A program made the translations under genes and the position numbers. Below the pieces are notes generated by a model. The model had not been told where the DNA came from, made no database searches, and worked only from the letters and a program-made list of their open reading frames with translations. 64,000 nt of DNA from a virus (Duplodnaviria > Caudoviricetes), in the IMG/VR virus record IMGVR_UViG_3300044537_000257, positions 8,277 to 72,276 of that record; one strand, written 5' to 3'. Shown piece after piece: positions 1 through 64,000 of this stretch. Numbering within the stretch: the first letter of the stretch is position 1; every line of letters starts with the position of its first letter.

Positions 1-2
1 AT

Positions 3-143
3 GCTGGTACCCGCGTTTATGTGACCGAAGTTGTTGCTGATAATTTCTCGCTGTTGGAGCCGAAGTCAGATAATCAACAACCGACGCCCACATATCCTAG
101 TGACACTGATGTCACAGTGGATGACAAAGACATGCCATTTTAG
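3..143 (+). CDS. ssb: Single-stranded DNA-binding protein, C-terminal part (partial)
   Basis: Frame 3 reads ...RVYVTEVVADNFSLLEPK...DVTVDDKDMPF*, the SSB OB-fold end plus acidic DDxxPF tail; not in the ORF track. Confidence 0.88.
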   Translation, partial: AGTRVYVTEVVADNFSLLEPKSDNQQPTPTYPSDTDVTVDDKDMPF

Positions 144-156
144 AGGGGGTTAGATT

Positions 157-1008
157 TTGGCACAGCGAAGAATGTTTAGCAAGAAAATAACTGATACTGA
201 CTCATTTATGGAGTTGCCTCTGTCGTCACAGGCACTGTATTTCCACTTAAACATGCATGCTGATGATGATGGCTTTATATCTAATGCTAAGACGATTATA
301 CGTATGACCGGAGCCAGCACTGATGATTTTAAATTATTAATAGCAAAGCAGTTCATCATCACATTTGAAACTGGGGTCATCGTGATTAAGGACTGGCGCA
401 TCCATAATTATATTCGTAGCGATCGCTATACAAAGACAGTCTATAGCGACGAAAAAGGGCAATTAGCGACCGACGAGAATGGCCGTTATATCAAGGATAA
501 GCTGGCTGTGTCTACCAATGGTATACCAGATGTCATACCAGATGGATACCAAATGGATACACAGGTTAGGTTAGAGTTAGGTAAGGGTAGGTTAGGTAAG
601 GACAGAGATAATATAAAACCTTCTCGTAAAGCACGCAAGCGTGTTTACCAGTCAGGCGAAATTGAATTTGAATTAGCCGACTATTTATTTCAAGCGATTA
701 AAGGAAACAACCCCGAAGCAAAACAACCGAACATGCAAACCTGGTCTAATGATATCCGCTTAATGATTGAACGTGATAAGCGGACACCAACACAAATTAG
801 AAACATGATTGATTGGTGCCAGTCTGACTCGTTTTGGATGACTAATATCTTATCGCCGAAAAAACTACGCGAAAAATACGACCAGATGAAAGTCAAGGCA
901 CTGAAGCAACAGCAACCAGATAAAGCGGCGGTGCCACCGTTGCCGGCAAATACGCCAACAATTCCAATGTATGACTGGGCAACTGGAGGTGACGACAATG
1001 GAGCTTAA
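157..1008 (+). CDS. Phage replication initiator / replisome organiser
   Basis: N-terminus MAQRRMFSKKITDTDSFMELPLSSQALYFHLNMHADDDGF is typical; internal repeats; DnaD-like C-terminal WxxNIxSPxKLREKYDQ. Confidence 0.85.
   Translation: MAQRRMFSKKITDTDSFMELPLSSQALYFHLNMHADDDGFISNAKTIIRMTGASTDDFKLLIAKQFIITFETGVIVIKDWRIHNYIRSDRYTKTVYSDEKGQLATDENGRYIKDKLAVSTNGIPDVIPDGYQMDTQVRLELGKGRLGKDRDNIKPSRKARKRVYQSGEIEFELADYLFQAIKGNNPEAKQPNMQTWSNDIRLMIERDKRTPTQIRNMIDWCQSDSFWMTNILSPKKLREKYDQMKVKALKQQQPDKAAVPPLPANTPTIPMYDWATGGDDNGA
523..600. repeat. Iteron-like repeats (putative origin of prophage 1)
   Basis: ATACCA(G/A)ATG at 523, 535 and 546, followed by AGGTTAG/AGGTAAG repeats, inside the initiator gene. Confidence 0.55.
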
Positions 1009-1738
1009 CAATATTGGTCAACTGTCACAAGTCAGTCAAGACGGGATGGATATTATGGTCCATTTAAAGCAGCCATTTAACGCTTCTCTGGCTTATACAT
1101 TATCTGGTGGAGTTACACCCACAATTGCACTTAAAGTAGCTGATAACCGCATTATTTCGCCAGAACAGCGAGCTAAGGCGTGGATACTCATTAATGAGAT
1201 TGCAAAATGGCAAGGAGACCGCAATAATTCGCCTGATGTTGAACAGTCCATGAAGCAATTAGCAATGTCTGAACATGCTGAAATCACTGAGCACTTTAGT
1301 CTGAGCGACTGTAGCGTAACCGTCGCTTGCTTGTTCATCGAAACACTGTTAACGTTCTGCTTTGAAAATGACGTGCCGTTTGCATCAAAAGTCTGGGATG
1401 CGATCAGTAATGACTATTTTGCGCAAAAGAAGTGTCTGGAACACCGTGAGTGCGTCATTTGCCGCCGCCACGCACAATATGCACACGTTGAGACTGTAGG
1501 CATGGGAATGAGTCGAAAAAAAATCGATCATAGCAAGCACCGCTTTATGGCACTGTGTGCGGTGCATCACTCTGAACAGCATACGATCGGAATCAATACG
1601 TTTATTGCTAAGTACCATATTAGGCCAATCAGCTTAAATTTTGATGAACTGGTTAAGCTAGGCATCATGCAAAGGGGTACCGCTTATTATTTCAAGGAAC
1701 AGGAGGCGGTGCAGCATGAAACTGACCGGCATCAATAG
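998..1738 (+). CDS. Putative HNH-type nuclease (HNHc_6/DUF968-like)
   Basis: CVIC...H..HVETVGMGMSR...H...LCAVHHSEQH motif; ATG 998 follows GGAGG. Confidence 0.75.
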   Translation: MELNNIGQLSQVSQDGMDIMVHLKQPFNASLAYTLSGGVTPTIALKVADNRIISPEQRAKAWILINEIAKWQGDRNNSPDVEQSMKQLAMSEHAEITEHFSLSDCSVTVACLFIETLLTFCFENDVPFASKVWDAISNDYFAQKKCLEHRECVICRRHAQYAHVETVGMGMSRKKIDHSKHRFMALCAVHHSEQHTIGINTFIAKYHIRPISLNFDELVKLGIMQRGTAYYFKEQEAVQHETDRHQ

Positions 1739-2102
1739 TCATAAAAGTTACGGTTATTTCCGTGATAAGTGTGAAGCAAATGCTTGGTTGGTTGAGCACT
1801 ATGACCATCCGTTGCCGACGCGAGTTTATAAAACGATTCATGGACCGCGACGGGCTCTATTACCCGAACCAATAGCGACAGGCGCTAACTTAGCGCCACA
1901 TGATATCTGCTATTGGCTCAGCAAATTGATTGATGAATATGGCAGTGTCTTTCTGGCGCCAGACAACCATCCGTACTTGCAGTTGATTAGGGTCAAAGCA
2001 GGCTTTAATCGTATCCGACAGCACCCGTATAAAGAACGTGGCGTGTATAAAGGATGGTCGGCCCGCGTAGCGGAGAGGGTGGGCAAACATGAGGCATGTT
2101 GA
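1716..2102 (+). CDS. Hypothetical phage protein
   Basis: SD GGAGG, overlaps neighbours, co-directional. Confidence 0.65.
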   Translation: MKLTGINSHKSYGYFRDKCEANAWLVEHYDHPLPTRVYKTIHGPRRALLPEPIATGANLAPHDICYWLSKLIDEYGSVFLAPDNHPYLQLIRVKAGFNRIRQHPYKERGVYKGWSARVAERVGKHEAC

Positions 2103-2304
2103 GATCAAATTAGTGTGTTTATTTGACGGATTAGTTAAGACTAAACACATCGAAATACATCTGCCTGAGAGCGAATATATTGGATTTGATGGGGATGTGT
2201 TTCGGATTGGACAAATGTATACGGTGGAGCGTTGGCGGGTGCTTAAAGCGCACATTATTGATCATGGCGTTATTGGAAAGGTGAGAAAGCTCAGTGAAGC
2301 GTAA
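2089..2304 (+). CDS. Hypothetical phage protein
   Basis: Coupled ORF with GGAGAGGG upstream. Confidence 0.5.
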   Translation: MRHVEIKLVCLFDGLVKTKHIEIHLPESEYIGFDGDVFRIGQMYTVERWRVLKAHIIDHGVIGKVRKLSEA

Positions 2305-2440
2305 AGGAAAGAAAAAATCAGTAATCAAGAAGAAAAAGCGACGTATGGAGGCTAAGCGGCGCGAAAATGAACAGCCAGTTCCAGAGCTGTCACCGTTTGA
2401 AAAATCGCTGTATCGCGCAACCCACACAACTTTAGAATGA
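2294..2440 (+). CDS. Small basic hypothetical protein (48 aa)
   Basis: GTG start, Lys/Arg-rich, fills the gap between neighbours; not in ORF track. Confidence 0.4.
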   Translation: MKRKGKKKSVIKKKKRRMEAKRRENEQPVPELSPFEKSLYRATHTTLE

Positions 2441-2450
2441 GGTGTTATTG

Positions 2451-2876
2451 ATGTCGAAAAAGCTGGAATTGAATATTAAATTATCCGAACTCGCTAATGG
2501 CGGCGCACAAGAAAAATTTAATCACGAACTAAAACGGATTGCGGAAAACATTCTTGATCCTAACACGGACGCAAACAAGAAACGTAAAATCACGTTAACG
2601 ACAACGTTTACGCCCAACGATGATCGTAGCATTGTCACCATTGCCATTGATGTTAAGTCAACACTAGCGCCGGAGGTTGCTATTAATACGCTGATGATGG
2701 TTGGACGCAACAACAAGGGTCGAGTTGAGGCAAACGAGCTTAAATCGGGAACACCAGGTCAAACCTATTTTGATCCGGAGGACTCGACGCTAAAGGATGA
2801 TAAAGGTGAGCCGGTCGATCAGGTTGAACAAAAAGCAAATAATGTTGTTGATCTGCAAGCCAAAAATAAAGCCTAG
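2451..2876 (+). CDS. Conserved phage protein (LxxLAxGxxxE type)
   Basis: Recognisable Firmicutes phage family usually paired with the next gene; ATG 2451 after GAGGTG. Confidence 0.75.
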   Translation: MSKKLELNIKLSELANGGAQEKFNHELKRIAENILDPNTDANKKRKITLTTTFTPNDDRSIVTIAIDVKSTLAPEVAINTLMMVGRNNKGRVEANELKSGTPGQTYFDPEDSTLKDDKGEPVDQVEQKANNVVDLQAKNKA

Positions 2877-2888
2877 GAGGCCACGAAC

Positions 2889-3632
2889 ATGATTGAAAAA
2901 GCAGCATTGGAATATTTATCTGAGTTAGCGCAGGAAGCTGCCAGTAAGAAAATCATTAAGACTGAAGATGGTATCGAATACGGCATTGATGGGCAAGGCG
3001 ATTTAACTCAATTACGACCGGCTAACGGTGTCCGCAATGCACTGACCTTACACACATTATCTGGTGTAGTTGACTACGTTAAGAATAATGCTGAGCGCCA
3101 AACAGCTAGACTAATTTTGCACATCGTTAACGAAACACACGTTGAATTACTTAACAGTTTAGATCAATACGATAACCGCGAAACATTAATTAAGTCTGAT
3201 GCAATTGTGCCCGATATCTCTTTTGATAACTTTATCGCAGCAGAACAGTTGATCATTATTTTACAGTCACAGTTTGTTAACACATCTGACCGCGAAATTT
3301 TAATGAAAGTGCTGGGCAATTTGAAAGAAGAAAATGTTAAAAATGCGAGTGATGACGGCGTCTCTCAGGCGGTTACAGTTAAAACAGGCGTTGCCAGTGC
3401 GGGGGATGTACGTGTGCCTAACCCCGTTGAGTTACAGCCGTATCGGACGTTTGCCGAAATTGAACAACCCACCAGCAAGTTTATCTTTAGAATGCACGAC
3501 GGGATGCGCGGCGCCTTAATTGAAAGTGACGGTGGCTACTGGCGCAACGATGCGATTCAGCGGATCAAAGAATACTTTGAAAAAGAGCTAAAAACTGAAA
3601 TTGGTTCGAAGTATATCCGCATTATCGCGTAA
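2889..3632 (+). CDS. Conserved phage protein (VxLxPYRTFxEIEQP type)
   Basis: 247 aa, SD AGGAGG, typical partner of the upstream gene. Confidence 0.75.
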   Translation: MIEKAALEYLSELAQEAASKKIIKTEDGIEYGIDGQGDLTQLRPANGVRNALTLHTLSGVVDYVKNNAERQTARLILHIVNETHVELLNSLDQYDNRETLIKSDAIVPDISFDNFIAAEQLIIILQSQFVNTSDREILMKVLGNLKEENVKNASDDGVSQAVTVKTGVASAGDVRVPNPVELQPYRTFAEIEQPTSKFIFRMHDGMRGALIESDGGYWRNDAIQRIKEYFEKELKTEIGSKYIRIIA

Positions 3633-3713
3633 TTAAAAGTAGTCGGGCCGTTAAGGACAAAGCTAACAATGCCTGAGCTTGCTCAAATCGGCTACTAGAT
3701 GTGAGGTGAAAGC

Positions 3714-4073
3714 ATGAAAGAACGTGAATTGAAATTAATCAGACAACTTGAGGACCGTTATGGCAGTGTAATGAACGCGCCTGATGATGATCCGCGCTTG
3801 CTATTACTTAACAGGGAATTATCGGAAGACGAAGACGTTTATCTGTACCGTGTCACTGACCGTTACACGCATCGTAGTCGATATACTCAAAATATGACGG
3901 AATTAGCCAGCCTACTGAAGGTCACCAGATCAGCAGTTTCTCAACAACTTAAAGTTGGTGGACCAATCAAGAGCCGTTATGTGGTATCACGTGGTGAGTG
4001 GTCAGAGCATGATGTTGGCACCTGGATTCAGGGCAAAAAGATCAGAAAGAGGAATAAAAACAACGGAAAATAA
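3714..4073 (+). CDS. Hypothetical phage protein, possible HTH in C-terminal half
   Basis: SD GAGGTG; ELASLLKVTRSAVSQQL resembles an HTH. Confidence 0.6.
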   Translation: MKERELKLIRQLEDRYGSVMNAPDDDPRLLLLNRELSEDEDVYLYRVTDRYTHRSRYTQNMTELASLLKVTRSAVSQQLKVGGPIKSRYVVSRGEWSEHDVGTWIQGKKIRKRNKNNGK

Positions 4074-4102
4074 TTAAAAACAATATTTAGGAGTGATAAT
4101 GA

Positions 4103-4435
4103 TTGAAAAACCTAGGTGAAACATTGAGAACAGTACAGCATGAAAGTTTTGAAATATGGTTTAATCGTTGGTTTGAGCATAATGACTTTCCGAAAACATT
4201 TGAAACTTCGGCAAAAAAAGGATATTCAGCATATTCAATCGATGTGACTAAGTTTGACGATTACCTTAAACGTCGGTTAAGCGACGATCGGGTGCTGAAA
4301 TTGCTTAAGAAAAAGTTGCCTGGCATAAAAATTGAACGTGAACAAGGCAGTCTTACTAGACGGAATCTATTTAATATGAAATATACGAGCAAGTATAACC
4401 GCATTATTTTTAGCTGGGATGACGAAAAAAACTAA
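4103..4435 (+). CDS. Hypothetical accessory protein
   Basis: 110 aa ORF after junction motif and SD. Confidence 0.65.
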   Translation: MKNLGETLRTVQHESFEIWFNRWFEHNDFPKTFETSAKKGYSAYSIDVTKFDDYLKRRLSDDRVLKLLKKKLPGIKIEREQGSLTRRNLFNMKYTSKYNRIIFSWDDEKN

Positions 4436-4453
4436 GTTTAAGGGAGTGAAACA

Positions 4454-4729
4454 ATGCTTTTTAAAATTAAGCAAACGTCAATGTGGGATGACACAGTGAC
4501 TGATGATATTTCAAAGATATTTAATACTAGATTGTACAGTCAGCAAGAAATGCTTGGTGATGGTAAATCGGTACAGAAAACTGTCACAGTAACAGATATC
4601 TCAAATCTAGCTACTTTGATGGCAAAGCTGGAACAATACGGTGGTGAAGTTGTTATCGCATCATCAGACTGGGGTAGGCATAAACCCGAATTACCAGTGA
4701 TAGAAATTTGTGATGATTTTCGTGAATAA
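4454..4729 (+). CDS. Hypothetical accessory protein
   Basis: 91 aa ORF after junction motif and SD. Confidence 0.65.
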   Translation: MLFKIKQTSMWDDTVTDDISKIFNTRLYSQQEMLGDGKSVQKTVTVTDISNLATLMAKLEQYGGEVVIASSDWGRHKPELPVIEICDDFRE

Positions 4730-4754
4730 AACTAGCTTTACGGAGGTTTAGTAA

Positions 4755-4994
4755 ATGAAAACATATATTGCTTTATGTGAATACACCACTTTGATAGATA
4801 ATAAGTTTGTCAAAAAAACACATTATATTCTCAATGCAGACAGCCCTGAACAAGCCTTTGACATGGCATGGTCTGCTATTGACGAATATCAAACTGATTT
4901 TAATAAAAAGAAGGATATAGCAGAGCACATTGATGGCTGTCCCATTGCTTTATATGAGTTGGCAACAGGTATCGAATTATCATCAGATTTATAG
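4755..4994 (+). CDS. Hypothetical accessory protein
   Basis: 79 aa ORF after junction motif and SD. Confidence 0.65.
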   Translation: MKTYIALCEYTTLIDNKFVKKTHYILNADSPEQAFDMAWSAIDEYQTDFNKKKDIAEHIDGCPIALYELATGIELSSDL

Positions 4995-5028
4995 ACGTTA
5001 AAAGTTAAATTTACGGAGGAAATAGATT

Positions 5029-5385
5029 ATGAGTAAAACAATGATTCGCCGCATGAATGGCTTTATTAAATATCAGCTTAAAGGTGATGAGACAAATGAT
5101 ATTAGCGATGGCTCTCATACCTTTGGAGAACTTTATTACCACCGCGCAGTTTTGTTCGCGGTAGTCTGTAACAGCCATTCAGATGTATCTTGGAAGTCAA
5201 AACAGCACGAAGATGGCTCTATGTTCCCGGGTTACTTCGTTGTTGGCATTCATACACCGGAAGGAGATTACTCCTATCATTATGATCTGTCGGAATGGGA
5301 TATGTTTAAAGTCCCAGAATTAGGCTATGCGCCTAAATGGGACGGGCATAGGCCAAGCGATATTGATCGGCTATTGTCGCTATAA
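5029..5385 (+). CDS. WDGH-domain protein
   Basis: DGSHTFGELYYHR...SWKSKQH.DG...SYHY...APKWDGH motifs. Confidence 0.75.
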   Translation: MSKTMIRRMNGFIKYQLKGDETNDISDGSHTFGELYYHRAVLFAVVCNSHSDVSWKSKQHEDGSMFPGYFVVGIHTPEGDYSYHYDLSEWDMFKVPELGYAPKWDGHRPSDIDRLLSL

Positions 5386-5412
5386 AAGCTAACTTTAGAA
5401 AGGAAGATTGAA

Positions 5413-5556
5413 ATGAAATTAACAATCGAAGGTACACCAGATGAAATTAAAAAAGTGCTCCAAACTGTCGGTAGCAGCGAGGAGCACAAATCAGATTCAA
5501 AATTAATGACGGAAGCGGAATACGAAAAACAAGTTAGTACAAAATGTGCTCATTGA
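5413..5556 (+). CDS. Small hypothetical protein (MKLTIEGTPDEIKKVLQ...)
   Basis: 47 aa ORF with SD AAAGGAAG, convergent on the inverted gene; not in ORF track. Confidence 0.5.
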   Translation: MKLTIEGTPDEIKKVLQTVGSSEEHKSDSKLMTEAEYEKQVSTKCAH

Positions 5557-5821
5557 CATATTTCCACTCTTCTTCTGTTAGCCATCCGGCGTGAGCGTTT
5601 TTAACAATTTCAGATATAAAGAATCTGTCATTACCGTCAGTTTTCTCTTTCAATTTGTTCATCATTTCTGAAGCTGTTAGGTTGCTTCTGAGCAGATATG
5701 TTGAATCCCAGTAATGGCACCATTCTCCAGTAGAAATATCCTTTTCGATAATTTTTCTAACTTCTGTATATCTTTGTCCGGGGTTATCAAGATCGTATGT
5801 CAGCATAAAAGGCTTACTCAT
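5534..5821 (-). CDS. Stand-alone Cas2/VapD-like ferredoxin-fold protein (inverted moron)
   Basis: FMLTYDLDNPGQRY...WCHYWDSTYLLRS; SD GGGAGGTG; only minus-strand gene in prophage 1. Confidence 0.65.
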   Translation of the reverse strand: MSKPFMLTYDLDNPGQRYTEVRKIIEKDISTGEWCHYWDSTYLLRSNLTASEMMNKLKEKTDGNDRFFISEIVKNAHAGWLTEEEWKYVNEHILY

Positions 5822-5894
5822 ATTGTTTCACCTCCCTTCAGAATTTAATTATATCCGAATAAGGGATAGTAGAAAATAGCAAAAGAGGTGTGCC

Positions 5895-6083
5895 ATGTCT
5901 TATTTAAAAGAAGTACGTAGGAAAAAGCATCTTACTCAAAAAGATGCGGCCGCTCTATTAGGCTTTTCCCGCTCTCGTTTTGCACAAATTGAGGGTGGCT
6001 TTATCACTCCGTCTTACAGATTTTTATTAGCGGTAAAAAAACAGTTCGGCAAGAACGTTGATATGAACAAGTTCTTTGAATGA
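5895..6083 (+). CDS. XRE/Cro-like HTH regulator
   Basis: LKEVRRKKHLTQKDAAALLGFSRSRFAQIEGGFITPS. Confidence 0.85.
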   Translation: MSYLKEVRRKKHLTQKDAAALLGFSRSRFAQIEGGFITPSYRFLLAVKKQFGKNVDMNKFFE

Positions 6084-6133
6084 AGTTATCCGGATAAAGG
6101 ATAGTAAAAAGTAATTTTCAGGAGGTGAATAAG

Positions 6134-6307
6134 ATGAGTCCAACACTAAAGAAGGTATTAGGCTGGTTAATTATTGCGGTTTTTGTGAGTTTAGTTGTTA
6201 CACTAACTGCCACAGATGTTGGCTGGTGGGCATCTATCCTTTTCTGGGCTGTTATACCTATTATATGCGCATTACTTACGGTTGCATTGTTTTGGGTCAG
6301 TCAATGA
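6134..6307 (+). CDS. Small two-TM membrane protein
   Basis: Two hydrophobic stretches; SD AGGAGGTG. Confidence 0.6.
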   Translation: MSPTLKKVLGWLIIAVFVSLVVTLTATDVGWWASILFWAVIPIICALLTVALFWVSQ

Positions 6308-6322
6308 GAGGTGGTGATAGCT

Positions 6323-6565
6323 ATGAATGTTAAGAATAAGTACAAAATTGTTTTTGCTAAAAACGGCGTGACTATGAGTACGATCGTTTGGTCAGATAAA
6401 AGCTATTCCGAGTATATTGAGTGGTTCGACTGGAGAAATATGACCAACAAAAGCTACCAGATCGGTGGATTAATGGTAGCAGCTCCGGATATGATACAGA
6501 TTCTTGATGCTAAAGTGACTTCCGGTGCGGCTAATGGTGATGCTGAAAAGGCGGTACCAGCATGA
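6323..6565 (+). CDS. Hypothetical protein
   Basis: SD GAGGTGG; C-terminal NGDAEKAVPA shared with 39885..40031. Confidence 0.55.
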   Translation: MNVKNKYKIVFAKNGVTMSTIVWSDKSYSEYIEWFDWRNMTNKSYQIGGLMVAAPDMIQILDAKVTSGAANGDAEKAVPA

Positions 6566-6693
6566 AGTTTTTAACTAATGTTTTAACAATAATCGCTGGC
6601 ATAGTGATCTGCTGGTGGTTATTCGCAATCGTTGGGATGTTCTTATTGACCGTTCTTAAGTATTTAGTCTGGTTCTGGATGGTTATCAATTAA
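6562..6693 (+). CDS. Small hydrophobic protein (43 aa)
   Basis: ATGA overlap; homologue of the same length at 40028..40159; not in ORF track. Confidence 0.6.
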   Translation: MKFLTNVLTIIAGIVICWWLFAIVGMFLLTVLKYLVWFWMVIN

Positions 6694-6709
6694 GGGAGTG
6701 TATTAAGCC

Positions 6710-7732
6710 ATGGAAACAGTTAGAATCGCACCAGTTACTGATCAGTGGTTGCAGCATGAAGCACGTAAGTTTAACCGTAAGAAAATAGAGGAGTACCTGC
6801 AGCATTCGCCCCGGTTGGCACCGGCCACCTTACAGCAGTATCGATCATGTCTGCGCATCTTTGCCAAATGGATTCATGACTATTGCGGTAATAAAAAAAT
6901 TATCGATCTAAAAATTAGGGATGGCAAGGCATATCAGGATTGGCTGTTAAGTCATAATGGCTCGACCAATAACATTAAGGTCAAGTTAGCCGCGGCTTCC
7001 GAACTTTGCGAGTACATTGAAAAATATTACGAAGAAGAATACCCAGCGTTTAGAAATCCGATCCGCAAGGGACGTGAAGCTATGGTGCAGACGCCACGCA
7101 AAGAAAAGCATCCGATCACTCCAGAAGAATTTGAGCTATTAATTAAAACGTTAGAAAAGCGCCAGGATTATCAACGTCTGTGTTACTTAGTTTTGACTTA
7201 CCAGACGGCCTGCAGACGAGCGGAATCGGCCCAATTTGAGCGCCGAATAGCAAAGTATTCAGTGGGAGACATGCATTATTATCAAGATGCACAGGGGATG
7301 AACCATAATTATTTTTTGAGTAACTCAATTCGATGCAAGGGTGCAGGTAAGCTAGGGAAGGTGCGCGAGTTTAAAATATCGACTGATACAATGCGCTATA
7401 TCCGGCGTTGGGACAAGCAGCGTCGTGAGTTAGTGAATGGATTGGAACTAGGGGATGATGCTGCAAACTTATTCGTTCATATTGATCAAAGTGGTGTCAC
7501 CGATTTAACACCAGCGGCATTTGCCTATTGGTTTTCTGATGATTTTAGCAAGATTTTGGGTCGTAATGTGCACCCACACGATCTTAGAACAACACGGGCA
7601 ACAGACTTGGTAGTCCGTCAGCATAAGCCAATTGAGGCGGTTAGTGTAATGATGGGTCATAATTCGACAGAGACGACTAAAACATTTTATGTGATCGACA
7701 ATCGCAAGGACAGTGATGCCACATTAATATAA
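6710..7732 (+). CDS. Tyrosine recombinase (XerC/D-like), not located at an att site
   Basis: Catalytic set CRRAE (R), GKVR (K), HDLR (HxxR), MGH, Y; SAM-like N-domain (ATLQQYRSCLRIF). Confidence 0.9.
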   Translation: METVRIAPVTDQWLQHEARKFNRKKIEEYLQHSPRLAPATLQQYRSCLRIFAKWIHDYCGNKKIIDLKIRDGKAYQDWLLSHNGSTNNIKVKLAAASELCEYIEKYYEEEYPAFRNPIRKGREAMVQTPRKEKHPITPEEFELLIKTLEKRQDYQRLCYLVLTYQTACRRAESAQFERRIAKYSVGDMHYYQDAQGMNHNYFLSNSIRCKGAGKLGKVREFKISTDTMRYIRRWDKQRRELVNGLELGDDAANLFVHIDQSGVTDLTPAAFAYWFSDDFSKILGRNVHPHDLRTTRATDLVVRQHKPIEAVSVMMGHNSTETTKTFYVIDNRKDSDATLI

Positions 7733-7815
7733 AAAAAGCCACCATTTGCATGGCAGCTAATCTCAGCAGATTAATTATAACATGGCTGATGCAAATCGGC
7801 GAGGGGTGAAAATGA

Positions 7816-8232
7816 GTGAAAGAGCTAACTAAGGCGGCCCTTGCGTGGCTAGACGATGAGTATATGAGATACACTAAAATCAATCACGATATTGCAGTGC
7901 GGAAACTAGAAATTGAGCATCCCTGGAAGCCCAACGATGACAATATCGGTGGCGGTCGTTCCAGTGTGATCACGCGGCCGCAAGAAAGCCTGGTATTAAA
8001 ATATGATCAGGATAGGGTAATTAATCGGCTGATTCAGTTACAGCGCGAGGTGGATGCCGCCAAAAGGCATATGGACGCGGAACAGTTAAAAATTTTTGAG
8101 ATGCGCTATATTGGCACCAATTACTATGACTGGGACACAATTGGTAGTCTGTTGCATTATGCGCACACGCCCATTTATCGCAAGCGATATAAATTACTTG
8201 AATTATTGGCCGAAGAAAAGGGAATAATCTAA
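7816..8232 (+). CDS. Late transcription activator (RinA/ArpU-like)
   Basis: DDNIGGGRSS...PQE; C-terminal HTH (MRY...DWDTIG...IYRKR); last early gene before terminase. Confidence 0.8.
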   Translation: MKELTKAALAWLDDEYMRYTKINHDIAVRKLEIEHPWKPNDDNIGGGRSSVITRPQESLVLKYDQDRVINRLIQLQREVDAAKRHMDAEQLKIFEMRYIGTNYYDWDTIGSLLHYAHTPIYRKRYKLLELLAEEKGII

Positions 8233-8288
8233 GTTGGTACTAGAATCGGTAGTTGTACCACTTAAAACCTGCTAAATTAGTATTATAG

Positions 8289-8394
8289 ATAAGTTAGTTT
8301 AAGGATGTCGTTAACCAAAATCTAAAAAAATTCAGTTCAATCGCAAGTCTTAAACTGATTTATTGGGAGCGCCCAGTATTGGGCGTTCCTTTTT
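8289..8394 (+). ncRNA. Candidate late-leader structured RNA (copy 1)
   Basis: 16-bp stem (8289-8304/8348-8363) enclosing a 43-nt core identical to 50506-50548, then a terminator hairpin. Confidence 0.5.
8366..8394 (+). terminator. Intrinsic terminator-like hairpin
   Basis: GGAGCGCCCA-GTAT-TGGGCGTTCC followed by T5. Confidence 0.7.
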
Positions 8395-8536
8395 GCGTAC
8401 GTATGGCTACGTCTGTAGCACCGAGACAAAAATTTTCAGTGAATTAGAACATTGGTTGGCTGATAAGAAGAAACGTGAGCGTCGTGCTAAGAAGCATGGT
8501 GCTTTTAGTTTGGAGAAAAATAAGGAGGAATCAATT

Positions 8537-8806
8537 ATGGATTTTGGAGAAGCGCTTGAAGAATTAAAACGAGGTAATTGTGTTGCGCGTAAAGGTTGGA
8601 ACGGCAAAGGCATCTTCATTAAATTAAAAAAGGGAGAATCTTTGAACACTCCCAATAATCGTTTTAATGAGGTTATGACTCACGACTTCATTTATATTGA
8701 CACGACTGGGCTACGCACGAACAATCCGAATGCACCTATGGATCGAGTTCCATGGTTAGCTAGTCAAACTGACATGCTGGCTGATGACTGGGTCGTAGTC
8801 GAATAA
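8537..8806 (+). CDS. DUF2829-family protein (Tad2-like anti-defence sponge candidate)
   Basis: MDFGEALEELKRGNCVARKGWNGKG...PWLASQTDMLADDW; start reassigned to ATG 8537 after AAGGAGG. Confidence 0.8.
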   Translation: MDFGEALEELKRGNCVARKGWNGKGIFIKLKKGESLNTPNNRFNEVMTHDFIYIDTTGLRTNNPNAPMDRVPWLASQTDMLADDWVVVE

Positions 8807-8845
8807 CGATGACTAATTCCAATTAGACGGAGGTGTGGTGATTAT

Positions 8846-9640
8846 GTGATGACTAACGATAATCAGAAGAAAGCGGCTGTCGATTATGCTGCAGGGATGA
8901 AGTATAAGGATATTGCTGATAAGTATGGTGTATCGCTCAACACGGTTAAGTCGTGGCGCAAGCGTAATGGTTGGTCGCGTGGTGCACCACCGATTAAAAA
9001 GGGTACACCCAAAAACAGTGAGAGGGTGCACCCTAAAAACGTGCCAAAGATTATCGAAGAATCGAATGCTACTGAAAAACAAAAGCTATTTGCACTGTAT
9101 TATTTAGAACGATTCAACGGTACTTGGGCGTATATGAAGGCTTATAAAGTTGATGCGGACATAGCACGAGCAAGCGCCCCGCGATTGTTAGCAAATGTTA
9201 GCGTTAAGACTATGATTGATGAACTCAAGAAAGAACAAGCGGCTGAGTTGCACATGACACAGCTAGATGTTCTTGCTGAGGCAGCCAAGCAAGTTAAGGC
9301 AGATATTGGGGATTATATCGAATTCGGTAGTGCTGACGAACCACTGGTTGATAAGCGCGGTCATAAAATTATTGATTCGAAAACAGGCAAGCAAAAGACC
9401 GCACACTTATCGCATGTTAATTTGCGCAATCAATCCCAAGTTGACACGTCCCTCCTTAAATCGGTGCACATTGGTCGAGATGGCGTCGTTGTTGAAATGT
9501 ATGATAAACAAAAAGCAATGGAAATGTTACTGCGGAATCTGCCTGAAACGATTGTTGATGATGGCAACGACGATGGGTTTATGGATGCGATGGATAAATT
9601 AGGTGATAAGGTCTGGGGTGATGATGATGGTACAGACTAG
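8846..9640 (+). CDS. terS: Terminase small subunit
   Basis: N-terminal HTH ([18 protein letters not shown]), then [17 protein letters not shown]; precedes terL. Confidence 0.85.
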
Positions 9641-10910
9641 ACGACGCACAACTGTAACGTTTAAATTTGCACCCTTTTCGCGTAAACAGGCACAAGTCCT
9701 AACCTGGTGGCATCATCCCAAGACACGTAACTATAAGGCAATTGTCTGCGATGGTAGCGTTCGTGCTGGTAAGACGGTGATCATGTCACTTTCTTATGTG
9801 ATGTGGTCAATGCAAGCTTATAATGGACAACAATTTGGCATGGCCGGTAAAACGATTGGATCATTTCGGCGTAATGTCTTTAGACCACTTAAACAGATGC
9901 TGATAGGCCGCCATTATCAAGTGATTGAGCACCGAACAGACAATATGTTTGAGGTTCGTAAGGGTAATAAAGCCAATTATTACTTTTATTTTGGCGGTAA
10001 AGATGAAGCATCCCAGGACCTTGTCCAAGGTGTTACACTTGCTGGCTTCTTTTTTGACGAAGTTGCGTTAATGCCCCAGTCATTTGTTAATCAGGCTACA
10101 GCACGTTGTTCTGTTGATGGCGCCAAGCTTTGGTTTAACTGCAACCCAGAGGGCCCTTACCATTGGTTTAAAGTTGACTGGCTAGACAAACTGGCTAAAA
10201 AGCATGCATTGCATATTCATTTTACTATGGATGATAATCCATCCCTGTCGGACGAACGACGCGAGTATTATAGATCAATGTATACTGGCATTTTCTATTC
10301 ACGCTTTATTTTAGGCCAATGGGTTTTATCTGATGGTATTGTTTACGATAACTTTGATAAGTCTAAAATGATTGTTCCAGGGCAACCCAGTCCAATAACT
10401 AAATACTATGTGTCATGTGATTACGGCACACAAAACCCCACGGTATTCTTGCTGTGGGGTCTTTGTGCTGGCACATGGTACTGTTTAAAGGAGTATTACT
10501 ATGATGGGCGCCATAGTACGCGGCAAAAGACTGATGATGAGTATGCAAGCGATTTGGACAATTTTGTTGGTGATATCCGTGCCAAGATAATCATTGATCC
10601 GTCTGCAGCATCATTTATCGCTAAGCTACGCTCTAAAGGCTATCAGATCATTAAGGCTGACAATGATGTTCTTAATGGTATCCGTGAGACGCAGACGGCG
10701 ATGAACCTTGGCAAAATTAAGTTTGTTGATGGTTTAAACAGCCTATTTAAGGAATTTGCATCATACGTATGGGATGAAAAGGCGTCTCAGCGTGGTGAGG
10801 ATAAAGTTGTGAAGGAGCATGATCATGCTATGGACGCCATGCGTTATTTTGTGATGCAAGTTATTAAACAGCGCAATAAGGCACGATTGATCAAGAATAC
10901 GTACTATTAG
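9603..10910 (+). CDS. terL: Terminase large subunit (PBSX/XtmB-like; true start probably ATG 9621-9627)
   Basis: DGSVRAGKT Walker A, FDEVALM Walker B, CDYG and DHAMDAMRY nuclease motifs. Confidence 0.95.
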
Positions 10911-10921
10911 GAGGTGTTATT

Positions 10922-12352
10922 ATCCAAATTACAGGTACAGTACAAGGGGCTGGCTCAGTTGATGAGCGCGGACTATTCTTTTATCCAGCGGAAGTCGATT
11001 TAACCGAACAGGATTTAAAGAACTTTATTGATTTTCACAATGGCAGTATGACCAAAGAATACAAAACGAATTATAAATTTTACTCCGGCAATCATGATGT
11101 GTTACACGCAAAGCCACGTGGCGGCAACCGCCCAGACAACCATATTGTTTATAATCTATGTAACTACGCCGTTGATTCGTTCAATGGCTATTTTATTGGC
11201 ATCCCGCCTAAAATTGGATTCGACGATCAAAAGGCTAACGCTGAGTTGCAAAGCTGGCAGGACTTAAATTCGTTTCAGGATCAGCTATCTGAACTGAGTA
11301 AGCAAGCGGATATTTATGGACGTTCTTATTTGCTCGCTTATCAAGATGAGGATAGCCAGACACGGGTAGCAGTTGTCAACCCACAGCAGGCGTTTATGAT
11401 TTACGATGACTCAATCCAGCACAAACGGATCGCGTTCGTACGTTATTGGTTTAATGACGATCAGCAGGTGCAAGGTGATATCTACTTTAAAGATCAGTCA
11501 TATCATTTTGGCAATGATGGTCATTTTGGCGATGAGACACCTAATCTGTTTCATATGGTACCAGCGATTGAATTTGTCGAAAATGAGGATCGCCTTGGTA
11601 TCGTAGGACAAATTGAATCGTTGAATGATGCGCTTGATCGGGCCATGAGTCAAAAGGCTAATCAGAATGAATACTTTGACAATGCCTATATGCTTATCCG
11701 CGGTATGCAATTGCCGGAAGACGAAGAAACAGGCTTACCAAAGCTTAATTTAGATGGCAACCAGATTATTTATGCGCCAGATGCAACAGACGGGGATGCG
11801 AGTTTCCTGACTAAGCCCGATGGCGATCAGATGCAAGAAAATCACATTAATCGATTGATTGATTCCATTTTTCAGGTGGCTAAGGTTGCCAACTTGAAAG
11901 ATGAGTCGTTTGCCGGCGATAGTTCTGGTATCGCGATCAAGTACAAACTGCTGCCGATGCAGAACGCGGCTGTTAATAAAGAGCGCAAGTTTACGCAAGC
12001 GTTACGACAGTTTTATGAGATCGTCTTTGCTATCGCGTCTCCACAGCTCAACATTAAAGACTTATCCTTTAAATTTACCCGAAACTTACCCGTCAATTTA
12101 GCCGACGAAGCAGATACTGCTGGTAAACTAGCCGGCATTGTTAGCCAAGAAACGCAGCTTAAAACTTTATCAGTTGTTGATGATCCACAAGCTGAGATTA
12201 AAAAAATGGATAAGGAAAATCAAGCTAAAGTAAAAGCGGCTATGTCAGCCAGCCTGACCGACTATGAAGGGAGCAAATCAGATGAGCAAGAAAAGCAAGT
12301 TGACAGCAATCAGCGACAAGCACCAAGAAAAGGGTCGAGCACTGACCGTTGA
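10922..12352 (+). CDS. Portal protein (SPP1 gp6-like), probable non-AUG start
   Basis: SPP1-portal features; open frame extends 42 codons upstream of ATG 11048 to ATC just after AGGAGGTG. Confidence 0.92.
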   Translation: MQITGTVQGAGSVDERGLFFYPAEVDLTEQDLKNFIDFHNGSMTKEYKTNYKFYSGNHDVLHAKPRGGNRPDNHIVYNLCNYAVDSFNGYFIGIPPKIGFDDQKANAELQSWQDLNSFQDQLSELSKQADIYGRSYLLAYQDEDSQTRVAVVNPQQAFMIYDDSIQHKRIAFVRYWFNDDQQVQGDIYFKDQSYHFGNDGHFGDETPNLFHMVPAIEFVENEDRLGIVGQIESLNDALDRAMSQKANQNEYFDNAYMLIRGMQLPEDEETGLPKLNLDGNQIIYAPDATDGDASFLTKPDGDQMQENHINRLIDSIFQVAKVANLKDESFAGDSSGIAIKYKLLPMQNAAVNKERKFTQALRQFYEIVFAIASPQLNIKDLSFKFTRNLPVNLADEADTAGKLAGIVSQETQLKTLSVVDDPQAEIKKMDKENQAKVKAAMSASLTDYEGSKSDEQEKQVDSNQRQAPRKGSSTDR

Positions 12353-12551
12353 TGATGTGATCAGTGATCTGATCCAGGCCAGAAATGATGGCCACCTAGA
12401 AGGAATTGCCGTTGTCTGTCAATATGTTAATGGTGATGATAATACCGTTAGTTTTGGCGGGTGGGCAACTAATGCCGACTCTAAGATCACTACTTTTAGC
12501 CTGATGGGTGGTGTCTCGCAGGCATTACATGACATTGCAGGAAGTAACTAA
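12282..12551 (+). CDS. Hypothetical protein between portal and MuF (absent in prophage 2)
   Basis: ATG 12282 after GAAGGGAG; overlaps the portal end; stop 2 nt before MuF. Confidence 0.65.
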   Translation: MSKKSKLTAISDKHQEKGRALTVDDVISDLIQARNDGHLEGIAVVCQYVNGDDNTVSFGGWATNADSKITTFSLMGGVSQALHDIAGSN

Positions 12552-12553
12552 TT

Positions 12554-14269
12554 ATGGCACGTAGCTACTGGGAAGAACGCGAGCATCAAGAACAGAGCTG
12601 GATAAGCCGCAATATGCGTAATGATGCCGATTTAAATAAACAATTGCAACAAATGTATGCTGACTCACTAAACGATATTAACAGTCAAATTGATCAGTTT
12701 TATATGCGTTATGCCGGTGCTAACGGCATAACAAAGCAAGAAGCAATGAAGCGTGTGGCTGCTGAGGATGTGCAAGCTTTTAGTAAGAAAGCCAAGAAGC
12801 TTGTAGCATTTAAAGACTTTTCCAAGGAAGCTAACGAGCAGCTCAAGCTTTACAATGCTACTATGCGGATCAACCGACTTGAAATGCTTAAGTCTCAAGT
12901 TGGCGAACAGCTGATTGCACTTGGAAATGAGCAGCAAGCTGTTCTACAGAAAAAGTTTACCGCTGATTATTTGGACGAGATCAAGCGACAAGCTGGGATT
13001 CTTGGGCAAGACCGCAATGAAGATTTAGTCGGCCGAGTTAATGCAGTCGTTAATGGGTCATGGCAAAAAGCAACTTGGTCTAGCCGTTTATGGGACAGTA
13101 TGGCTGAATTACAAGCAACGATCGGTATTCAACTTAATCGTTTTATGGTGCAAGGACTAAATCCACGTGTTATTGCACGGCAGTTAAAGCCACTACTTAG
13201 TGAGACGGTACAGAACCGTACCGCCATTGCCGAGCGATTGGCAAGAACAGAGTCGGCTAGGGTGCAGGACGCTGCCAGCATGGCTATGTTTAAAAAGTAC
13301 GGCGTTAAACAAGTCAAATGGGTTGCTGAGCCTAGCGCTTGTAAGCAATGCCGTGATATCTCTAGTTATAACCATGGCATTTATCAGCTTGATGATGTAC
13401 CGATGATTCCAGCGCATCCGAATTGCCGTTGTGCTAAAGCAGCATACACAGCCAATGTTGATTTAACTGGCGAAAAGTCAGAAAGTAATGAACTTGTTAA
13501 TGAGTTAAAGCAATCAAATTTATTTGATATGTATGGGAAAACACTGGGGAATAAAGCTGTTGATAAATTAGCAGGAGCACCGGATATTATTAAAAGACAG
13601 TATGAAACTCAAGGTAAGAACCTTTACTACACTACTAAAGATGCAAGTAAGCCGTGGACTAATGCAAACGGCATTCATATGACTTCTAAGCAATTTACTG
13701 CTGAACACCAAGAAGAAATGCAGCAGTTCTTCCATGAAACGGCGCATTATTTGGATTCAAAACCGTCTAAAATTGGAGCTTTACAGCCAAGTAGAACGGT
13801 TGAATTAAAAGAAACGCTACAAAACGATTTTCATAAATACGTTTATGGTGATTTACCAACTCTGGAAGGATTAGGCAAACGGCCAAGAAAAAATTCAAAG
13901 AATTATGCAGAATGGGTACAGAAAAAGGATGATTGGTATTCTGCTACACAAGAAGCTGAAAAAGCATTTGAGTTTAAAATTGCTGAATGGAAAAAACTGG
14001 ATTCTAAAATTACATCTGATTTATCAGACATGATTGAAGCGGTGGATCCAATTAAATATAACAAGCCAATGAAATCTGGTCATGGGTATTCTTATTGGCA
14101 GACAGCCGGAAATCAAGAAATGGAATTTTTTGCTGAATTGAGTTCTGAGCTAGTGGCAAACCCAGAAGCGCTTAAGCTTACTAAAGAAGTTTTCCCGAAC
14201 GCAGTTAAAAAGTATGAAGAGATTGCAGCAAAAATTATTTCTAGAACCGATTTAAAACACGTTGATTGA
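12554..14269 (+). CDS. Minor head protein (SPP1 gp7/MuF) with C-terminal HExxH metallopeptidase-like extension
   Basis: ERLARTESARV...C..C...P.HPNCRC MuF core to ~aa 300; then FHETAHYLD...GHGYSYW...EFFAE. Confidence 0.88.
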   Translation: MARSYWEEREHQEQSWISRNMRNDADLNKQLQQMYADSLNDINSQIDQFYMRYAGANGITKQEAMKRVAAEDVQAFSKKAKKLVAFKDFSKEANEQLKLYNATMRINRLEMLKSQVGEQLIALGNEQQAVLQKKFTADYLDEIKRQAGILGQDRNEDLVGRVNAVVNGSWQKATWSSRLWDSMAELQATIGIQLNRFMVQGLNPRVIARQLKPLLSETVQNRTAIAERLARTESARVQDAASMAMFKKYGVKQVKWVAEPSACKQCRDISSYNHGIYQLDDVPMIPAHPNCRCAKAAYTANVDLTGEKSESNELVNELKQSNLFDMYGKTLGNKAVDKLAGAPDIIKRQYETQGKNLYYTTKDASKPWTNANGIHMTSKQFTAEHQEEMQQFFHETAHYLDSKPSKIGALQPSRTVELKETLQNDFHKYVYGDLPTLEGLGKRPRKNSKNYAEWVQKKDDWYSATQEAEKAFEFKIAEWKKLDSKITSDLSDMIEAVDPIKYNKPMKSGHGYSYWQTAGNQEMEFFAELSSELVANPEALKLTKEVFPNAVKKYEEIAAKIISRTDLKHVD

Positions 14270-14373
14270 TCGAGCGATGAAGTTCATCGCTATTTTTACG
14301 CCCTTTTTCCCGTGCTGCAGGGCTAAAAGAACGACCGGAGATTGTCTCCCTAGACGTTAAACTGGAGGGCCTT

Positions 14374-14982
14374 ATGGCAGATGTAGTAGACGAAAAGAAG
14401 GATCAAGTCCAAAAGCCAGCTGAAAATGAAGAAAATAACAATGAATCCACTGAAAATACTGATAATGCGCAGTCAGATGATAACAAAGCGGATAAAATTG
14501 TTGAAAAACTTCAAAAGCGGATTGGCGAAGAACAAGCTAAGAAAAATGAGTATAAGGATCAACTTGATGATGCGTTAAAACGAATTGCCAGATTAGAAAA
14601 GGGTGAAGACCCTGACAAACCAGCACCAAAGGACGAAAAAGATGAACGAATTGCGGCCCTTGAAGCACAGATCAAGCGTCGTGATATCACTGAACAAGCC
14701 CGAGATGTGCTAGTCAGCAGTGGGATGAACGTGCCATCTGATGTGTTAGACCGGCTGGTGTCGGATGACAACAAGGCAACGCTGGCCAACGTTAAATCTT
14801 TTGTGACTTATATCCAATTGGTGCGTGAAGATGCACGCAAAGAACTCTTAGCTGGAACCACGCCGAAGGATGCACCAACCGGCGGTACCACGAAGAAGTT
14901 AAAGGATATGTCTTTAGCTGAGCGTAGTCAGTTAGCATCCGAGGATATGACGCTTTATCAACAATTGCGCCAACAAAAATAG
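14374..14982 (+). CDS. Capsid scaffold protein (DUF4355-like)
   Basis: Acidic coiled-coil protein before MCP; ends LAGTTPK... Confidence 0.85.
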   Translation: MADVVDEKKDQVQKPAENEENNNESTENTDNAQSDDNKADKIVEKLQKRIGEEQAKKNEYKDQLDDALKRIARLEKGEDPDKPAPKDEKDERIAALEAQIKRRDITEQARDVLVSSGMNVPSDVLDRLVSDDNKATLANVKSFVTYIQLVREDARKELLAGTTPKDAPTGGTTKKLKDMSLAERSQLASEDMTLYQQLRQQK

Positions 14983-14998
14983 AAAGAAGGAAACTTAA

Positions 14999-16012
14999 AT
15001 GCCAGAATTTACTGGAGCAACCGACAAATCGAAATTAATTGAACCCGTCGTATTTGCTGATTATATTATCGAAAAATCTACCGCCACTAATCGCTTATTA
15101 ACTAGTGGTATTTTAACCAACGACCCATTGATTCAAGCACAATTATTACAAGGTGGAACGTTTATTACGATTCCCGCTATGATGCCACTCGGCGCCGATG
15201 TCCAAACGTGGAATGACAGCAAAGATATTGCAGTTAACGACTTGACGACTGAAAGCTCTAACGCAATTAAGATGTACCAAGCACAGGCTTTCGGCTACAC
15301 TGATTTCGGTGCGTTAACGACGGGATCACCGGTGGCAGAAGCCATCGCTGGACAGTTCAGTACCTACTGGAACATTCAAGATAACAAGTTGATCATTGCC
15401 GTATTAGCTAACGCATTTAAAAATGCTGATTTACTAACGGCTAAATCCTATGGTACAGCAACACCTGTTGAATTAAAGGCTGGCGATTTCTTGGCTGCAA
15501 TCTCGCGTATGGGAGATGTAGCGTCACCGACATTAGTTAAATTAATCGTTAACTCAGCAACTTTAGGTGCAATGCGTGAGCAGAACTTGATCGATGATAT
15601 TCAACCATCTACAGGTGGTGCGCCAATTTCGACTTACAACAACATGCAAATTATTACCGATGATGCAATTCCGCTGGCAGATGATGGCACAACTGATGCT
15701 TATATTACCGCTAACGGCGCAATTGCCTATGGCTTAGCGTCACCAGCTAATGCAGTTGAAACAAAACGTGATGCGCTAGGTAATGGCGGTCAAAACGCAG
15801 TCATCAACCGCCGTGTATTGTCCATGCAAGTTAAAGGGACCGGCTTTACGGATACAACTAAAGCAGCAAACGTTGGTATCAACACTTATAATGAATCTTC
15901 CACGTCATTATTTAGCATTGTCGGTGATCCACGGAATATTGGGGTTGTCGATTATCGCTTTAAAATTGATCCTAAGTTTGTAGTTGGTGGCATCAACAGC
16001 CCAAAAGCGTAA
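14999..16012 (+). CDS. Major capsid protein
   Basis: 337 aa after scaffold; near-identical copy at 55353. Confidence 0.9.
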   Translation: MPEFTGATDKSKLIEPVVFADYIIEKSTATNRLLTSGILTNDPLIQAQLLQGGTFITIPAMMPLGADVQTWNDSKDIAVNDLTTESSNAIKMYQAQAFGYTDFGALTTGSPVAEAIAGQFSTYWNIQDNKLIIAVLANAFKNADLLTAKSYGTATPVELKAGDFLAAISRMGDVASPTLVKLIVNSATLGAMREQNLIDDIQPSTGGAPISTYNNMQIITDDAIPLADDGTTDAYITANGAIAYGLASPANAVETKRDALGNGGQNAVINRRVLSMQVKGTGFTDTTKAANVGINTYNESSTSLFSIVGDPRNIGVVDYRFKIDPKFVVGGINSPKA

Positions 16013-16179
16013 CGCCACCGGCTGATGGTGGCGCCACAAACTTTGATCCAGCCGGAGAAACAAAACCGACTGACGCTAATACTGTCGCTGAGATTACCGC
16101 CTGGTTAGACGCTCATGGTATTGATCATACGGGTAAGACGACTAAGGCGGATTTACTAGCCCTAGTGCCAGCTAAATAG
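16000..16179 (+). other. -1 frameshift signal and capsid C-terminal extension
   Basis: C CCA AAA (16000-16006), hairpin CGCCACC/GGTGGCG 6 nt downstream; the -1 frame is open for 57 codons (TVAEITAWLDAHGIDHTGKTTKADLLALV). Confidence 0.8.
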
Positions 16180-16190
16180 GTGGTGATTGC

Positions 16191-16556
16191 ATGGATTATG
16201 TAACTGAGATTAGACCGTTATTAATGCTTGATGATGCGGTGTTTAACGCTCAAGAAGAGACTATCAATAAGATCACATCTAACTCGGCAGCACGATTATT
16301 GATTAAGCTCAAGGGGGTCGCAAAAGCGGTACCTGATGAACTTGGTTACATTGTACTAGAAGTATCCATTAAGCGATTTAACCGGCTTAAAAACGAGGGC
16401 ATGGCGTCCTATGGTCAAGAGGGCGAATCGATCACTTATAGTGATGATGACTTTGCCGAATTTGCCGATGACATTGCTGACTGGATCAATGCTAACGATG
16501 ATCAGCGCAATAAGTCTGGTGTTCGTTTTATCAGTGGATACGGGGGTGGTAGCTGA
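16191..16556 (+). CDS. Head-tail connector (SPP1 gp15-like)
   Basis: IVLEVSIKRFNRLKNEGMASYGQEGESITY motif. Confidence 0.88.
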   Translation: MDYVTEIRPLLMLDDAVFNAQEETINKITSNSAARLLIKLKGVAKAVPDELGYIVLEVSIKRFNRLKNEGMASYGQEGESITYSDDDFAEFADDIADWINANDDQRNKSGVRFISGYGGGS

Positions 16557-16870
16557 TGCGCTACGACGCACTAGTCACCTTTGTCCATGAAGGTGCCGGC
16601 AACGTTTATAATCCGGTCACAGGCGAGTATGACGAAGATAAAACTTCATTTACCCGTTTGGCTAATGTGACTGATGTGGGTACTAGCCGCGCTATGGAGC
16701 TGTTTGGCGATCTGGACACGTCCAACAAAGTTTTGCGCTTTGCTAACGGCGTAAAGTTGGCTGATTGGACGTATTTAACACTACCTGACAGTGATGCGCA
16801 TTATGTAAAAGTAACGACACGGAAGCCACTTAAAAGCAATACTTTGATTGTAGGTGAGAGTCATGGCTAA
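16556..16870 (+). CDS. Head closure / stopper protein
   Basis: MRYD...YNPVTGEY; position after connector. Confidence 0.75.
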   Translation: MRYDALVTFVHEGAGNVYNPVTGEYDEDKTSFTRLANVTDVGTSRAMELFGDLDTSNKVLRFANGVKLADWTYLTLPDSDAHYVKVTTRKPLKSNTLIVGESHG

Positions 16871-17210
16871 GATGAAAATTTTAGGCTCAAAGGAATTAGC
16901 ACGTGGGCTTGAAAAGCGGATTGGCATGGACGGCATTAAAAAGCTGGTCACAGCTAAAACGACACAGCTACACGGTGTCGCCGTGCAAAAAGCACAGTAC
17001 ACCAAAGGCTACTCCACAGGTGCAACACGCCGCTCGATAGGCATGCAGATCTATGACGGTGGTTTGACGGGTGAAGTTGGTATGGGGAAAGATTATGATC
17101 CGTATCTTGAAAAAGGAACTCGGTTTATGGAAGCTCAGCCGGCACTAAAACCAGCTTATAATCAAGTTAAAGGTGCTTATATTCGGGAAATCCGTAACAT
17201 TATGAAGTGA
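16863..17210 (+). CDS. HK97 gp10-like tail component
   Basis: TGATRRSI...Y.PYLEKGTRFMEAQPALKPA. Confidence 0.85.
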   Translation: MAKMKILGSKELARGLEKRIGMDGIKKLVTAKTTQLHGVAVQKAQYTKGYSTGATRRSIGMQIYDGGLTGEVGMGKDYDPYLEKGTRFMEAQPALKPAYNQVKGAYIREIRNIMK

Positions 17211-17211
17211 G

Positions 17212-17610
17212 GTGTCTGCTATTAAGTCAATTGATCAAGACCTTTTCGACACGTTATATGCGCTATCTCAGTCTTTAAATTACAAAACTTATGATGTGCG
17301 GCCACCTGAAAGTGCTGTTTATCCGTTTGTACAAATTGGCGACGTGCAACTCGTACCACGAGCGGCTGGTGATCGATTAGTTGGATCATTATTTACCACA
17401 ATCGAATTATTCGGCTGTAGGAAGCAACGAAAGCTTTTGTCGGAAATGACGGAAGCTATTTTTATGCGCTCAATTAATTTGAGACGCACAACGAGTTACG
17501 GTATCGCTGCTAACGTCAAGGGATGCTCAAAGCAAATGATAAAGGACACCTCAGTGCCGAATACAACATTATGGCATAGCATCATCGAATTAGAATACAG
17601 AATTTTATAA
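17212..17610 (+). CDS. Tail terminator / completion protein
   Basis: YDVRPP...YPFVQIGD; position before tail tube gene. Confidence 0.75.
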   Translation: MSAIKSIDQDLFDTLYALSQSLNYKTYDVRPPESAVYPFVQIGDVQLVPRAAGDRLVGSLFTTIELFGCRKQRKLLSEMTEAIFMRSINLRRTTSYGIAANVKGCSKQMIKDTSVPNTTLWHSIIELEYRIL

Positions 17611-17622
17611 GGAGGGCTATAA

Positions 17623-18183
17623 ATGGCCAATGAATTTACTGCCGAACAAGGCATGGATAAAGTTATTTTTCTGCGGGAATTAGCTAAAGCTGCAGAACAG
17701 TCAGCAATGCGTTTAGCACTGCAAACAACACATACGTTAACAATCAGCCGTGGTAGTGACTCAACTGCCACAAAAGACGGGAATGTTGCTACGACATCAC
17801 CGGCTGAAACCGAATTAGAAGTTGAAAATATCGCTTCTGACGATGAAATGAATGATCTGTTATGGCGTTCGGTCAAAGACAACTTACCGGTAGAAGCTTG
17901 GGAAGTTAATCTGGCTAAAAAGAACGCCTCAGGTCAATATTTTGCCCGCTATATGCGTGGCAAGGTTAATGAAATGGAATCCGATAACGATGCAGATGAC
18001 AACTCAACAGGTGATGCATCATTCTCGATTGACGGTGTACCTGTTGATGGTTGGGTCACTTTATCACAAGACACGAAAGACGCGTTATCCTATGCGTTCC
18101 GTGGCTTAGATGCGGTAACTGAAGTTGACCCTACAGGCAATGGCGTTGCTGCAGATACCCCAACTCCAGCACCAGCTGGATAA
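17623..18183 (+). CDS. Major tail (tube) protein, TP901-1-like
   Basis: QGMDKV...LALQTTH...DSTATKDG; ends YAFRGL. Confidence 0.85.
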   Translation: MANEFTAEQGMDKVIFLRELAKAAEQSAMRLALQTTHTLTISRGSDSTATKDGNVATTSPAETELEVENIASDDEMNDLLWRSVKDNLPVEAWEVNLAKKNASGQYFARYMRGKVNEMESDNDADDNSTGDASFSIDGVPVDGWVTLSQDTKDALSYAFRGLDAVTEVDPTGNGVAADTPTPAPAG

Positions 18184-18250
18184 ATAATATAACTGTCGCC
18201 TAAGAAATACACAATACCTAGTGGGGCGGCTTTTAATGGAGGAAAATATA

Positions 18251-18601
18251 ATGCAATTAAAAATTAATGGTAAAGATGTTGAATTTAAGTTTGGAATTCG
18301 CTTTTTGCGTGAGTTAGACAAACATTATTACATGGAAAAGAACGATATTAAATTTGGCTTGGGCTTAGATTTATCGTTAACACAAATCTTAGCTGGTTAC
18401 CCTGAATATTTAGCCACTTATCTTTATTGCGCTAATAAGGCGATGAAGGTCAAAGTCACGCAAGACGATATTGACGAATACCTTGAAAGTCTAGATGATC
18501 TAGAACCAATTTTTGATGAAGTAATTAAGGAACTATCTGAGGGGAACGCCACAAAGTCAAAAGTGACAGCCGCACAGGCGGCACTGAAACAAAACGAATA
18601 G
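18251..18601 (+). CDS. Tail assembly chaperone
   Basis: MQLKINGKDVEFKFGIRFLRELDK. Confidence 0.85.
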   Translation: MQLKINGKDVEFKFGIRFLRELDKHYYMEKNDIKFGLGLDLSLTQILAGYPEYLATYLYCANKAMKVKVTQDDIDEYLESLDDLEPIFDEVIKELSEGNATKSKVTAAQAALKQNE

Positions 18602-18648
18602 GACGAAAATTAAAGCCTGAAGATTACAGTGAAAATGTTTATCACAGT

Positions 18649-19029
18649 ATGATCGTAACTGGCTTACGATTATTTGGATTGACAACTGTCGACGAGATCG
18701 GCCAGTTAACACTCGATGAATATGATCTTTTGCTGGAAGCTGCTCAGCTACGGAATATTGATCAAGAACGCTTAATCCACATACAAGCGTGGGCTAATCA
18801 GATGGTACAAGCAACTGATCGTAGCGGCAAACGCGCCAAGTTTCGCAAGTTTAAGGAATTTTACGACGACGAAAAGATCATTCGAAAAATCACCTTGCAG
18901 CACGCTAATGGCCGCGTAATTGACGAAAAGCAACGTCTTAAAGATGAACAACGGCGTAAGGCTGAGATTGTTAATCAGCGATTGAACGAATATTATCACA
19001 GGAAGGAGGAAAACAATGGAAAGCTATAG
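18649..19029 (+). CDS. Tail assembly chaperone, second ORF (G-T type)
   Basis: MTLxEY-like motif, QAWANQMVQAT...KFKEFYD; -1 frame relative to the upstream chaperone. Confidence 0.75.
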   Translation: MIVTGLRLFGLTTVDEIGQLTLDEYDLLLEAAQLRNIDQERLIHIQAWANQMVQATDRSGKRAKFRKFKEFYDDEKIIRKITLQHANGRVIDEKQRLKDEQRRKAEIVNQRLNEYYHRKEENNGKL

Positions 19030-22000
19030 TGTAACAGCGGTGCTTAGCGCCGTTGATAGCAGTTTTAGTAGTACCATTCGTAATGCCTCTAATGCTGTGG
19101 ACGCTTTTCAGTTGGGCACTAGAACAAGCTTAGGCAACGTCGGTAAAACGGTGGAAGGAATCGGCTCTAAGTTAACTAAGGGCGTTACATTGCCGTTAGG
19201 TTTAATGGCCGTAGCTGCGGCTAAAACATCAATGGATTTTGGCGCTCAAATGAGCCGAGTACAAGCCATTTCTGGTGCGACCGGCAAGCAGATGGGTGCG
19301 CTTAAAAATCAAGCAATTAAGTTAGGGGCTAAAACGGCCTTTAGTGCAAAGCAAGCAGCTGAGGGCATGGAAAACTTAGCATCGGCCGGCATGAACTCTC
19401 AGCAGATTATGAAAGCCATGCCTGGAGTTCTTAATTTAGCGGCTGTTTCCGGTGGTGACGTTGCAAAAGCGGCTGATAACATGTCAACATCACTAAACGC
19501 TTTTGGTTTATCAGCAGGCAAGTCCAGCCATGTTGCCGATGTATTCGCGGAAGCTGCGGCTAAAACGAATGCAGAAGCGAGTGATATGGGCGATGCCATG
19601 AAGTATGTCGCACCACAAGCCCACGCTGCTGGTCTTTCACTCGAAGAGACTGCAGCAGCAATCGGTGTGTTATCAGATGCAGGTATTAAAGGCAGCACGG
19701 CTGGTACTACTTTAGCCCAAGCATTGATGCGTGTTCAGAGTCCGTCAGCTGAGGCTAAAAAAGCAATGCAGCAAATTGGATTTAGCGCTTACGATGCCAA
19801 CGGCAAAATGAAACCATTAGCTAAGCAGGTCTCCGAATTAAAAGGCAAGTTAAAAGGGATGACGGATGAGCAGAAGCAGAACACTTTAGCCACGATTTAC
19901 GGCATGGAAGGCGGTCGGGCGATGAACGTCTTGCTGCAAGCACAGAGTGGTAAGCTATCGTCACTGACTAAAGCCTTGAAGTACTCTAAAGGTTCTGCGG
20001 CGGATATGGCTAAGATCATGCAGGATAATGCAAAATCTGCTGTCGAACAGTTAGGTGGCGCCTTTGAATCTGCCGCCATTGCAATTGGCGATAAAATGGC
20101 ACCAACTATACGGCGCGTTGCTGATTTAATCTCAAATTTAATTGGTAAGTTTCTCGATGCTAGTCCGGCTGTACAAAACTTCATTTTAGTTGCTTTGGGT
20201 ATTGCCGCTGCGGCAGGCCCTATTTTAGTTGTGATCGGTAAAATGATGCAGTTTACGGCAAGCACAAAAACAGCAATGGCTGCGTTGCGATCGATGAACG
20301 GTGAAGCTAAGCTAACTGGTGGCTTATTAAAGGCACTGCCTTGGCTAGTTGTAGCTGCTGGGATTGCTTTATTAGTGGCTGGCTTTGTTAAACTATATAA
20401 ATCATCGGCTCAATTTCGTGATTTTGTTAACGATATTGGATCAGCACTTAGAAGTATTTTTGGCCCAGCTGTTGAGTGGGCTGGGAACTTACTAGGTGGG
20501 TTTGCAGACTGGTTTAAAAAAGCATCTACATCAATGACTGATAGTCAAAAGGCGATTACTGCAATCGTGTCAGGGTTGTCTGTCCTAGGAGCGACTTTGG
20601 CCATAACACATGGTGGATTAGGTAAGTTAGTTGCCAAGTTATTTAGCTTTGGTGACGCCGCTAAAAAACCGACTGCTCCTATTCAGGGTCTTGGATCATC
20701 AATCCTAAAATTAGGCGCTAGTATTGGTATTGCTGCAGCTGGCATCGGCACATTTATTTTTGCTGTTGCTGAGTTAGCTAAAACGGGCGACGCTGGTGTT
20801 GTAACACTAACCGCCGTAACTATAAGCATTGCTGCTTTAGCTGCTACGTTTGCATTATTAGGGCCAAGACTGACGGCTGGTGCCGCTGGTATGGTTGCGT
20901 TTGGTGTGACGGTAGCGGCTGTTGGCGTTGGCATTGGTGCGGCTGCGTTGGGTATTGCGGCTTTGATTGTCGCCTTTACCGGTTTAACAACTCACGTGAA
21001 TGCCATTGTGCCAACATTTGCTGCTGTCGGTACTGGATTTATAGCTATGATGACAATTATGCTAAATGGTGTGATTTCTAACGCACCACTGATTGCACAA
21101 GCATTTATTGCACTAGGTACTGCTATTTTAACTGCGATTAATACTTTAGCACCACAGATCAGCCAGACGTTTTTGCTTTTACTAACGACCTTAGTCAATA
21201 CAGTTGTAGCAGCAACGCCGTTAATCGCTAATGGATTTATGCAGATGCTAATGACGATTCTTAATACAATTTTGACTTACACACCGCAAATCGCAAGTAG
21301 TTTCATGCAGATTTTATCTGCACTACTTAATGCGATAGCAACTTACATGCCACAAATTGTAGCTGGCTTTGCGAACATCTTAATTAATTTTCTTAATACT
21401 CTAACCAGTTATGTACCTCAGATTGCTGCTGCCGCAACGAATCTATTAATCGCAATCATGGATGCTATTGGTAATAATGCACCAGCAATTATTGCTGCAT
21501 TTTTCGCAATGGTCGGTCAATTTGGCGAAGCGATTGTGCAACAACTGCCGATTGTGATTCAGTTGATGACCGCGTTACTTACAGCATTAGTTGCGACTGT
21601 GGTCAGTTACTCAAGCTCGTTCTTAAAGATCGGGGGTTTACTGATTCAATCACTCGGCGCTGGTTTGATGGGTAAAAAAGTCGATGTGGTCGGTAAAGCG
21701 ACCGACATTATGAATGAAGCTGGTAGCAATGCGACTAAGACTGGGATGTCAGCCTTTGATTCTGCTGGTGGTAACAGTGCCATCAAGGCTTTGCAGGCAA
21801 TTGCTAACAAGAATGGTAATGCTAGAACAACTGGTGGCGCTTTAGCTAGCTCTGCGGCTGGTGGTATTACTGATAAAAACGGTACTTTAAAAAATGCCGG
21901 TACAACAAATGGTACTAATGCAGTTAGCGGATTAAAGTCAAAATTAGGTCAAATGAAATCAACCGGTTCTTCGTTAGGCAGCAATGCGGCTAGCGGAATT

Positions 22001-22576
22001 TCATCTAAATCGGGTAGTGCAAGAAGTGCTGGCTCTAAACTGGGTAGTTCTGGATCTAGCGGTGCAAGAGGGCAACACGGCTCATTTAGTAGTGCCGGAT
22101 CATATTTAGGCCAAGGTTTAGTCAATGGTATTTCCAGCATGGCCGGTAGTGTTATGAGTACGGCGGCTTCTTTAGCAAGCCGTGCTGCGGCTGCTATTAG
22201 AAGCGCATTAAAGATTCATTCTCCGTCACGTGTGACACGAGAAATCGGTTATTATGTTGCCGCCGGGATGCAGGTTGGGATGATTAAAAATGCTGGCATG
22301 GTGGCAGATGCTGCTACTGATTTAGCGATGGCTGCAGTGCCCGAAGTAAGCGACTTTAATTTACGGGACGTTTACAGCAACATGGACAGCAACTTTAAAG
22401 GTAATACCTTTAGTGGAGCAATGCAGCACGAACTAAATTTGACCAACAAGACTGTTGTTGAAGTTCCCGTCAATCTGGATGGCCAGGAAGTGGCACGGAT
22501 TACCGCAGAACCAATGGAAAGTGAACTAGCTAAACGGTCACAACGAACAAACCGGATTTATGGCAGAAGAAGTTAA
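19016..22576 (+). CDS. Tape measure protein (TP901-family core)
   Basis: 1186 aa; FGAQMSRVQAISGAT...TAFSAKQAAEG; ALKIHSPSRV. Confidence 0.93.
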   Translation: MESYSVTAVLSAVDSSFSSTIRNASNAVDAFQLGTRTSLGNVGKTVEGIGSKLTKGVTLPLGLMAVAAAKTSMDFGAQMSRVQAISGATGKQMGALKNQAIKLGAKTAFSAKQAAEGMENLASAGMNSQQIMKAMPGVLNLAAVSGGDVAKAADNMSTSLNAFGLSAGKSSHVADVFAEAAAKTNAEASDMGDAMKYVAPQAHAAGLSLEETAAAIGVLSDAGIKGSTAGTTLAQALMRVQSPSAEAKKAMQQIGFSAYDANGKMKPLAKQVSELKGKLKGMTDEQKQNTLATIYGMEGGRAMNVLLQAQSGKLSSLTKALKYSKGSAADMAKIMQDNAKSAVEQLGGAFESAAIAIGDKMAPTIRRVADLISNLIGKFLDASPAVQNFILVALGIAAAAGPILVVIGKMMQFTASTKTAMAALRSMNGEAKLTGGLLKALPWLVVAAGIALLVAGFVKLYKSSAQFRDFVNDIGSALRSIFGPAVEWAGNLLGGFADWFKKASTSMTDSQKAITAIVSGLSVLGATLAITHGGLGKLVAKLFSFGDAAKKPTAPIQGLGSSILKLGASIGIAAAGIGTFIFAVAELAKTGDAGVVTLTAVTISIAALAATFALLGPRLTAGAAGMVAFGVTVAAVGVGIGAAALGIAALIVAFTGLTTHVNAIVPTFAAVGTGFIAMMTIMLNGVISNAPLIAQAFIALGTAILTAINTLAPQISQTFLLLLTTLVNTVVAATPLIANGFMQMLMTILNTILTYTPQIASSFMQILSALLNAIATYMPQIVAGFANILINFLNTLTSYVPQIAAAATNLLIAIMDAIGNNAPAIIAAFFAMVGQFGEAIVQQLPIVIQLMTALLTALVATVVSYSSSFLKIGGLLIQSLGAGLMGKKVDVVGKATDIMNEAGSNATKTGMSAFDSAGGNSAIKALQAIANKNGNARTTGGALASSAAGGITDKNGTLKNAGTTNGTNAVSGLKSKLGQMKSTGSSLGSNAASGISSKSGSARSAGSKLGSSGSSGARGQHGSFSSAGSYLGQGLVNGISSMAGSVMSTAASLASRAAAAIRSALKIHSPSRVTREIGYYVAAGMQVGMIKNAGMVADAATDLAMAAVPEVSDFNLRDVYSNMDSNFKGNTFSGAMQHELNLTNKTVVEVPVNLDGQEVARITAEPMESELAKRSQRTNRIYGRRS

Positions 22577-22600
22577 AATTAAAATTTGAGGTGAAGTAAT

Positions 22601-24790
22601 GTGTACAATTTTCGTGATCTATCCCCGTATACGGGCACCGATGTGGCCGCTTGGCCGGCTGAGTCAATGGTCTTTAATGGGAAGTTGTTTGAACGCGAGA
22701 TCCCAGAATATCGTACCTTACAAGTACAAGGGCGCGAGCTATTAGGCCAGTCACTAGACACACTGACCGTTGGTAATCAGAATGGTGAACGACTACGCTC
22801 ACGGCGTTATCCAGCCCGTGAAATCACCGTTAAATACCAAGTAGATGCGGCAACAACCGAACGGTTCCGCGAGATATTTTATCAGTTGAATGCTCTGCTG
22901 CAAGGTCAAGACAATAAATTTTACTTTTTAGACGACACGACGAAATATTTTATCGGTACGTTATCGGAAATCGAAGCGGTACCTGGTGGGAGTAATTCGG
23001 TGGTATCGTCTTTTACTATCCTGTGCAATGACCCGTTTGCTTATGCCATGCGGGAGGATAGCTTTGCAGTCGCTAGTGCTGGGACTTATGATTTTAAGTT
23101 AGATTTTGCTAACAAGATCTTTGGTGATTTTAATAGTAATCCCAATATGATCTATGGTGCCGAATGGCACGAGATCGCAAGCCGCAAGCCCGACTCACTT
23201 TGGTGGGAATGGGAGCAAGAGAATTACAATAAACTAGCTAAGCAGGATGGTGTATGCGGATCATATACGCGGACCGATGTTGGTAACTCGACGCGACTAG
23301 TGATGCGCTTTGATGTGATCAAAGCGATTGAGCAACAGATGCCAGGTTTTTGGCAGCGGCTAGGGCTGATCGAATTATCTGAGCGGCTAGCGTGGCTGAG
23401 TGATCATATCAAGAAGTTTTACATCGAGGTGTGGAGCTACGGTCACGGTGCTAGTGGGTATGGCACGAAAGTGCAGACCTGGTCTGGTACCGAGTGGATC
23501 GGATCACAGGCTAATACCGCAAGCAAGCCGGACAAAAATACCTATAGTTTCGCCGGACAAGAAGCCGCTGCCGCCATGACAGACGGCTATTTTTATGCAC
23601 TGACTGGTACCAATGATGCCGATGCTACAACACCGACTGTTAGTTATTTAGACTATGCCGCATTAAGTGTCAGTGTTGATGTGCCGGCAACTAAAAACGC
23701 AGTGACCATCACTAACGATGGTCCATTACCGGTACCAGTCCGATTTGAGCTGACCAATCATGACGATAACGGCTTTTTTGGACTGACTAGTAGCCGCGAG
23801 AATATCCTGATTGGGAAACCTAACGATATCGACGGCGGTGTGGTGGCTAAATCGGAACGGCTATTTACGACAAACCAAAACAACGCCAACGGCCTAAAGC
23901 AGTGGGTGCTCAATAAGGGCGTAATCAATGAGTGGAACGAAAATCCGGTACAAAGCGGTAACTTTGAAGACCCAGCAGTGATCAAGGAAAGTCGCTGGCG
24001 TTTGCGAAATGCTCAACCAGATGAAACGACGGCTTGGGGACCACACGCGGCTAATGGTCGTGGCTGGCATGGGCCAAGTGCGACAGCAATTTTTAACCCA
24101 GATTCAAACGGAGCCGTTGGTGCAAAGAATTTTAAAGCGCGTTTTTATCTGCAATTTTTGTTCGGCAATATGTATGCCGGTGGGTTACAGCAGGTCAATC
24201 TAGGTGGCCCAGATGGTGAGCTTTTAGTATCCGTCCAATTTTGGAAAGGCAGGGGCACGCACGGATCGGTCAAAATCCGTGTAGGCAATAACTGGGCCTA
24301 CATCGATGAAAATAACGCCCGCTGGGATAACTTTTTTGGCGCTGTAGTGATTATTCGTAGCGGCAACACCTACAGTATCCAGCTACAGTCGTCCGAGGGC
24401 TCAAATCGTGTCAACCAAACGATCAGTTACACCGATCCAGACAGCGCCAAGATTTTATGCCAGCAAGCGACTTACTGGAAAGCCATTTTCGGTGCCTATT
24501 CCGCTGCCGGCACTATGAATAATGACCTCTACGATTTTTGGATCGAAAAGAACAACGTGGAAGACTATGTGGATATTCCAAACGTTTTTAGCGACGGCGA
24601 TCAAGTTGTGATCGATGGTCAAGACGGCAAAGTAACCACGAAGGTCAACGGCACGCTGAGTATTGCATTACAGGATGTCGGCAGCCAGCCAATCTTGGCT
24701 TATCCTGGCAAAAATGTGATCAATGTGCTGTATTCTGACTTTGCCAGTGCACCAGATGTGACGGCTTATATCCGTAAAAAATATTTATAG
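22601..24790 (+). CDS. Distal tail protein (evolved Dit with inserted domain)
   Basis: MYNFRDL...LQVQGRELL...FTILCNDPFAY; 729 aa. Confidence 0.85.
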   Translation: MYNFRDLSPYTGTDVAAWPAESMVFNGKLFEREIPEYRTLQVQGRELLGQSLDTLTVGNQNGERLRSRRYPAREITVKYQVDAATTERFREIFYQLNALLQGQDNKFYFLDDTTKYFIGTLSEIEAVPGGSNSVVSSFTILCNDPFAYAMREDSFAVASAGTYDFKLDFANKIFGDFNSNPNMIYGAEWHEIASRKPDSLWWEWEQENYNKLAKQDGVCGSYTRTDVGNSTRLVMRFDVIKAIEQQMPGFWQRLGLIELSERLAWLSDHIKKFYIEVWSYGHGASGYGTKVQTWSGTEWIGSQANTASKPDKNTYSFAGQEAAAAMTDGYFYALTGTNDADATTPTVSYLDYAALSVSVDVPATKNAVTITNDGPLPVPVRFELTNHDDNGFFGLTSSRENILIGKPNDIDGGVVAKSERLFTTNQNNANGLKQWVLNKGVINEWNENPVQSGNFEDPAVIKESRWRLRNAQPDETTAWGPHAANGRGWHGPSATAIFNPDSNGAVGAKNFKARFYLQFLFGNMYAGGLQQVNLGGPDGELLVSVQFWKGRGTHGSVKIRVGNNWAYIDENNARWDNFFGAVVIIRSGNTYSIQLQSSEGSNRVNQTISYTDPDSAKILCQQATYWKAIFGAYSAAGTMNNDLYDFWIEKNNVEDYVDIPNVFSDGDQVVIDGQDGKVTTKVNGTLSIALQDVGSQPILAYPGKNVINVLYSDFASAPDVTAYIRKKYL

Positions 24791-24805
24791 GAAGGGGGAT
24801 AAACT

Positions 24806-27800
24806 ATGCAATTATATGTACTCGACCGCGCCAAGAACACTTTGGCCACGACCTCAAGTTTTTATAGCGACAAGCACCATAAAGAGTTGACCGCCGGTGC
24901 ATCGATCTTTGAGTTTACGATTGATAAATCTGACTCAGCCGCCCAGTATATGACGACCGGGAATTACCTAGTGTTCCAGGATGACCGTGGGCGGGCGTGG
25001 TCGTTTACGATTTTGAGCTACGACGAAACGCAGACGACTAAGACTGTTGCCGCCGAAGATGTCAGTATCGAATTGCTTAATAAAGCCATGGACGTCTGGA
25101 ATACTGATCAAGCTTATCCGTTTAGCTATTATTTTGACTTAGTGACAAAAGGCACACCGTGGACACTTGGTGTTAACCAGCTGACCGATTTATCACGTAA
25201 ACTAGTTTACACAGGCCGAGACACTGGCTTAGGCCGATTGCTGTCCGTTTTAAAGGGCTTTGATAATGCGGAGTGTCAGTTTAATATCAAAGTAAAACAA
25301 AACAGTCCTATCGAGTTTACCGTCGACGTTTATAAATCAATCGGCACCGTGCAGGATAATATCCAAATTGTCTATAACAATGAGTTAAATGACATTAAAA
25401 AGACAGAGAGCCGCGCCCAATTTGTTACTGCATTAGCCGGTGTGGGTGGCTTGGTCGAAAATCAAGCAACAACTGATCCTGGGCTGGAGAAACATATTGA
25501 TTTTACTGATATTGACTATAAAGACGATAACTTTGTGTCGCCAAAGGGCGATAAATTTTTACGAGCGGTTACGGCTAACCGAACATTTAATCCAGGGACA
25601 ACCACTTATATTGAGGACTTTTACGACTACGATACACAGAGTAGCCAGGAGCTGCTTAACCGTACGCTGACACAACTTAAGGAGCGCTCAGAACCACAGT
25701 ACACCTACAATGCTGACGTTAAAGTGATTGACCCCACACTGGATATTGGCGATACGGTGACCATTATCGATCACGATTATAACCCAGCACTCTATTTGCA
25801 AGCACGGGTGGCCACGTTGGATAAGTCATACACGGATCCCACGCAAGGCGCGATCACGTTTTGTAATTACCGGGTGCTTAACAGCAACCTATCCGATCAG
25901 CTACGAGCAATGCAAAATATCATTGATCAGCTGCCAACCAGCGCATCAATCAAGGTAATTAACAATAATATTGTGCAGATGATTACTCAAAATGAGGAGC
26001 TTAAAAAGCAAGTCGCCCTATCGTTTGAGTCAGCCAACGGTAAGAGCCGGGTATGGTTTAGCCGATCATCAACCGCGCAAAACGGCGATGTTGCTTTTAT
26101 CAAAAACGCTGACGGCGCCACTGAGATTTGGAAGTTTGTTGAGGGCGCCTGGAAACTGGACACCGGTTTAGCCACATTTGATGACGTTAAAAAAGCCGCG
26201 AGTGCGGCGGCAGATGCTGGCAGTCAGGCAGTTACTGCTGGCCAACAGGCGAGCGCCGCTGGTAGTCAAGCCGCTGTTGTAGGATTGCAGGCAAGTACAG
26301 CCGGAAGCCAAGCAATTTCTGCCGGCAATCAAGCCAGTTTAGCTGACAGTCAAGCTGCTATAGCTGGCAGTCAGGCAGTTACTGCTGGTAGTCAAGCCAG
26401 TTCTGCTGGTAGTCAGGCAGTTGTTGCAGGATTGCAGGCCAGTGCCGCAGGTAGCCAAGCGATTTCTGCTGGTAGTCAGGCCAGTTGGGCCGGTAGTCAA
26501 GCCGCTGTAGCTGGTAAGCAAGCAAGCGCCGCTGGTAGTCAAGCAGTTATTGCTGGTCAACAAGCTAGTACAGCCGGAAGCCAAGCGATTTCTGCTGGTA
26601 GTCAGGCCAGTTGGGCCGGTAGCCAAGCTGCTGTAGCTGGTAAGCAAGCGAGCACTGCTGGCAGTCAGGCAGTTACTGCTGGCCAACAAGCCAGTGCTGC
26701 AGGTGCCGATGCTAAATCAGCTGGAGACTTTGCGGCTAGTGCCGCTAGTCAATCTACAATCGAGACGTCAGCAGCACGATCGACAGCTAATAGTGCGGTG
26801 GATCAAGCTAATTTAGCTGTCTCACAAGCAGGCTTTGCCAATAATGCTGCAGATCAGGCTAAGTCAGCTGCGGCTAGTGCGCAGAGTGATGCTGCCGGTG
26901 CTTTAGGAAAAGCTAGTACAGCAATCACTAATGCTAGTACCGCCATAAACGCGGCCACTGATGCGCAGACTAAGACCAACTCACTGGTCACCAAGGTTGA
27001 CGATATTGCTGGGACAATTAAGACCCTAGCAACTACTGAGACCGTTGACCAGTTGGCAGGTACCGTCGCGACCACTCAAAGCTTAGCGCAGTTTGCGGCT
27101 GACGGTCTCAAGCTCAAGGCAGATACGACCACAGTCGATAAGATCAATGGCACAGTCAACGATCTTAAGGGTGAGCTTGATGTGCAGGCGGATAAGATTG
27201 CCGCCACGGTTACCGCTAGTGATGTGACTGGAATGCTTGGTAATTACGCTACTCAGTCATGGTCTCAGGGGCAGATATCTGCTGCTAAAAATGAGATTTC
27301 CGCGTCGGTTGAGACGGTGCAAACTCAGGTTAAAAACAGTGCGGTTGGCACTAATTTATTAACAGGAACGAGTTCGTCAGAACAGTCATACATGAATGAC
27401 TTTTCAACCGTTCCCGGTTGGATTTATAGTAACTTTCTACAAGGGTCACAACCTGCTGTTAATGTCGGAAGCACCTATACCTACTCGATATATTTAACGA
27501 AATTAACGGGGTCTTTTGCTTTGGGGTATTGGGGATATGACAGCAATAAAAAATATGCTAGATGGTTCCCTAGTCCTATTTATTCTTCATTGGGTAAAGT
27601 TTCATGGACGTTCACGATTCCTAGTGGAATATCTTATATAGTTCCACATGTTGTGCACGCTTCTGATGATTTTACTTGTACAGCAAAAGAAGAAAAACTT
27701 GAAAAAGGGTCCGTAGCTACTGATTGGTGCCTAGCGCCGGAAGATCAGGCGACTGTTGATTGGACTAAATCTCAACTAGATATTAAAGATGGCAAAATTT

Positions 27801-29815
27801 CTGCTGCTGTGACTAGCTTAAAGAGCGATATAACCAACGCCACCGCAGGTATGGCGACACAGACGTGGACACAAGGGAGGCTTGATTTAACGGCTGAGGG
27901 TTTTACCAGCCAGATTAGCAGTGTGCAGACAAATCTAGATAACATGCAAATCGGCGGTCGTAACTATATCTTAAACAGCGGCCAGCCCATTACGATTAAT
28001 GGCGATACTGATCACTTTAAGATACTGTATTATAATTTAACGCCAGGGACTTGGACATTTAGTGCTAACGCCAAATATACTCGTGGCACCGATACCTCAG
28101 TTTTTCTGGCTATTTATTCGGCCGACACAGCAATTGGCTATAATAACGCATCCGTACCAATTGTTAACGGTAAAATCGCTTGGACATTTAAGCCAAACAA
28201 TCCGGCCGGCGTACTGCTATTAATGTACGCTGGTTCAGGGTCTTGGGGGACAACGCCTGGGAAAACGCTGGAAGTCAGCCATCGAAAGCTAGAAAAAGGC
28301 AACAAATCGACAGACTGGTCTCCAGCACCGGAGGATCAAGCTACTGTAGCAGACGTATCTAGCCAATTTACCCAGCTCCAAAACGACATTAATCTCCGCG
28401 TTAAAACGGGTGATTTAGTTAGTCAAATTGATGTTAACGCCAAACGGATTTTACTCGATGGCGCAAGCACCTATATTACAAATACAACTCACATCGACAC
28501 CGGTGTGATTAAAACAGCCATGATCGCTGATGCCGCCATTACAAACGGTAAGATCGCTAATGCGGCGATCGATAATGCTAAAATCGCTGACGCGTCAATC
28601 GACAATGCTAAAATCGCTGATTTAGCTGTTAGCACGGCTCAAATAGCCGACGGCGCTATAACAAATGCCAAGATCGGTAACGCATCGATCACGACGGCAA
28701 AAATCGGCGACGCACAAATTAATAGTGCTAAAATTGGTGCATTAGCCGTAAACACTGCACAAATTGCCAATGGTGCGATCACAACCGCAAAAATCGGTTC
28801 ACTAGCTGTTGGCACGGCTCAAATAGCCGATGGTGCAATCAATAGCGCCAAAATCGCGTCACTGGCTGTAGGCACCGCCCAGATAGCAGATGGTGCAATC
28901 AGCAATGCCAAAATTGGTAAAGCGGCAATCTTTTCTGCGCAAATTGCCGAATTAGCTGTGGGTACCGCCCAGATCGCTGATGCCGCCATCACAAATGGCA
29001 AAATCGCTAATGCGTCAATCGACAATGCTAAAATCGCAAATGCGGCGATCACGGCTGCTAAGATCGCTGATTTAGCCGTAGGTAGCGCACAGATCGCCGA
29101 TGGTGCCATTAGTAGCGCTAAGATAGGTAATGCCGCGATCACATCTGCACAAATTGCCGATGCATCGATTATTGATGCCAAAATTGTTAATTTAGATGGT
29201 AGTAAAATTGTCGCTAACTCGATCACAGCAGATAAGCTAGATGTTAATGCGATTGAAGTTGGGCTAAACACTTACGGGATTGGTTGGCAGATTACGCCGG
29301 CAAGCATTAAATTTTTACCATCTGCCAGCAGCACTAAGGCTAGCTTAATTTTAACCGGTGAAGGCATCATCTTGGGCGATACTACCACCGGTGAAATGCT
29401 GGGAGAAATTACTGGATCACCTTTTGATTTGACCAAAGACACCTGGTTCAATGGATTTAACCTATTGCTTAAATACAACGGTGGTGATTTTGTGCATCTA
29501 GGTCGAGAGAAAGCAGATGGCACCATGAGCAGTAAAATGATCTGGAGTAACGCTGATGAGAGTAGTTTTGGTATTTATTCGGGTTTTAATTTTTACGATC
29601 ATGTGCATTTTAATACTATTGGCCCATTTGATCCTGATGATAATGCGCAAATGCACGTAGTCCGAACGCAGATTGATGGCCATTGGTGTACCGGATTTAT
29701 GGCGCACGACGGGCTTGCTGGCGTGGCATTTGGCGATGGTGGCTGGCTGTATCTTGAGCGAGATAATAAATGGATTGATTTTTGGAACATTGTCAACAAA
29801 ATCGGACTAGCGTGA
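24806..29815 (+). CDS. Tal / tail spike-host recognition protein
   Basis: Prophage-tail N-domain, heptad Ala/Gly/Ser/Gln repeats, two GxN...KLEKG..TDW.PAPED modules, 10-aa repeats. Confidence 0.88.
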   Translation: MQLYVLDRAKNTLATTSSFYSDKHHKELTAGASIFEFTIDKSDSAAQYMTTGNYLVFQDDRGRAWSFTILSYDETQTTKTVAAEDVSIELLNKAMDVWNTDQAYPFSYYFDLVTKGTPWTLGVNQLTDLSRKLVYTGRDTGLGRLLSVLKGFDNAECQFNIKVKQNSPIEFTVDVYKSIGTVQDNIQIVYNNELNDIKKTESRAQFVTALAGVGGLVENQATTDPGLEKHIDFTDIDYKDDNFVSPKGDKFLRAVTANRTFNPGTTTYIEDFYDYDTQSSQELLNRTLTQLKERSEPQYTYNADVKVIDPTLDIGDTVTIIDHDYNPALYLQARVATLDKSYTDPTQGAITFCNYRVLNSNLSDQLRAMQNIIDQLPTSASIKVINNNIVQMITQNEELKKQVALSFESANGKSRVWFSRSSTAQNGDVAFIKNADGATEIWKFVEGAWKLDTGLATFDDVKKAASAAADAGSQAVTAGQQASAAGSQAAVVGLQASTAGSQAISAGNQASLADSQAAIAGSQAVTAGSQASSAGSQAVVAGLQASAAGSQAISAGSQASWAGSQAAVAGKQASAAGSQAVIAGQQASTAGSQAISAGSQASWAGSQAAVAGKQASTAGSQAVTAGQQASAAGADAKSAGDFAASAASQSTIETSAARSTANSAVDQANLAVSQAGFANNAADQAKSAAASAQSDAAGALGKASTAITNASTAINAATDAQTKTNSLVTKVDDIAGTIKTLATTETVDQLAGTVATTQSLAQFAADGLKLKADTTTVDKINGTVNDLKGELDVQADKIAATVTASDVTGMLGNYATQSWSQGQISAAKNEISASVETVQTQVKNSAVGTNLLTGTSSSEQSYMNDFSTVPGWIYSNFLQGSQPAVNVGSTYTYSIYLTKLTGSFALGYWGYDSNKKYARWFPSPIYSSLGKVSWTFTIPSGISYIVPHVVHASDDFTCTAKEEKLEKGSVATDWCLAPEDQATVDWTKSQLDIKDGKISAAVTSLKSDITNATAGMATQTWTQGRLDLTAEGFTSQISSVQTNLDNMQIGGRNYILNSGQPITINGDTDHFKILYYNLTPGTWTFSANAKYTRGTDTSVFLAIYSADTAIGYNNASVPIVNGKIAWTFKPNNPAGVLLLMYAGSGSWGTTPGKTLEVSHRKLEKGNKSTDWSPAPEDQATVADVSSQFTQLQNDINLRVKTGDLVSQIDVNAKRILLDGASTYITNTTHIDTGVIKTAMIADAAITNGKIANAAIDNAKIADASIDNAKIADLAVSTAQIADGAITNAKIGNASITTAKIGDAQINSAKIGALAVNTAQIANGAITTAKIGSLAVGTAQIADGAINSAKIASLAVGTAQIADGAISNAKIGKAAIFSAQIAELAVGTAQIADAAITNGKIANASIDNAKIANAAITAAKIADLAVGSAQIADGAISSAKIGNAAITSAQIADASIIDAKIVNLDGSKIVANSITADKLDVNAIEVGLNTYGIGWQITPASIKFLPSASSTKASLILTGEGIILGDTTTGEMLGEITGSPFDLTKDTWFNGFNLLLKYNGGDFVHLGREKADGTMSSKMIWSNADESSFGIYSGFNFYDHVHFNTIGPFDPDDNAQMHVVRTQIDGHWCTGFMAHDGLAGVAFGDGGWLYLERDNKWIDFWNIVNKIGLA
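26191..26720 (+). repeat. 21-nt (7-aa) tandem repeat array in Tal
   Basis: SxAGSQA/VxAGxQA units; 44-nt exact repeat at 26453 and 26579 (126-nt period). Confidence 0.85.
28510..29240 (+). repeat. 30-nt (10-aa) degenerate repeat array in Tal
   Basis: (A/S)I(T/D)xAKIADxx / LAVGTAQIAD units, over 20 copies. Confidence 0.85.
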
Positions 29816-29832
29816 GAAAGGAATTTTTTAAC

Positions 29833-30270
29833 ATGAAAATTATTTTAGCAAACGAAGTATTGGCTCCATCGGTAAACTTTTTAGGCACAATTAAATTAAA
29901 AGGCAAGGATAGTCGGGCTCGCACGAAGCTCGTTAATCTTTTGACACAGCAAGTGCGCGAATTGCAAGAAAGCGAACAAGCGTTAATTGACGAATATGCT
30001 AAAACCGATGAAAACGGCAAGCCAGAAAAAGCTGAAAATGGCAATGCCAAAATTGACCCCGATCGGGCCAAAGAATATCTAATTGAACATAGCAAATTGA
30101 TGTTGGAACGGGTTGAAATTGAAGGCGGTACCTATGTTAACCACATTGATGACTGCGAAAAAATCTTAAATGACTATGACGGCGAACTAGAGGGAGCAAA
30201 TGCCCAAGCCTACGATGCACTGCTAGATGCGTTTGAAGCTGCACAAAAATCAGAAAAGGCAGGTAAATAA
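29833..30270 (+). CDS. DUF1617-like phage protein
   Basis: LKGKDSRARTKL...L..EYA..DENG...; ATG 29833. Confidence 0.7.
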   Translation: MKIILANEVLAPSVNFLGTIKLKGKDSRARTKLVNLLTQQVRELQESEQALIDEYAKTDENGKPEKAENGNAKIDPDRAKEYLIEHSKLMLERVEIEGGTYVNHIDDCEKILNDYDGELEGANAQAYDALLDAFEAAQKSEKAGK

Positions 30271-30272
30271 TT

Positions 30273-30776
30273 ATGCTAGAAGTTAACACACGATCGGTCA
30301 CCTATAACTTAGATGACACAGTTGCCACAACGGGCATCGTTGTGAGCTTAGAAGGGTATAATAATAGCCGTGAATCAGCCAACATGACGATTATTTTAGC
30401 AAGTGAGGATTTACCGTCCGGCACTAAGTTTGACGACCTTACCCGCACACAGATCATTGAGTTGGCACGCAAAAAGGCGGTCAGCTTTATCAATCCGGCA
30501 GCAGATACGACCCCAGCGCTTGATGTGGATGTGGACTCAATCGCTTATGTACTGGATAAAGCATCCAGTAACACGGAGTCGATCACAATTGCATTAAAAG
30601 GTTACAGCACTGAAAATCGTAATAACGTCAATCTGTCGGTCAACCTGACTACGGAAGATTTAAAAGATGGTGTTGGTCTTGATGACTTAAGTCGTAAGCA
30701 GGCCGAAGCCTTGGCACGTAAAAAAGGTGCTGACTACGTTAATCCACCGGCAGAAGAACCAGCGCCAAAAGCCTAG
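30273..30776 (+). CDS. Hypothetical protein of two tandem homologous halves
   Basis: EDL...DDL(T/S)R.Q...LARKK...(F/Y)(I/V)NP occurs twice. Confidence 0.7.
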   Translation: MLEVNTRSVTYNLDDTVATTGIVVSLEGYNNSRESANMTIILASEDLPSGTKFDDLTRTQIIELARKKAVSFINPAADTTPALDVDVDSIAYVLDKASSNTESITIALKGYSTENRNNVNLSVNLTTEDLKDGVGLDDLSRKQAEALARKKGADYVNPPAEEPAPKA

Positions 30777-30793
30777 GAGGCTGGTCTAGATGA

Positions 30794-31105
30794 TTGGAAG
30801 TGATGCGGTTGGGACCACACGTAGTTTTTGGCTTTACAGTATCGGAGTGGGTCGGAATCATCGGAATTTTATCCGGCACTTACGGTTTTATCGTTAAGCC
30901 ATTATTGACAAAATTAGAAACGTTAAGTAAATCAATTGATCAAATCAGCGAGAACTCATTGATCGAACATAATCGGCTGTGGCATCACTACGATATCCAT
31001 GATAAACAACTATGGAAGCATGATCAGGAGATTGGGATTTTATACGATAAAAATCACTTAAAACGTAGTGATATTAAATATGATGATAAGAAGGACGATA
31101 GATAA
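30794..31105 (+). CDS. Lysis-module membrane protein (N-terminal TM plus coiled coil)
   Basis: One TM helix; directly upstream of holin. Confidence 0.6.
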   Translation: MEVMRLGPHVVFGFTVSEWVGIIGILSGTYGFIVKPLLTKLETLSKSIDQISENSLIEHNRLWHHYDIHDKQLWKHDQEIGILYDKNHLKRSDIKYDDKKDDR

Positions 31106-31335
31106 TGAATTGGCAAACACGAATTAAAAATAAGACTTTCTGGCTGGCCCTGGTGCCGGCTATTTTATTACTCGCGCAAGTTGTGGCGGTACCATTCGGC
31201 TATAAATTTGATATTGATCTAATTAATAAACAGCTATTGGATATCGTTAACGCGGTTTTTGGCGTTTTGACGATTGTCGGGATTGTGGCTGACCCGACCA
31301 CCGCGGGTATTACGGATAAGGGGGCTACTAAATAA
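31105..31335 (+). CDS. Holin (phiLC3 family)
   Basis: MNWQTRIKNKTFWLALVPA...GIVADPTTAGITD. Confidence 0.92.
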   Translation: MNWQTRIKNKTFWLALVPAILLLAQVVAVPFGYKFDIDLINKQLLDIVNAVFGVLTIVGIVADPTTAGITDKGATK

Positions 31336-32354
31336 TGGTAACAATCAATAAACAATTTGCTTTTGGTGCCAACGAAGGCTCTAGTCAAAAAACGCAAAGT
31401 CTTTATATCATTTTGCACGAGGTTGGGGTGGATAACTCTAGTGCCCAGGCTAATGCAGCGTATTTCAAAAATAACTGGTCTACCGCCGAAACCTATTCTA
31501 CCTTTGTTGTAGGTGCGGATGGAATTTATCAAGTCGGTGAACCAGGCTATGTAGCTTGGGCGGCGCTGAACGCTAACCCTTATGCACCAGTCCAGATTGA
31601 ATTTGAACGGACTAATGATGCTAATCGATTTAAAAAAGGCTATGCCAATTATATTGCTCTAGCTCGTGAAATGGCTGATAAATACGGCATACCTAAAACT
31701 TTAGATGCAGGTGGCGCCGGAACACCAGGTATTAAATCACATTTGTGGGTGACTAATAATTATGGTGGTGATCATGTTGACCCATATGGCTATTTAGCCT
31801 CACATGGCATCTCTAAATCACAATTAGCAAAGGATTTGGCTAATGGTGGTACAAGCCCAGCTACTATTGCGCCGGTAGCTAGCAATGCTAAGACAGTCGG
31901 CACTGATGTCACGTATGCGTTGCGCAGCCTTAATGGTGGCTGGCTCGATAATGTCACTAACTTTGGCGACGGTGACAATGGTTATGCGGGTGTCCCGAAC
32001 CACCAGCATGATTATTTAACGGTAAGTGTTGATCATGGATCAATCAAGTATCGAGTTAAAACGGCGCAAGATGGTTGGCTTGGCTGGGTCACTAAAGGTG
32101 ATCGTAATGATTTGACCAATGGTGCCGCTGGTGTCACTGGTCACGCGATTACTGGCGTGCAAATCGTTTATAATACCCCAGTCGGCGAAGCCTATCAGCA
32201 AGCCTATTATCGGTCTCAAACGACTAAACGCGCCGGCTGGCTTGGTGTGTGCGCCGATGACGGCTCAATCGCTGGTTTTGATAGTTGGGCCGGCGTCGAT
32301 GGTGAGCCATTAGATCGGTTACAGATCAAAATTGCACCAGCTAACCCGTTTTAA
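31335..32354 (+). CDS. Endolysin, N-acetylmuramoyl-L-alanine amidase with C-terminal binding domain
   Basis: IILHE...YVAWAA...QIEF...SH.W...DHVDP (Amidase_2); C-terminal WLGWV repeats. Confidence 0.92.
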   Translation: MVTINKQFAFGANEGSSQKTQSLYIILHEVGVDNSSAQANAAYFKNNWSTAETYSTFVVGADGIYQVGEPGYVAWAALNANPYAPVQIEFERTNDANRFKKGYANYIALAREMADKYGIPKTLDAGGAGTPGIKSHLWVTNNYGGDHVDPYGYLASHGISKSQLAKDLANGGTSPATIAPVASNAKTVGTDVTYALRSLNGGWLDNVTNFGDGDNGYAGVPNHQHDYLTVSVDHGSIKYRVKTAQDGWLGWVTKGDRNDLTNGAAGVTGHAITGVQIVYNTPVGEAYQQAYYRSQTTKRAGWLGVCADDGSIAGFDSWAGVDGEPLDRLQIKIAPANPF

Positions 32355-32422
32355 AAAAACAAAGGTCGCTTCCTTAATCGGAGGTGGCGTTATTCGTACG
32401 TGTTGACTATAGTAAGTATTTG

Positions 32423-32452
32423 GTCTATCCCTTGCGGGGTAGGCTTTTTTTT
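32423..32452 (+). terminator. Intrinsic terminator after the lysis module
   Basis: GTCTATCCC-TTGC-GGGGTAGGC followed by T8. Confidence 0.75.
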
Positions 32453-32545
32453 ATATCCTGGATTATTTAAAAGTAGATATCCTAGCTTGATAGATGTTTA
32501 GCTATCTTATTAGGCATATATAATAGTAGCTTTTTTATCAGCGGC

Positions 32546-32747
32546 TGTGCAAAATTTGTGCAAAATGATTTAGTTTTATATCTGTCTTTATCTGTAAATA
32601 AAAAATAAGAACCTTACTAAACGTTGATTTAGCAAGGTTCTTATTTTTTATAATTTTGTTTAACTGCTTATAAAATGGAGGCGGCGGGCATTTTGAATAT
32701 TGATGTGACGCTACTTTAACGGGCCTTGTGCAAAGTTTGTGCAAAAT
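32546..32747. other. att junction between the two prophages
   Basis: Paired TGTGCAAA direct repeats at ~32546-32565 and ~32726-32747 flank TGGAGGCGGCGGG (32676-32688), whose reverse complement resembles the tmRNA 3' end. Confidence 0.7.
32599..32650 (-). terminator. Long A/T-flanked hairpin (bidirectional terminator-like) next to att core
   Basis: TAAAAAATAAGAACCTT...AAGGTTCTTATTTTTTA 17-bp stem. Confidence 0.7.
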
Positions 32748-33858
32748 CATTGCTGAAATTTTCTGGTTTTAAATCTGACAACGCGGTGATGATTTTGTCA
32801 TCGGTTTTTTGCTTATACTCATCGATTAAATAGGAGTAGACACGGCTGGTCACGGTGATATCCGAGTGGCCTAATCGTTTAGAGATTGCATACAGATCAA
32901 CCCCGTGTGATAAAAGATAAGCAACATGGGTGTGGCGGCAGGAATGGAAATGGAAGCCTTTACGATTAATGCCAAGCTCTTTCATCGCCGCGCGTAAAAC
33001 CTTATTGACCGCGTTTGAGGTGGGGATCGTTTTAAACTGGTTGGCAAAGATCCGGTACTGTTTATCCTCATGTGGTAACTCACTGATTAGCTCAAGCAAC
33101 CATTTATCGGTGCGAATTGTACGCTGAGAAGCATCGTTTTTTAAATCCTCAAAGGCTTTAGCGGACTCACTCCACGATTGATTAACTGAGATCGTATTAA
33201 AATTTTTATTAATATTTTCCCAGGTCAAGCCACCAATTTCGCCGGGGCGCATCCCCGTAAATAGGGCAGTAATGATCATATATTTTGATGTATAATGCGG
33301 GTTACGCGTTTTCATGAGATAATCGACTAACTGTTTAGTCTCTTTTTCGCTTAAATATTCAATATCCCAAGTTTTATCTTTATCATAGACCAGCACTGAT
33401 TTTTCGATAAAATCTTTTTGGATCACACCATCATAGACCGCATCTTTTATACTGGCGTGGTAAAGCGAGTTTAGCTTAGACACGGTAGATTTAGCCCGAT
33501 GCTTGCCAAAATTCTTGATAAACTTTTGATAAGCGCGCCGATCCATTTCATCAATACGTGCATTAGGTAAAAACTGTTTAAGCACCTTATGCGCGTAAAC
33601 GTAGGTGCCAACGGTCCGGTTACGGATGCTAGACTCCTTATAAGTCTCGTACCATTCCCAAAAATAGTCGGCAAAAAGCGGTGGCCGCTTTGATTTTAAT
33701 TCGCCGTTGTCGGCTTTTATCTCATACTCGTTTGCAAAAAGCTGGGCTTCGCGCTTGGTTTTAAAACCAGCTTGGCTCTTTGTGCGAAATTTACCGGTCT
33801 CGTCTTTATAGCTGACTCGGACCTGCCAGTTGCTGCCACGTTTTTTTATGCTGGCCAT
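32716..33858 (-). CDS. int: Prophage integrase (tyrosine recombinase with arm-binding domain)
   Basis: MASIKKRGSNWQVRVSY; GMRPGE, FHSCRH, LGH, VYS catalytic motifs; adjacent to att. Confidence 0.95.
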   Translation of the reverse strand: MASIKKRGSNWQVRVSYKDETGKFRTKSQAGFKTKREAQLFANEYEIKADNGELKSKRPPLFADYFWEWYETYKESSIRNRTVGTYVYAHKVLKQFLPNARIDEMDRRAYQKFIKNFGKHRAKSTVSKLNSLYHASIKDAVYDGVIQKDFIEKSVLVYDKDKTWDIEYLSEKETKQLVDYLMKTRNPHYTSKYMIITALFTGMRPGEIGGLTWENINKNFNTISVNQSWSESAKAFEDLKNDASQRTIRTDKWLLELISELPHEDKQYRIFANQFKTIPTSNAVNKVLRAAMKELGINRKGFHFHSCRHTHVAYLLSHGVDLYAISKRLGHSDITVTSRVYSYLIDEYKQKTDDKIITALSDLKPENFSNDFAQTLHKAR

Positions 33859-33875
33859 AATAAATCATCCTTTCG

Positions 33876-33903
33876 TTGCCAATAGGTGACTTTATGCTAA
33901 AAT
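33876..33903 (+). promoter_or_regulatory. Sigma-A-type promoter antisense to the int operon
   Basis: TTGCCA (33876) -N16- TAAAAT with extended TGn. Confidence 0.5.
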
Positions 33904-33948
33904 AGAGTATACAAAAGACGCCACGCTTGGCGTGAGTTTTTATTGGTT

Positions 33949-33994
33949 AGCACATCCGTTTACTTTGGTCGGTTAGGGGATGTGCTTTTTATTT
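33949..33994 (+). terminator. Plus-strand intrinsic terminator upstream of int
   Basis: AGCACATCC...GGATGTGCT then TTTTATTTT. Confidence 0.6.
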
Positions 33995-34003
33995 TGTCTT
34001 GTG

Positions 34004-34279
34004 CTAGTAATCCGTCCAATCGTCGCCTTCGTTTTGATGGTGTGTTTCAGGAGTTTTTGCTGATTCTTTTTTAGCGCTGTTTTGCTGGATAAGAGTTAAA
34101 ATATAGCGCTGAATACCTTTTGGGAAAATAAAATATGCAATAACCAACGAAACAACAAAAGTACCTAAGTTTTGCCATATTGGCCCAAATTGAAATAAAG
34201 ATGAAAATCCTGCCACAACAAAAATCACACCAGTGATTGTTCTAAACGCGGTTGTTTTATACCATTTGCTAGTTTTCAT
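34004..34279 (-). CDS. Two-TM membrane protein (start reassigned)
   Basis: MKTSKWYKTTAFRTITGVIFVVAG...; ATG overlaps the stop of the upstream small ORF. Confidence 0.65.
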   Translation of the reverse strand: MKTSKWYKTTAFRTITGVIFVVAGFSSLFQFGPIWQNLGTFVVSLVIAYFIFPKGIQRYILTLIQQNSAKKESAKTPETHHQNEGDDWTDY

Positions 34280-34445
34280 AAGTAACCATGGCAGATTCAT
34301 TAGAAGTTTCTGTGCTGCTACTATAGTCAATGTCAATGATATTGTGCTTTTTAGCAAATTTGTTAATTTGTTTATCAAGCCCGCGTTTAGTAAAAGCTGA
34401 AAATGTTTTAACCTGTTTTGTTGCTGTTTTCTTTTTTCCAAACAT
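34269..34445 (-). CDS. Small hypothetical protein (58 aa, MFGKKKTATKQVKTFS...)
   Basis: GGAGG SD 7 nt before ATG; not in ORF track. Confidence 0.7.
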   Translation of the reverse strand: MFGKKKTATKQVKTFSAFTKRGLDKQINKFAKKHNIIDIDYSSSTETSNESAMVTYEN

Positions 34446-34461
34446 AGTAAAGCCTCCCTAA

Positions 34462-35034
34462 TTATTCTGCAGAACTGTCTGAATCTAAATTTAGTGGTGC
34501 CTCTTCTTGGAATTCACCGATTTTATAAGTTTTTTGGCCTATTTTTTTGCCGTCAATGCCTTGGCTGGCTTTTAGTATGACTGGAGTAGTCGCACTATCT
34601 AAATTATAGACAGTAACGCCGTTGACAGAGCCGCCTTTATTGATTTTTTGGGATTGATTCTTAAGCTCATCATCATAGCCATTTGGAGTTGATCCAACTT
34701 CTAATTGACCCTCAGTATTTTTGTTCTTTTGATATGCGTTAAAAACGGCCTGCCACCCAGTGATGGCATTAATATCTTTGTTTGTATTATTAGTGATTGT
34801 GTATTCAAAAACAATACGATTATGATTGTCAGTATCGCTAGGTTTTAAGAATTTAACTTTATTAATCTTGATTTTCAGGTCATGAATTTTAGCAACATTT
34901 TTCTTGAATCTGTATTTTGCCGCTGCTTGAACAGTAGTAGTTGGTTGCGAAAATTGAACTAAATTGGGTAGTGGTGATAAAAACACGCCTAATGCTACAG
35001 CTCCACTTAAACCGGTTTTAACTATTTTTTTCAA
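34462..35034 (-). CDS. Exported DUF5067-like protein (superinfection-exclusion candidate)
   Basis: Signal peptide; VFEYTITNNTNKDI...AYQ; TTG after GGAGGGG. Confidence 0.7.
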   Translation of the reverse strand: MKKIVKTGLSGAVALGVFLSPLPNLVQFSQPTTTVQAAAKYRFKKNVAKIHDLKIKINKVKFLKPSDTDNHNRIVFEYTITNNTNKDINAITGWQAVFNAYQKNKNTEGQLEVGSTPNGYDDELKNQSQKINKGGSVNGVTVYNLDSATTPVILKASQGIDGKKIGQKTYKIGEFQEEAPLNLDSDSSAE

Positions 35035-35125
35035 AATGAAACCCCTCCATATGATATAATAATTTATCGACTTCTTAATTATAGAAGGCAGTCCTCTATC
35101 CGTTACCGGCGAATAGGGGATTTTT

Positions 35126-35557
35126 TTAGTTATTGGCAGTCTCAAATCTAGCTAAGCAAGCTTTACGTAATTCGCTTTTAACGGTGCTAGCTAAGTGACT
35201 AGGGATGGCAAAAATGTTCATAAATTCAACGGGGTTGACCTGGTCCGCACGCCGATCTCGTAAGTAATAAGGCATGACCAGCTTGATCGCAGTCCGATTA
35301 GCCTCAAGCTCGATCCCCGTTTTCCCCGGTGTAAAATATAGGACTTGATTAGAGACGTCACCATTGATGATATGTGCGATCTCATGGGCTAACTGAAAAG
35401 CTAACTGTTTTTTGATATGCCAGTTTAAATTTAAAACTACAGAGCGAGCCTCTGTATCTGAGGCGGACGGTGTATTAGGACCTAACTTGCTGGTCGCCAT
35501 AAAACTAATTTTATTTTCCAATGCAAAATTTGCCAAATCTGTCAAAATTTCGTCCAT
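35126..35557 (-). CDS. ImmA/IrrE-family metallopeptidase
   Basis: FQLAHEIAH...E.EANRTA next to repressor. Confidence 0.9.
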   Translation of the reverse strand: MDEILTDLANFALENKISFMATSKLGPNTPSASDTEARSVVLNLNWHIKKQLAFQLAHEIAHIINGDVSNQVLYFTPGKTGIELEANRTAIKLVMPYYLRDRRADQVNPVEFMNIFAIPSHLASTVKSELRKACLARFETANN

Positions 35558-35560
35558 ATA

Positions 35561-35935
35561 TTATTTCCCCCGCAACAACCGTTTAATTAATTCCCGATCC
35601 TCCTCCGGTATTGGCTTGCCTTCAAAAGTCATAATCACACTATCATCACTCAGCTCAACTGATTTTTGTTTATTTTCGTGTTTTTCGGGTAGACTATAAA
35701 TCAGATTCCAGGAATCTATAAAATCGTTTTTGTCTTCAAAATCTTCCATAAATACGGCTGCTTCAACATTAAAGGCTTTAGCAATTTTCTTGATGCTGGT
35801 GGGGCTAGGTTCGCGCTGACTTTTTATATAATAGCTAATTTGTTGGGGTGAGATTTTTGCGCGGCGTGCTAATTCAGCTTGACTCCAATGCTTTTGTTCT
35901 ATTAAAATTTTGATTTTATCAGCCATTGACAACAT
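35561..35935 (-). CDS. CI-like XRE repressor
   Basis: WSQAELARRAKISPQQISYY...REPS...IAKAFNV; ATG 35935 after GGAGGG. Confidence 0.9.
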   Translation of the reverse strand: MLSMADKIKILIEQKHWSQAELARRAKISPQQISYYIKSQREPSPTSIKKIAKAFNVEAAVFMEDFEDKNDFIDSWNLIYSLPEKHENKQKSVELSDDSVIMTFEGKPIPEEDRELIKRLLRGK

Positions 35936-35973
35936 TTTGTAAGCCCTCCAATTATCTCGTTTCCTATATAGTA

Positions 35974-36044
35974 TCACCAAATGTTTACATAAGCAAGAAA
36001 AAACATAAACAAGTGTTGACAGTCAACATTTGTTGATGTATAGT
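35974..36044. promoter_or_regulatory. Lysis/lysogeny switch: lytic promoter with three operators
   Basis: TTGACA(36016)-N17-TATAGT(36039); T(C/A)AACA-N2-TGTT(G/T)A-like palindromes at 35974, 36006 and 36023. Confidence 0.75.
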
Positions 36045-36066
36045 TTAATGCATGGAGGTGATACAG

Positions 36067-36258
36067 GTGCCAAAAAAAATTAAATGGCTCGAAAAGGCAA
36101 GGCTAAATCAAGATTTATCCTATCTAGAGGCTTCCCGCAATATCGGTATCTCAAAGCAAGCCTACTGGAGTGTTGAGACCGGTAGACGCAACCCGTCCGT
36201 TAAAACCGCTAAGGCAATAGCCGGATATTTTGGCTTTGATTGGACCAAATTTTTTTAA
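36067..36258 (+). CDS. Cro-like HTH protein
   Basis: Divergent from CI; LSYLEASRNIGISKQAYWSVETGRRNPS. Confidence 0.88.
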   Translation: MPKKIKWLEKARLNQDLSYLEASRNIGISKQAYWSVETGRRNPSVKTAKAIAGYFGFDWTKFF

Positions 36259-36266
36259 GCTGAATA

Positions 36267-36280
36267 TCAACATATGTTGA
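36267..36280. promoter_or_regulatory. Distal operator (perfect palindrome)
   Basis: TCAACATATGTTGA downstream of cro. Confidence 0.65.
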
Positions 36281-36299
36281 TAAACCCGAGGTGATAACG

Positions 36300-36608
36300 A
36301 TGGCAGAAACAATTGAACAAATGACCGAACGAGTTGTTCGCGAGGAGGTTCGTCGCAAACTTGACGCGCAGGACTTCGGATTAGCCGGACGGATGTGGAA
36401 TATTGACGATCTGCGCCAGTGGCTTGGCGGCAAAGATAAAGCCTGGGTTAAAGACAACACCGTCTTTAATCCTCGGTTTAGCCGAGAAATCCAAGCAATG
36501 ATCGATGATAAAACGATTATCGAGGGTCGCCGCGGTAAGTCATGGCTGTTTAAGGCCGATCGATTTGCTGCGTGGCTAGACAAGCATTGGCAAGACTTTA
36601 ACTGGTAA
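36300..36608 (+). CDS. DUF771-like protein (excisionase-like)
   Basis: GRMWNIDDLRQWLGGK...W.K......P...W.FKA. Confidence 0.75.
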   Translation: MAETIEQMTERVVREEVRRKLDAQDFGLAGRMWNIDDLRQWLGGKDKAWVKDNTVFNPRFSREIQAMIDDKTIIEGRRGKSWLFKADRFAAWLDKHWQDFNW

Positions 36609-36621
36609 GGAGGTGATTTAA

Positions 36622-36735
36622 ATGGTTTGGACAGTGGACATGGCAAGTTTTACGTTTGGTATTTTGATTGGTTTTTTACTCTTTACGGCTTTTCGGGGCC
36701 TTTATCATCTGGGGAAAAATAGCCCAAAAAAATAA
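36622..36735 (+). CDS. Small single-TM protein (37 aa)
   Basis: AAGGAGGTG SD; not in ORF track. Confidence 0.55.
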   Translation: MVWTVDMASFTFGILIGFLLFTAFRGLYHLGKNSPKK

Positions 36736-36834
36736 GCCACTGGCGGCAACCAGTGACTAAACCGCGAATAAATCGCGGACAAACAAAATATATTTACACC
36801 TTGAGTATAACATACTCGAGAATGGAGGGACAAC

Positions 36835-37449
36835 ATGAGATGGACGGAGGAAAATTGCAAAAAATTAGTTAAGAAAATTGATTTAGCCGAAACTAATGAA
36901 GTTTTGAATACCAAAGCGCTAGCAAAATATTTTGGTGTTAGCAACCAAGCAATCGGTAAAAAGGTGTGGGAATTACGCCAGGCCGGACGTTTACCTAAGG
37001 TTGATAAATCACTGCAAATTGATGCTTACCGACGGCCTTACACTAGCCGCGAACTACGTTTTATCATTGGCGCAATAAACGCGGGCCAAACCTGTAGCCA
37101 GGTCGCGGAACTGTTAGACCGTACTTATGCTGGGATCAATAGGCAGGTCTGTAATTTGATCCGTACTGGTCAACTTGCACCACGTACGACTAGCTGGTCA
37201 CCAGAACAAGATGACTTGATCATGAGTACAATTAAGCTTGATGCTAACGGATGCGTGGACAATTACCCAGAACTAGCAAATGCACTAGATCGATCTTACG
37301 TTGTGATCCAACGCCGGATATACCGCCTAAGAAAGCTGGGTAAGTTGCCGCCAGTGACCGGTCCATCGATAAGAGGACTAGAGGCGTGTCGGCGCTCGCA
37401 TCAACGTATCTTTGCCAAAGCTTCACGGGGGGGCGTACTAAATGGATGA
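36835..37449 (+). CDS. Hypothetical protein with repeated HTH-like units
   Basis: Three W/Y-T-x-E...LA..L.R units. Confidence 0.7.
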   Translation: MRWTEENCKKLVKKIDLAETNEVLNTKALAKYFGVSNQAIGKKVWELRQAGRLPKVDKSLQIDAYRRPYTSRELRFIIGAINAGQTCSQVAELLDRTYAGINRQVCNLIRTGQLAPRTTSWSPEQDDLIMSTIKLDANGCVDNYPELANALDRSYVVIQRRIYRLRKLGKLPPVTGPSIRGLEACRRSHQRIFAKASRGGVLNG

Positions 37450-37517
37450 AAATTTTGACCATGGAACGGAATATGAGTCAGCCTTAGTGATGCTTAAAGA
37501 AGCAGGGAAGTGACTCA

Positions 37518-37706
37518 ATGGATAAATGGCTAGCCTTTTTAAATGGGCTTTGGACTATGTTGTCTATCATTACACTAGCGATCGTGTTGATAGCTGATGA
37601 AGTCACCGTTAATCATATCCCCATTGTAGGTAGACTAAAACTGATTGTGATAGCGACATGCATCATTGTCATTGCTTGGAATATCGTAAAGATGATCAGA
37701 CTGTAA
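37518..37706 (+). CDS. Small two-TM protein
   Basis: Hydrophobic 62 aa ORF. Confidence 0.55.
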   Translation: MDKWLAFLNGLWTMLSIITLAIVLIADEVTVNHIPIVGRLKLIVIATCIIVIAWNIVKMIRL

Positions 37707-37722
37707 AAAACTAAGTTTAGGA

Positions 37723-37986
37723 GTGATTGATGTGAAAGTTAGAATCACTACTGTTGATGATGACCAAGGCTGGTTAGATGCCGCCGGGATACCTTATAAA
37801 GCCAACGATATCATAGAAATGACCAGAGATGAGTTTGATCAATTAAATCGCTATGCCGCTAATATCAACAACGAAGTTTGCGGGCCAGCAATCAGTGTAG
37901 AAGACGTTACCACGTTACAAGAAAATGGTGCCGAAGCAATTGAATTAATGCAACGCTTTGATGAAAAAATTAATTTAGGGAGATGA
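37723..37986 (+). CDS. Hypothetical accessory protein
   Basis: Follows junction motif and SD. Confidence 0.6.
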   Translation: MIDVKVRITTVDDDQGWLDAAGIPYKANDIIEMTRDEFDQLNRYAANINNEVCGPAISVEDVTTLQENGAEAIELMQRFDEKINLGR

Positions 37987-38219
37987 TCCGGGTGGCTTCT
38001 AGAGGGAAACACAAACGTATTTATGCGCTCTACCGCGGCGATCAATATATCTGTGACGGCACAGCGTACGAGCTGGCTACTGATACTGGTTTAAAAGCCG
38101 CAACCATCTTATGGTATGCCACAGGTGTCCGTCGGCGCCGGGTAGATAGCCAACAGAGAAAATCAAAGAAATCAATCATTGTTGAGCCGATTGGCTGGGA
38201 CGATGGCGACGATGATTAA
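37983..38219 (+). CDS. Small phage protein (YALYxGD family), paralogue A
   Basis: KRIYALYRGDQYICDGT; paralogue at 45079. Confidence 0.7.
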   Translation: MIRVASRGKHKRIYALYRGDQYICDGTAYELATDTGLKAATILWYATGVRRRRVDSQQRKSKKSIIVEPIGWDDGDDD

Positions 38220-38251
38220 GTTTAGAGCTGGATAAAAAAGGAGGCGGATAA

Positions 38252-38425
38252 ATGAAAATTAAAACCTTTTGGACGAATTGTACAGAGGACTCTGAATTTG
38301 ATGATAAAGTCAATCAATTTATTGAAGAAAAGCAAGTTATCCAGATTTCATCAAGTGACACAATATTGCCCTATGATGACCATAATCATACGCTAACCGT
38401 ACTTTACAAGGAGGCGGAAAAATGA
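38252..38425 (+). CDS. Small hypothetical protein (57 aa, MKIKTFW...DDKVNQFI)
   Basis: AAGGAGG SD, ATGA overlap with next gene; not in ORF track. Confidence 0.6.
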   Translation: MKIKTFWTNCTEDSEFDDKVNQFIEEKQVIQISSSDTILPYDDHNHTLTVLYKEAEK

Positions 38426-38781
38426 GCGTGCACAATTTAGAGCTTGCTAAAGAAAAAGACAAATTAAAACATACAATTTATCACGACTTTGTAAATACGA
38501 TAAACAAAAACAGCATTTACAAATCAATTTCTCTCGTGAAAATCAATAATGGCACTGATTTTTATGAGTGCGAGCCATATGATAGCGCGTATCGTTGCTC
38601 AAATGATGATCAATTCTTTGAAACATGCCAAAAAATAGAACGTGCTTTTAAGAGATATTATAAGAAAATTTTCGAAAAATATAATGTGAATAATATCGCT
38701 GTTGACATATACGATGAGTGGTCATGCAATGCCGGTTTAAGCGTATATGAGGATGGCAGTATAGATACAAGCAATTTTTAG
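38422..38781 (+). CDS. Hypothetical AT-rich accessory protein
   Basis: 119 aa ORF with SD. Confidence 0.6.
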   Translation: MSVHNLELAKEKDKLKHTIYHDFVNTINKNSIYKSISLVKINNGTDFYECEPYDSAYRCSNDDQFFETCQKIERAFKRYYKKIFEKYNVNNIAVDIYDEWSCNAGLSVYEDGSIDTSNF

Positions 38782-38809
38782 CATTATTTTTCGATGGGGA
38801 GGACGAAAA

Positions 38810-39322
38810 ATGAGCGAAGAAAAACTGTACGCGGTAAAGAACGATGAAGGCGAATACTGGGACACGGGTATGCCACCTTGGTGGAACGATAAGACAGGAA
38901 GTGTTTTCAAAAGAATTGATCTCGCGCTTAGGTGGGCAAAAAAATATGACGGTCATGTTGTCACTTTGATTGAGGAGCCTGAAAAGGTAGTCCTAACCAA
39001 AGAGCAAGCCGAAATCGTTGAAAATGCGCATGATGAAGAATTTCCGGCAACTTATATTTCTGGACATGCTGGTGGTGAAGAAGAGCTGTTGATGAATGCT
39101 TACGTCAACGGATACACCGTGGAAAAGGAGAAGAAGTACAGTGTGTGGGTGCCACACGTCAAAGGAAAAATGTACTACAAAGATGGGCGTGGAAGCGACG
39201 ACCTTGATATTACAAGTGCATATTTCATGAACCACAAAAATCAGCAGTTCACCGAAGCAGAGATCGAACATTACGGACTGGGAGACTGCCAGAAAGAAGA
39301 GGTGACTGACGATGAGCAATGA
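38810..39322 (+). CDS. DUF1642-like protein
   Basis: MSEEKLYAVKN...EPEKVVL..EQAE...LMNAYVNGY.VEKE...FTEAEI. Confidence 0.75.
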   Translation: MSEEKLYAVKNDEGEYWDTGMPPWWNDKTGSVFKRIDLALRWAKKYDGHVVTLIEEPEKVVLTKEQAEIVENAHDEEFPATYISGHAGGEEELLMNAYVNGYTVEKEKKYSVWVPHVKGKMYYKDGRGSDDLDITSAYFMNHKNQQFTEAEIEHYGLGDCQKEEVTDDEQ

Positions 39323-39659
39323 GACGAAGCGGGACGTGTTGGTAGATGCTGTTGACGCGCTGGCTGATGCACAGGCAAGCGGTGGCAATGTCGGACACCA
39401 AGATGCAAATTTATTCATGGCTGAATACGAAAACGCCTTGCCAGATAATATGCCGGTTATTCCGCAGGCCGTGGGCGAGTACATCAAATGGTGTCAATCT
39501 GTTGGTGGCGTTCTAATCGATGCTTTCGCATTTACAAAAGGAGGCATCACGGAGAAGTGGATCTATGAACACGGCGATACTTTTGCCCGTGCATGGTTGC
39601 TGGGCGTCTGTAAGGTCGAAGAAACAGGCGAAATCGTGAAGTTGGAGGTGAACTTATGA
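39312..39659 (+). CDS. DUF1642-like protein
   Basis: PVIPQAVGEYI...FARAWLLG. Confidence 0.7.
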   Translation: MSNETKRDVLVDAVDALADAQASGGNVGHQDANLFMAEYENALPDNMPVIPQAVGEYIKWCQSVGGVLIDAFAFTKGGITEKWIYEHGDTFARAWLLGVCKVEETGEIVKLEVNL

Positions 39660-39865
39660 AGGAACCAGTTAATTGGTCAATATTTAATATTGATCCTTGG
39701 AATGGTAGCCAAGATGTAACGAAAGCTCAACTACAGGCTGAGTTTAAAAAGTATTCAGGAACGCCTAGAGAGTTTGCAAAAGAATTAGCACACCGTTTTG
39801 AATGGTCGGGATATATGTGTGAGCTTGCAGAGCAATGGGCTAGCCAAATTACTGATAAAAAGTAA
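39656..39865 (+). CDS. Hypothetical protein
   Basis: ATGA-coupled ORF with GGAGG. Confidence 0.55.
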   Translation: MKEPVNWSIFNIDPWNGSQDVTKAQLQAEFKKYSGTPREFAKELAHRFEWSGYMCELAEQWASQITDKK

Positions 39866-39884
39866 TTTTCAGGAGGTGAATCAT

Positions 39885-40031
39885 TTGGAAAGTTTAACAT
39901 CTAATCCACCACAGTGGGACCAATTACCGTGTCCTTACTGCGGTGGCAAGGTAATCTATGCAACCAACGCGAGAATTTATCATGGACGGATCTATGGTAA
40001 TGGTGATGCTGAAAAGGCGGTACCAGCATGA
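39885..40031 (+). pseudogene. Truncated zinc-finger (DUF3268-like) gene fragment
   Basis: CPYCGG...IYGNG then switches to the NGDAEKAVPA tail shared with 6323..6565; second Cys pair missing. Confidence 0.5.
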
Positions 40032-40159
40032 AATTTTTAACTGATGCTTTAACGGTTATCGCTGGCGCCGTGATTTGCTGGTGGACAATGGCGCTAGCAG
40101 GGATGTTCTTCCTGACTGTATTTAAGTACCTGGTCTGGTTCTGGTGGGCTATTAATTAA
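40028..40159 (+). CDS. Small hydrophobic protein (43 aa)
   Basis: Homologue of 6562..6693. Confidence 0.6.
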   Translation: MKFLTDALTVIAGAVICWWTMALAGMFFLTVFKYLVWFWWAIN

Positions 40160-40251
40160 AGGAGGTGAGGCAAATGGTGGTAATTAAAGCGATGCGGCAA
40201 CATCGCGGATAAACAAAATATAATTTACTCAAAAATCGGAGGTAACAAAAA

Positions 40252-40662
40252 ATGAAATTAACAGTTGATCTAAATAGTGACACAGATATTAAGGCTTCAA
40301 TCACTTTTTTGCAGCGCTTGCTTGGGGTGGATACGACCAAAATTAAAATGACAGTTGACGATAAACCTGCAGAAACCATCAACAGTGGAACCCTTAGCGC
40401 GAATCCAGTGGGGATTGCAGATAAGCCTAAACCTGAAACTAGCCCAGAAAAAAACGGTCCTGATCCAAAAACAACCGAAGCGGATGTTGCAGAACCAGAA
40501 GTCACCAAAGAGATGGTCCAAAAGCGCATGAAGACCATGCTTAAAGAGCAAAAACGTGCGGAGATGGTCGAGGCCCTATCCGAGTTCGGTGTCAAAAAAT
40601 TAAGCGAAATGACTGCCGATGTTTATCCAGAATTTTACGCCAAAATGGGGGAGCTGATGTAA
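40252..40662 (+). CDS. Hypothetical protein preceding DUF2800
   Basis: C-terminal FGVKKLSEM...Y motif typical of this position. Confidence 0.7.
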   Translation: MKLTVDLNSDTDIKASITFLQRLLGVDTTKIKMTVDDKPAETINSGTLSANPVGIADKPKPETSPEKNGPDPKTTEADVAEPEVTKEMVQKRMKTMLKEQKRAEMVEALSEFGVKKLSEMTADVYPEFYAKMGELM

Positions 40663-40663
40663 T

Positions 40664-41824
40664 ATGGCCAGTCCGACAACACACGCCAAGCTCAGCGCTT
40701 CGGGAGCGATGAAGTGGATCAATTGCCCACCAATGCTGTGGATGGAAGAAGGCTTGCCCGACACTACCAGCCCATATGCAGCGGAAGGGACCTTAGCCCA
40801 CTCCTTAGTCGAGGCTAAGCTAGCCCGTGAGACAGGTAAGATCACCGCTGCCGAGTACGATAAAAAACTAGTGCATATTAAGCAGAGTCAGTTTTATAAC
40901 CAATCTATGGAGGATTACACCGACGACCATGTCGCCTTAGTCCTAGAGGATTTTAATGGCACACCTGATGCCGATATATACCTGGAAAAGCGGGTCAATT
41001 TCAGCGACTGGGCTACTGGCGGTTTTGGGACTAGTGACACGATTATCGCTAGCGACGGTCAACTCCAGATCTGGGATTTAAAATACGGCAAAGGTGTTAA
41101 GGTCAATGCTGATCATAACTTCCAGTTGATGCTATACGCACTCGGCGCTTACGCTTTTTACGACGTACTGTACGGCTTTGAGTCAGTTAAGATGACCATC
41201 TCACAGCCCCGTATCGGCAATTTGAGCCAGTTTGAAATGAGTATGGACGATTTACTCAAGTGGGGCGAGGAGGTCGTTAAACCAGCCGCTGACGACGCAA
41301 TGAATGGTCGTGGTGAATGGGACTTTGAAGACCCGCACACTTGGCGCTTTTATAAGGCCGCTGGGTTTTGCCGGCACCTTGCTGAGAAAAATCTGGAGAT
41401 CCGCAAGTATGAGTTTAAGCAGGCCAACACACTTAAACCCGATGAAATTGCTGATATCCTTGATCAAAAAGCGGATATCGAACGCTGGCTTAAAGCCGTT
41501 GAGTACTATGCCATGAGCCAAGTTAAAGACGGTAAGCTAGTGGTTCCCGGCTATAAATTGGTCGAGGGTCGCAGTAATCGTAAGATCACCGATCCCGTCG
41601 CTGCCGAAACTGTTTTGCGTAAGCATGGCTTTAATAAGCGCGATATCACGGAGACAAAACTTTTATCGTTGACTGCACTGGAAAAGGTCACTGGTAAAGA
41701 TAAATTTACTCAGCTGCTTGGTGATTTAATACTCCGTCCAACGGGAAAGCCAACCTTAGTAACTGATGATGATAAACGCCCCGCGTTAAATTCAACTGCG
41801 GCGGCACAAGAAGATTTCGACTAA
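40664..41824 (+). CDS. DUF2800 PD-(D/E)xK (Cas4-like) exonuclease
   Basis: HAKLSAS...CP; FGTSD...IWDLKYGKG; QL.LYALGA. Confidence 0.9.
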
Positions 41825-41843
41825 AAGAAAGAGGTATTTAATT

Positions 41844-42446
41844 ATGACTGAAAACACAAACACAACTAAGGTAATCACTGATATTGTTCGCTTTTCATTT
41901 GTCCACTTGCTAGAACCCACATCATTCGAGGGTCAAGAACCAAAATACTCCGTTATGCTGCTGATCCCGAAGACTGATTCTAAGACATTAGGTAAGATCG
42001 AGGCCGCTCAAAAAGCAGCCGCTGAATTAGGTAAAAGCAAGTTCAAGAATAACAAAATCCCCGCTAAATTAAAAACGACGTTGCGCGATGGTGATGAGGA
42101 GATGGACACAGAAGAGTATCCAGAGTTTAAAGGGATGATGTTTATCAATGTCTCAAATAAAAACAAAGTCGGGATGGTCGGTACTCAGCGCGACGAACAC
42201 GGCAAATTAAAGCGGCTTGCCGAAGACCCCGAAGAAGTTTACTCAGGAATGTACGGTCGTGCGTCAATTAACTTTTTTGCCTTTAACACCGCCGGCAATC
42301 AGGGTGTGTCCGCTGGTTTAAATAATATCCAAAAAACCCGTGACGGTGATCACTTGGGTGGCGGCGCTGCGAAACCAGAAAATGATTTTGATGACTGGGA
42401 AGATGACACCGAAGATGCCGACATGGATGACGATTTATTAGATTAG
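41844..42446 (+). CDS. DUF2815 ssDNA-binding protein (gp2.5-like)
   Basis: VRFSFVHL...KYS..LLIPK...LRDGD...[12 protein letters not shown]; acidic tail. Confidence 0.9.
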
Positions 42447-42460
42447 GGAGGTGCGGAAAA

Positions 42461-43081
42461 TTGAAATTAATTACAAATCAAAAATTAGAAGCAGCCTTTA
42501 AAAAAGTAGTTACAAAAGACGACGCACGAACGGCATTACAATGCTTACATTTTGATAAAGATGGCAGTGTTGTTGCTACGGACAGTCATGTACTGTTGCG
42601 CATTGAAGAGTTTCATAATCTAAATCAGAGTCTTAATTTAAATCTTAAAACGTTTTTGGAAGATGATTTGGATCGCTACCCAGAGACTAAGCGATTGATT
42701 CCTGAGTCGTTCGATTTTGAGCTACGAGTTGATAGCGACGAACTGGCGGATGCGTTGCCAGTAATTACTGGTATGACCAAGACCCGGGATAAGCAAGCAC
42801 TAGCGACCTTAAGTTGGGATGTTGAAGATCGTAAGCTAATGATCACCAGCGGTCAAGTTTCCCTTAATATTCCCGCTATTCAGACTGACGACTCTTCTTA
42901 TGACACTGATACAGATGTACTTGCTACCGTTAACCCAAAATATCTGGCACAGGCGATCGAATTTTATACCCAAGTTGCCGAAGTACCGGAAGTCACTTTC
43001 GGGTTTAATGGAGCACTGCGACCAATTGCTTTGACTTATGAAACGGCAACATACTTGATCACACCCGTACGAACTTTTTAA
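42461..43081 (+). CDS. Truncated beta-sliding-clamp (DnaN)-like protein
   Basis: VVATDSHVL, YPETKRLIP, VNPKYL, LRPI...YLITPVR match clamp domain II/III motifs. Confidence 0.6.
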   Translation: MKLITNQKLEAAFKKVVTKDDARTALQCLHFDKDGSVVATDSHVLLRIEEFHNLNQSLNLNLKTFLEDDLDRYPETKRLIPESFDFELRVDSDELADALPVITGMTKTRDKQALATLSWDVEDRKLMITSGQVSLNIPAIQTDDSSYDTDTDVLATVNPKYLAQAIEFYTQVAEVPEVTFGFNGALRPIALTYETATYLITPVRTF

Positions 43082-43135
43082 AAAACGAGAACAGGGACCT
43101 TTAACCGGGTCCCTGTTTTAGGAAGGAGGTTAAAA

Positions 43136-45082
43136 ATGGAACGCTTAAATATCGATATCGAAACATACAGCGAAGCTAACTTGCCGAAAGTCGGCGTTTA
43201 TCGTTATGTAAATGATCCCAGTTTTGAAATTCTGCTGTTTTCCTATGCCATCGATGGCGGTGAAGTAACCTGTATCGACCTCGCTAGCGGGGCCGTGATC
43301 CCCATTGAAATTGTCGCGGCTATAACCGATCCGGGGATTATCAAAGTCGCCTTTAACGCCCAGTTCGAACGAGTGGCGTTATCTAAGTTTTGTGGTCAGA
43401 CACTAGACCCGGAACAATGGCATGACACAATGGTCACCGCCAACGAATTAGGGTTAGGCGGCGGTCTAGGTCAAGTCGCTAAATTTCTAGGCATTGATCA
43501 GCAAAAGGACACCCGTGGCACAGCGTTGATTAATTATTTCTCAAAGCCTTGTAAGCCGACAAAAGCTAACGGGATGCGCACACGTAATCGACCAAGTGAC
43601 GCGCCCGACAAGTGGCTAATTTATATCACTTATAATCAGCAAGATGTGCGCACGGAGATGGCCATCGCCGACAAACTTGTAGGTTTTCCGGTTAAAAAAT
43701 CAGAGTGGCAACTTTACAGTATGGATCAGCGCATCAACGACCGTGGAGTAGGTGTGGACCAGCAGCTGGCTAGCGGCGCCGTCGAGATCATGACAGAGCT
43801 TAATAATCAAAACATTGCCCAGCTCAAAAAAGTGACTGGCTTAGATAATCCTAACAGCCTGGTGCAGTTTAAAGGGTGGTTAGCTGATCAGGGTTATCCC
43901 TTTGACAAGCTTGGTAAGGCGGTTGTGCAAGAGGCACTTGATAAAGGCGATTTATCTAACACGGTCGCGGAAGCATTAAGACTGCGGTTGAGCTTGTCTA
44001 ACAGCAGCACTAAAAAGTATCAGACCATGATCGGTGCCGCCGGTGATGACGGTCGCGTGCACGGACTGATGCAGTTTTACGGCGCCAACCGCACCGGGCG
44101 CTGGGCTGGACGGCTTGTCCAAGTCCAAAATTTACCGCGAAATTATCTTAACCCAGAGTTATTAGACTTTGCCCGTGAGTGCGTCAGAAACGGAGATACT
44201 GAGTCGATTGACTTGGTCTATGACTCAGTGCCGGACACACTTAAACAGCTCATACGGACAGCACTGGTGCCGGCAGACGGCAACAAACTTGTGATCTGTG
44301 ATTTTAGCGCCATCGAAGCCCGCGTGATCAGCTGGTACGCCAATGAGACCTGGTCGCTAGAAGAATTTGCCGACAATGAGGATATCTATAAGGCAACAGC
44401 TAGTCGTATGTTTGGGATTCCAAAGGCCGACATCGATAAGAAAATCCGACAACGGGGGAAAGTCGCCACATTGGCGCTGGGCTATCAAGGTAGCGTAGGC
44501 GCGTTAAAGGCAATGGGTGCGCTTGACATGGGCATTCCCGAAGATGAGTTGCAAGGTCTAGTTGATGCTTGGCGTAAGGCTAGCCCACATGTCGTTAATT
44601 TTTGGCATGATGTGCAGCGCGGCGTAGTCGATGTTGTCGAAAATGGTGGTGTCGCTCACATGCAGCGAGGGCTTAAAGCATTCAAAAAATCGGGCTTTTT
44701 GTTTATCCAGTTGCCGTCTGGACGACGTTTGGCCTACGCCAAAGCAGCGCTAGAGGACAGTGACTATGGTCCACGAATCACTTATATGGGTCAAGGGACA
44801 CACGTTGGTTTTACGAAACTGGAGACCTACGGCGGCAAATTGGTGGAAAACATTGTACAAGCGACCGCGCGCGATTTACTGGCTCAAGCGATGTACCGCC
44901 TAGAAAAAAATGGATATCCAGCAGTTTTCCACGTCCACGATGAGGTCGTAGCGGAAGTACCAGACAGCGATGATTTTAGCGTGGCTGCGATGCGTGAAAT
45001 TATGTGCCGGCCGATTAAATGGGCTGACGGATTACCGCTGAACGCAGCGGGATTTGAAACTTATTACTATAGAAAGGATTGA
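43136..45082 (+). CDS. Phage DNA polymerase, family A
   Basis: LNIDIETYS exo I; DFSAIEARV (motif A), RQRGKVATLALGY (B), VHDE (C). Confidence 0.95.
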   Translation: MERLNIDIETYSEANLPKVGVYRYVNDPSFEILLFSYAIDGGEVTCIDLASGAVIPIEIVAAITDPGIIKVAFNAQFERVALSKFCGQTLDPEQWHDTMVTANELGLGGGLGQVAKFLGIDQQKDTRGTALINYFSKPCKPTKANGMRTRNRPSDAPDKWLIYITYNQQDVRTEMAIADKLVGFPVKKSEWQLYSMDQRINDRGVGVDQQLASGAVEIMTELNNQNIAQLKKVTGLDNPNSLVQFKGWLADQGYPFDKLGKAVVQEALDKGDLSNTVAEALRLRLSLSNSSTKKYQTMIGAAGDDGRVHGLMQFYGANRTGRWAGRLVQVQNLPRNYLNPELLDFARECVRNGDTESIDLVYDSVPDTLKQLIRTALVPADGNKLVICDFSAIEARVISWYANETWSLEEFADNEDIYKATASRMFGIPKADIDKKIRQRGKVATLALGYQGSVGALKAMGALDMGIPEDELQGLVDAWRKASPHVVNFWHDVQRGVVDVVENGGVAHMQRGLKAFKKSGFLFIQLPSGRRLAYAKAALEDSDYGPRITYMGQGTHVGFTKLETYGGKLVENIVQATARDLLAQAMYRLEKNGYPAVFHVHDEVVAEVPDSDDFSVAAMREIMCRPIKWADGLPLNAAGFETYYYRKD

Positions 45083-45318
45083 TTCAAATGGCTTCAAGGG
45101 GGCAACACCATAAACGTATTTACGCCCTTTACAAGGGTGACACAAACCTTTGCGATGGAACAATCAAGGAACTAGCTCAGCAGCTGGGCGTCGCTGTCAC
45201 GACAATGAAGTTTTATGCATCGCCTACGTATCAGCATCGTAATCTAAAGCCCGGCCACGAAGCAGTAAATCGAATTATAGTGATACCAATTGGGTGGGAT
45301 GATGACGATGAGAATTAA
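45079..45318 (+). CDS. Small phage protein (YALYxGD family), paralogue B
   Basis: KRIYALYKGDTNLCDGT. Confidence 0.7.
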   Translation: MIQMASRGQHHKRIYALYKGDTNLCDGTIKELAQQLGVAVTTMKFYASPTYQHRNLKPGHEAVNRIIVIPIGWDDDDEN

Positions 45319-45505
45319 GCCAATTTATGCCGTCGCTTACGCCGATGATCCGACCGGGCCTACTAGAGATTATCTTTATCGGACCTATCACACAGCAGTC
45401 AAAAAGGCAGCTAAGCTAAATCAACGCGACGACACTGACAAATGGCGAGTCCTAGTCAGTATTGAGTGGCTTGATATTAAGTACCTTGGCGGAAAGGAGG
45501 GCTAA
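45290..45505 (+). CDS. Hypothetical protein
   Basis: Coupled ORF between paralogue B and primase. Confidence 0.5.
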   Translation: MGGMMTMRIKPIYAVAYADDPTGPTRDYLYRTYHTAVKKAAKLNQRDDTDKWRVLVSIEWLDIKYLGGKEG

Positions 45506-45506
45506 C

Positions 45507-47918
45507 TTGGACGCAAAACAACAAGCAACAATTGCACCGGCGCATGATCAAGAGTTAAATCTAGCCACCGCAACTTCGCGGCATGTTAAAAAATGGAAAA
45601 ACAAGCCAATGACTTGGAGCGCATTCTTACAAAAGCTACAAACACCGGTTGTGACACCGGAATCGTTAGAAGAGTTCTTAAAACTATCCAAGGCAAAGCA
45701 AGATGATATTAAAGACGTTGGCGGCTATGTTGGTGGCTTTTTAAAAGAGGGTCGCCGTAAAGCAAATTATGTACAGTCTCGATCGATTTTAACCCTAGAT
45801 GTGGACTTTGCTACGCCAACCTTAATCGACGATATTAAGCTGCTGTTTGATAACGAGATGGCGATTTACTCAACACACAAGCATAAGACAGATAAGCCGC
45901 GACTGCGGTTAATTATCCCACTTAAACGGCCTGTGACGCCAGACGAGTATCAGCCTATTGCGCGTAAAGTCGCTGAGCTATTCGGGATGGACTTGTTTGA
46001 TGACACTACCTATCAGCCGGAACGGTTGATGTACTGGCCCAGCCATAGTAGTAACGGAGATTATGTTTTTGAGTATCTACCCGGCGACTGGCTGGATCCG
46101 GACGAAGTGTTAGCTCAATACGATAACTGGCGAGACTCGACTTTTTGGCCTGAGTCATCGCGGCAACGAGAAATATTTGTCAGCGATGCTAAAAAGCAGG
46201 GTGATCCGTTAACTAAAAAAGGTGTGATCGGTGCCTTTAATCGGACTTACGATATTCGCAGCGCGATCGAAAAGTTTCTTCCAGATATCTATACGCCGAC
46301 AGATCACGAAGATCGTTTTACTTACGCGGCAGGGAGTACCGAGGGCGGCTTAGTCCTGTACGATGATAAGTTTGCCTATAGCCACCATGGGACTGACCCA
46401 GTTGGCGATACGCTTAATAACGCGTTTGATCTTGTCCGTAAACAGCTCTTTGGCGATCGTGATGACAAGGCAAAAGACGGTACCACACCGACAAAACTGC
46501 CAAGTTATAGAGCGATGATGGAGTTTTTAAACGATGATGAGGCAACTGTAGCCCAGCTTAAAAGCGAGTTAACCGGTGGCGCTCAAGCGGATTTTGATAG
46601 CACTGATAACGCCGAAAATGACGAACCCGAGGAATGGCTGTCCTTTAGTCTAAATGGTCAACCGATAATCAACACCTATTTACTAGCGCAGCATGTGCTG
46701 GAAAAAGTGCCACTGTTTTATAATGGCCACGAATTTTTATGGTATGACGCTAAGACCGGTATTTGGCGCGACGGAACTGAGGAATTTTTAAAGGGCTACA
46801 TCACGAATGAGTACCTACAAAAATTAACTAAGATCAGCCCTGTACGCGAAACTATTGCTGCGGCACAGGGCATCATCCACGAGGCAAAAGATTTTCCCAG
46901 CGGTAACCTAAACAAGTTAGTCCTAAAAAATGGTGTCTACGATATCATGACTGATGAATTTACCGCTGGCTTTGACCCAGATATCTACGCCCGAACCGGT
47001 CACCCAGTGAAATATGATGCAGCCGCAACGGCACCGACTTTTGATGGTTTTGTGAAGTTTGTGGTCGGCGAAGAAAATGCCCCATTTATTTACGAATGGT
47101 TCGGCTATAGTTTATATCGCCGCTACTCAATCCAGAAAATGCTATTTCTTTACGGCAAGGGTGGCACGGGCAAATCTACCTTACTAAATCTGGCTAAGGA
47201 CATGATTGGTACCGAAAGTTACTCCGCAGTGTCACTGGAGGCTTTGATGACTAAAAACTTTGCCGCGGCTAACTTGTACCAGAAAACAGCTAACTTTGAC
47301 ACAGATGCAAAGCCCGAATTTCTTGGCGACGCAGCTATATTAAAGTCGTTGACTGGCGAGGACACACTTTACGCAGATGTTAAGTTTGCGGATCCATTAA
47401 TGTTTTACAACTTCGCAAAATTGACATTCGCCATGAACGATTTGCCACCGATGCGGGACTTTAGCGGCGGTCTGGAGCGGCGGGCCATTATATTGCGAAC
47501 ACCGAACAAAGTGACAAACAAAATCAAAAAACAATATCCATTGTCAAAAATGCGACAAGAAATTCCAGGTATTTTTAACGCAGCGATGGACGGACTGCGG
47601 CGAGCACTGAAACAGGGTCACTTTACCGAGACCAAAGCGATGCAAGCAGAACTGGATAGCTGGTTACGCGGTAATGACCAGGTGGGTCGCTTTATTGATG
47701 ACATTTGTGAGACCGATGCCAAGGCAAAAACTCCGGTTGAAGATCTTTATAATGCCTACAGCGATTACAGCAGCACGTCGGGTGAAAAACCTTTAGGCAA
47801 GTACAAGTTTTATCGCCGAATTGAGGAGCTCGGATTCGCAAAAGAACAGGGCTCGTCACGTAACGATCGTGGTTGGTACTGGGTCGGAATCAGAGTGGCA
47901 ATTGGCGACTTTAAATAG
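45507..47918 (+). CDS. Primase-helicase (prim-pol N-domain plus D5/P4-type SF3 helicase)
   Basis: LTLDVD...STHKH...RLRLIIP; GKGGTGKST Walker A; FAMN motif C; TTG after AGGAGG. Confidence 0.9.
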   Translation: MDAKQQATIAPAHDQELNLATATSRHVKKWKNKPMTWSAFLQKLQTPVVTPESLEEFLKLSKAKQDDIKDVGGYVGGFLKEGRRKANYVQSRSILTLDVDFATPTLIDDIKLLFDNEMAIYSTHKHKTDKPRLRLIIPLKRPVTPDEYQPIARKVAELFGMDLFDDTTYQPERLMYWPSHSSNGDYVFEYLPGDWLDPDEVLAQYDNWRDSTFWPESSRQREIFVSDAKKQGDPLTKKGVIGAFNRTYDIRSAIEKFLPDIYTPTDHEDRFTYAAGSTEGGLVLYDDKFAYSHHGTDPVGDTLNNAFDLVRKQLFGDRDDKAKDGTTPTKLPSYRAMMEFLNDDEATVAQLKSELTGGAQADFDSTDNAENDEPEEWLSFSLNGQPIINTYLLAQHVLEKVPLFYNGHEFLWYDAKTGIWRDGTEEFLKGYITNEYLQKLTKISPVRETIAAAQGIIHEAKDFPSGNLNKLVLKNGVYDIMTDEFTAGFDPDIYARTGHPVKYDAAATAPTFDGFVKFVVGEENAPFIYEWFGYSLYRRYSIQKMLFLYGKGGTGKSTLLNLAKDMIGTESYSAVSLEALMTKNFAAANLYQKTANFDTDAKPEFLGDAAILKSLTGEDTLYADVKFADPLMFYNFAKLTFAMNDLPPMRDFSGGLERRAIILRTPNKVTNKIKKQYPLSKMRQEIPGIFNAAMDGLRRALKQGHFTETKAMQAELDSWLRGNDQVGRFIDDICETDAKAKTPVEDLYNAYSDYSSTSGEKPLGKYKFYRRIEELGFAKEQGSSRNDRGWYWVGIRVAIGDFK

Positions 47919-47924
47919 CGATTA

Positions 47925-48202
47925 TGTGCACAACATTTTTTGTTCAATTGTTGTGCACCTTACTAAAAGTAAGTATAAAAAGTAAGAGCTAACTAAAAGT
48001 AAGCGAAATGTGCACAGGATTGTTGTGCACCAGTAAAAAAGTTGTGCACATCAGAACGTTATCATATCAAGGCTAACTGACTGATGTGCACAACAACTTA
48101 ACTTTTTCTACTATTATATATAAAAATCAAATAAAGGGTATATAGAGAGATAAATAGTATATATACAGAGTAATAGTAATTAGTTGAAAAATGTTGTGCA
48201 CA
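47925..48202. repeat. Iteron-like array, putative origin of prophage 2
   Basis: Seven TGTGCAC(A) copies (47925, 47952, 48009, 48024, 48043, 48085, 48195) plus AAAAGTAAG repeats and an AT-rich tract. Confidence 0.7.
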
Positions 48203-48212
48203 TAAAAGTGAG

Positions 48213-48515
48213 GTGATTTTTTTGGAGCTAGAAAAGGACGTGGAAAGCTACCTAAAACGAAAGGTTAAAGCTCAGGGTGGTTTGTCTTATAAATTTGTGT
48301 CACCCGGTCAACGCGGTGTGCCTGATCAACTGATCCTGTACCAGGGACAAGTCATGTTTGCTGAGATCAAAAAATCCGATGGTGCACTACGGCCAACGCA
48401 AAAGGTCCAAATACGTAAAATGCAACAGCACGGCGCCAGCATTTTCGTACTGTGGTCCAAGCATGATGTGGATGAGATGATCAAAAAAATGCGACGACTT
48501 TATAAAGGACGGTGA
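48213..48515 (+). CDS. VRR-NUC domain nuclease
   Basis: EKDVE.YL...GG...KFVSPG..GVPD......F.EIK. Confidence 0.9.
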   Translation: MIFLELEKDVESYLKRKVKAQGGLSYKFVSPGQRGVPDQLILYQGQVMFAEIKKSDGALRPTQKVQIRKMQQHGASIFVLWSKHDVDEMIKKMRRLYKGR

Positions 48516-48522
48516 TTAAAAA

Positions 48523-49905
48523 ATGCAAGCAACACTACACCCATATCAACGGTATTCAGCAACTTGGATCGAGGAACATCCATACTGCGCCTTACTGTTA
48601 GATATGGGACTTTAACTAGGCAAAACCTTATCCACGTTGACGGCACTGCACGAATTGATGAAAGATTTTGAGTTGATCGATAAAACACTAGTGATCGCAC
48701 CACTTAAAGTTGCTATCGAGACTTGGCCGGCCGAGCTTAAAAAGTGGGACGCCTTCCATGATTTCTCCTGTTCCGTGATCACGGGTAAACCCGCCAAACG
48801 ATTAGCTGCTTTAGACCAACCCGCCGACCTTTATATCATTAACCGAGAAAATGTAGTGTGGTTGGCCGAACTTTATAAAAAGCAGTGGCCATTTAAAACA
48901 GTGGTGATCGATGAGCTATCCAGCTTTAAATCTAGCAAGTCCAAGCGGTTTAAAGCTTTACGTAAGGTTCGACCATTAATGGATCGCGTGATTGGGCTAA
49001 CAGGGACACCAGCGCCTAACACCTTAATGGATCTTTGGCCACAAATCTATTTATTGGATGGTGGCCAACGTTTAGGCAAGACGATCACGGCATATCGCAA
49101 TCGATATTTTTATCCGGCATCCTCATCGGGTCATGTTGTTTACAGTTGGGCGCTTAAGCCCGGCGCCGAGGATGAGATCTATAATGCCATCGCTGATATT
49201 TGTGTCAGCATGAAGGCCAAGGACTATTTAAAATTGCCGCAGCGGATTAATCAGACGATAATGGTGACCTTAAAACCTAAAGAGCGACAACAATACGACG
49301 AGCTGGAAAAGTCCTTAGTATTGGAGTTAAACGGGACTGAGGTCATGGCCGCCAATGCGGCAGTTTTAACCAATAAATTACTGCAAATGGCTAACGGTGC
49401 AATTTATGATGATGACCATAAAGTCCAATTGATCCACAACGCCAAGTTAGATGCTTTGGAGCAAATTATCGAGGAGGCAAATGGTCAGTCGGTGTTAGTG
49501 TTTTACAATTATCAGCATGATCTAGATCGGATCAAGCAGCGACTGCCACTAGCCCATAAATTGGAAACCGGCGATGTCGAAAAGTGGAACCACGGTGAGA
49601 TCCCAATCTTATTAGCCCACCCGCAGTCATCGGGACACGGGCTTAACTTACAGCAGGGTGGCCACATTATTGTCTGGTTTAGCTTGACATGGTCTTTAGA
49701 GTATTATCAACAGGCTAATGCCAGGTTAGACCGACAAGGCCAAACCAAGCCCGTGACTGTTTACCATCTAGTCACCAAGGGCACCCTAGACGAAAGAGTA
49801 ATGACCGTTTTACAAAGCAAAGCCGCTGGCCAAGATGAGCTTTTAAACGCTGTCAAAGCCAGGATTAAATCAATTAGGGGTGAAATAGGTGGAAAAATTA
49901 AGTAA
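48523..49905 (+). pseudogene. SNF2-like helicase with in-frame stop in Walker A
   Basis: MQATLHPYQ...LDMGL-TAA(48613)-LGKT...IDE...GHGLNLQ; 6 extra nt relative to DMGLGKT. Confidence 0.85.
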
Positions 49906-50413
49906 AGAGCAGTTAAGTATCATCACTTCAGAGGTTATTAAAAATTTGGACCACGAGAAACGTAAACGGGTGACTGCTGAAAAAGATTCACGTTTACGTA
50001 ACACACGGATTTTAGTGCGATCATACCCCAAGCTTAAAGCGCATACGGCAACACAGCCGGAGGTGTTTCTTGATGACGATATCTATGAGATGATCACCGG
50101 TGTCAAAATCAGCGATCACGAACTCGCAAAATATCACATTAAAACCAAGCATTTGCTGGAGTATGTCGATACAATTTTAGCTGCCTATAAACAGGTTTGT
50201 CTTGGTGGTGACGAGAGTGATAAGCGTCGGTGGCAGATTATGTATGACACGTATTTAAGCGATCATCGTTTACGTATGGCGGATCAAGCAAATAGGTGGA
50301 ATGTAGACAAAAGCACGATTAGCCGGGAGTGCGCAAAAGCAATCCAAGAGTTATCGGTAACCATGTTTGGGATAGCGGGGTTAGCTGATTTTTTATCTGA
50401 CTGGATCGCCTAG
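49889..50413 (+). CDS. Late transcription regulator (sigma region-4-like C-terminus)
   Basis: RLRNTRILVRSY...NVDKSTISRE; precedes late promoter. Confidence 0.7.
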   Translation: MEKLSKEQLSIITSEVIKNLDHEKRKRVTAEKDSRLRNTRILVRSYPKLKAHTATQPEVFLDDDIYEMITGVKISDHELAKYHIKTKHLLEYVDTILAAYKQVCLGGDESDKRRWQIMYDTYLSDHRLRMADQANRWNVDKSTISRECAKAIQELSVTMFGIAGLADFLSDWIA

Positions 50414-50493
50414 CCCATGCAACAAATCCGCACCCAAATGCGTATGAATAAATGATATTATGATATTGTCAAAATAAACTGATGACAGGGCTA

Positions 50494-50643
50494 GCTTAAC
50501 TAAGGATGTCGTTAACCAAAATCTAAAAAAATTCAGTTCAATCGCAAGCTTTAGTCAAGCAAGTCGAGTCCCTCCAAACCAATTTTTGACACAGTTTAAT
50601 TATAGTTGCCGCTTAGGAGCGTCCAGTAATGGGCGTTCTTTTT
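50494..50643 (+). ncRNA. Candidate late-leader structured RNA (copy 2)
   Basis: 11/12-bp stem (50494-50505/50549-50560) around the same 43-nt core; terminator at 50615-50643. Confidence 0.5.
50615..50643 (+). terminator. Intrinsic terminator-like hairpin
   Basis: AGGAGCGTCCA-GTAA-TGGGCGTTCTT then TTT; homologous to 8366..8394. Confidence 0.7.
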
Positions 50644-50676
50644 ATACATATTTAGCCAGAAAGCGAGGTGGTAAGA

Positions 50677-51102
50677 GTGGGACTAACGGTTAAACAGCAA
50701 AAATTTATCGACGCTTTTATTGAGCAGGGTAATGCCACCCAAGCCGCTATCAGCGCTGGCTACAGTAAAAAAACAGCAGCACAACAGGGCGCAGAAAACC
50801 TTAAAAAACCTTATGTTAAGGCTGCAATCGATGATAGGATGGCTAAAATTGAGTCGGACAAGGTTGCCGGCCAAAAAGAAGTTATGGAATATCTGACTAG
50901 GGTATTGCGCGGCAAAGAAACCGAGACAGTGGTCACGCCTAAGGGCTTAGTTATTGATGATGTACCGCCAAAAATATCGGACCGGAACAAAGCAGCGGAA
51001 TTGATCGGTAAGCGACACCAGATGTGGACTGATAATGTTAATGTCAATTCCGGTGATATCAAGATTACAATTGGCGGAGATGATAAAAATGGCATTGATT
51101 GA
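50677..51102 (+). CDS. terS: Terminase small subunit (Terminase_2)
   Basis: LTVKQQKFIDAFIEQGNATQAAISAGYSKKTA. Confidence 0.93.
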   Translation: MGLTVKQQKFIDAFIEQGNATQAAISAGYSKKTAAQQGAENLKKPYVKAAIDDRMAKIESDKVAGQKEVMEYLTRVLRGKETETVVTPKGLVIDDVPPKISDRNKAAELIGKRHQMWTDNVNVNSGDIKITIGGDDKNGID

Positions 51103-52348
51103 GATTAATATCCCTAAGCCAGATAAAGTCTTTAATCCGCAATTTTATCAACGTTTGTTTGATTATGACAATTTTACTGAGGTTTATTATGGTGGTGCCA
51201 GTTCCGGCAAAAGTCACGGTGTGGTTCAAAAAGTCATTATAAAGGCATGCCAGCCATGGAAGTTTCCCCGCAAGGTATTATGGTTACGTAAAGTCGGGAC
51301 TTCAGTCCGTGATTCCATTTTTGAGGATGTTAAGCAGGGGCTGGAAACATTAGGTTTGTTAAAGTATTGCAATATAAATAATTCAAATTTTGAGATACGG
51401 TTACCTAATGGTGCCATATTTCTGTTTAAAGGGATGGATGATCCCGAAAAAATCAAGTCAATCAAAGGCTTATCTGATGTAGTAATGGAGGAGGCTACCG
51501 AGTTTACTCTAGAGGATTACACTCAGTTAACTTTGCGTGTCCGTGAACGCAAGCATCCCCATAAGCAGCTATTCTTAATGTTCAATCCAGTTAGTAAACT
51601 TAACTGGGTTTACAAACATTTCTTTGAGGTGCAGCAAGACGATACAAAGGTTATCCAGTCAACTTATCACGATAATCATTTCCTCGATGACCGGACACGG
51701 CGAAACATTGCAGCACTGGAAAAAACAAATCCTGCTTATTATCGGATCTACGCATTAGGCGAGTTTGCAACTTTGGACAAATTAGTATTTCCAAATTTTG
51801 AAGTACAACGGCTTAATCGGGATGCTAATGATCTGGTGCGATTACCGTCAATGTTTGGACTTGATTTCGGCTACACTAATGATCCGTCCGCCTTTATTCA
51901 CGTAAAAGTTGATCAACAAAATAAAGTTATTTATTTTGTTGAAGAGTATGTCCGCAAGCATTTGCTTAATGATCAGATCGCCCAAGCTATCCGACAAATG
52001 GGTTATGCCAAGGAAGTAATTACAGCTGATGCAGCCGAAAAAAAGTCAATTGCTGAAATTAGACGCGACGGTGTGCCTAGAATCCGTGAAGCTAAGAAAG
52101 GCCCTGATTCTATCGTTCAGGGCATCGGCTTTTTACAGCAATATAAATTTATTGTTGATGATCGATGTGTAAAGTTAATCGAAGAGCTGGAGAATTATAC
52201 GTTTATCAGAGATAAAAAGACCGGCGAATATACTAACAAGCCGATTGACTCTTATAATCATGTGATTGATGCAGTGCGCTACGCTGTGGAAGAGATCAAT
52301 GGTAAGGCAACGCCGAAAGCGCGGCTAATTAGAAATATGTATTATTAG
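51089..52348 (+). CDS. terL: Terminase large subunit (PBSX family)
   Basis: YGGASSGKS, MEEATE, GLDFGYTNDP, HVIDAVRY. Confidence 0.95.
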   Translation: MALIEINIPKPDKVFNPQFYQRLFDYDNFTEVYYGGASSGKSHGVVQKVIIKACQPWKFPRKVLWLRKVGTSVRDSIFEDVKQGLETLGLLKYCNINNSNFEIRLPNGAIFLFKGMDDPEKIKSIKGLSDVVMEEATEFTLEDYTQLTLRVRERKHPHKQLFLMFNPVSKLNWVYKHFFEVQQDDTKVIQSTYHDNHFLDDRTRRNIAALEKTNPAYYRIYALGEFATLDKLVFPNFEVQRLNRDANDLVRLPSMFGLDFGYTNDPSAFIHVKVDQQNKVIYFVEEYVRKHLLNDQIAQAIRQMGYAKEVITADAAEKKSIAEIRRDGVPRIREAKKGPDSIVQGIGFLQQYKFIVDDRCVKLIEELENYTFIRDKKTGEYTNKPIDSYNHVIDAVRYAVEEINGKATPKARLIRNMYY

Positions 52349-52359
52349 GAGGTGTTATT

Positions 52360-53733
52360 ATCCAAATTACAGGCACAGTACAAGGGGCTGGCTCAGTTGA
52401 CGAACGGGGACTATTCCTTTATCCGGCGGAAGTCGATTTAACCGAACAGGATTTAAAGAACTTTATTGATTTTCATAACGGCAGTATGACCAAAGAGTAC
52501 AAGACAAATTATAAATTCTACTCCGGTGATCATGATGTGCTACACGCAAAGCCACGTGGTGGCAATCGCCCGGACAACCATATTGTTTATAATCTATGTA
52601 ACTACGCCGTTGATTCATTCAACGGTTATTTTATTGGTATCCCGCCTAAAATTGGATTCGACGATCAAAAGGCTAATACTGAGCTGCAAAGTTGGCAGGA
52701 CCTGAATTCGTTTCAGGATCAGCTATCTGAGCTGAGTAAGCAGGCAGATATTTACGGACGTTCTTATTTACTCGCTTATCAAGATGAGGATAGCCAGACA
52801 CGGGTGGCAGTTGTTAACCCACAACAGGCGTTTATGATTTATGATGACTCAATCCAGCACAAACGGATCGCGTTCGTACGTTATTGGTTTAATAATGATC
52901 AGCAGATGCAGGGGGATATCTACTTTAAGGACCAGTCATATCATTTTGGCAATGATGGTCATTTTGGCGATGAGACACCTAATCTATTTCATATGGTGCC
53001 AGCGATTGAATTTGTCGAAAATGAGGACCGTCTCGGTATCGTAGGTCAAATTGAATCGCTGAATGATGCACTTGATCGGGCCATGAGTCAAAAGGCAAAT
53101 CAAAACGAGTACTTCGACAACGCCTATATGCTTATCCGCGGCATGCAATTACCGGAAGACGAAGAAACTGGCTTACCGAAGCTTAATCTGGATGGTAATC
53201 AGATTATTTATGCGCCAGATGCTACAGACGGGGATGCGAGTTTCCTGACTAAGCCCGACGGCGATCAGATGCAGGAAAATCACATTAATCGGTTGATTGA
53301 TTCCATTTTTCAGGTGGCTAAGGTTGCCAACATGAAAGATGAGTCCTTTGCCGGTGATAGTTCTGGTGTAGCCATTAAGTACAAACTGTTGCCGATGCAG
53401 AACGCGGCTGTTAATAAAGAGCGCAAGTTTACGCAAGCGTTACGGCAGTTTTATGAAATCGTCTTTGCTATCGCGTCTCCACAGCTCAACATTAAAGACT
53501 TATCCTTTAAGTTCACCCGCAACTTACCAGTGAATCTAGCCGACGAAGCCGATACGGCGCAAAAGCTGGACGGCGTTGTCAGTCAAGAAACTCAGCTTAA
53601 GACACTGTCAATTGTTGACGATCCGCAGGCCGAAATTAAAAAGATGGCTGCGGAAGATGAAGTGAAAATGAAGTCAGCAATGCTGTCAAGCCAGACCGGT
53701 TACCCAAAAGTGGGTGATAATGATGGCGAGTAA
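52360..53733 (+). CDS. Portal protein, probable non-AUG start
   Basis: Near-identical to portal 1 including the ATC-initiated 42-codon extension. Confidence 0.92.
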   Translation: MQITGTVQGAGSVDERGLFLYPAEVDLTEQDLKNFIDFHNGSMTKEYKTNYKFYSGDHDVLHAKPRGGNRPDNHIVYNLCNYAVDSFNGYFIGIPPKIGFDDQKANTELQSWQDLNSFQDQLSELSKQADIYGRSYLLAYQDEDSQTRVAVVNPQQAFMIYDDSIQHKRIAFVRYWFNNDQQMQGDIYFKDQSYHFGNDGHFGDETPNLFHMVPAIEFVENEDRLGIVGQIESLNDALDRAMSQKANQNEYFDNAYMLIRGMQLPEDEETGLPKLNLDGNQIIYAPDATDGDASFLTKPDGDQMQENHINRLIDSIFQVAKVANMKDESFAGDSSGVAIKYKLLPMQNAAVNKERKFTQALRQFYEIVFAIASPQLNIKDLSFKFTRNLPVNLADEADTAQKLDGVVSQETQLKTLSIVDDPQAEIKKMAAEDEVKMKSAMLSSQTGYPKVGDNDGE

Positions 53734-54607
53734 TAGTTATTGGATCGATCGCGAAAAAAAGAATATCCAGCAAAACCTAAAGGCAGACGCCAGCTTTGCT
53801 AAGGAATTACGAAATGAGTATTCCGCTGCGCGGAAGGATATTCAAGCAATGATTGCCGAGAATTATGAGCGTTTAGCAGCTAAAGAACATATTTCGTTGG
53901 CTGAGGCAAAGAAACGGGTCTCAAAACTAGATGTACAGGATTTTAGTGACACTGCCGCGAAGATGGTCAAAGAGAAAGACTTTTCACCGGAAGCTAATGA
54001 ACGATTACGGCTTTATAATGCGACGATGCGCATTAATCAGCTTGAGAATCTAAAAAGTCAGATTGGGTTAAAACTGATTGGTACCCATTCAAAACTGATT
54101 GAGAAAATTGCCACATGGCTAACTAAAAAGTATCGTGGTGAGATCGAGCGTCAAGCCGGTATCTTAGGTGAGGATCGTTTAAAGATTTCCGATGATGAAA
54201 TAAAACAGATCATCAAAGCTTCGTTTCATAACGCCACATGGTCACAACGTATCTGGGCAAGTCAAGATGAGCTTAAAGCACGACTGGATGTTTTGCTACG
54301 GCGATCGCTGATTAATGGTACTGGGCCACGTGCACTAGCTGGTCAATTACGGCAGACGTTTGATGTTAGTGCCGCCCAGGCAGAGCGATTAATGCGGACG
54401 GAGACGGCTAGAGTCCAGGATTCGGCCAGTATGGATATGTTTGAAAAATATAACATTAAGCAGGTCAAATGGGTTGCAGAACCTAGTGCTTGTCGAATTT
54501 GTCTTGATATAGCTAGTCATAATGATGGGATTTATGACTTAGACGATGTACCAATCATCCCAGCACACGCAAATTGCCGCTGTGCTAAAGCAGCATATGT
54601 TGATTAA
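53723..54607 (+). CDS. Minor head protein (SPP1 gp7/MuF), short form
   Basis: ERLMRTETARV...HANCRCAKAAYVD*. Confidence 0.9.
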   Translation: MASNSYWIDREKKNIQQNLKADASFAKELRNEYSAARKDIQAMIAENYERLAAKEHISLAEAKKRVSKLDVQDFSDTAAKMVKEKDFSPEANERLRLYNATMRINQLENLKSQIGLKLIGTHSKLIEKIATWLTKKYRGEIERQAGILGEDRLKISDDEIKQIIKASFHNATWSQRIWASQDELKARLDVLLRRSLINGTGPRALAGQLRQTFDVSAAQAERLMRTETARVQDSASMDMFEKYNIKQVKWVAEPSACRICLDIASHNDGIYDLDDVPIIPAHANCRCAKAAYVD

Positions 54608-54724
54608 AAATAGCTAGCACCTGTCAAAAAACGATGAGTGCTATTTTTACGCCCTTTTTCCCGTGCTGCAGGGCTAAAAGAACGACCGGAGATTGTCTCC
54701 CTAGACGTTAAACTGGAGGGCCTT

Positions 54725-55336
54725 ATGGCAGAACTGAACGAAACAAACAACCAAAAGCCAATTGAAAATGAAGAAAATAACAATGAAACCGTAGATACAA
54801 CTGCTGCAGAAGTTGAAAATCATCAAGAAACTGATGATAAAGCGGATAAAATTGTTGAAAAACTTCAAAAACGGATTGGCGAAGAACAAGCTAAGAAGAA
54901 TGAGTATAAGGATCAGCTTAATGATGCGCTAACTCGTATCGCAAAGCTTGAAAAGGGTGAAGACCCTGATAAACCAGCACCAAAAGACGAAAAGGATGAA
55001 CGAATTGCGGCCCTTGAAGCACAGATCAAGCGTCGTGATATCACTGAACAAGCCCGCGATGTGCTAGTTAGCAGTGGGATGAACGTGCCATCTGATGTGT
55101 TGGACCGGCTTGTGTCGGATGACAACAAAGCAACGCTGGCCAACGTTAAATCTTTTGTGACTTATATCCAATTGGTGCGTGAAGATGCACGCAAAGAACT
55201 CTTAGCTGGGACCACGCCTAAGGATGCACCAACCGGCGGCACCACTAAGAAGTTAAAGGATATGTCTTTAGCTGAGCGTAGTCAGTTAGCATCCGAGGAT
55301 ATGGCGCTTTATCAACAATTGCGCCAACAAAAATAG
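54725..55336 (+). CDS. Capsid scaffold protein
   Basis: Near-identical to 14374..14982 after the N-terminus. Confidence 0.88.
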   Translation: MAELNETNNQKPIENEENNNETVDTTAAEVENHQETDDKADKIVEKLQKRIGEEQAKKNEYKDQLNDALTRIAKLEKGEDPDKPAPKDEKDERIAALEAQIKRRDITEQARDVLVSSGMNVPSDVLDRLVSDDNKATLANVKSFVTYIQLVREDARKELLAGTTPKDAPTGGTTKKLKDMSLAERSQLASEDMALYQQLRQQK

Positions 55337-55352
55337 AAAGAAGGAATTTTAA

Positions 55353-56366
55353 ATGCCAGAATTTACTGGAGCAACCGACAAATCAAAATTAATCGAACCT
55401 GTTGTGTTTGCCGATTATATTATCGAAAAATCTACCGCCACTAATCGCTTATTAACTAGCGGTATTTTAACCAACGATCCATTGATCCAAGCTCAATTAC
55501 TACAAGGCGGAACCTTTATCACTATCCCCGCTATGATGCCATTAGGTGCTGATGTCCAAACGTGGAATGACAGCAAAGATATCGCAGTTAACGACTTGAC
55601 AACTGAAAGCTCAAATGCAATTAAGATGTACCAAGCACAGGCTTTCGGCTACACCGACTTTGGTGCATTAACGACGGGATCACCCGTTGCTGAAGCCATT
55701 GCTGGGCAGTTCAGTACCTACTGGAATATTCAAGATAACAAGTTAATCATTGCTGTGTTAGCTAACGCATTTAAAAATGCTGATTTACTAACGGCTAAAT
55801 CCTATGGCGTTGCAACACCTGCTGAATTAAAGGCTGGAGATTTCTTGGCCGCAATCTCGCGTATGGGGGACATTGCGTCACCGACATTAGTTAAATTAAT
55901 CGTTAACTCAGCAACTTTAGGTGCAATGCGTGAGCAAAACTTGATCGATGATATTCAACCATCTACCGGCGGTGCACCAATTTCGACCTACAACAACATG
56001 CAGATTATCACTGATGATGCCATTCCATTGGCAGCTGATGGCACAACTGATGCTTATATCACCGCTAACGGCGCAATTGCCTATGGTTTAGCATCACCAG
56101 CTAATGCCATTGAAACAAAACGTGATGCGCTAGGTAATGGTGGTCAAAACGCAGTCATCAACCGCCGTGTATTGTCCATGCAAGTTAAAGGGACCGGCTT
56201 TACGGATACAACTAAAGCAGCAAACGTTGGTATCAGCACTTATAATGATTCTTCCACGTCATTATTTAGCATTACTGGCGATCCACGTAATATCGGAGTT
56301 GTCGATTATCGCTTTAAAATTGATCCTAAGTTTGTGGTTGGCGGCATCAACAGCCCAAAAGCGTAA
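55353..56366 (+). CDS. Major capsid protein
   Basis: 337 aa, few substitutions versus MCP 1. Confidence 0.9.
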   Translation: MPEFTGATDKSKLIEPVVFADYIIEKSTATNRLLTSGILTNDPLIQAQLLQGGTFITIPAMMPLGADVQTWNDSKDIAVNDLTTESSNAIKMYQAQAFGYTDFGALTTGSPVAEAIAGQFSTYWNIQDNKLIIAVLANAFKNADLLTAKSYGVATPAELKAGDFLAAISRMGDIASPTLVKLIVNSATLGAMREQNLIDDIQPSTGGAPISTYNNMQIITDDAIPLAADGTTDAYITANGAIAYGLASPANAIETKRDALGNGGQNAVINRRVLSMQVKGTGFTDTTKAANVGISTYNDSSTSLFSITGDPRNIGVVDYRFKIDPKFVVGGINSPKA

Positions 56367-56515
56367 CGCCACCGGCTGAGGGTGGCGCCACTGACTCAAA
56401 ACCGACTGATGCCAATACTGTAGCTGAGATCACTGCCTGGTTAGACGCTCATAGTATTGATCACTCTGGTGTAACGGCTAAGGCAGATTTATTAGCCTTG
56501 GTACCCGCTGAATAG
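56354..56515 (+). other. -1 frameshift signal and capsid C-terminal extension
   Basis: CCCAAAA 56354-56360, same hairpin; -1 frame open for 51 codons. Confidence 0.8.
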
Positions 56516-56526
56516 GTGGTGATTGC

Positions 56527-56892
56527 ATGGATTATGTAACTGAAATTAGACCGTTATTAATGCTTGATGATGAGGTGTTTGACGCTCAAGAAGAGACTAT
56601 CAGCAAGATCACTTCTAACTCTGCAGCACGACTATTGATTAAGCTTAAGGGGGTAGCAAAAGCGGTACCTGATGAGCTTGGTTACATTGTACTAGAAGTA
56701 TCCATTAAACGATTTAACCGGCTTAAAAACGAAGGTATGGCATCCTACGGCCAAGAGGGCGAATCAATCACTTATAGCGATGATGATTTTGCCGAGTTTG
56801 CCGATGATATTGCCGATTGGATCAGCGCACATGACGTTCATCATGGTAAGTCTGGTGTTAGCTTTATCAGCGCCTACGGAGGTGGTAGCTAA
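56527..56892 (+). CDS. Head-tail connector
   Basis: Homologue of 16191..16556. Confidence 0.88.
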   Translation: MDYVTEIRPLLMLDDEVFDAQEETISKITSNSAARLLIKLKGVAKAVPDELGYIVLEVSIKRFNRLKNEGMASYGQEGESITYSDDDFAEFADDIADWISAHDVHHGKSGVSFISAYGGGS

Positions 56893-57206
56893 TGCGCTAC
56901 GACACGCTAGTCACTTTTGTCAGCGAAGGAGCCGGCAACGTTTATAATCCGGTAACAGGCGAATATGACGAGGATAAAACTTCATTTACCCGTTTGGCTA
57001 ATGTGACTGATGTAGGTACTAGTCGATCCATGGAGTTGTTTGGTGACCTGGACACGTCCAACAAAGTTTTGCGTTTTGCTAATGGCGTAATGTTGGCTGA
57101 TTGGACGTATTTAACACTACCTGACAGTGATACGCATTATGTAAAAGTAACGACACGGAAACCGCTCAAAAGCAATACTCTGATCGTAGGTGAAACACAT
57201 GGCTAA
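56892..57206 (+). CDS. Head closure protein
   Basis: Homologue of 16556..16870. Confidence 0.75.
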   Translation: MRYDTLVTFVSEGAGNVYNPVTGEYDEDKTSFTRLANVTDVGTSRSMELFGDLDTSNKVLRFANGVMLADWTYLTLPDSDTHYVKVTTRKPLKSNTLIVGETHG

Positions 57207-57546
57207 GTTGATTGGAACGGATAAATTATCCAAAGCATTGCAAAATAAAATTGGGATGCCAGCGGTCAAGAAAATTATTTCCACTAATACAGCTCGCTTG
57301 CAAGGTCAAACCGTGCAAAACACGGCCACGGCCTACACGAAGGGTTACACTACCGGTGCCACACGGCGGTCAATTGGCATGGAGTTACAACATGGTGGTC
57401 TAACTGGTGTTGTCGGTATGGGGATGGATTATGATCCATACCTAGAAGTCGGCACACGCTTTATGGAAGCCGAGCCAGCGCTTAAGCCAGCTTTCAATCA
57501 GGTTAAAACGCAAATGCACAATGATATTAATCGGTTGATGAAATGA
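57199..57546 (+). CDS. HK97 gp10-like protein
   Basis: TGATRRSI...GTRFMEAEPALKPA. Confidence 0.85.
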   Translation: MAKLIGTDKLSKALQNKIGMPAVKKIISTNTARLQGQTVQNTATAYTKGYTTGATRRSIGMELQHGGLTGVVGMGMDYDPYLEVGTRFMEAEPALKPAFNQVKTQMHNDINRLMK

Positions 57547-57553
57547 GGTGGTC

Positions 57554-57946
57554 GTGATTAAAACAATAGATCAGGATTTATTTGACACAATGTTCAAAAT
57601 CTCTACAGCGCTTGGCTATGACACATTCGATGTGCGGCCACCGGATAAAACGGCTTATCCTTTTGTGCAAATTGGCGATGTGCACGTTACACCGCGAGCA
57701 ACTAAAAATGTGCTAGTGGGCTCATCTTTTATCACAATTGAATTATTCGGGGATCATACCCAGCGCAAGCTTCTATCTGACATGATGGGAGCTATTTTTA
57801 TGGCTGCAGTTAACTTGCGCCAGTTACAAGGCTATCGGGTAGCAGCTAATATCAATGCTAGCAGCAGCCGAATGGTCAAAGACACTTCTGTGCCTAACAC
57901 TACGTTATGGCACGGAATTATTGATTTAGAATACAGAATTTTATAG
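57554..57946 (+). CDS. Tail terminator / completion protein
   Basis: Homologue of 17212..17610. Confidence 0.75.
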   Translation: MIKTIDQDLFDTMFKISTALGYDTFDVRPPDKTAYPFVQIGDVHVTPRATKNVLVGSSFITIELFGDHTQRKLLSDMMGAIFMAAVNLRQLQGYRVAANINASSSRMVKDTSVPNTTLWHGIIDLEYRIL

Positions 57947-57957
57947 GAGGGAATTGC

Positions 57958-58527
57958 ATGGCTGATACAGAAGAATTACAGGTGCTGCAAGGAATCGATA
58001 AGGTGGTTTACTACCGTAAATTAGCGGATGCAGCAACTAAGGAAGGTCATTTACTGCCTTACCAAACCACCCACACATTTGATCCAAGTAAGAATACCGA
58101 TTCAACAGCTACGAAAAGTGGAGCGGTCAGCACCGCCGCATCTGTGGAAACTGATTTTGAACAGGAATTTATTGATTCTACGGATGCAATTGCTGATGGT
58201 TTCTACGATTCATTATTTAATGATGAAACTTTAGAGGTTTGGATTGTCAGTCTTAAGCGTAAAAATACGACAGGACAATTATTCTCTTGGTATTTCCGAG
58301 CAAAAGTTCAGGAAGATGAGAATGATAACGATGCGGATGATAACTCGACCCGTGATGTCACTTTCACGGTTGACGGCACACCTAAGCGTGGTTGGTTGAC
58401 CTTACCTGATGGTGCGCAAGAAGAGATTGATTATATCTTCCGTGGTCTGAAAGCTTTATCTGGTGACGATACCACTGGCGGTGGAACACCGTTAGCACCG
58501 GAGGGCGCCACGACAACTACACCATAA
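57958..58527 (+). CDS. Major tail (tube) protein
   Basis: LQGIDKVVYYR...DSTATKSG...YIFRGL; diverged from MTP 1. Confidence 0.85.
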   Translation: MADTEELQVLQGIDKVVYYRKLADAATKEGHLLPYQTTHTFDPSKNTDSTATKSGAVSTAASVETDFEQEFIDSTDAIADGFYDSLFNDETLEVWIVSLKRKNTTGQLFSWYFRAKVQEDENDNDADDNSTRDVTFTVDGTPKRGWLTLPDGAQEEIDYIFRGLKALSGDDTTGGGTPLAPEGATTTTP

Positions 58528-58610
58528 GCTGGATAATAATTACTTAGTCGCCTAAGAAAATCACAATGCCGAGAATCGGGGCGGCTCTTAATAATGGAGG
58601 AATTTTAAAA

Positions 58611-58943
58611 ATGGAATTAACAATTAATGGTAAAGATTATAGCTTTGTTTTTGGTTTCGGTTTTTTACGAAAAATGAACGAACTACGTGGCATCTCCCGC
58701 GATGGGGTCAACATCGGTATGGGTCTTCAGGTAACAGCTCCCGCATTAAAGGCTTTTGATACATTGGCCTTAATTGATGTACTTCGTGCGGCCAATGCAA
58801 CTGAAAAAGCACGCGTATCTGTTGCTGACTTAGAAGGATTTTTATCAACGACTGATAAATTGGAACAGGTTTTTGACCAAACATGGAAAGCGTTAGAAGA
58901 ATCAAATTTAACCAAGCTCGCGGTCAAGAAACTGGCGCTATAG
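58611..58943 (+). CDS. Tail assembly chaperone
   Basis: MELTINGKDYSFVFGFGFLR. Confidence 0.85.
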   Translation: MELTINGKDYSFVFGFGFLRKMNELRGISRDGVNIGMGLQVTAPALKAFDTLALIDVLRAANATEKARVSVADLEGFLSTTDKLEQVFDQTWKALEESNLTKLAVKKLAL

Positions 58944-59359
58944 CCACAGAACCGCGAACGGTTGATCAGCAATTTCATGAAGTACAACTTAATGCATTAC
59001 GTTATTTTGGAATGAATGATCTGCTTGAAGTCGATCGTATGACCTTAAGTGAATATTATTTACGTTTAGAAGCTTATCAACTTAAACAGGTTGATGAACA
59101 GCGCCTGATTGCGATGCAGTCCTGGCTTAATCAAACGGTTAAAGCACAGACTGGTTCGGCAAAGCATCCCAAGCCAAAATATAAACGTTTTGATCAGTTC
59201 TTCGATGCAGAAAAGCAAGAAGAACAAATTACGCATTATTTTGAGCCAAAATCAAAGACACCAATTGAAAGCAAGCATGCTAAAAAGCTTGAAGCCTTTG
59301 AAGTCTTTAATCAGCGTCGTATCGAGTTTGAAAAAATGAAAACTAAGAAGGGAGGTTAA
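58883..59359 (+). CDS. Tail assembly chaperone second ORF (G-T type)
   Basis: MTLSEY...QSWLNQTVKA...YKRFDQFFD; -1 frame overlap. Confidence 0.75.
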   Translation: MESVRRIKFNQARGQETGAIATEPRTVDQQFHEVQLNALRYFGMNDLLEVDRMTLSEYYLRLEAYQLKQVDEQRLIAMQSWLNQTVKAQTGSAKHPKPKYKRFDQFFDAEKQEEQITHYFEPKSKTPIESKHAKKLEAFEVFNQRRIEFEKMKTKKGG

Positions 59360-59361
59360 CT

Positions 59362-62300
59362 ATGGCTGAATCTTATAGCGTAGAAGCGGTGTTATCCGCG
59401 GTCGATAAGAACTTTTCATCGACCATGCGTAGCGGTATTTCCAATATGGATAGCTTAAGCAAAGCGACTGAGACCGCAACGAGTACCATCGGGAAAATTG
59501 CGGCGGGAATCGGTATTTTTAAGGCCGTTTCTGCGGCAGTCAATTTAGTTGAGTCCTCTGTTGGAAGCGCCATTTCGCGGATTGATACGCTGAACAACGC
59601 CAACCGAACCTTTGAGAATATGGGTTTTTCTGCTAGTGATACGGCGAAAATGATGGACGGTCTACAGGCTAGTATCAAGGGCCTGCCAACGCCATTAGAT
59701 CAGGCCGTTTCTGGTGTTGAATTGCTAGCCGCGTCAACAAATGATATTGGGAAATCGCAAAAAATTTGGTCAGCGATGAACGATGGGATTATCGGCTTTG
59801 GCGGTAGCACAGCGCAAGTACAAGAAGCAGTTGTGCAACTCTCACAGGCTTTTTCTAATGGTAAGGTCGATGCCGCCACTTGGAATAGTATGATTAATGA
59901 CGGTTTAGGTCCAGCATTGAATGCCATTGCTCGGCAAATGGGGACGACAACTGGTGCGTTAAAAGCTGGATTAAGTGATGGCAGTATCAGCGTCGGAACG
60001 TTCCAAGATGCCTTGATCAATCTAGATAAAAACGGTGGCGGTGGACTTAAGTCACTGGCACAGATTGCTAAAGATTCAACATCTGGTATCAGTACTTCGA
60101 TTGCTAACGCTAAGACAGCAACAACTCGTGGTGTTGCCGATATTATCAAGGCAATTGATCAGGGATTGGCTGCTAATCATTTACCAACGATTGGAGCGGC
60201 AATAAGTGCGTTCGGGAGTTTAGTTGAAAATACACTTGGCAAAGTTGCTAAAGTGATCCCTGCAGTGATTACTAAAATCACTTCATTTGGGCAAGCATTT
60301 ATCCCATGGAACGGCATTCTTAAGGCGGCAGGTGCAGCAATTGCGATGTTAGTTACCGCGATTATGGGTGCCAGTAAAATAGTCGCTGTTCAAGCAATGT
60401 TTACCAATTTAAAGAAAGCCATTGCGGGGATAAGTTTTAATCCTGTGATGCTAGGAGTGGCTGCAGTTGTTGCTTTAGTTGCAATTTTGGCTAAGGCTTA
60501 TCAGCAAAGTACGCAGTTACAGGACGCAGTCAAAGTGATTGGTGACGCGTTTAATTCGGTTTTTGGTCCTGCAATCGCAGCGGCTAAAACTGCTATTTCC
60601 AATTTTCTTAAATCATTTGCGGGGATGGACAGTATCTCTGCGTCAATTAACGCAATTGCTGAGTCAATAGGCAATACACTAGCTACTGCTTTGGTCAGTG
60701 TTAACTGGACTGCCTTTTTTGGTGCTGCCAAGACAGCATTAGACGGTGTTATTAATATAGTAAGAACAATTATCACTGGAATTGGAAAAATGGTCAGTGC
60801 ATTTGTCGAAGCTGGTGGTGCAGCCGCTACATGGAGTGCCATTGTGACTATTGCTCAGACGGTTTGGACTGTGATCTCAACTATCAGCGTAATCCTTGCG
60901 GAGGTTATAGCTAAAATGGTCAGCTTGGGTGCCACCTCTAGCGTTTTTCAAACAATGGGCACGGGGCTGGCATCTATAGCTAAAGGCTTAAATGCAATTG
61001 CACCTATTATTGGTACAGTCGTTGCAGCGTTTATGGTTTTTAAAACAATTGTCAGTGTTATAAATGGCGTCCTTACAGTTGTTGGCGTGCTCTCAAAAGC
61101 ATTTTCTGCGTTGGGTACTATAGCTTCGGTAGTTGGGACTTTATTATCAGCACCGTGGGTTGCTGCAGCCGCAGCAGTTGCAGTTTTGGTTGCCGCTGTC
61201 ATCGTTGCTTACAACAAGTTTGCTTGGTTTAGAGACTTTGTCAACTCAATTCCAGGCACCCTGCAAGCAGCGTGGACTGCGTTTACAACTTGGTTTGCTA
61301 GTATTTGGACGACAGTAGTAGCGGTTGCTACTACCGTTTGGAACACACTCGTAACTGTTGCACAAACTGTCATTGCGGCGCTAGAAGTCGCATGGACAGT
61401 TATTGGACCATTCTTTGCAACGTTATGGCAAACGATAGTTAGCGTTGCGACAACAATTTGGAATACGCTTGTGACTGTGTTTACGACCATTGTGCAAATG
61501 GTCATGACAGTATGGAATCTAGTCGGTCCATTTTTCACCTCTCTGTGGACTGGAATTGTGACGGTGGCTACCGCAATATGGACAGGGCTTAGCTCAATTA
61601 TTACCGCATTAATTCCGATTTTGGAAGCTGCTTGGGCGCTGTTTGGTCCATTCATTATTGCAATTTTTACTGCGATCTGGACGGCTGCGATTACAATCTG
61701 GAACGGAATTTCGACTGTGATCACTACAGTAATGGCCGTGATTCAGGCAGTCATTACAACGGCGATGGGCGTTATCTCGGCATTATGGACAGCAGCTTGG
61801 GGAGTGATCTCGGCTGTTGTAAGCACGATTTGGAATGTCATTGTTGCTGTGGTGACAACAGCAATTAATGTTGTCTCCGGTATTATTACCGCAGTTTTAG
61901 ATGTAATTTCTGGCAATTGGTCTGGCGCATGGAATGCCATCAAGGGTGTTGCATCATCCATCTGGGACGGAATTAAGTCTGTGATTACTTCAGTGATTAA
62001 TGGTATTGAGGGCGTTATCACCTCAGTTTTAAATGGAATTATGGGCGTATGGACATCAATTTGGAATGGCATTAGATCTGTTGCTAGCTCTGTTTGGAAT
62101 AGCATTAGATCGGTTATTTCATCTGGAATCAATGCAGCTAGGAGCATTATCTCCAGTGTTATGAGTAGCATTGCTAGCACAATGTCGAATATCTGGAATT
62201 CGATTGTTTCCGTGGTTAGCAGCACATTTTCAAGAGTTGTCAGTCAAGTTTCTAGCGGCATTTCGCGAGCATACCAGGCTGTAACTGGGTATGTTGGCAG

Positions 62301-62823
62301 AATGGCGTCTGCTGGTGCTGATTTTGTAAATGGGTTTGTAAGAGGAATTACTGGTGCTATCGGTGGTGCTGTACAAGCTGCTGCAAATATGGCTAAGAGT
62401 GCCCTAAACGCTGCTAAATCAGCCCTAGGTATCCATTCGCCGTCTCGTGTGATGAAAAAAGAAGTCGGCTACTATACTGCTGCCGGGTTGGCTGTTGGTA
62501 TTTTAGACAATCTAAAACTGGTGACTGATGCTGCTAAACAATTAGCTGGCGCTGCAGTACCTGATACGCCAACAGTTGATTTTGAAGCAAGTTATGATGC
62601 CTCTAATCTAGATAATTTTATGGCTGGAACTAAAAAGCTACAGTCAAATTTACAGGCTGCAGTTAGCTCTCAAATTAATTATGCTGAGCAGAAGCAGTTT
62701 ACAGTTGAAGTCCCTGTCAATTTAGACGGTCAGGAAGTGGCGCGGATTACTGCAGAACCAATGGAGAGTGAGCTAGCTAAAAGGTCACAGCGAACAAACC
62801 GGATCTATGGTAGAAGAAGTTAA
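59362..62823 (+). CDS. Tape measure protein
   Basis: 1153 aa; tape-measure motif FSNGKV..ATWNSM; Trp-periodic repeats; ALGIHSPSRV. Confidence 0.93.
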   Translation: MAESYSVEAVLSAVDKNFSSTMRSGISNMDSLSKATETATSTIGKIAAGIGIFKAVSAAVNLVESSVGSAISRIDTLNNANRTFENMGFSASDTAKMMDGLQASIKGLPTPLDQAVSGVELLAASTNDIGKSQKIWSAMNDGIIGFGGSTAQVQEAVVQLSQAFSNGKVDAATWNSMINDGLGPALNAIARQMGTTTGALKAGLSDGSISVGTFQDALINLDKNGGGGLKSLAQIAKDSTSGISTSIANAKTATTRGVADIIKAIDQGLAANHLPTIGAAISAFGSLVENTLGKVAKVIPAVITKITSFGQAFIPWNGILKAAGAAIAMLVTAIMGASKIVAVQAMFTNLKKAIAGISFNPVMLGVAAVVALVAILAKAYQQSTQLQDAVKVIGDAFNSVFGPAIAAAKTAISNFLKSFAGMDSISASINAIAESIGNTLATALVSVNWTAFFGAAKTALDGVINIVRTIITGIGKMVSAFVEAGGAAATWSAIVTIAQTVWTVISTISVILAEVIAKMVSLGATSSVFQTMGTGLASIAKGLNAIAPIIGTVVAAFMVFKTIVSVINGVLTVVGVLSKAFSALGTIASVVGTLLSAPWVAAAAAVAVLVAAVIVAYNKFAWFRDFVNSIPGTLQAAWTAFTTWFASIWTTVVAVATTVWNTLVTVAQTVIAALEVAWTVIGPFFATLWQTIVSVATTIWNTLVTVFTTIVQMVMTVWNLVGPFFTSLWTGIVTVATAIWTGLSSIITALIPILEAAWALFGPFIIAIFTAIWTAAITIWNGISTVITTVMAVIQAVITTAMGVISALWTAAWGVISAVVSTIWNVIVAVVTTAINVVSGIITAVLDVISGNWSGAWNAIKGVASSIWDGIKSVITSVINGIEGVITSVLNGIMGVWTSIWNGIRSVASSVWNSIRSVISSGINAARSIISSVMSSIASTMSNIWNSIVSVVSSTFSRVVSQVSSGISRAYQAVTGYVGRMASAGADFVNGFVRGITGAIGGAVQAAANMAKSALNAAKSALGIHSPSRVMKKEVGYYTAAGLAVGILDNLKLVTDAAKQLAGAAVPDTPTVDFEASYDASNLDNFMAGTKKLQSNLQAAVSSQINYAEQKQFTVEVPVNLDGQEVARITAEPMESELAKRSQRTNRIYGRRS

Positions 62824-62844
62824 TTAAATTTGAGGTGAAGTAAT

Positions 62845-64000
62845 GTGTACAATTTTCGTGATCTATCCCCGTATACGGGCACCGATGAGGCCGTTTGGCC
62901 GGCTGAGGCGATGGTCTTTAATGGGAAGCTGTTTGAACGCGAGATCCCAGAATATCGTACCTTACAAGTACAAGGGCGCGAGCTATTAGGCCAGTCACTA
63001 GACACGCTGACAGTTGGTAATCAGAACGGTGAACGACTACGCTCACGGCGTTATCCAGCCCGTGAGATCACAATTAAATATCAAGTGGCCGCAGCAACAA
63101 CCGAACGATTCCGGGAGATATTTTATCAGCTCAACGCTTTGCTGCAAGGTCAAGACAATAAATTTTACTTTTTAGACGACACGACGAAATATTTTATCGG
63201 TACGTTATCGGAAATCGAAGCGGTGCCGGGTGGTAGTAATTCGGTGGTGTCGTCTTTTACTATCCTGTGCAATGACCCGTTTGCTTATGCCATGCGGGAG
63301 GATAGCTTTGCAGTCGCCAGTGCTGGGACTTATGATTTTAAGTTAGATTTTGCTAACAAGATCTTTGGTGATTTTAGTAGCAATCCAAATATGATCTATG
63401 GTGCCGAATGGCACGAAATCGAAAATCGTAAGCCAGACTCACTATGGTGGGAATGGGAACAGGAAAACTATAACAAGTTGGCTAAGCAAGATGGCATTAG
63501 TGGCTCCTACACGCGGACTGACGTCGGCAACTCGACACGACTAGTGATGCGCTTTGACGTAATCAATGCGATTGAGCAACAGATGCCAGGGTTTTGGCAG
63601 CGGCTAGGGCTGATCGAATTATCTGAGCGGCTAGCGTGGCTGAGCGATCATATCAAGAAGTTTTACATCGAGGTGTGGAGCTACGGTCACGGTGCTAGTG
63701 GGTATGGCACTAAAGTGCAGACTTGGTCTGGTACTGAGTGGATCGGAACTCAGTCAAATACCGCAAGCAAGCCGGAAAAAAATACCTATAGTTTCGCTGG
63801 CCAAGAAGCCACTGCCGCTATGACAGACGGCTATTTTTATGCACTGACTGGTACCAATGATGCCGATGCGACTACACCGACTGTTAGTTATTTAGACTAT
63901 GCCGCATTAAGTGTCAGTGTTGATGTGCCGGCAACTAAAAACGCAGTGACCATCACTAACGATGGTCCATTACCGGTACCAGTCCGATTTGAGCTGACCA
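62845..64000 (+). CDS. Distal tail protein (partial, runs off window)
   Basis: Near-identical to 22601 onward. Confidence 0.9.
   Translation, partial: MYNFRDLSPYTGTDEAVWPAEAMVFNGKLFEREIPEYRTLQVQGRELLGQSLDTLTVGNQNGERLRSRRYPAREITIKYQVAAATTERFREIFYQLNALLQGQDNKFYFLDDTTKYFIGTLSEIEAVPGGSNSVVSSFTILCNDPFAYAMREDSFAVASAGTYDFKLDFANKIFGDFSSNPNMIYGAEWHEIENRKPDSLWWEWEQENYNKLAKQDGISGSYTRTDVGNSTRLVMRFDVINAIEQQMPGFWQRLGLIELSERLAWLSDHIKKFYIEVWSYGHGASGYGTKVQTWSGTEWIGTQSNTASKPEKNTYSFAGQEATAAMTDGYFYALTGTNDADATTPTVSYLDYAALSVSVDVPATKNAVTITNDGPLPVPVRFELT

Follow-up and report, generated by a model that had tools for sequence, protein, structure and literature searches.

Evidence for a structured RNA hairpin in the late-operon leaders of Loigolactobacillus-type phages

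Two late control regions in one viral record

The window, by which the whole analysed stretch of 64,000 nucleotides is meant, forms part of a 72-kb IMG/VR record with two prophages. In each of these, the hairpin described here is found between a gene in the position of the late activator and the first genes of the late operon, in regions that comprise the following features.

Prophage 1 (hairpin copy 1)
7816-8232, plus strand: late activator gene of the RinA family (TIGR01636 phage_rinA, E 5.9e-14, 52 bits against a cut-off of 31.9; phrog_36 transcriptional regulator)
8236-8259, plus strand: inverted repeat GGTAC..GTACC directly after the rinA stop codon, a probable RinA binding site
8270-8286, plus strand: extended -10-like TGCTAAATT followed by the hexamer TATTAT, a putative late promoter core with a predicted start at ~8285
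8288-8364, plus strand: hairpin RNA (folds, RNAalifold consensus, pair counts)
8300-8347, plus strand: 48-nt block identical to that of copy 2 (pattern search, alignment, repeat finder)
8365-8394, plus strand: intrinsic terminator with an 11-bp stem, 7 GC pairs and T5
8395-8404, plus strand: TACATA/TACGTA motif, in copy 1 of the form GCGTACGTAT, 0-3 nt past the T-run
8537-8806, plus strand: Tad2-like (DUF2829) gene, the first gene after the terminator (PF11195, E 1.2e-23)
8846-9640, plus strand: terS (PF03592 Terminase_2, E 6.5e-30)

Prophage 2 (hairpin copy 2)
49889-50413, plus strand: gene in the activator position (phrog_1558, function unannotated, E 3.3e-43)
50453-50469, plus strand: tandem extended -10-like motifs TGATATTAT and TGATATTGT (sequence)
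50489-50565, plus strand: hairpin RNA with its core stem at 50494-50560 (folds, RNAalifold, pair counts)
50501-50548, plus strand: 48-nt block identical to that of copy 1
50566-50615, plus strand: extra module of ~50 nt with the conserved CCTCC..CCAATTTTTGACA, between hairpin and terminator
50616-50643, plus strand: intrinsic terminator, homologous to 8365-8394 (fold, sequence)
50645-50651: TACATA/TACGTA motif, 0-3 nt past the T-run
50668-51102, plus strand: terS (PF03592, E 2.9e-34), with its start codon 24 nt past the T-run

The genes on either side of the hairpin had been described as dissimilar between the prophages in the original prediction, and this has been upheld, as the two activators are dissimilar by BLASTP and the terS proteins have only a weak match of 24 residues in common, though both belong to Pfam Terminase_2. 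For the phrog_1558 gene of prophage 2, no Pfam or NCBIfam match has been obtained. A homologous terminator had further been expected ahead of the terminase genes of both prophages; the homology of the terminators stands, but the next gene in copy 1 is the Tad2-like gene and not terS, and a further 140 nt lie between it and the terminator. A Tad2-like anti-Thoeris gene between leader terminator and terS has been seen in prophage 1 only, where a second terminator-like hairpin (8477-8504) precedes it.

The two prophages share their head/tail (morphogenesis) genes at 90-94% DNA identity, together with a second exact intergenic block of 93 nt. This block (14289-14381 and 54640-54732), which both late operons contain ahead of the gene with its ATG at 14375, begins in prophage 1 within the T-run of a terminator-like hairpin (14273-14296) and could represent another conserved RNA or control element. 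Long in-frame tandem repeats have also been noticed in late structural genes of prophage 1 (26195-26745 and 28514-29195), with 17 copies of a 21-nt period and with periods of 30 nt and 120 nt.

Fold, covariation and distribution of the hairpin

The element was noticed through a 43-mer reported as 100% identical at two sites, which has been borne out, as 8305-8347 and 50506-50548, each on the plus strand, are its only two exact occurrences in the window, against a chance expectation of 0 (100 shuffles). Alignment and a repeat finder have even extended the exact identity to 48 nt (TAAGG plus the 43-mer, 8300-8347 = 50501-50548). Because the two prophages share morphogenesis genes at 90-94% as well as the 93-nt block, the 48-nt identity inside the window is by itself no strong evidence, and since it is thus less striking than first thought, the case for a hairpin family has been built on the 13 variants introduced below.

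Folding with ViennaRNA has returned a single long hairpin for each copy, with -14.7 kcal/mol and z = -4.0 for copy 1 (8289-8363) and -10.1 kcal/mol and z = -2.2 for copy 2 (50494-50560), and the arms pair as previously quoted, with 16/16 positions in copy 1 (three of them G-U) and 11/12 in copy 2. An extra closing G-U pair in copy 1 and four further pairs past an A.A mismatch in copy 2 have been added by RNAalifold, which extends the hairpins to 8288-8364 and 50489-50565, that is, to a length of ~77 nt with an imperfect helix of ~23 bp. Both copies are built in the same order from a lower stem, which differs in sequence, an internal loop, two to three short helices and an A-rich apical loop of 19-21 nt; in copy 1, the lower stem comprises 17 bp and the upper helices are two of 3 bp each. 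The 43 nt can consequently not be kept as the unpaired loop for which they had been taken, as their lower part forms two short helices and the apical loop proper amounts to only ~19-21 nt.

The pairing has been examined for covariation in a 12-sequence alignment, with 500 shuffles and with slid controls, in which the partner was shifted by 1-3 columns. In this alignment, 96.4% of the cells pair, a value that falls to 30-60% in the slid controls, and the covariation score was reached by 0/500 shuffles. The RNAalifold consensus holds 23 pairs, 11 of which show compensatory double-sided changes. One conserved pair in the upper part is U-A in five sequences and C-G in seven, and two variants (L097 and L101) possess wholly different lower stems in which the pairing is kept. 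G-U combinations fill dozens of cells of the RNAalifold alignment and A-C combinations only 3; because G-U is frequent and A-C rare, the pairing of the hairpin makes sense only as RNA of the plus strand. Compensatory changes are likewise present in the stem of the terminator (GCGCCC/GGGCGU vs GCAUCC/GGAUGU in L090/L093/L098). The predicted conserved, structured RNA with covarying stems has thereby been corroborated by the 11 compensatory pairs, for the plus strand only, and we regard a genuine structured RNA in the late leader as very probable.

Pattern scans and gene-anchored searches have yielded 13 distinct versions of the hairpin. These are copy 1, copy 2, the copy-2-like L001, L019 (= L007) from Loigolactobacillus jiayinensis (NZ_RHOF01000029), L090 (= L092) as a second, more divergent copy in the same L. 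jiayinensis genome, L091 and L101 from IMG/VR, and L093-L098 from a single metagenome project. Among 51 genome matches of the degenerate and exact pattern scans, one has proven real (L. jiayinensis), and the remaining variants come from viral and metagenome scans; a terminator-motif scan has revealed no new variants, and a BLASTN search of 50,697 phage records with the element has given no match, a result in which the low-complexity filter may hide matches. With a covariance model (R1), the element has been detected in 1/8 species genomes of the genus and in 1/151 sampled Lactobacillaceae genomes, and BLAST of 401 Lactobacillaceae genomes has found it in the L. jiayinensis genome only, in two copies; weak BLAST matches in Lactobacillaceae genomes are located inside genes and have been dismissed as chance. 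The L. jiayinensis genome further contains a very long type II CRISPR array beside a short Cas9 (L114, G001:C33, ~60.8-66.9 kb), with >90 matching repeat positions at a 65-66-nt period.

That the element belongs to no known RNA family, as stated from the outset, agrees with a search of Rfam 15, which has given 0 matches in the whole window. Nothing credible for the hairpin has appeared in Rfam at the gathering threshold or at E up to 10, the best sub-threshold match being CyaR with 20.6 bits vs 47 (E 0.23). The hairpin is an RNA family of Loigolactobacillus-type phages that is absent from Rfam and previously uncatalogued, and this family is genuine but narrow, with 13 variants from one genus plus metagenomes. 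As the family is this small, some of the conservation in sequence may be due to a recent common origin.

The core had been predicted as invariant, which does not hold in the wider family, where two core types, A (as in the window) and B (GGACGUAG ... CGUUUCAAUCGCGAG), and a hybrid (L097) are distinguished. The length of the A-run in the core ranges from 5 to 8, and the blocks GUNGUUAACCAAAA and UUCAAUCGC are invariant across the variants. Two other explanations of parts of the core have been discarded: a leader peptide (MSLTKI), the ATG of which is ACG in all type-B variants, so that its start is not conserved, and a tRNA-like origin of UUCAAUC, for which neither Rfam RF00005 nor ARAGORN has given a tRNA model match.

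Surroundings of the hairpin and the leaders of related phages

Five activator types precede the hairpin, two of them RinA, two ArpU and one phrog_1558, and the following variants have been assigned to them.

RinA type of the copy-1 kind: copy 1, L097, L101
Second RinA type: L090, L093
ArpU type: L019, L094
Other ArpU type: L091, L096
phrog_1558 type: copy 2, L001

The ArpU identification has been made with TIGR01637/phrog_248, for which the L019 protein scores below and the L091 protein above the NCBIfam curated cut-off. Each of the five types is followed, directly after its stop codon, by a sequence of its own, and in four of the five this includes clear repeat sets, which are candidate binding sites (GGTAC..GTACC; AAATGGGAGTA twice; CCGAAC three times; and a set of the copy-2 type). 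The GGTAC..GTACC box is also present after the homologous rinA genes of L097, L101, L102 and the Latilactobacillus (sakei) phage TMW 1.1397 P1. The layout is that of an Ltr-type late control region, as the slot has a gene of the Ltr activator family on one side and the first gene for packaging or late functions on the other, activator-specific repeats are found in it, and an intrinsic terminator is located in the intergenic region.

A promoter-like motif, TGnTAnnWT, follows ~13-20 nt past the activator-specific sequence in 12/13 variants, and in 10/13 it stands at a fixed distance of -30 to -32 from the core. Because its position relative to the core is fixed in these ten variants, the stem would begin 2-4 nt past the putative start site; copy 2, L001 and L101 have ~20-25 nt ahead of the stem. 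On the other side of the hairpin, the terminator at 8365-8394 is the best terminator-like site in 20 kb and is homologous in most variants, with two terminator types overall and a spacing between hairpin and terminator of 1 to ~55 nt. The first late gene is terS, a small conserved ORF or the Tad2-like gene (copy 1), with at least four kinds in all, and its start codon follows the T-run within 22-35 nt in most variants. As this interval is too short to accommodate a standard promoter, late transcription apparently must cross the terminator. The expectation that the element heads both late operons is met by this position after the promoter-like motif and before the homologous terminator.

The TACATA/TACGTA motif behind the T-run, a possible site of transcription start or of processing, has been found in 10/13 variants and in phage TMW 1.1397 P1 (OP455938 = L104); it is absent from L094 and has the form TACATAA in L101, and the available sequence of L097 ends at the T-run. 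The ~50-nt CCTCC..CCAATTTTTGACA module is limited to copy 2, L001 and L101 (L101:1677-1722) and contains an anti-SD-like CCUCC and a perfect TTGACA. A role of this TTGACA as a -35 element has been rejected on inspection, as no consistent -10 occurs at 16-18 nt in the three carriers.

Related phages carry other RNAs at the same place. The hairpin that follows the same RinA box and the same TTAAATTAGTATTAT in phage TMW 1.1397 P1 is a different one; behind it come a tRNA-Leu-like fold and a terminator, and then TACGTA ahead of the first late gene. The tRNA-Leu-like sequence (L104:1735-1815), with a 7-bp acceptor stem, a Leu-type D arm and a T arm with UGCAAAU, is called by neither ARAGORN nor Rfam. 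In Streptococcus phage Javan199 (L105), a box and a -10 motif are followed by hairpins and a tRNA-Lys(UUU), and the terminator touches the ribosome-binding site of terS; the tRNA (L105:1876-1948) is placed in ~600 nt without annotated genes between a RinA-like gene and terS. In S. aureus phage 80alpha (L107:1722-1907), direct repeats are followed 20 nt on by TATTATGATAGTGT, which is nearly identical to the tandem -10-like motif of copy 2, then by a hairpin, a terminator and the TACATA-like GCGTATAG at the published late 5' end. From the position of TATTATGATAGTGT 20 nt past the RinA repeats, it follows that the RinA-dependent promoter may lie ~150 nt upstream of this published 5' end. A further relative, L102, combines a 53%-identical RinA and the same box with a short terminator only, after which a perfect extended -10 (TGTGATATAAT) precedes a non-terS gene (L102:1925-2075), and thus holds the same parts in a different arrangement. 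Judged by sequence comparison, the activator site, the -10 motif, some 5' hairpin and the terminator appear as the constant features of these leaders, and the RNA between them as exchangeable.

Regarding known systems, the closest descriptions concern the ltr-terS region of phi11, 80alpha, phi55 and phiFL2A. For phi11/80alpha, a terminator is present between rinA and terS, the RinA-dependent 5' end has been mapped 23-24 nt before terS, and RinA binding needed DNA >155 bp upstream of this mapped end, which surprised the authors (PMC3152322). In S. aureus phages, read-through from a promoter further upstream has been found to be blocked unless the activator is present, and the intergenic region is nearly identical across phages with different activators, except for the activator-adjacent repeats (PMC3753634). 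The likeness to the window extends to the succession of activator gene, phage-specific repeats, non-coding stretch with terminator and terS, and to a non-coding stretch that is common to phages with different activators. The papers, however, treat this stretch as DNA, namely as activator-gene terminator plus terS promoter, a leader RNA being described in neither of them (PMC3152322, PMC3753634), and the hairpin sequence of the window is absent from 80alpha.

The late switch of lambda (pR' - 6S RNA - tR' with Q) resembles the present regions in the regulator gene directly upstream, in the short terminated transcript before the late genes and in late expression that requires the crossing of a terminator; in contrast, Q binds DNA and needs no RNA structure, and the 6S RNA has no counterpart of the hairpin. 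For RinA and ArpU, no movement along with RNA polymerase is known. A structured RNA after the promoter and before the terminators of a long mobile-element operon is also the arrangement of HK022 put, Bacillus EAR, Tn916 canT and pLS20 conAn2, which have been reviewed as RNA-only antiterminators that occur in part in Gram-positive mobile elements (PMC11658703). A single 77-nt hairpin is found here, whereas put has two stem-loops and EAR and canT measure ~120 nt and >340 nt, and the Rfam search has shown no similarity to put or other described antiterminator RNAs. The cargo of Javan199 (tRNA-Lys) and TMW 1.1397 P1 (tRNA-like fold) shares slot, promoter type and downstream terminator with the hairpin, which itself is not tRNA-like, without ARAGORN or Rfam tRNA match.

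Possible roles of the hairpin

We prefer to read the hairpin as a 5'-proximal, exchangeable 'cargo' RNA module of the late-operon leader, the apex of which binds a constant partner and the terminator of which is crossed by an activator- or promoter-linked mechanism, a reading in which our confidence and our doubt are about balanced. The late genes of temperate Loigolactobacillus-type phages would be switched on by RinA/ArpU-type (Ltr) activators, and an extended -10 promoter beside the binding repeats of the activator would start transcription 2-4 nt ahead of the stem. Polymerases that stop at the terminator would release a small RNA of ~105 nt (~160 nt for copy 2), and those that pass it would make late mRNA with the hairpin at the 5' end. 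For the conserved apex (GUUAACCAAAA ... UUCAAUCGC around the A-run), binding to a single constant partner is probable, with a host factor as the likeliest candidate; no such partner has been found. The crossing of the terminator would more likely be tied to the activator or the promoter than to the hairpin. Across the variants, five activator genes, two terminator types and no fewer than four kinds of first late gene occur together with the hairpin. It has been read as exchangeable cargo because its place is taken by a tRNA, a tRNA-like RNA or some other hairpin in relatives that share the promoter and the leader terminator. As the 5' end of phi11/80alpha is downstream of the terminator and the corresponding position here has a conserved TACATA-like motif, the late mRNA might instead start past the terminator, in which case the hairpin might be a separate small-RNA unit or the 3' end of an early transcript.

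A self-sufficient attenuator or antiterminator is unlikely. The attenuator that had been suggested for the element has been given up, since no alternative pairing with the terminator is seen and the spacing between the two varies from 1 to ~55 nt; a riboswitch, T-box or classical attenuator has been rejected on inspection, with no complement of the terminator 5' arm in the hairpin, separate folds and no T-box match. Antitermination in cis, of the put/EAR/canT kind, would require that the nascent hairpin binds RNA polymerase or a Nus factor and thereby resists the leader terminator and the weaker terminators of the late operon. The hairpin is always found at the extreme 5' end, with the putative promoter before it and the terminator after it, and in a constant orientation; its apex, conserved and single-stranded, does not depend on the activator that a phage has, as expected if the partner were as constant as RNA polymerase; a strong terminator has to be crossed, a few conserved terminator-like hairpins exist inside both late operons (e.g., at 17432 and 57768), and RNA-only precedents are known from Gram-positive mobile elements (PMC11658703). 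We nevertheless judge this mechanism improbable, as TMW 1.1397 P1, L102 and 80alpha keep promoter and leader terminator without the hairpin, so that read-through is not generally hairpin-dependent, and as early transcripts through the activator gene would carry the hairpin too and make the activator pointless, whereas in S. aureus phages upstream read-through is blocked without it (PMC3152322, PMC3753634); a resemblance to put or other Rfam antitermination RNAs is also missing. The more specific version, in which a compact cis RNA of ~77 nt docks on host RNA polymerase or a bound factor and lets only late-promoter transcripts cross the leader terminator, is likewise improbable in our estimation. 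If true, it would provide a Gram-positive single-hairpin counterpart of HK022 put and account for the binding of RinA-type activators >150 bp ahead of the late 5' end that has been mapped.

Stem-loops at the 5' terminus are known to stabilise mRNAs in Firmicutes, and an element of RNA stability or processing, be it a 5' stem-loop against RNase J, a 3' stabiliser of the early rinA transcript or an RNase III site, would fit a stem that starts 2-4 nt past the putative start site in 10/13 variants, an imperfect helix of ~23 bp and the hairpins that 80alpha, TMW 1.1397 P1 and Javan199 also have right after the same promoter motif. For such a function the stem alone would suffice, which leaves the near-invariant apex of 30-plus nt unexplained, and in copy 2, L001 and L101 the ~20-25 nt before the stem do not suit it, so that we see only a small chance for it. 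The promoter-like motif and terminator of its own would equally suit an anti-defence or decoy RNA acting in trans, for example as an anti-CRISPR repeat mimic, a pseudo-antitoxin or a binder of the tRNA-Lys anticodon loop, as would the Tad2 anti-Thoeris gene that adjoins in prophage 1 and the tRNA-Lys in the slot of Javan199, with the UUU anticodon loop of which the A-run could, on inspection, pair. This role appears distinctly unlikely to us, given that the A-run varies in length from 5 to 8, that the loop has no antisense target within the window, that late expression is poor timing for anti-CRISPR action, and that a comparison covering three type II CRISPR repeats from genomes of Loigolactobacillus, the host genus, has shown no resemblance; these scored no better than shuffled repeats (p 0.13-0.9), and the repeat mimic has been dropped. 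Least credible of all is a DNA site for factor binding or bending, or a recent recombination patch between mosaic prophages. The prophages do share other blocks at 90-100% identity, and the core is rich in A-tracts and contains the palindrome GTTAAC, but 11 pairs with compensatory changes and G-U confined to one strand speak for RNA, the position relative to downstream features shifts by ~55 bp between the copies, and among the 13 variants the element is kept even where its flanks are unrelated. An IHF-type DNA site in particular has been discarded, with no consensus match by eye.

The control of late genes in Gram-positive temperate phages has been described as simple activation by RinA/ArpU-type proteins, and in these phages a strong terminator nevertheless separates the site of the activator from the late genes. 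The hairpin is one more structured leader with a built-in terminator that heads a Gram-positive phage late operon, a class that is itself not new. It constitutes a new RNA family for Rfam, the narrow distribution of which limits its immediate impact. As far as the sequences allow, it may be taken as a clean, compact and well-covarying example in which the stretch after the activator is a transcribed, modular RNA slot, and it is a small, tractable RNA with which the layout of late leaders can be tested. If this layout has been read correctly, late transcription in a large group of phages would depend on the passage of a terminator, and the published RinA data would have to be reinterpreted.
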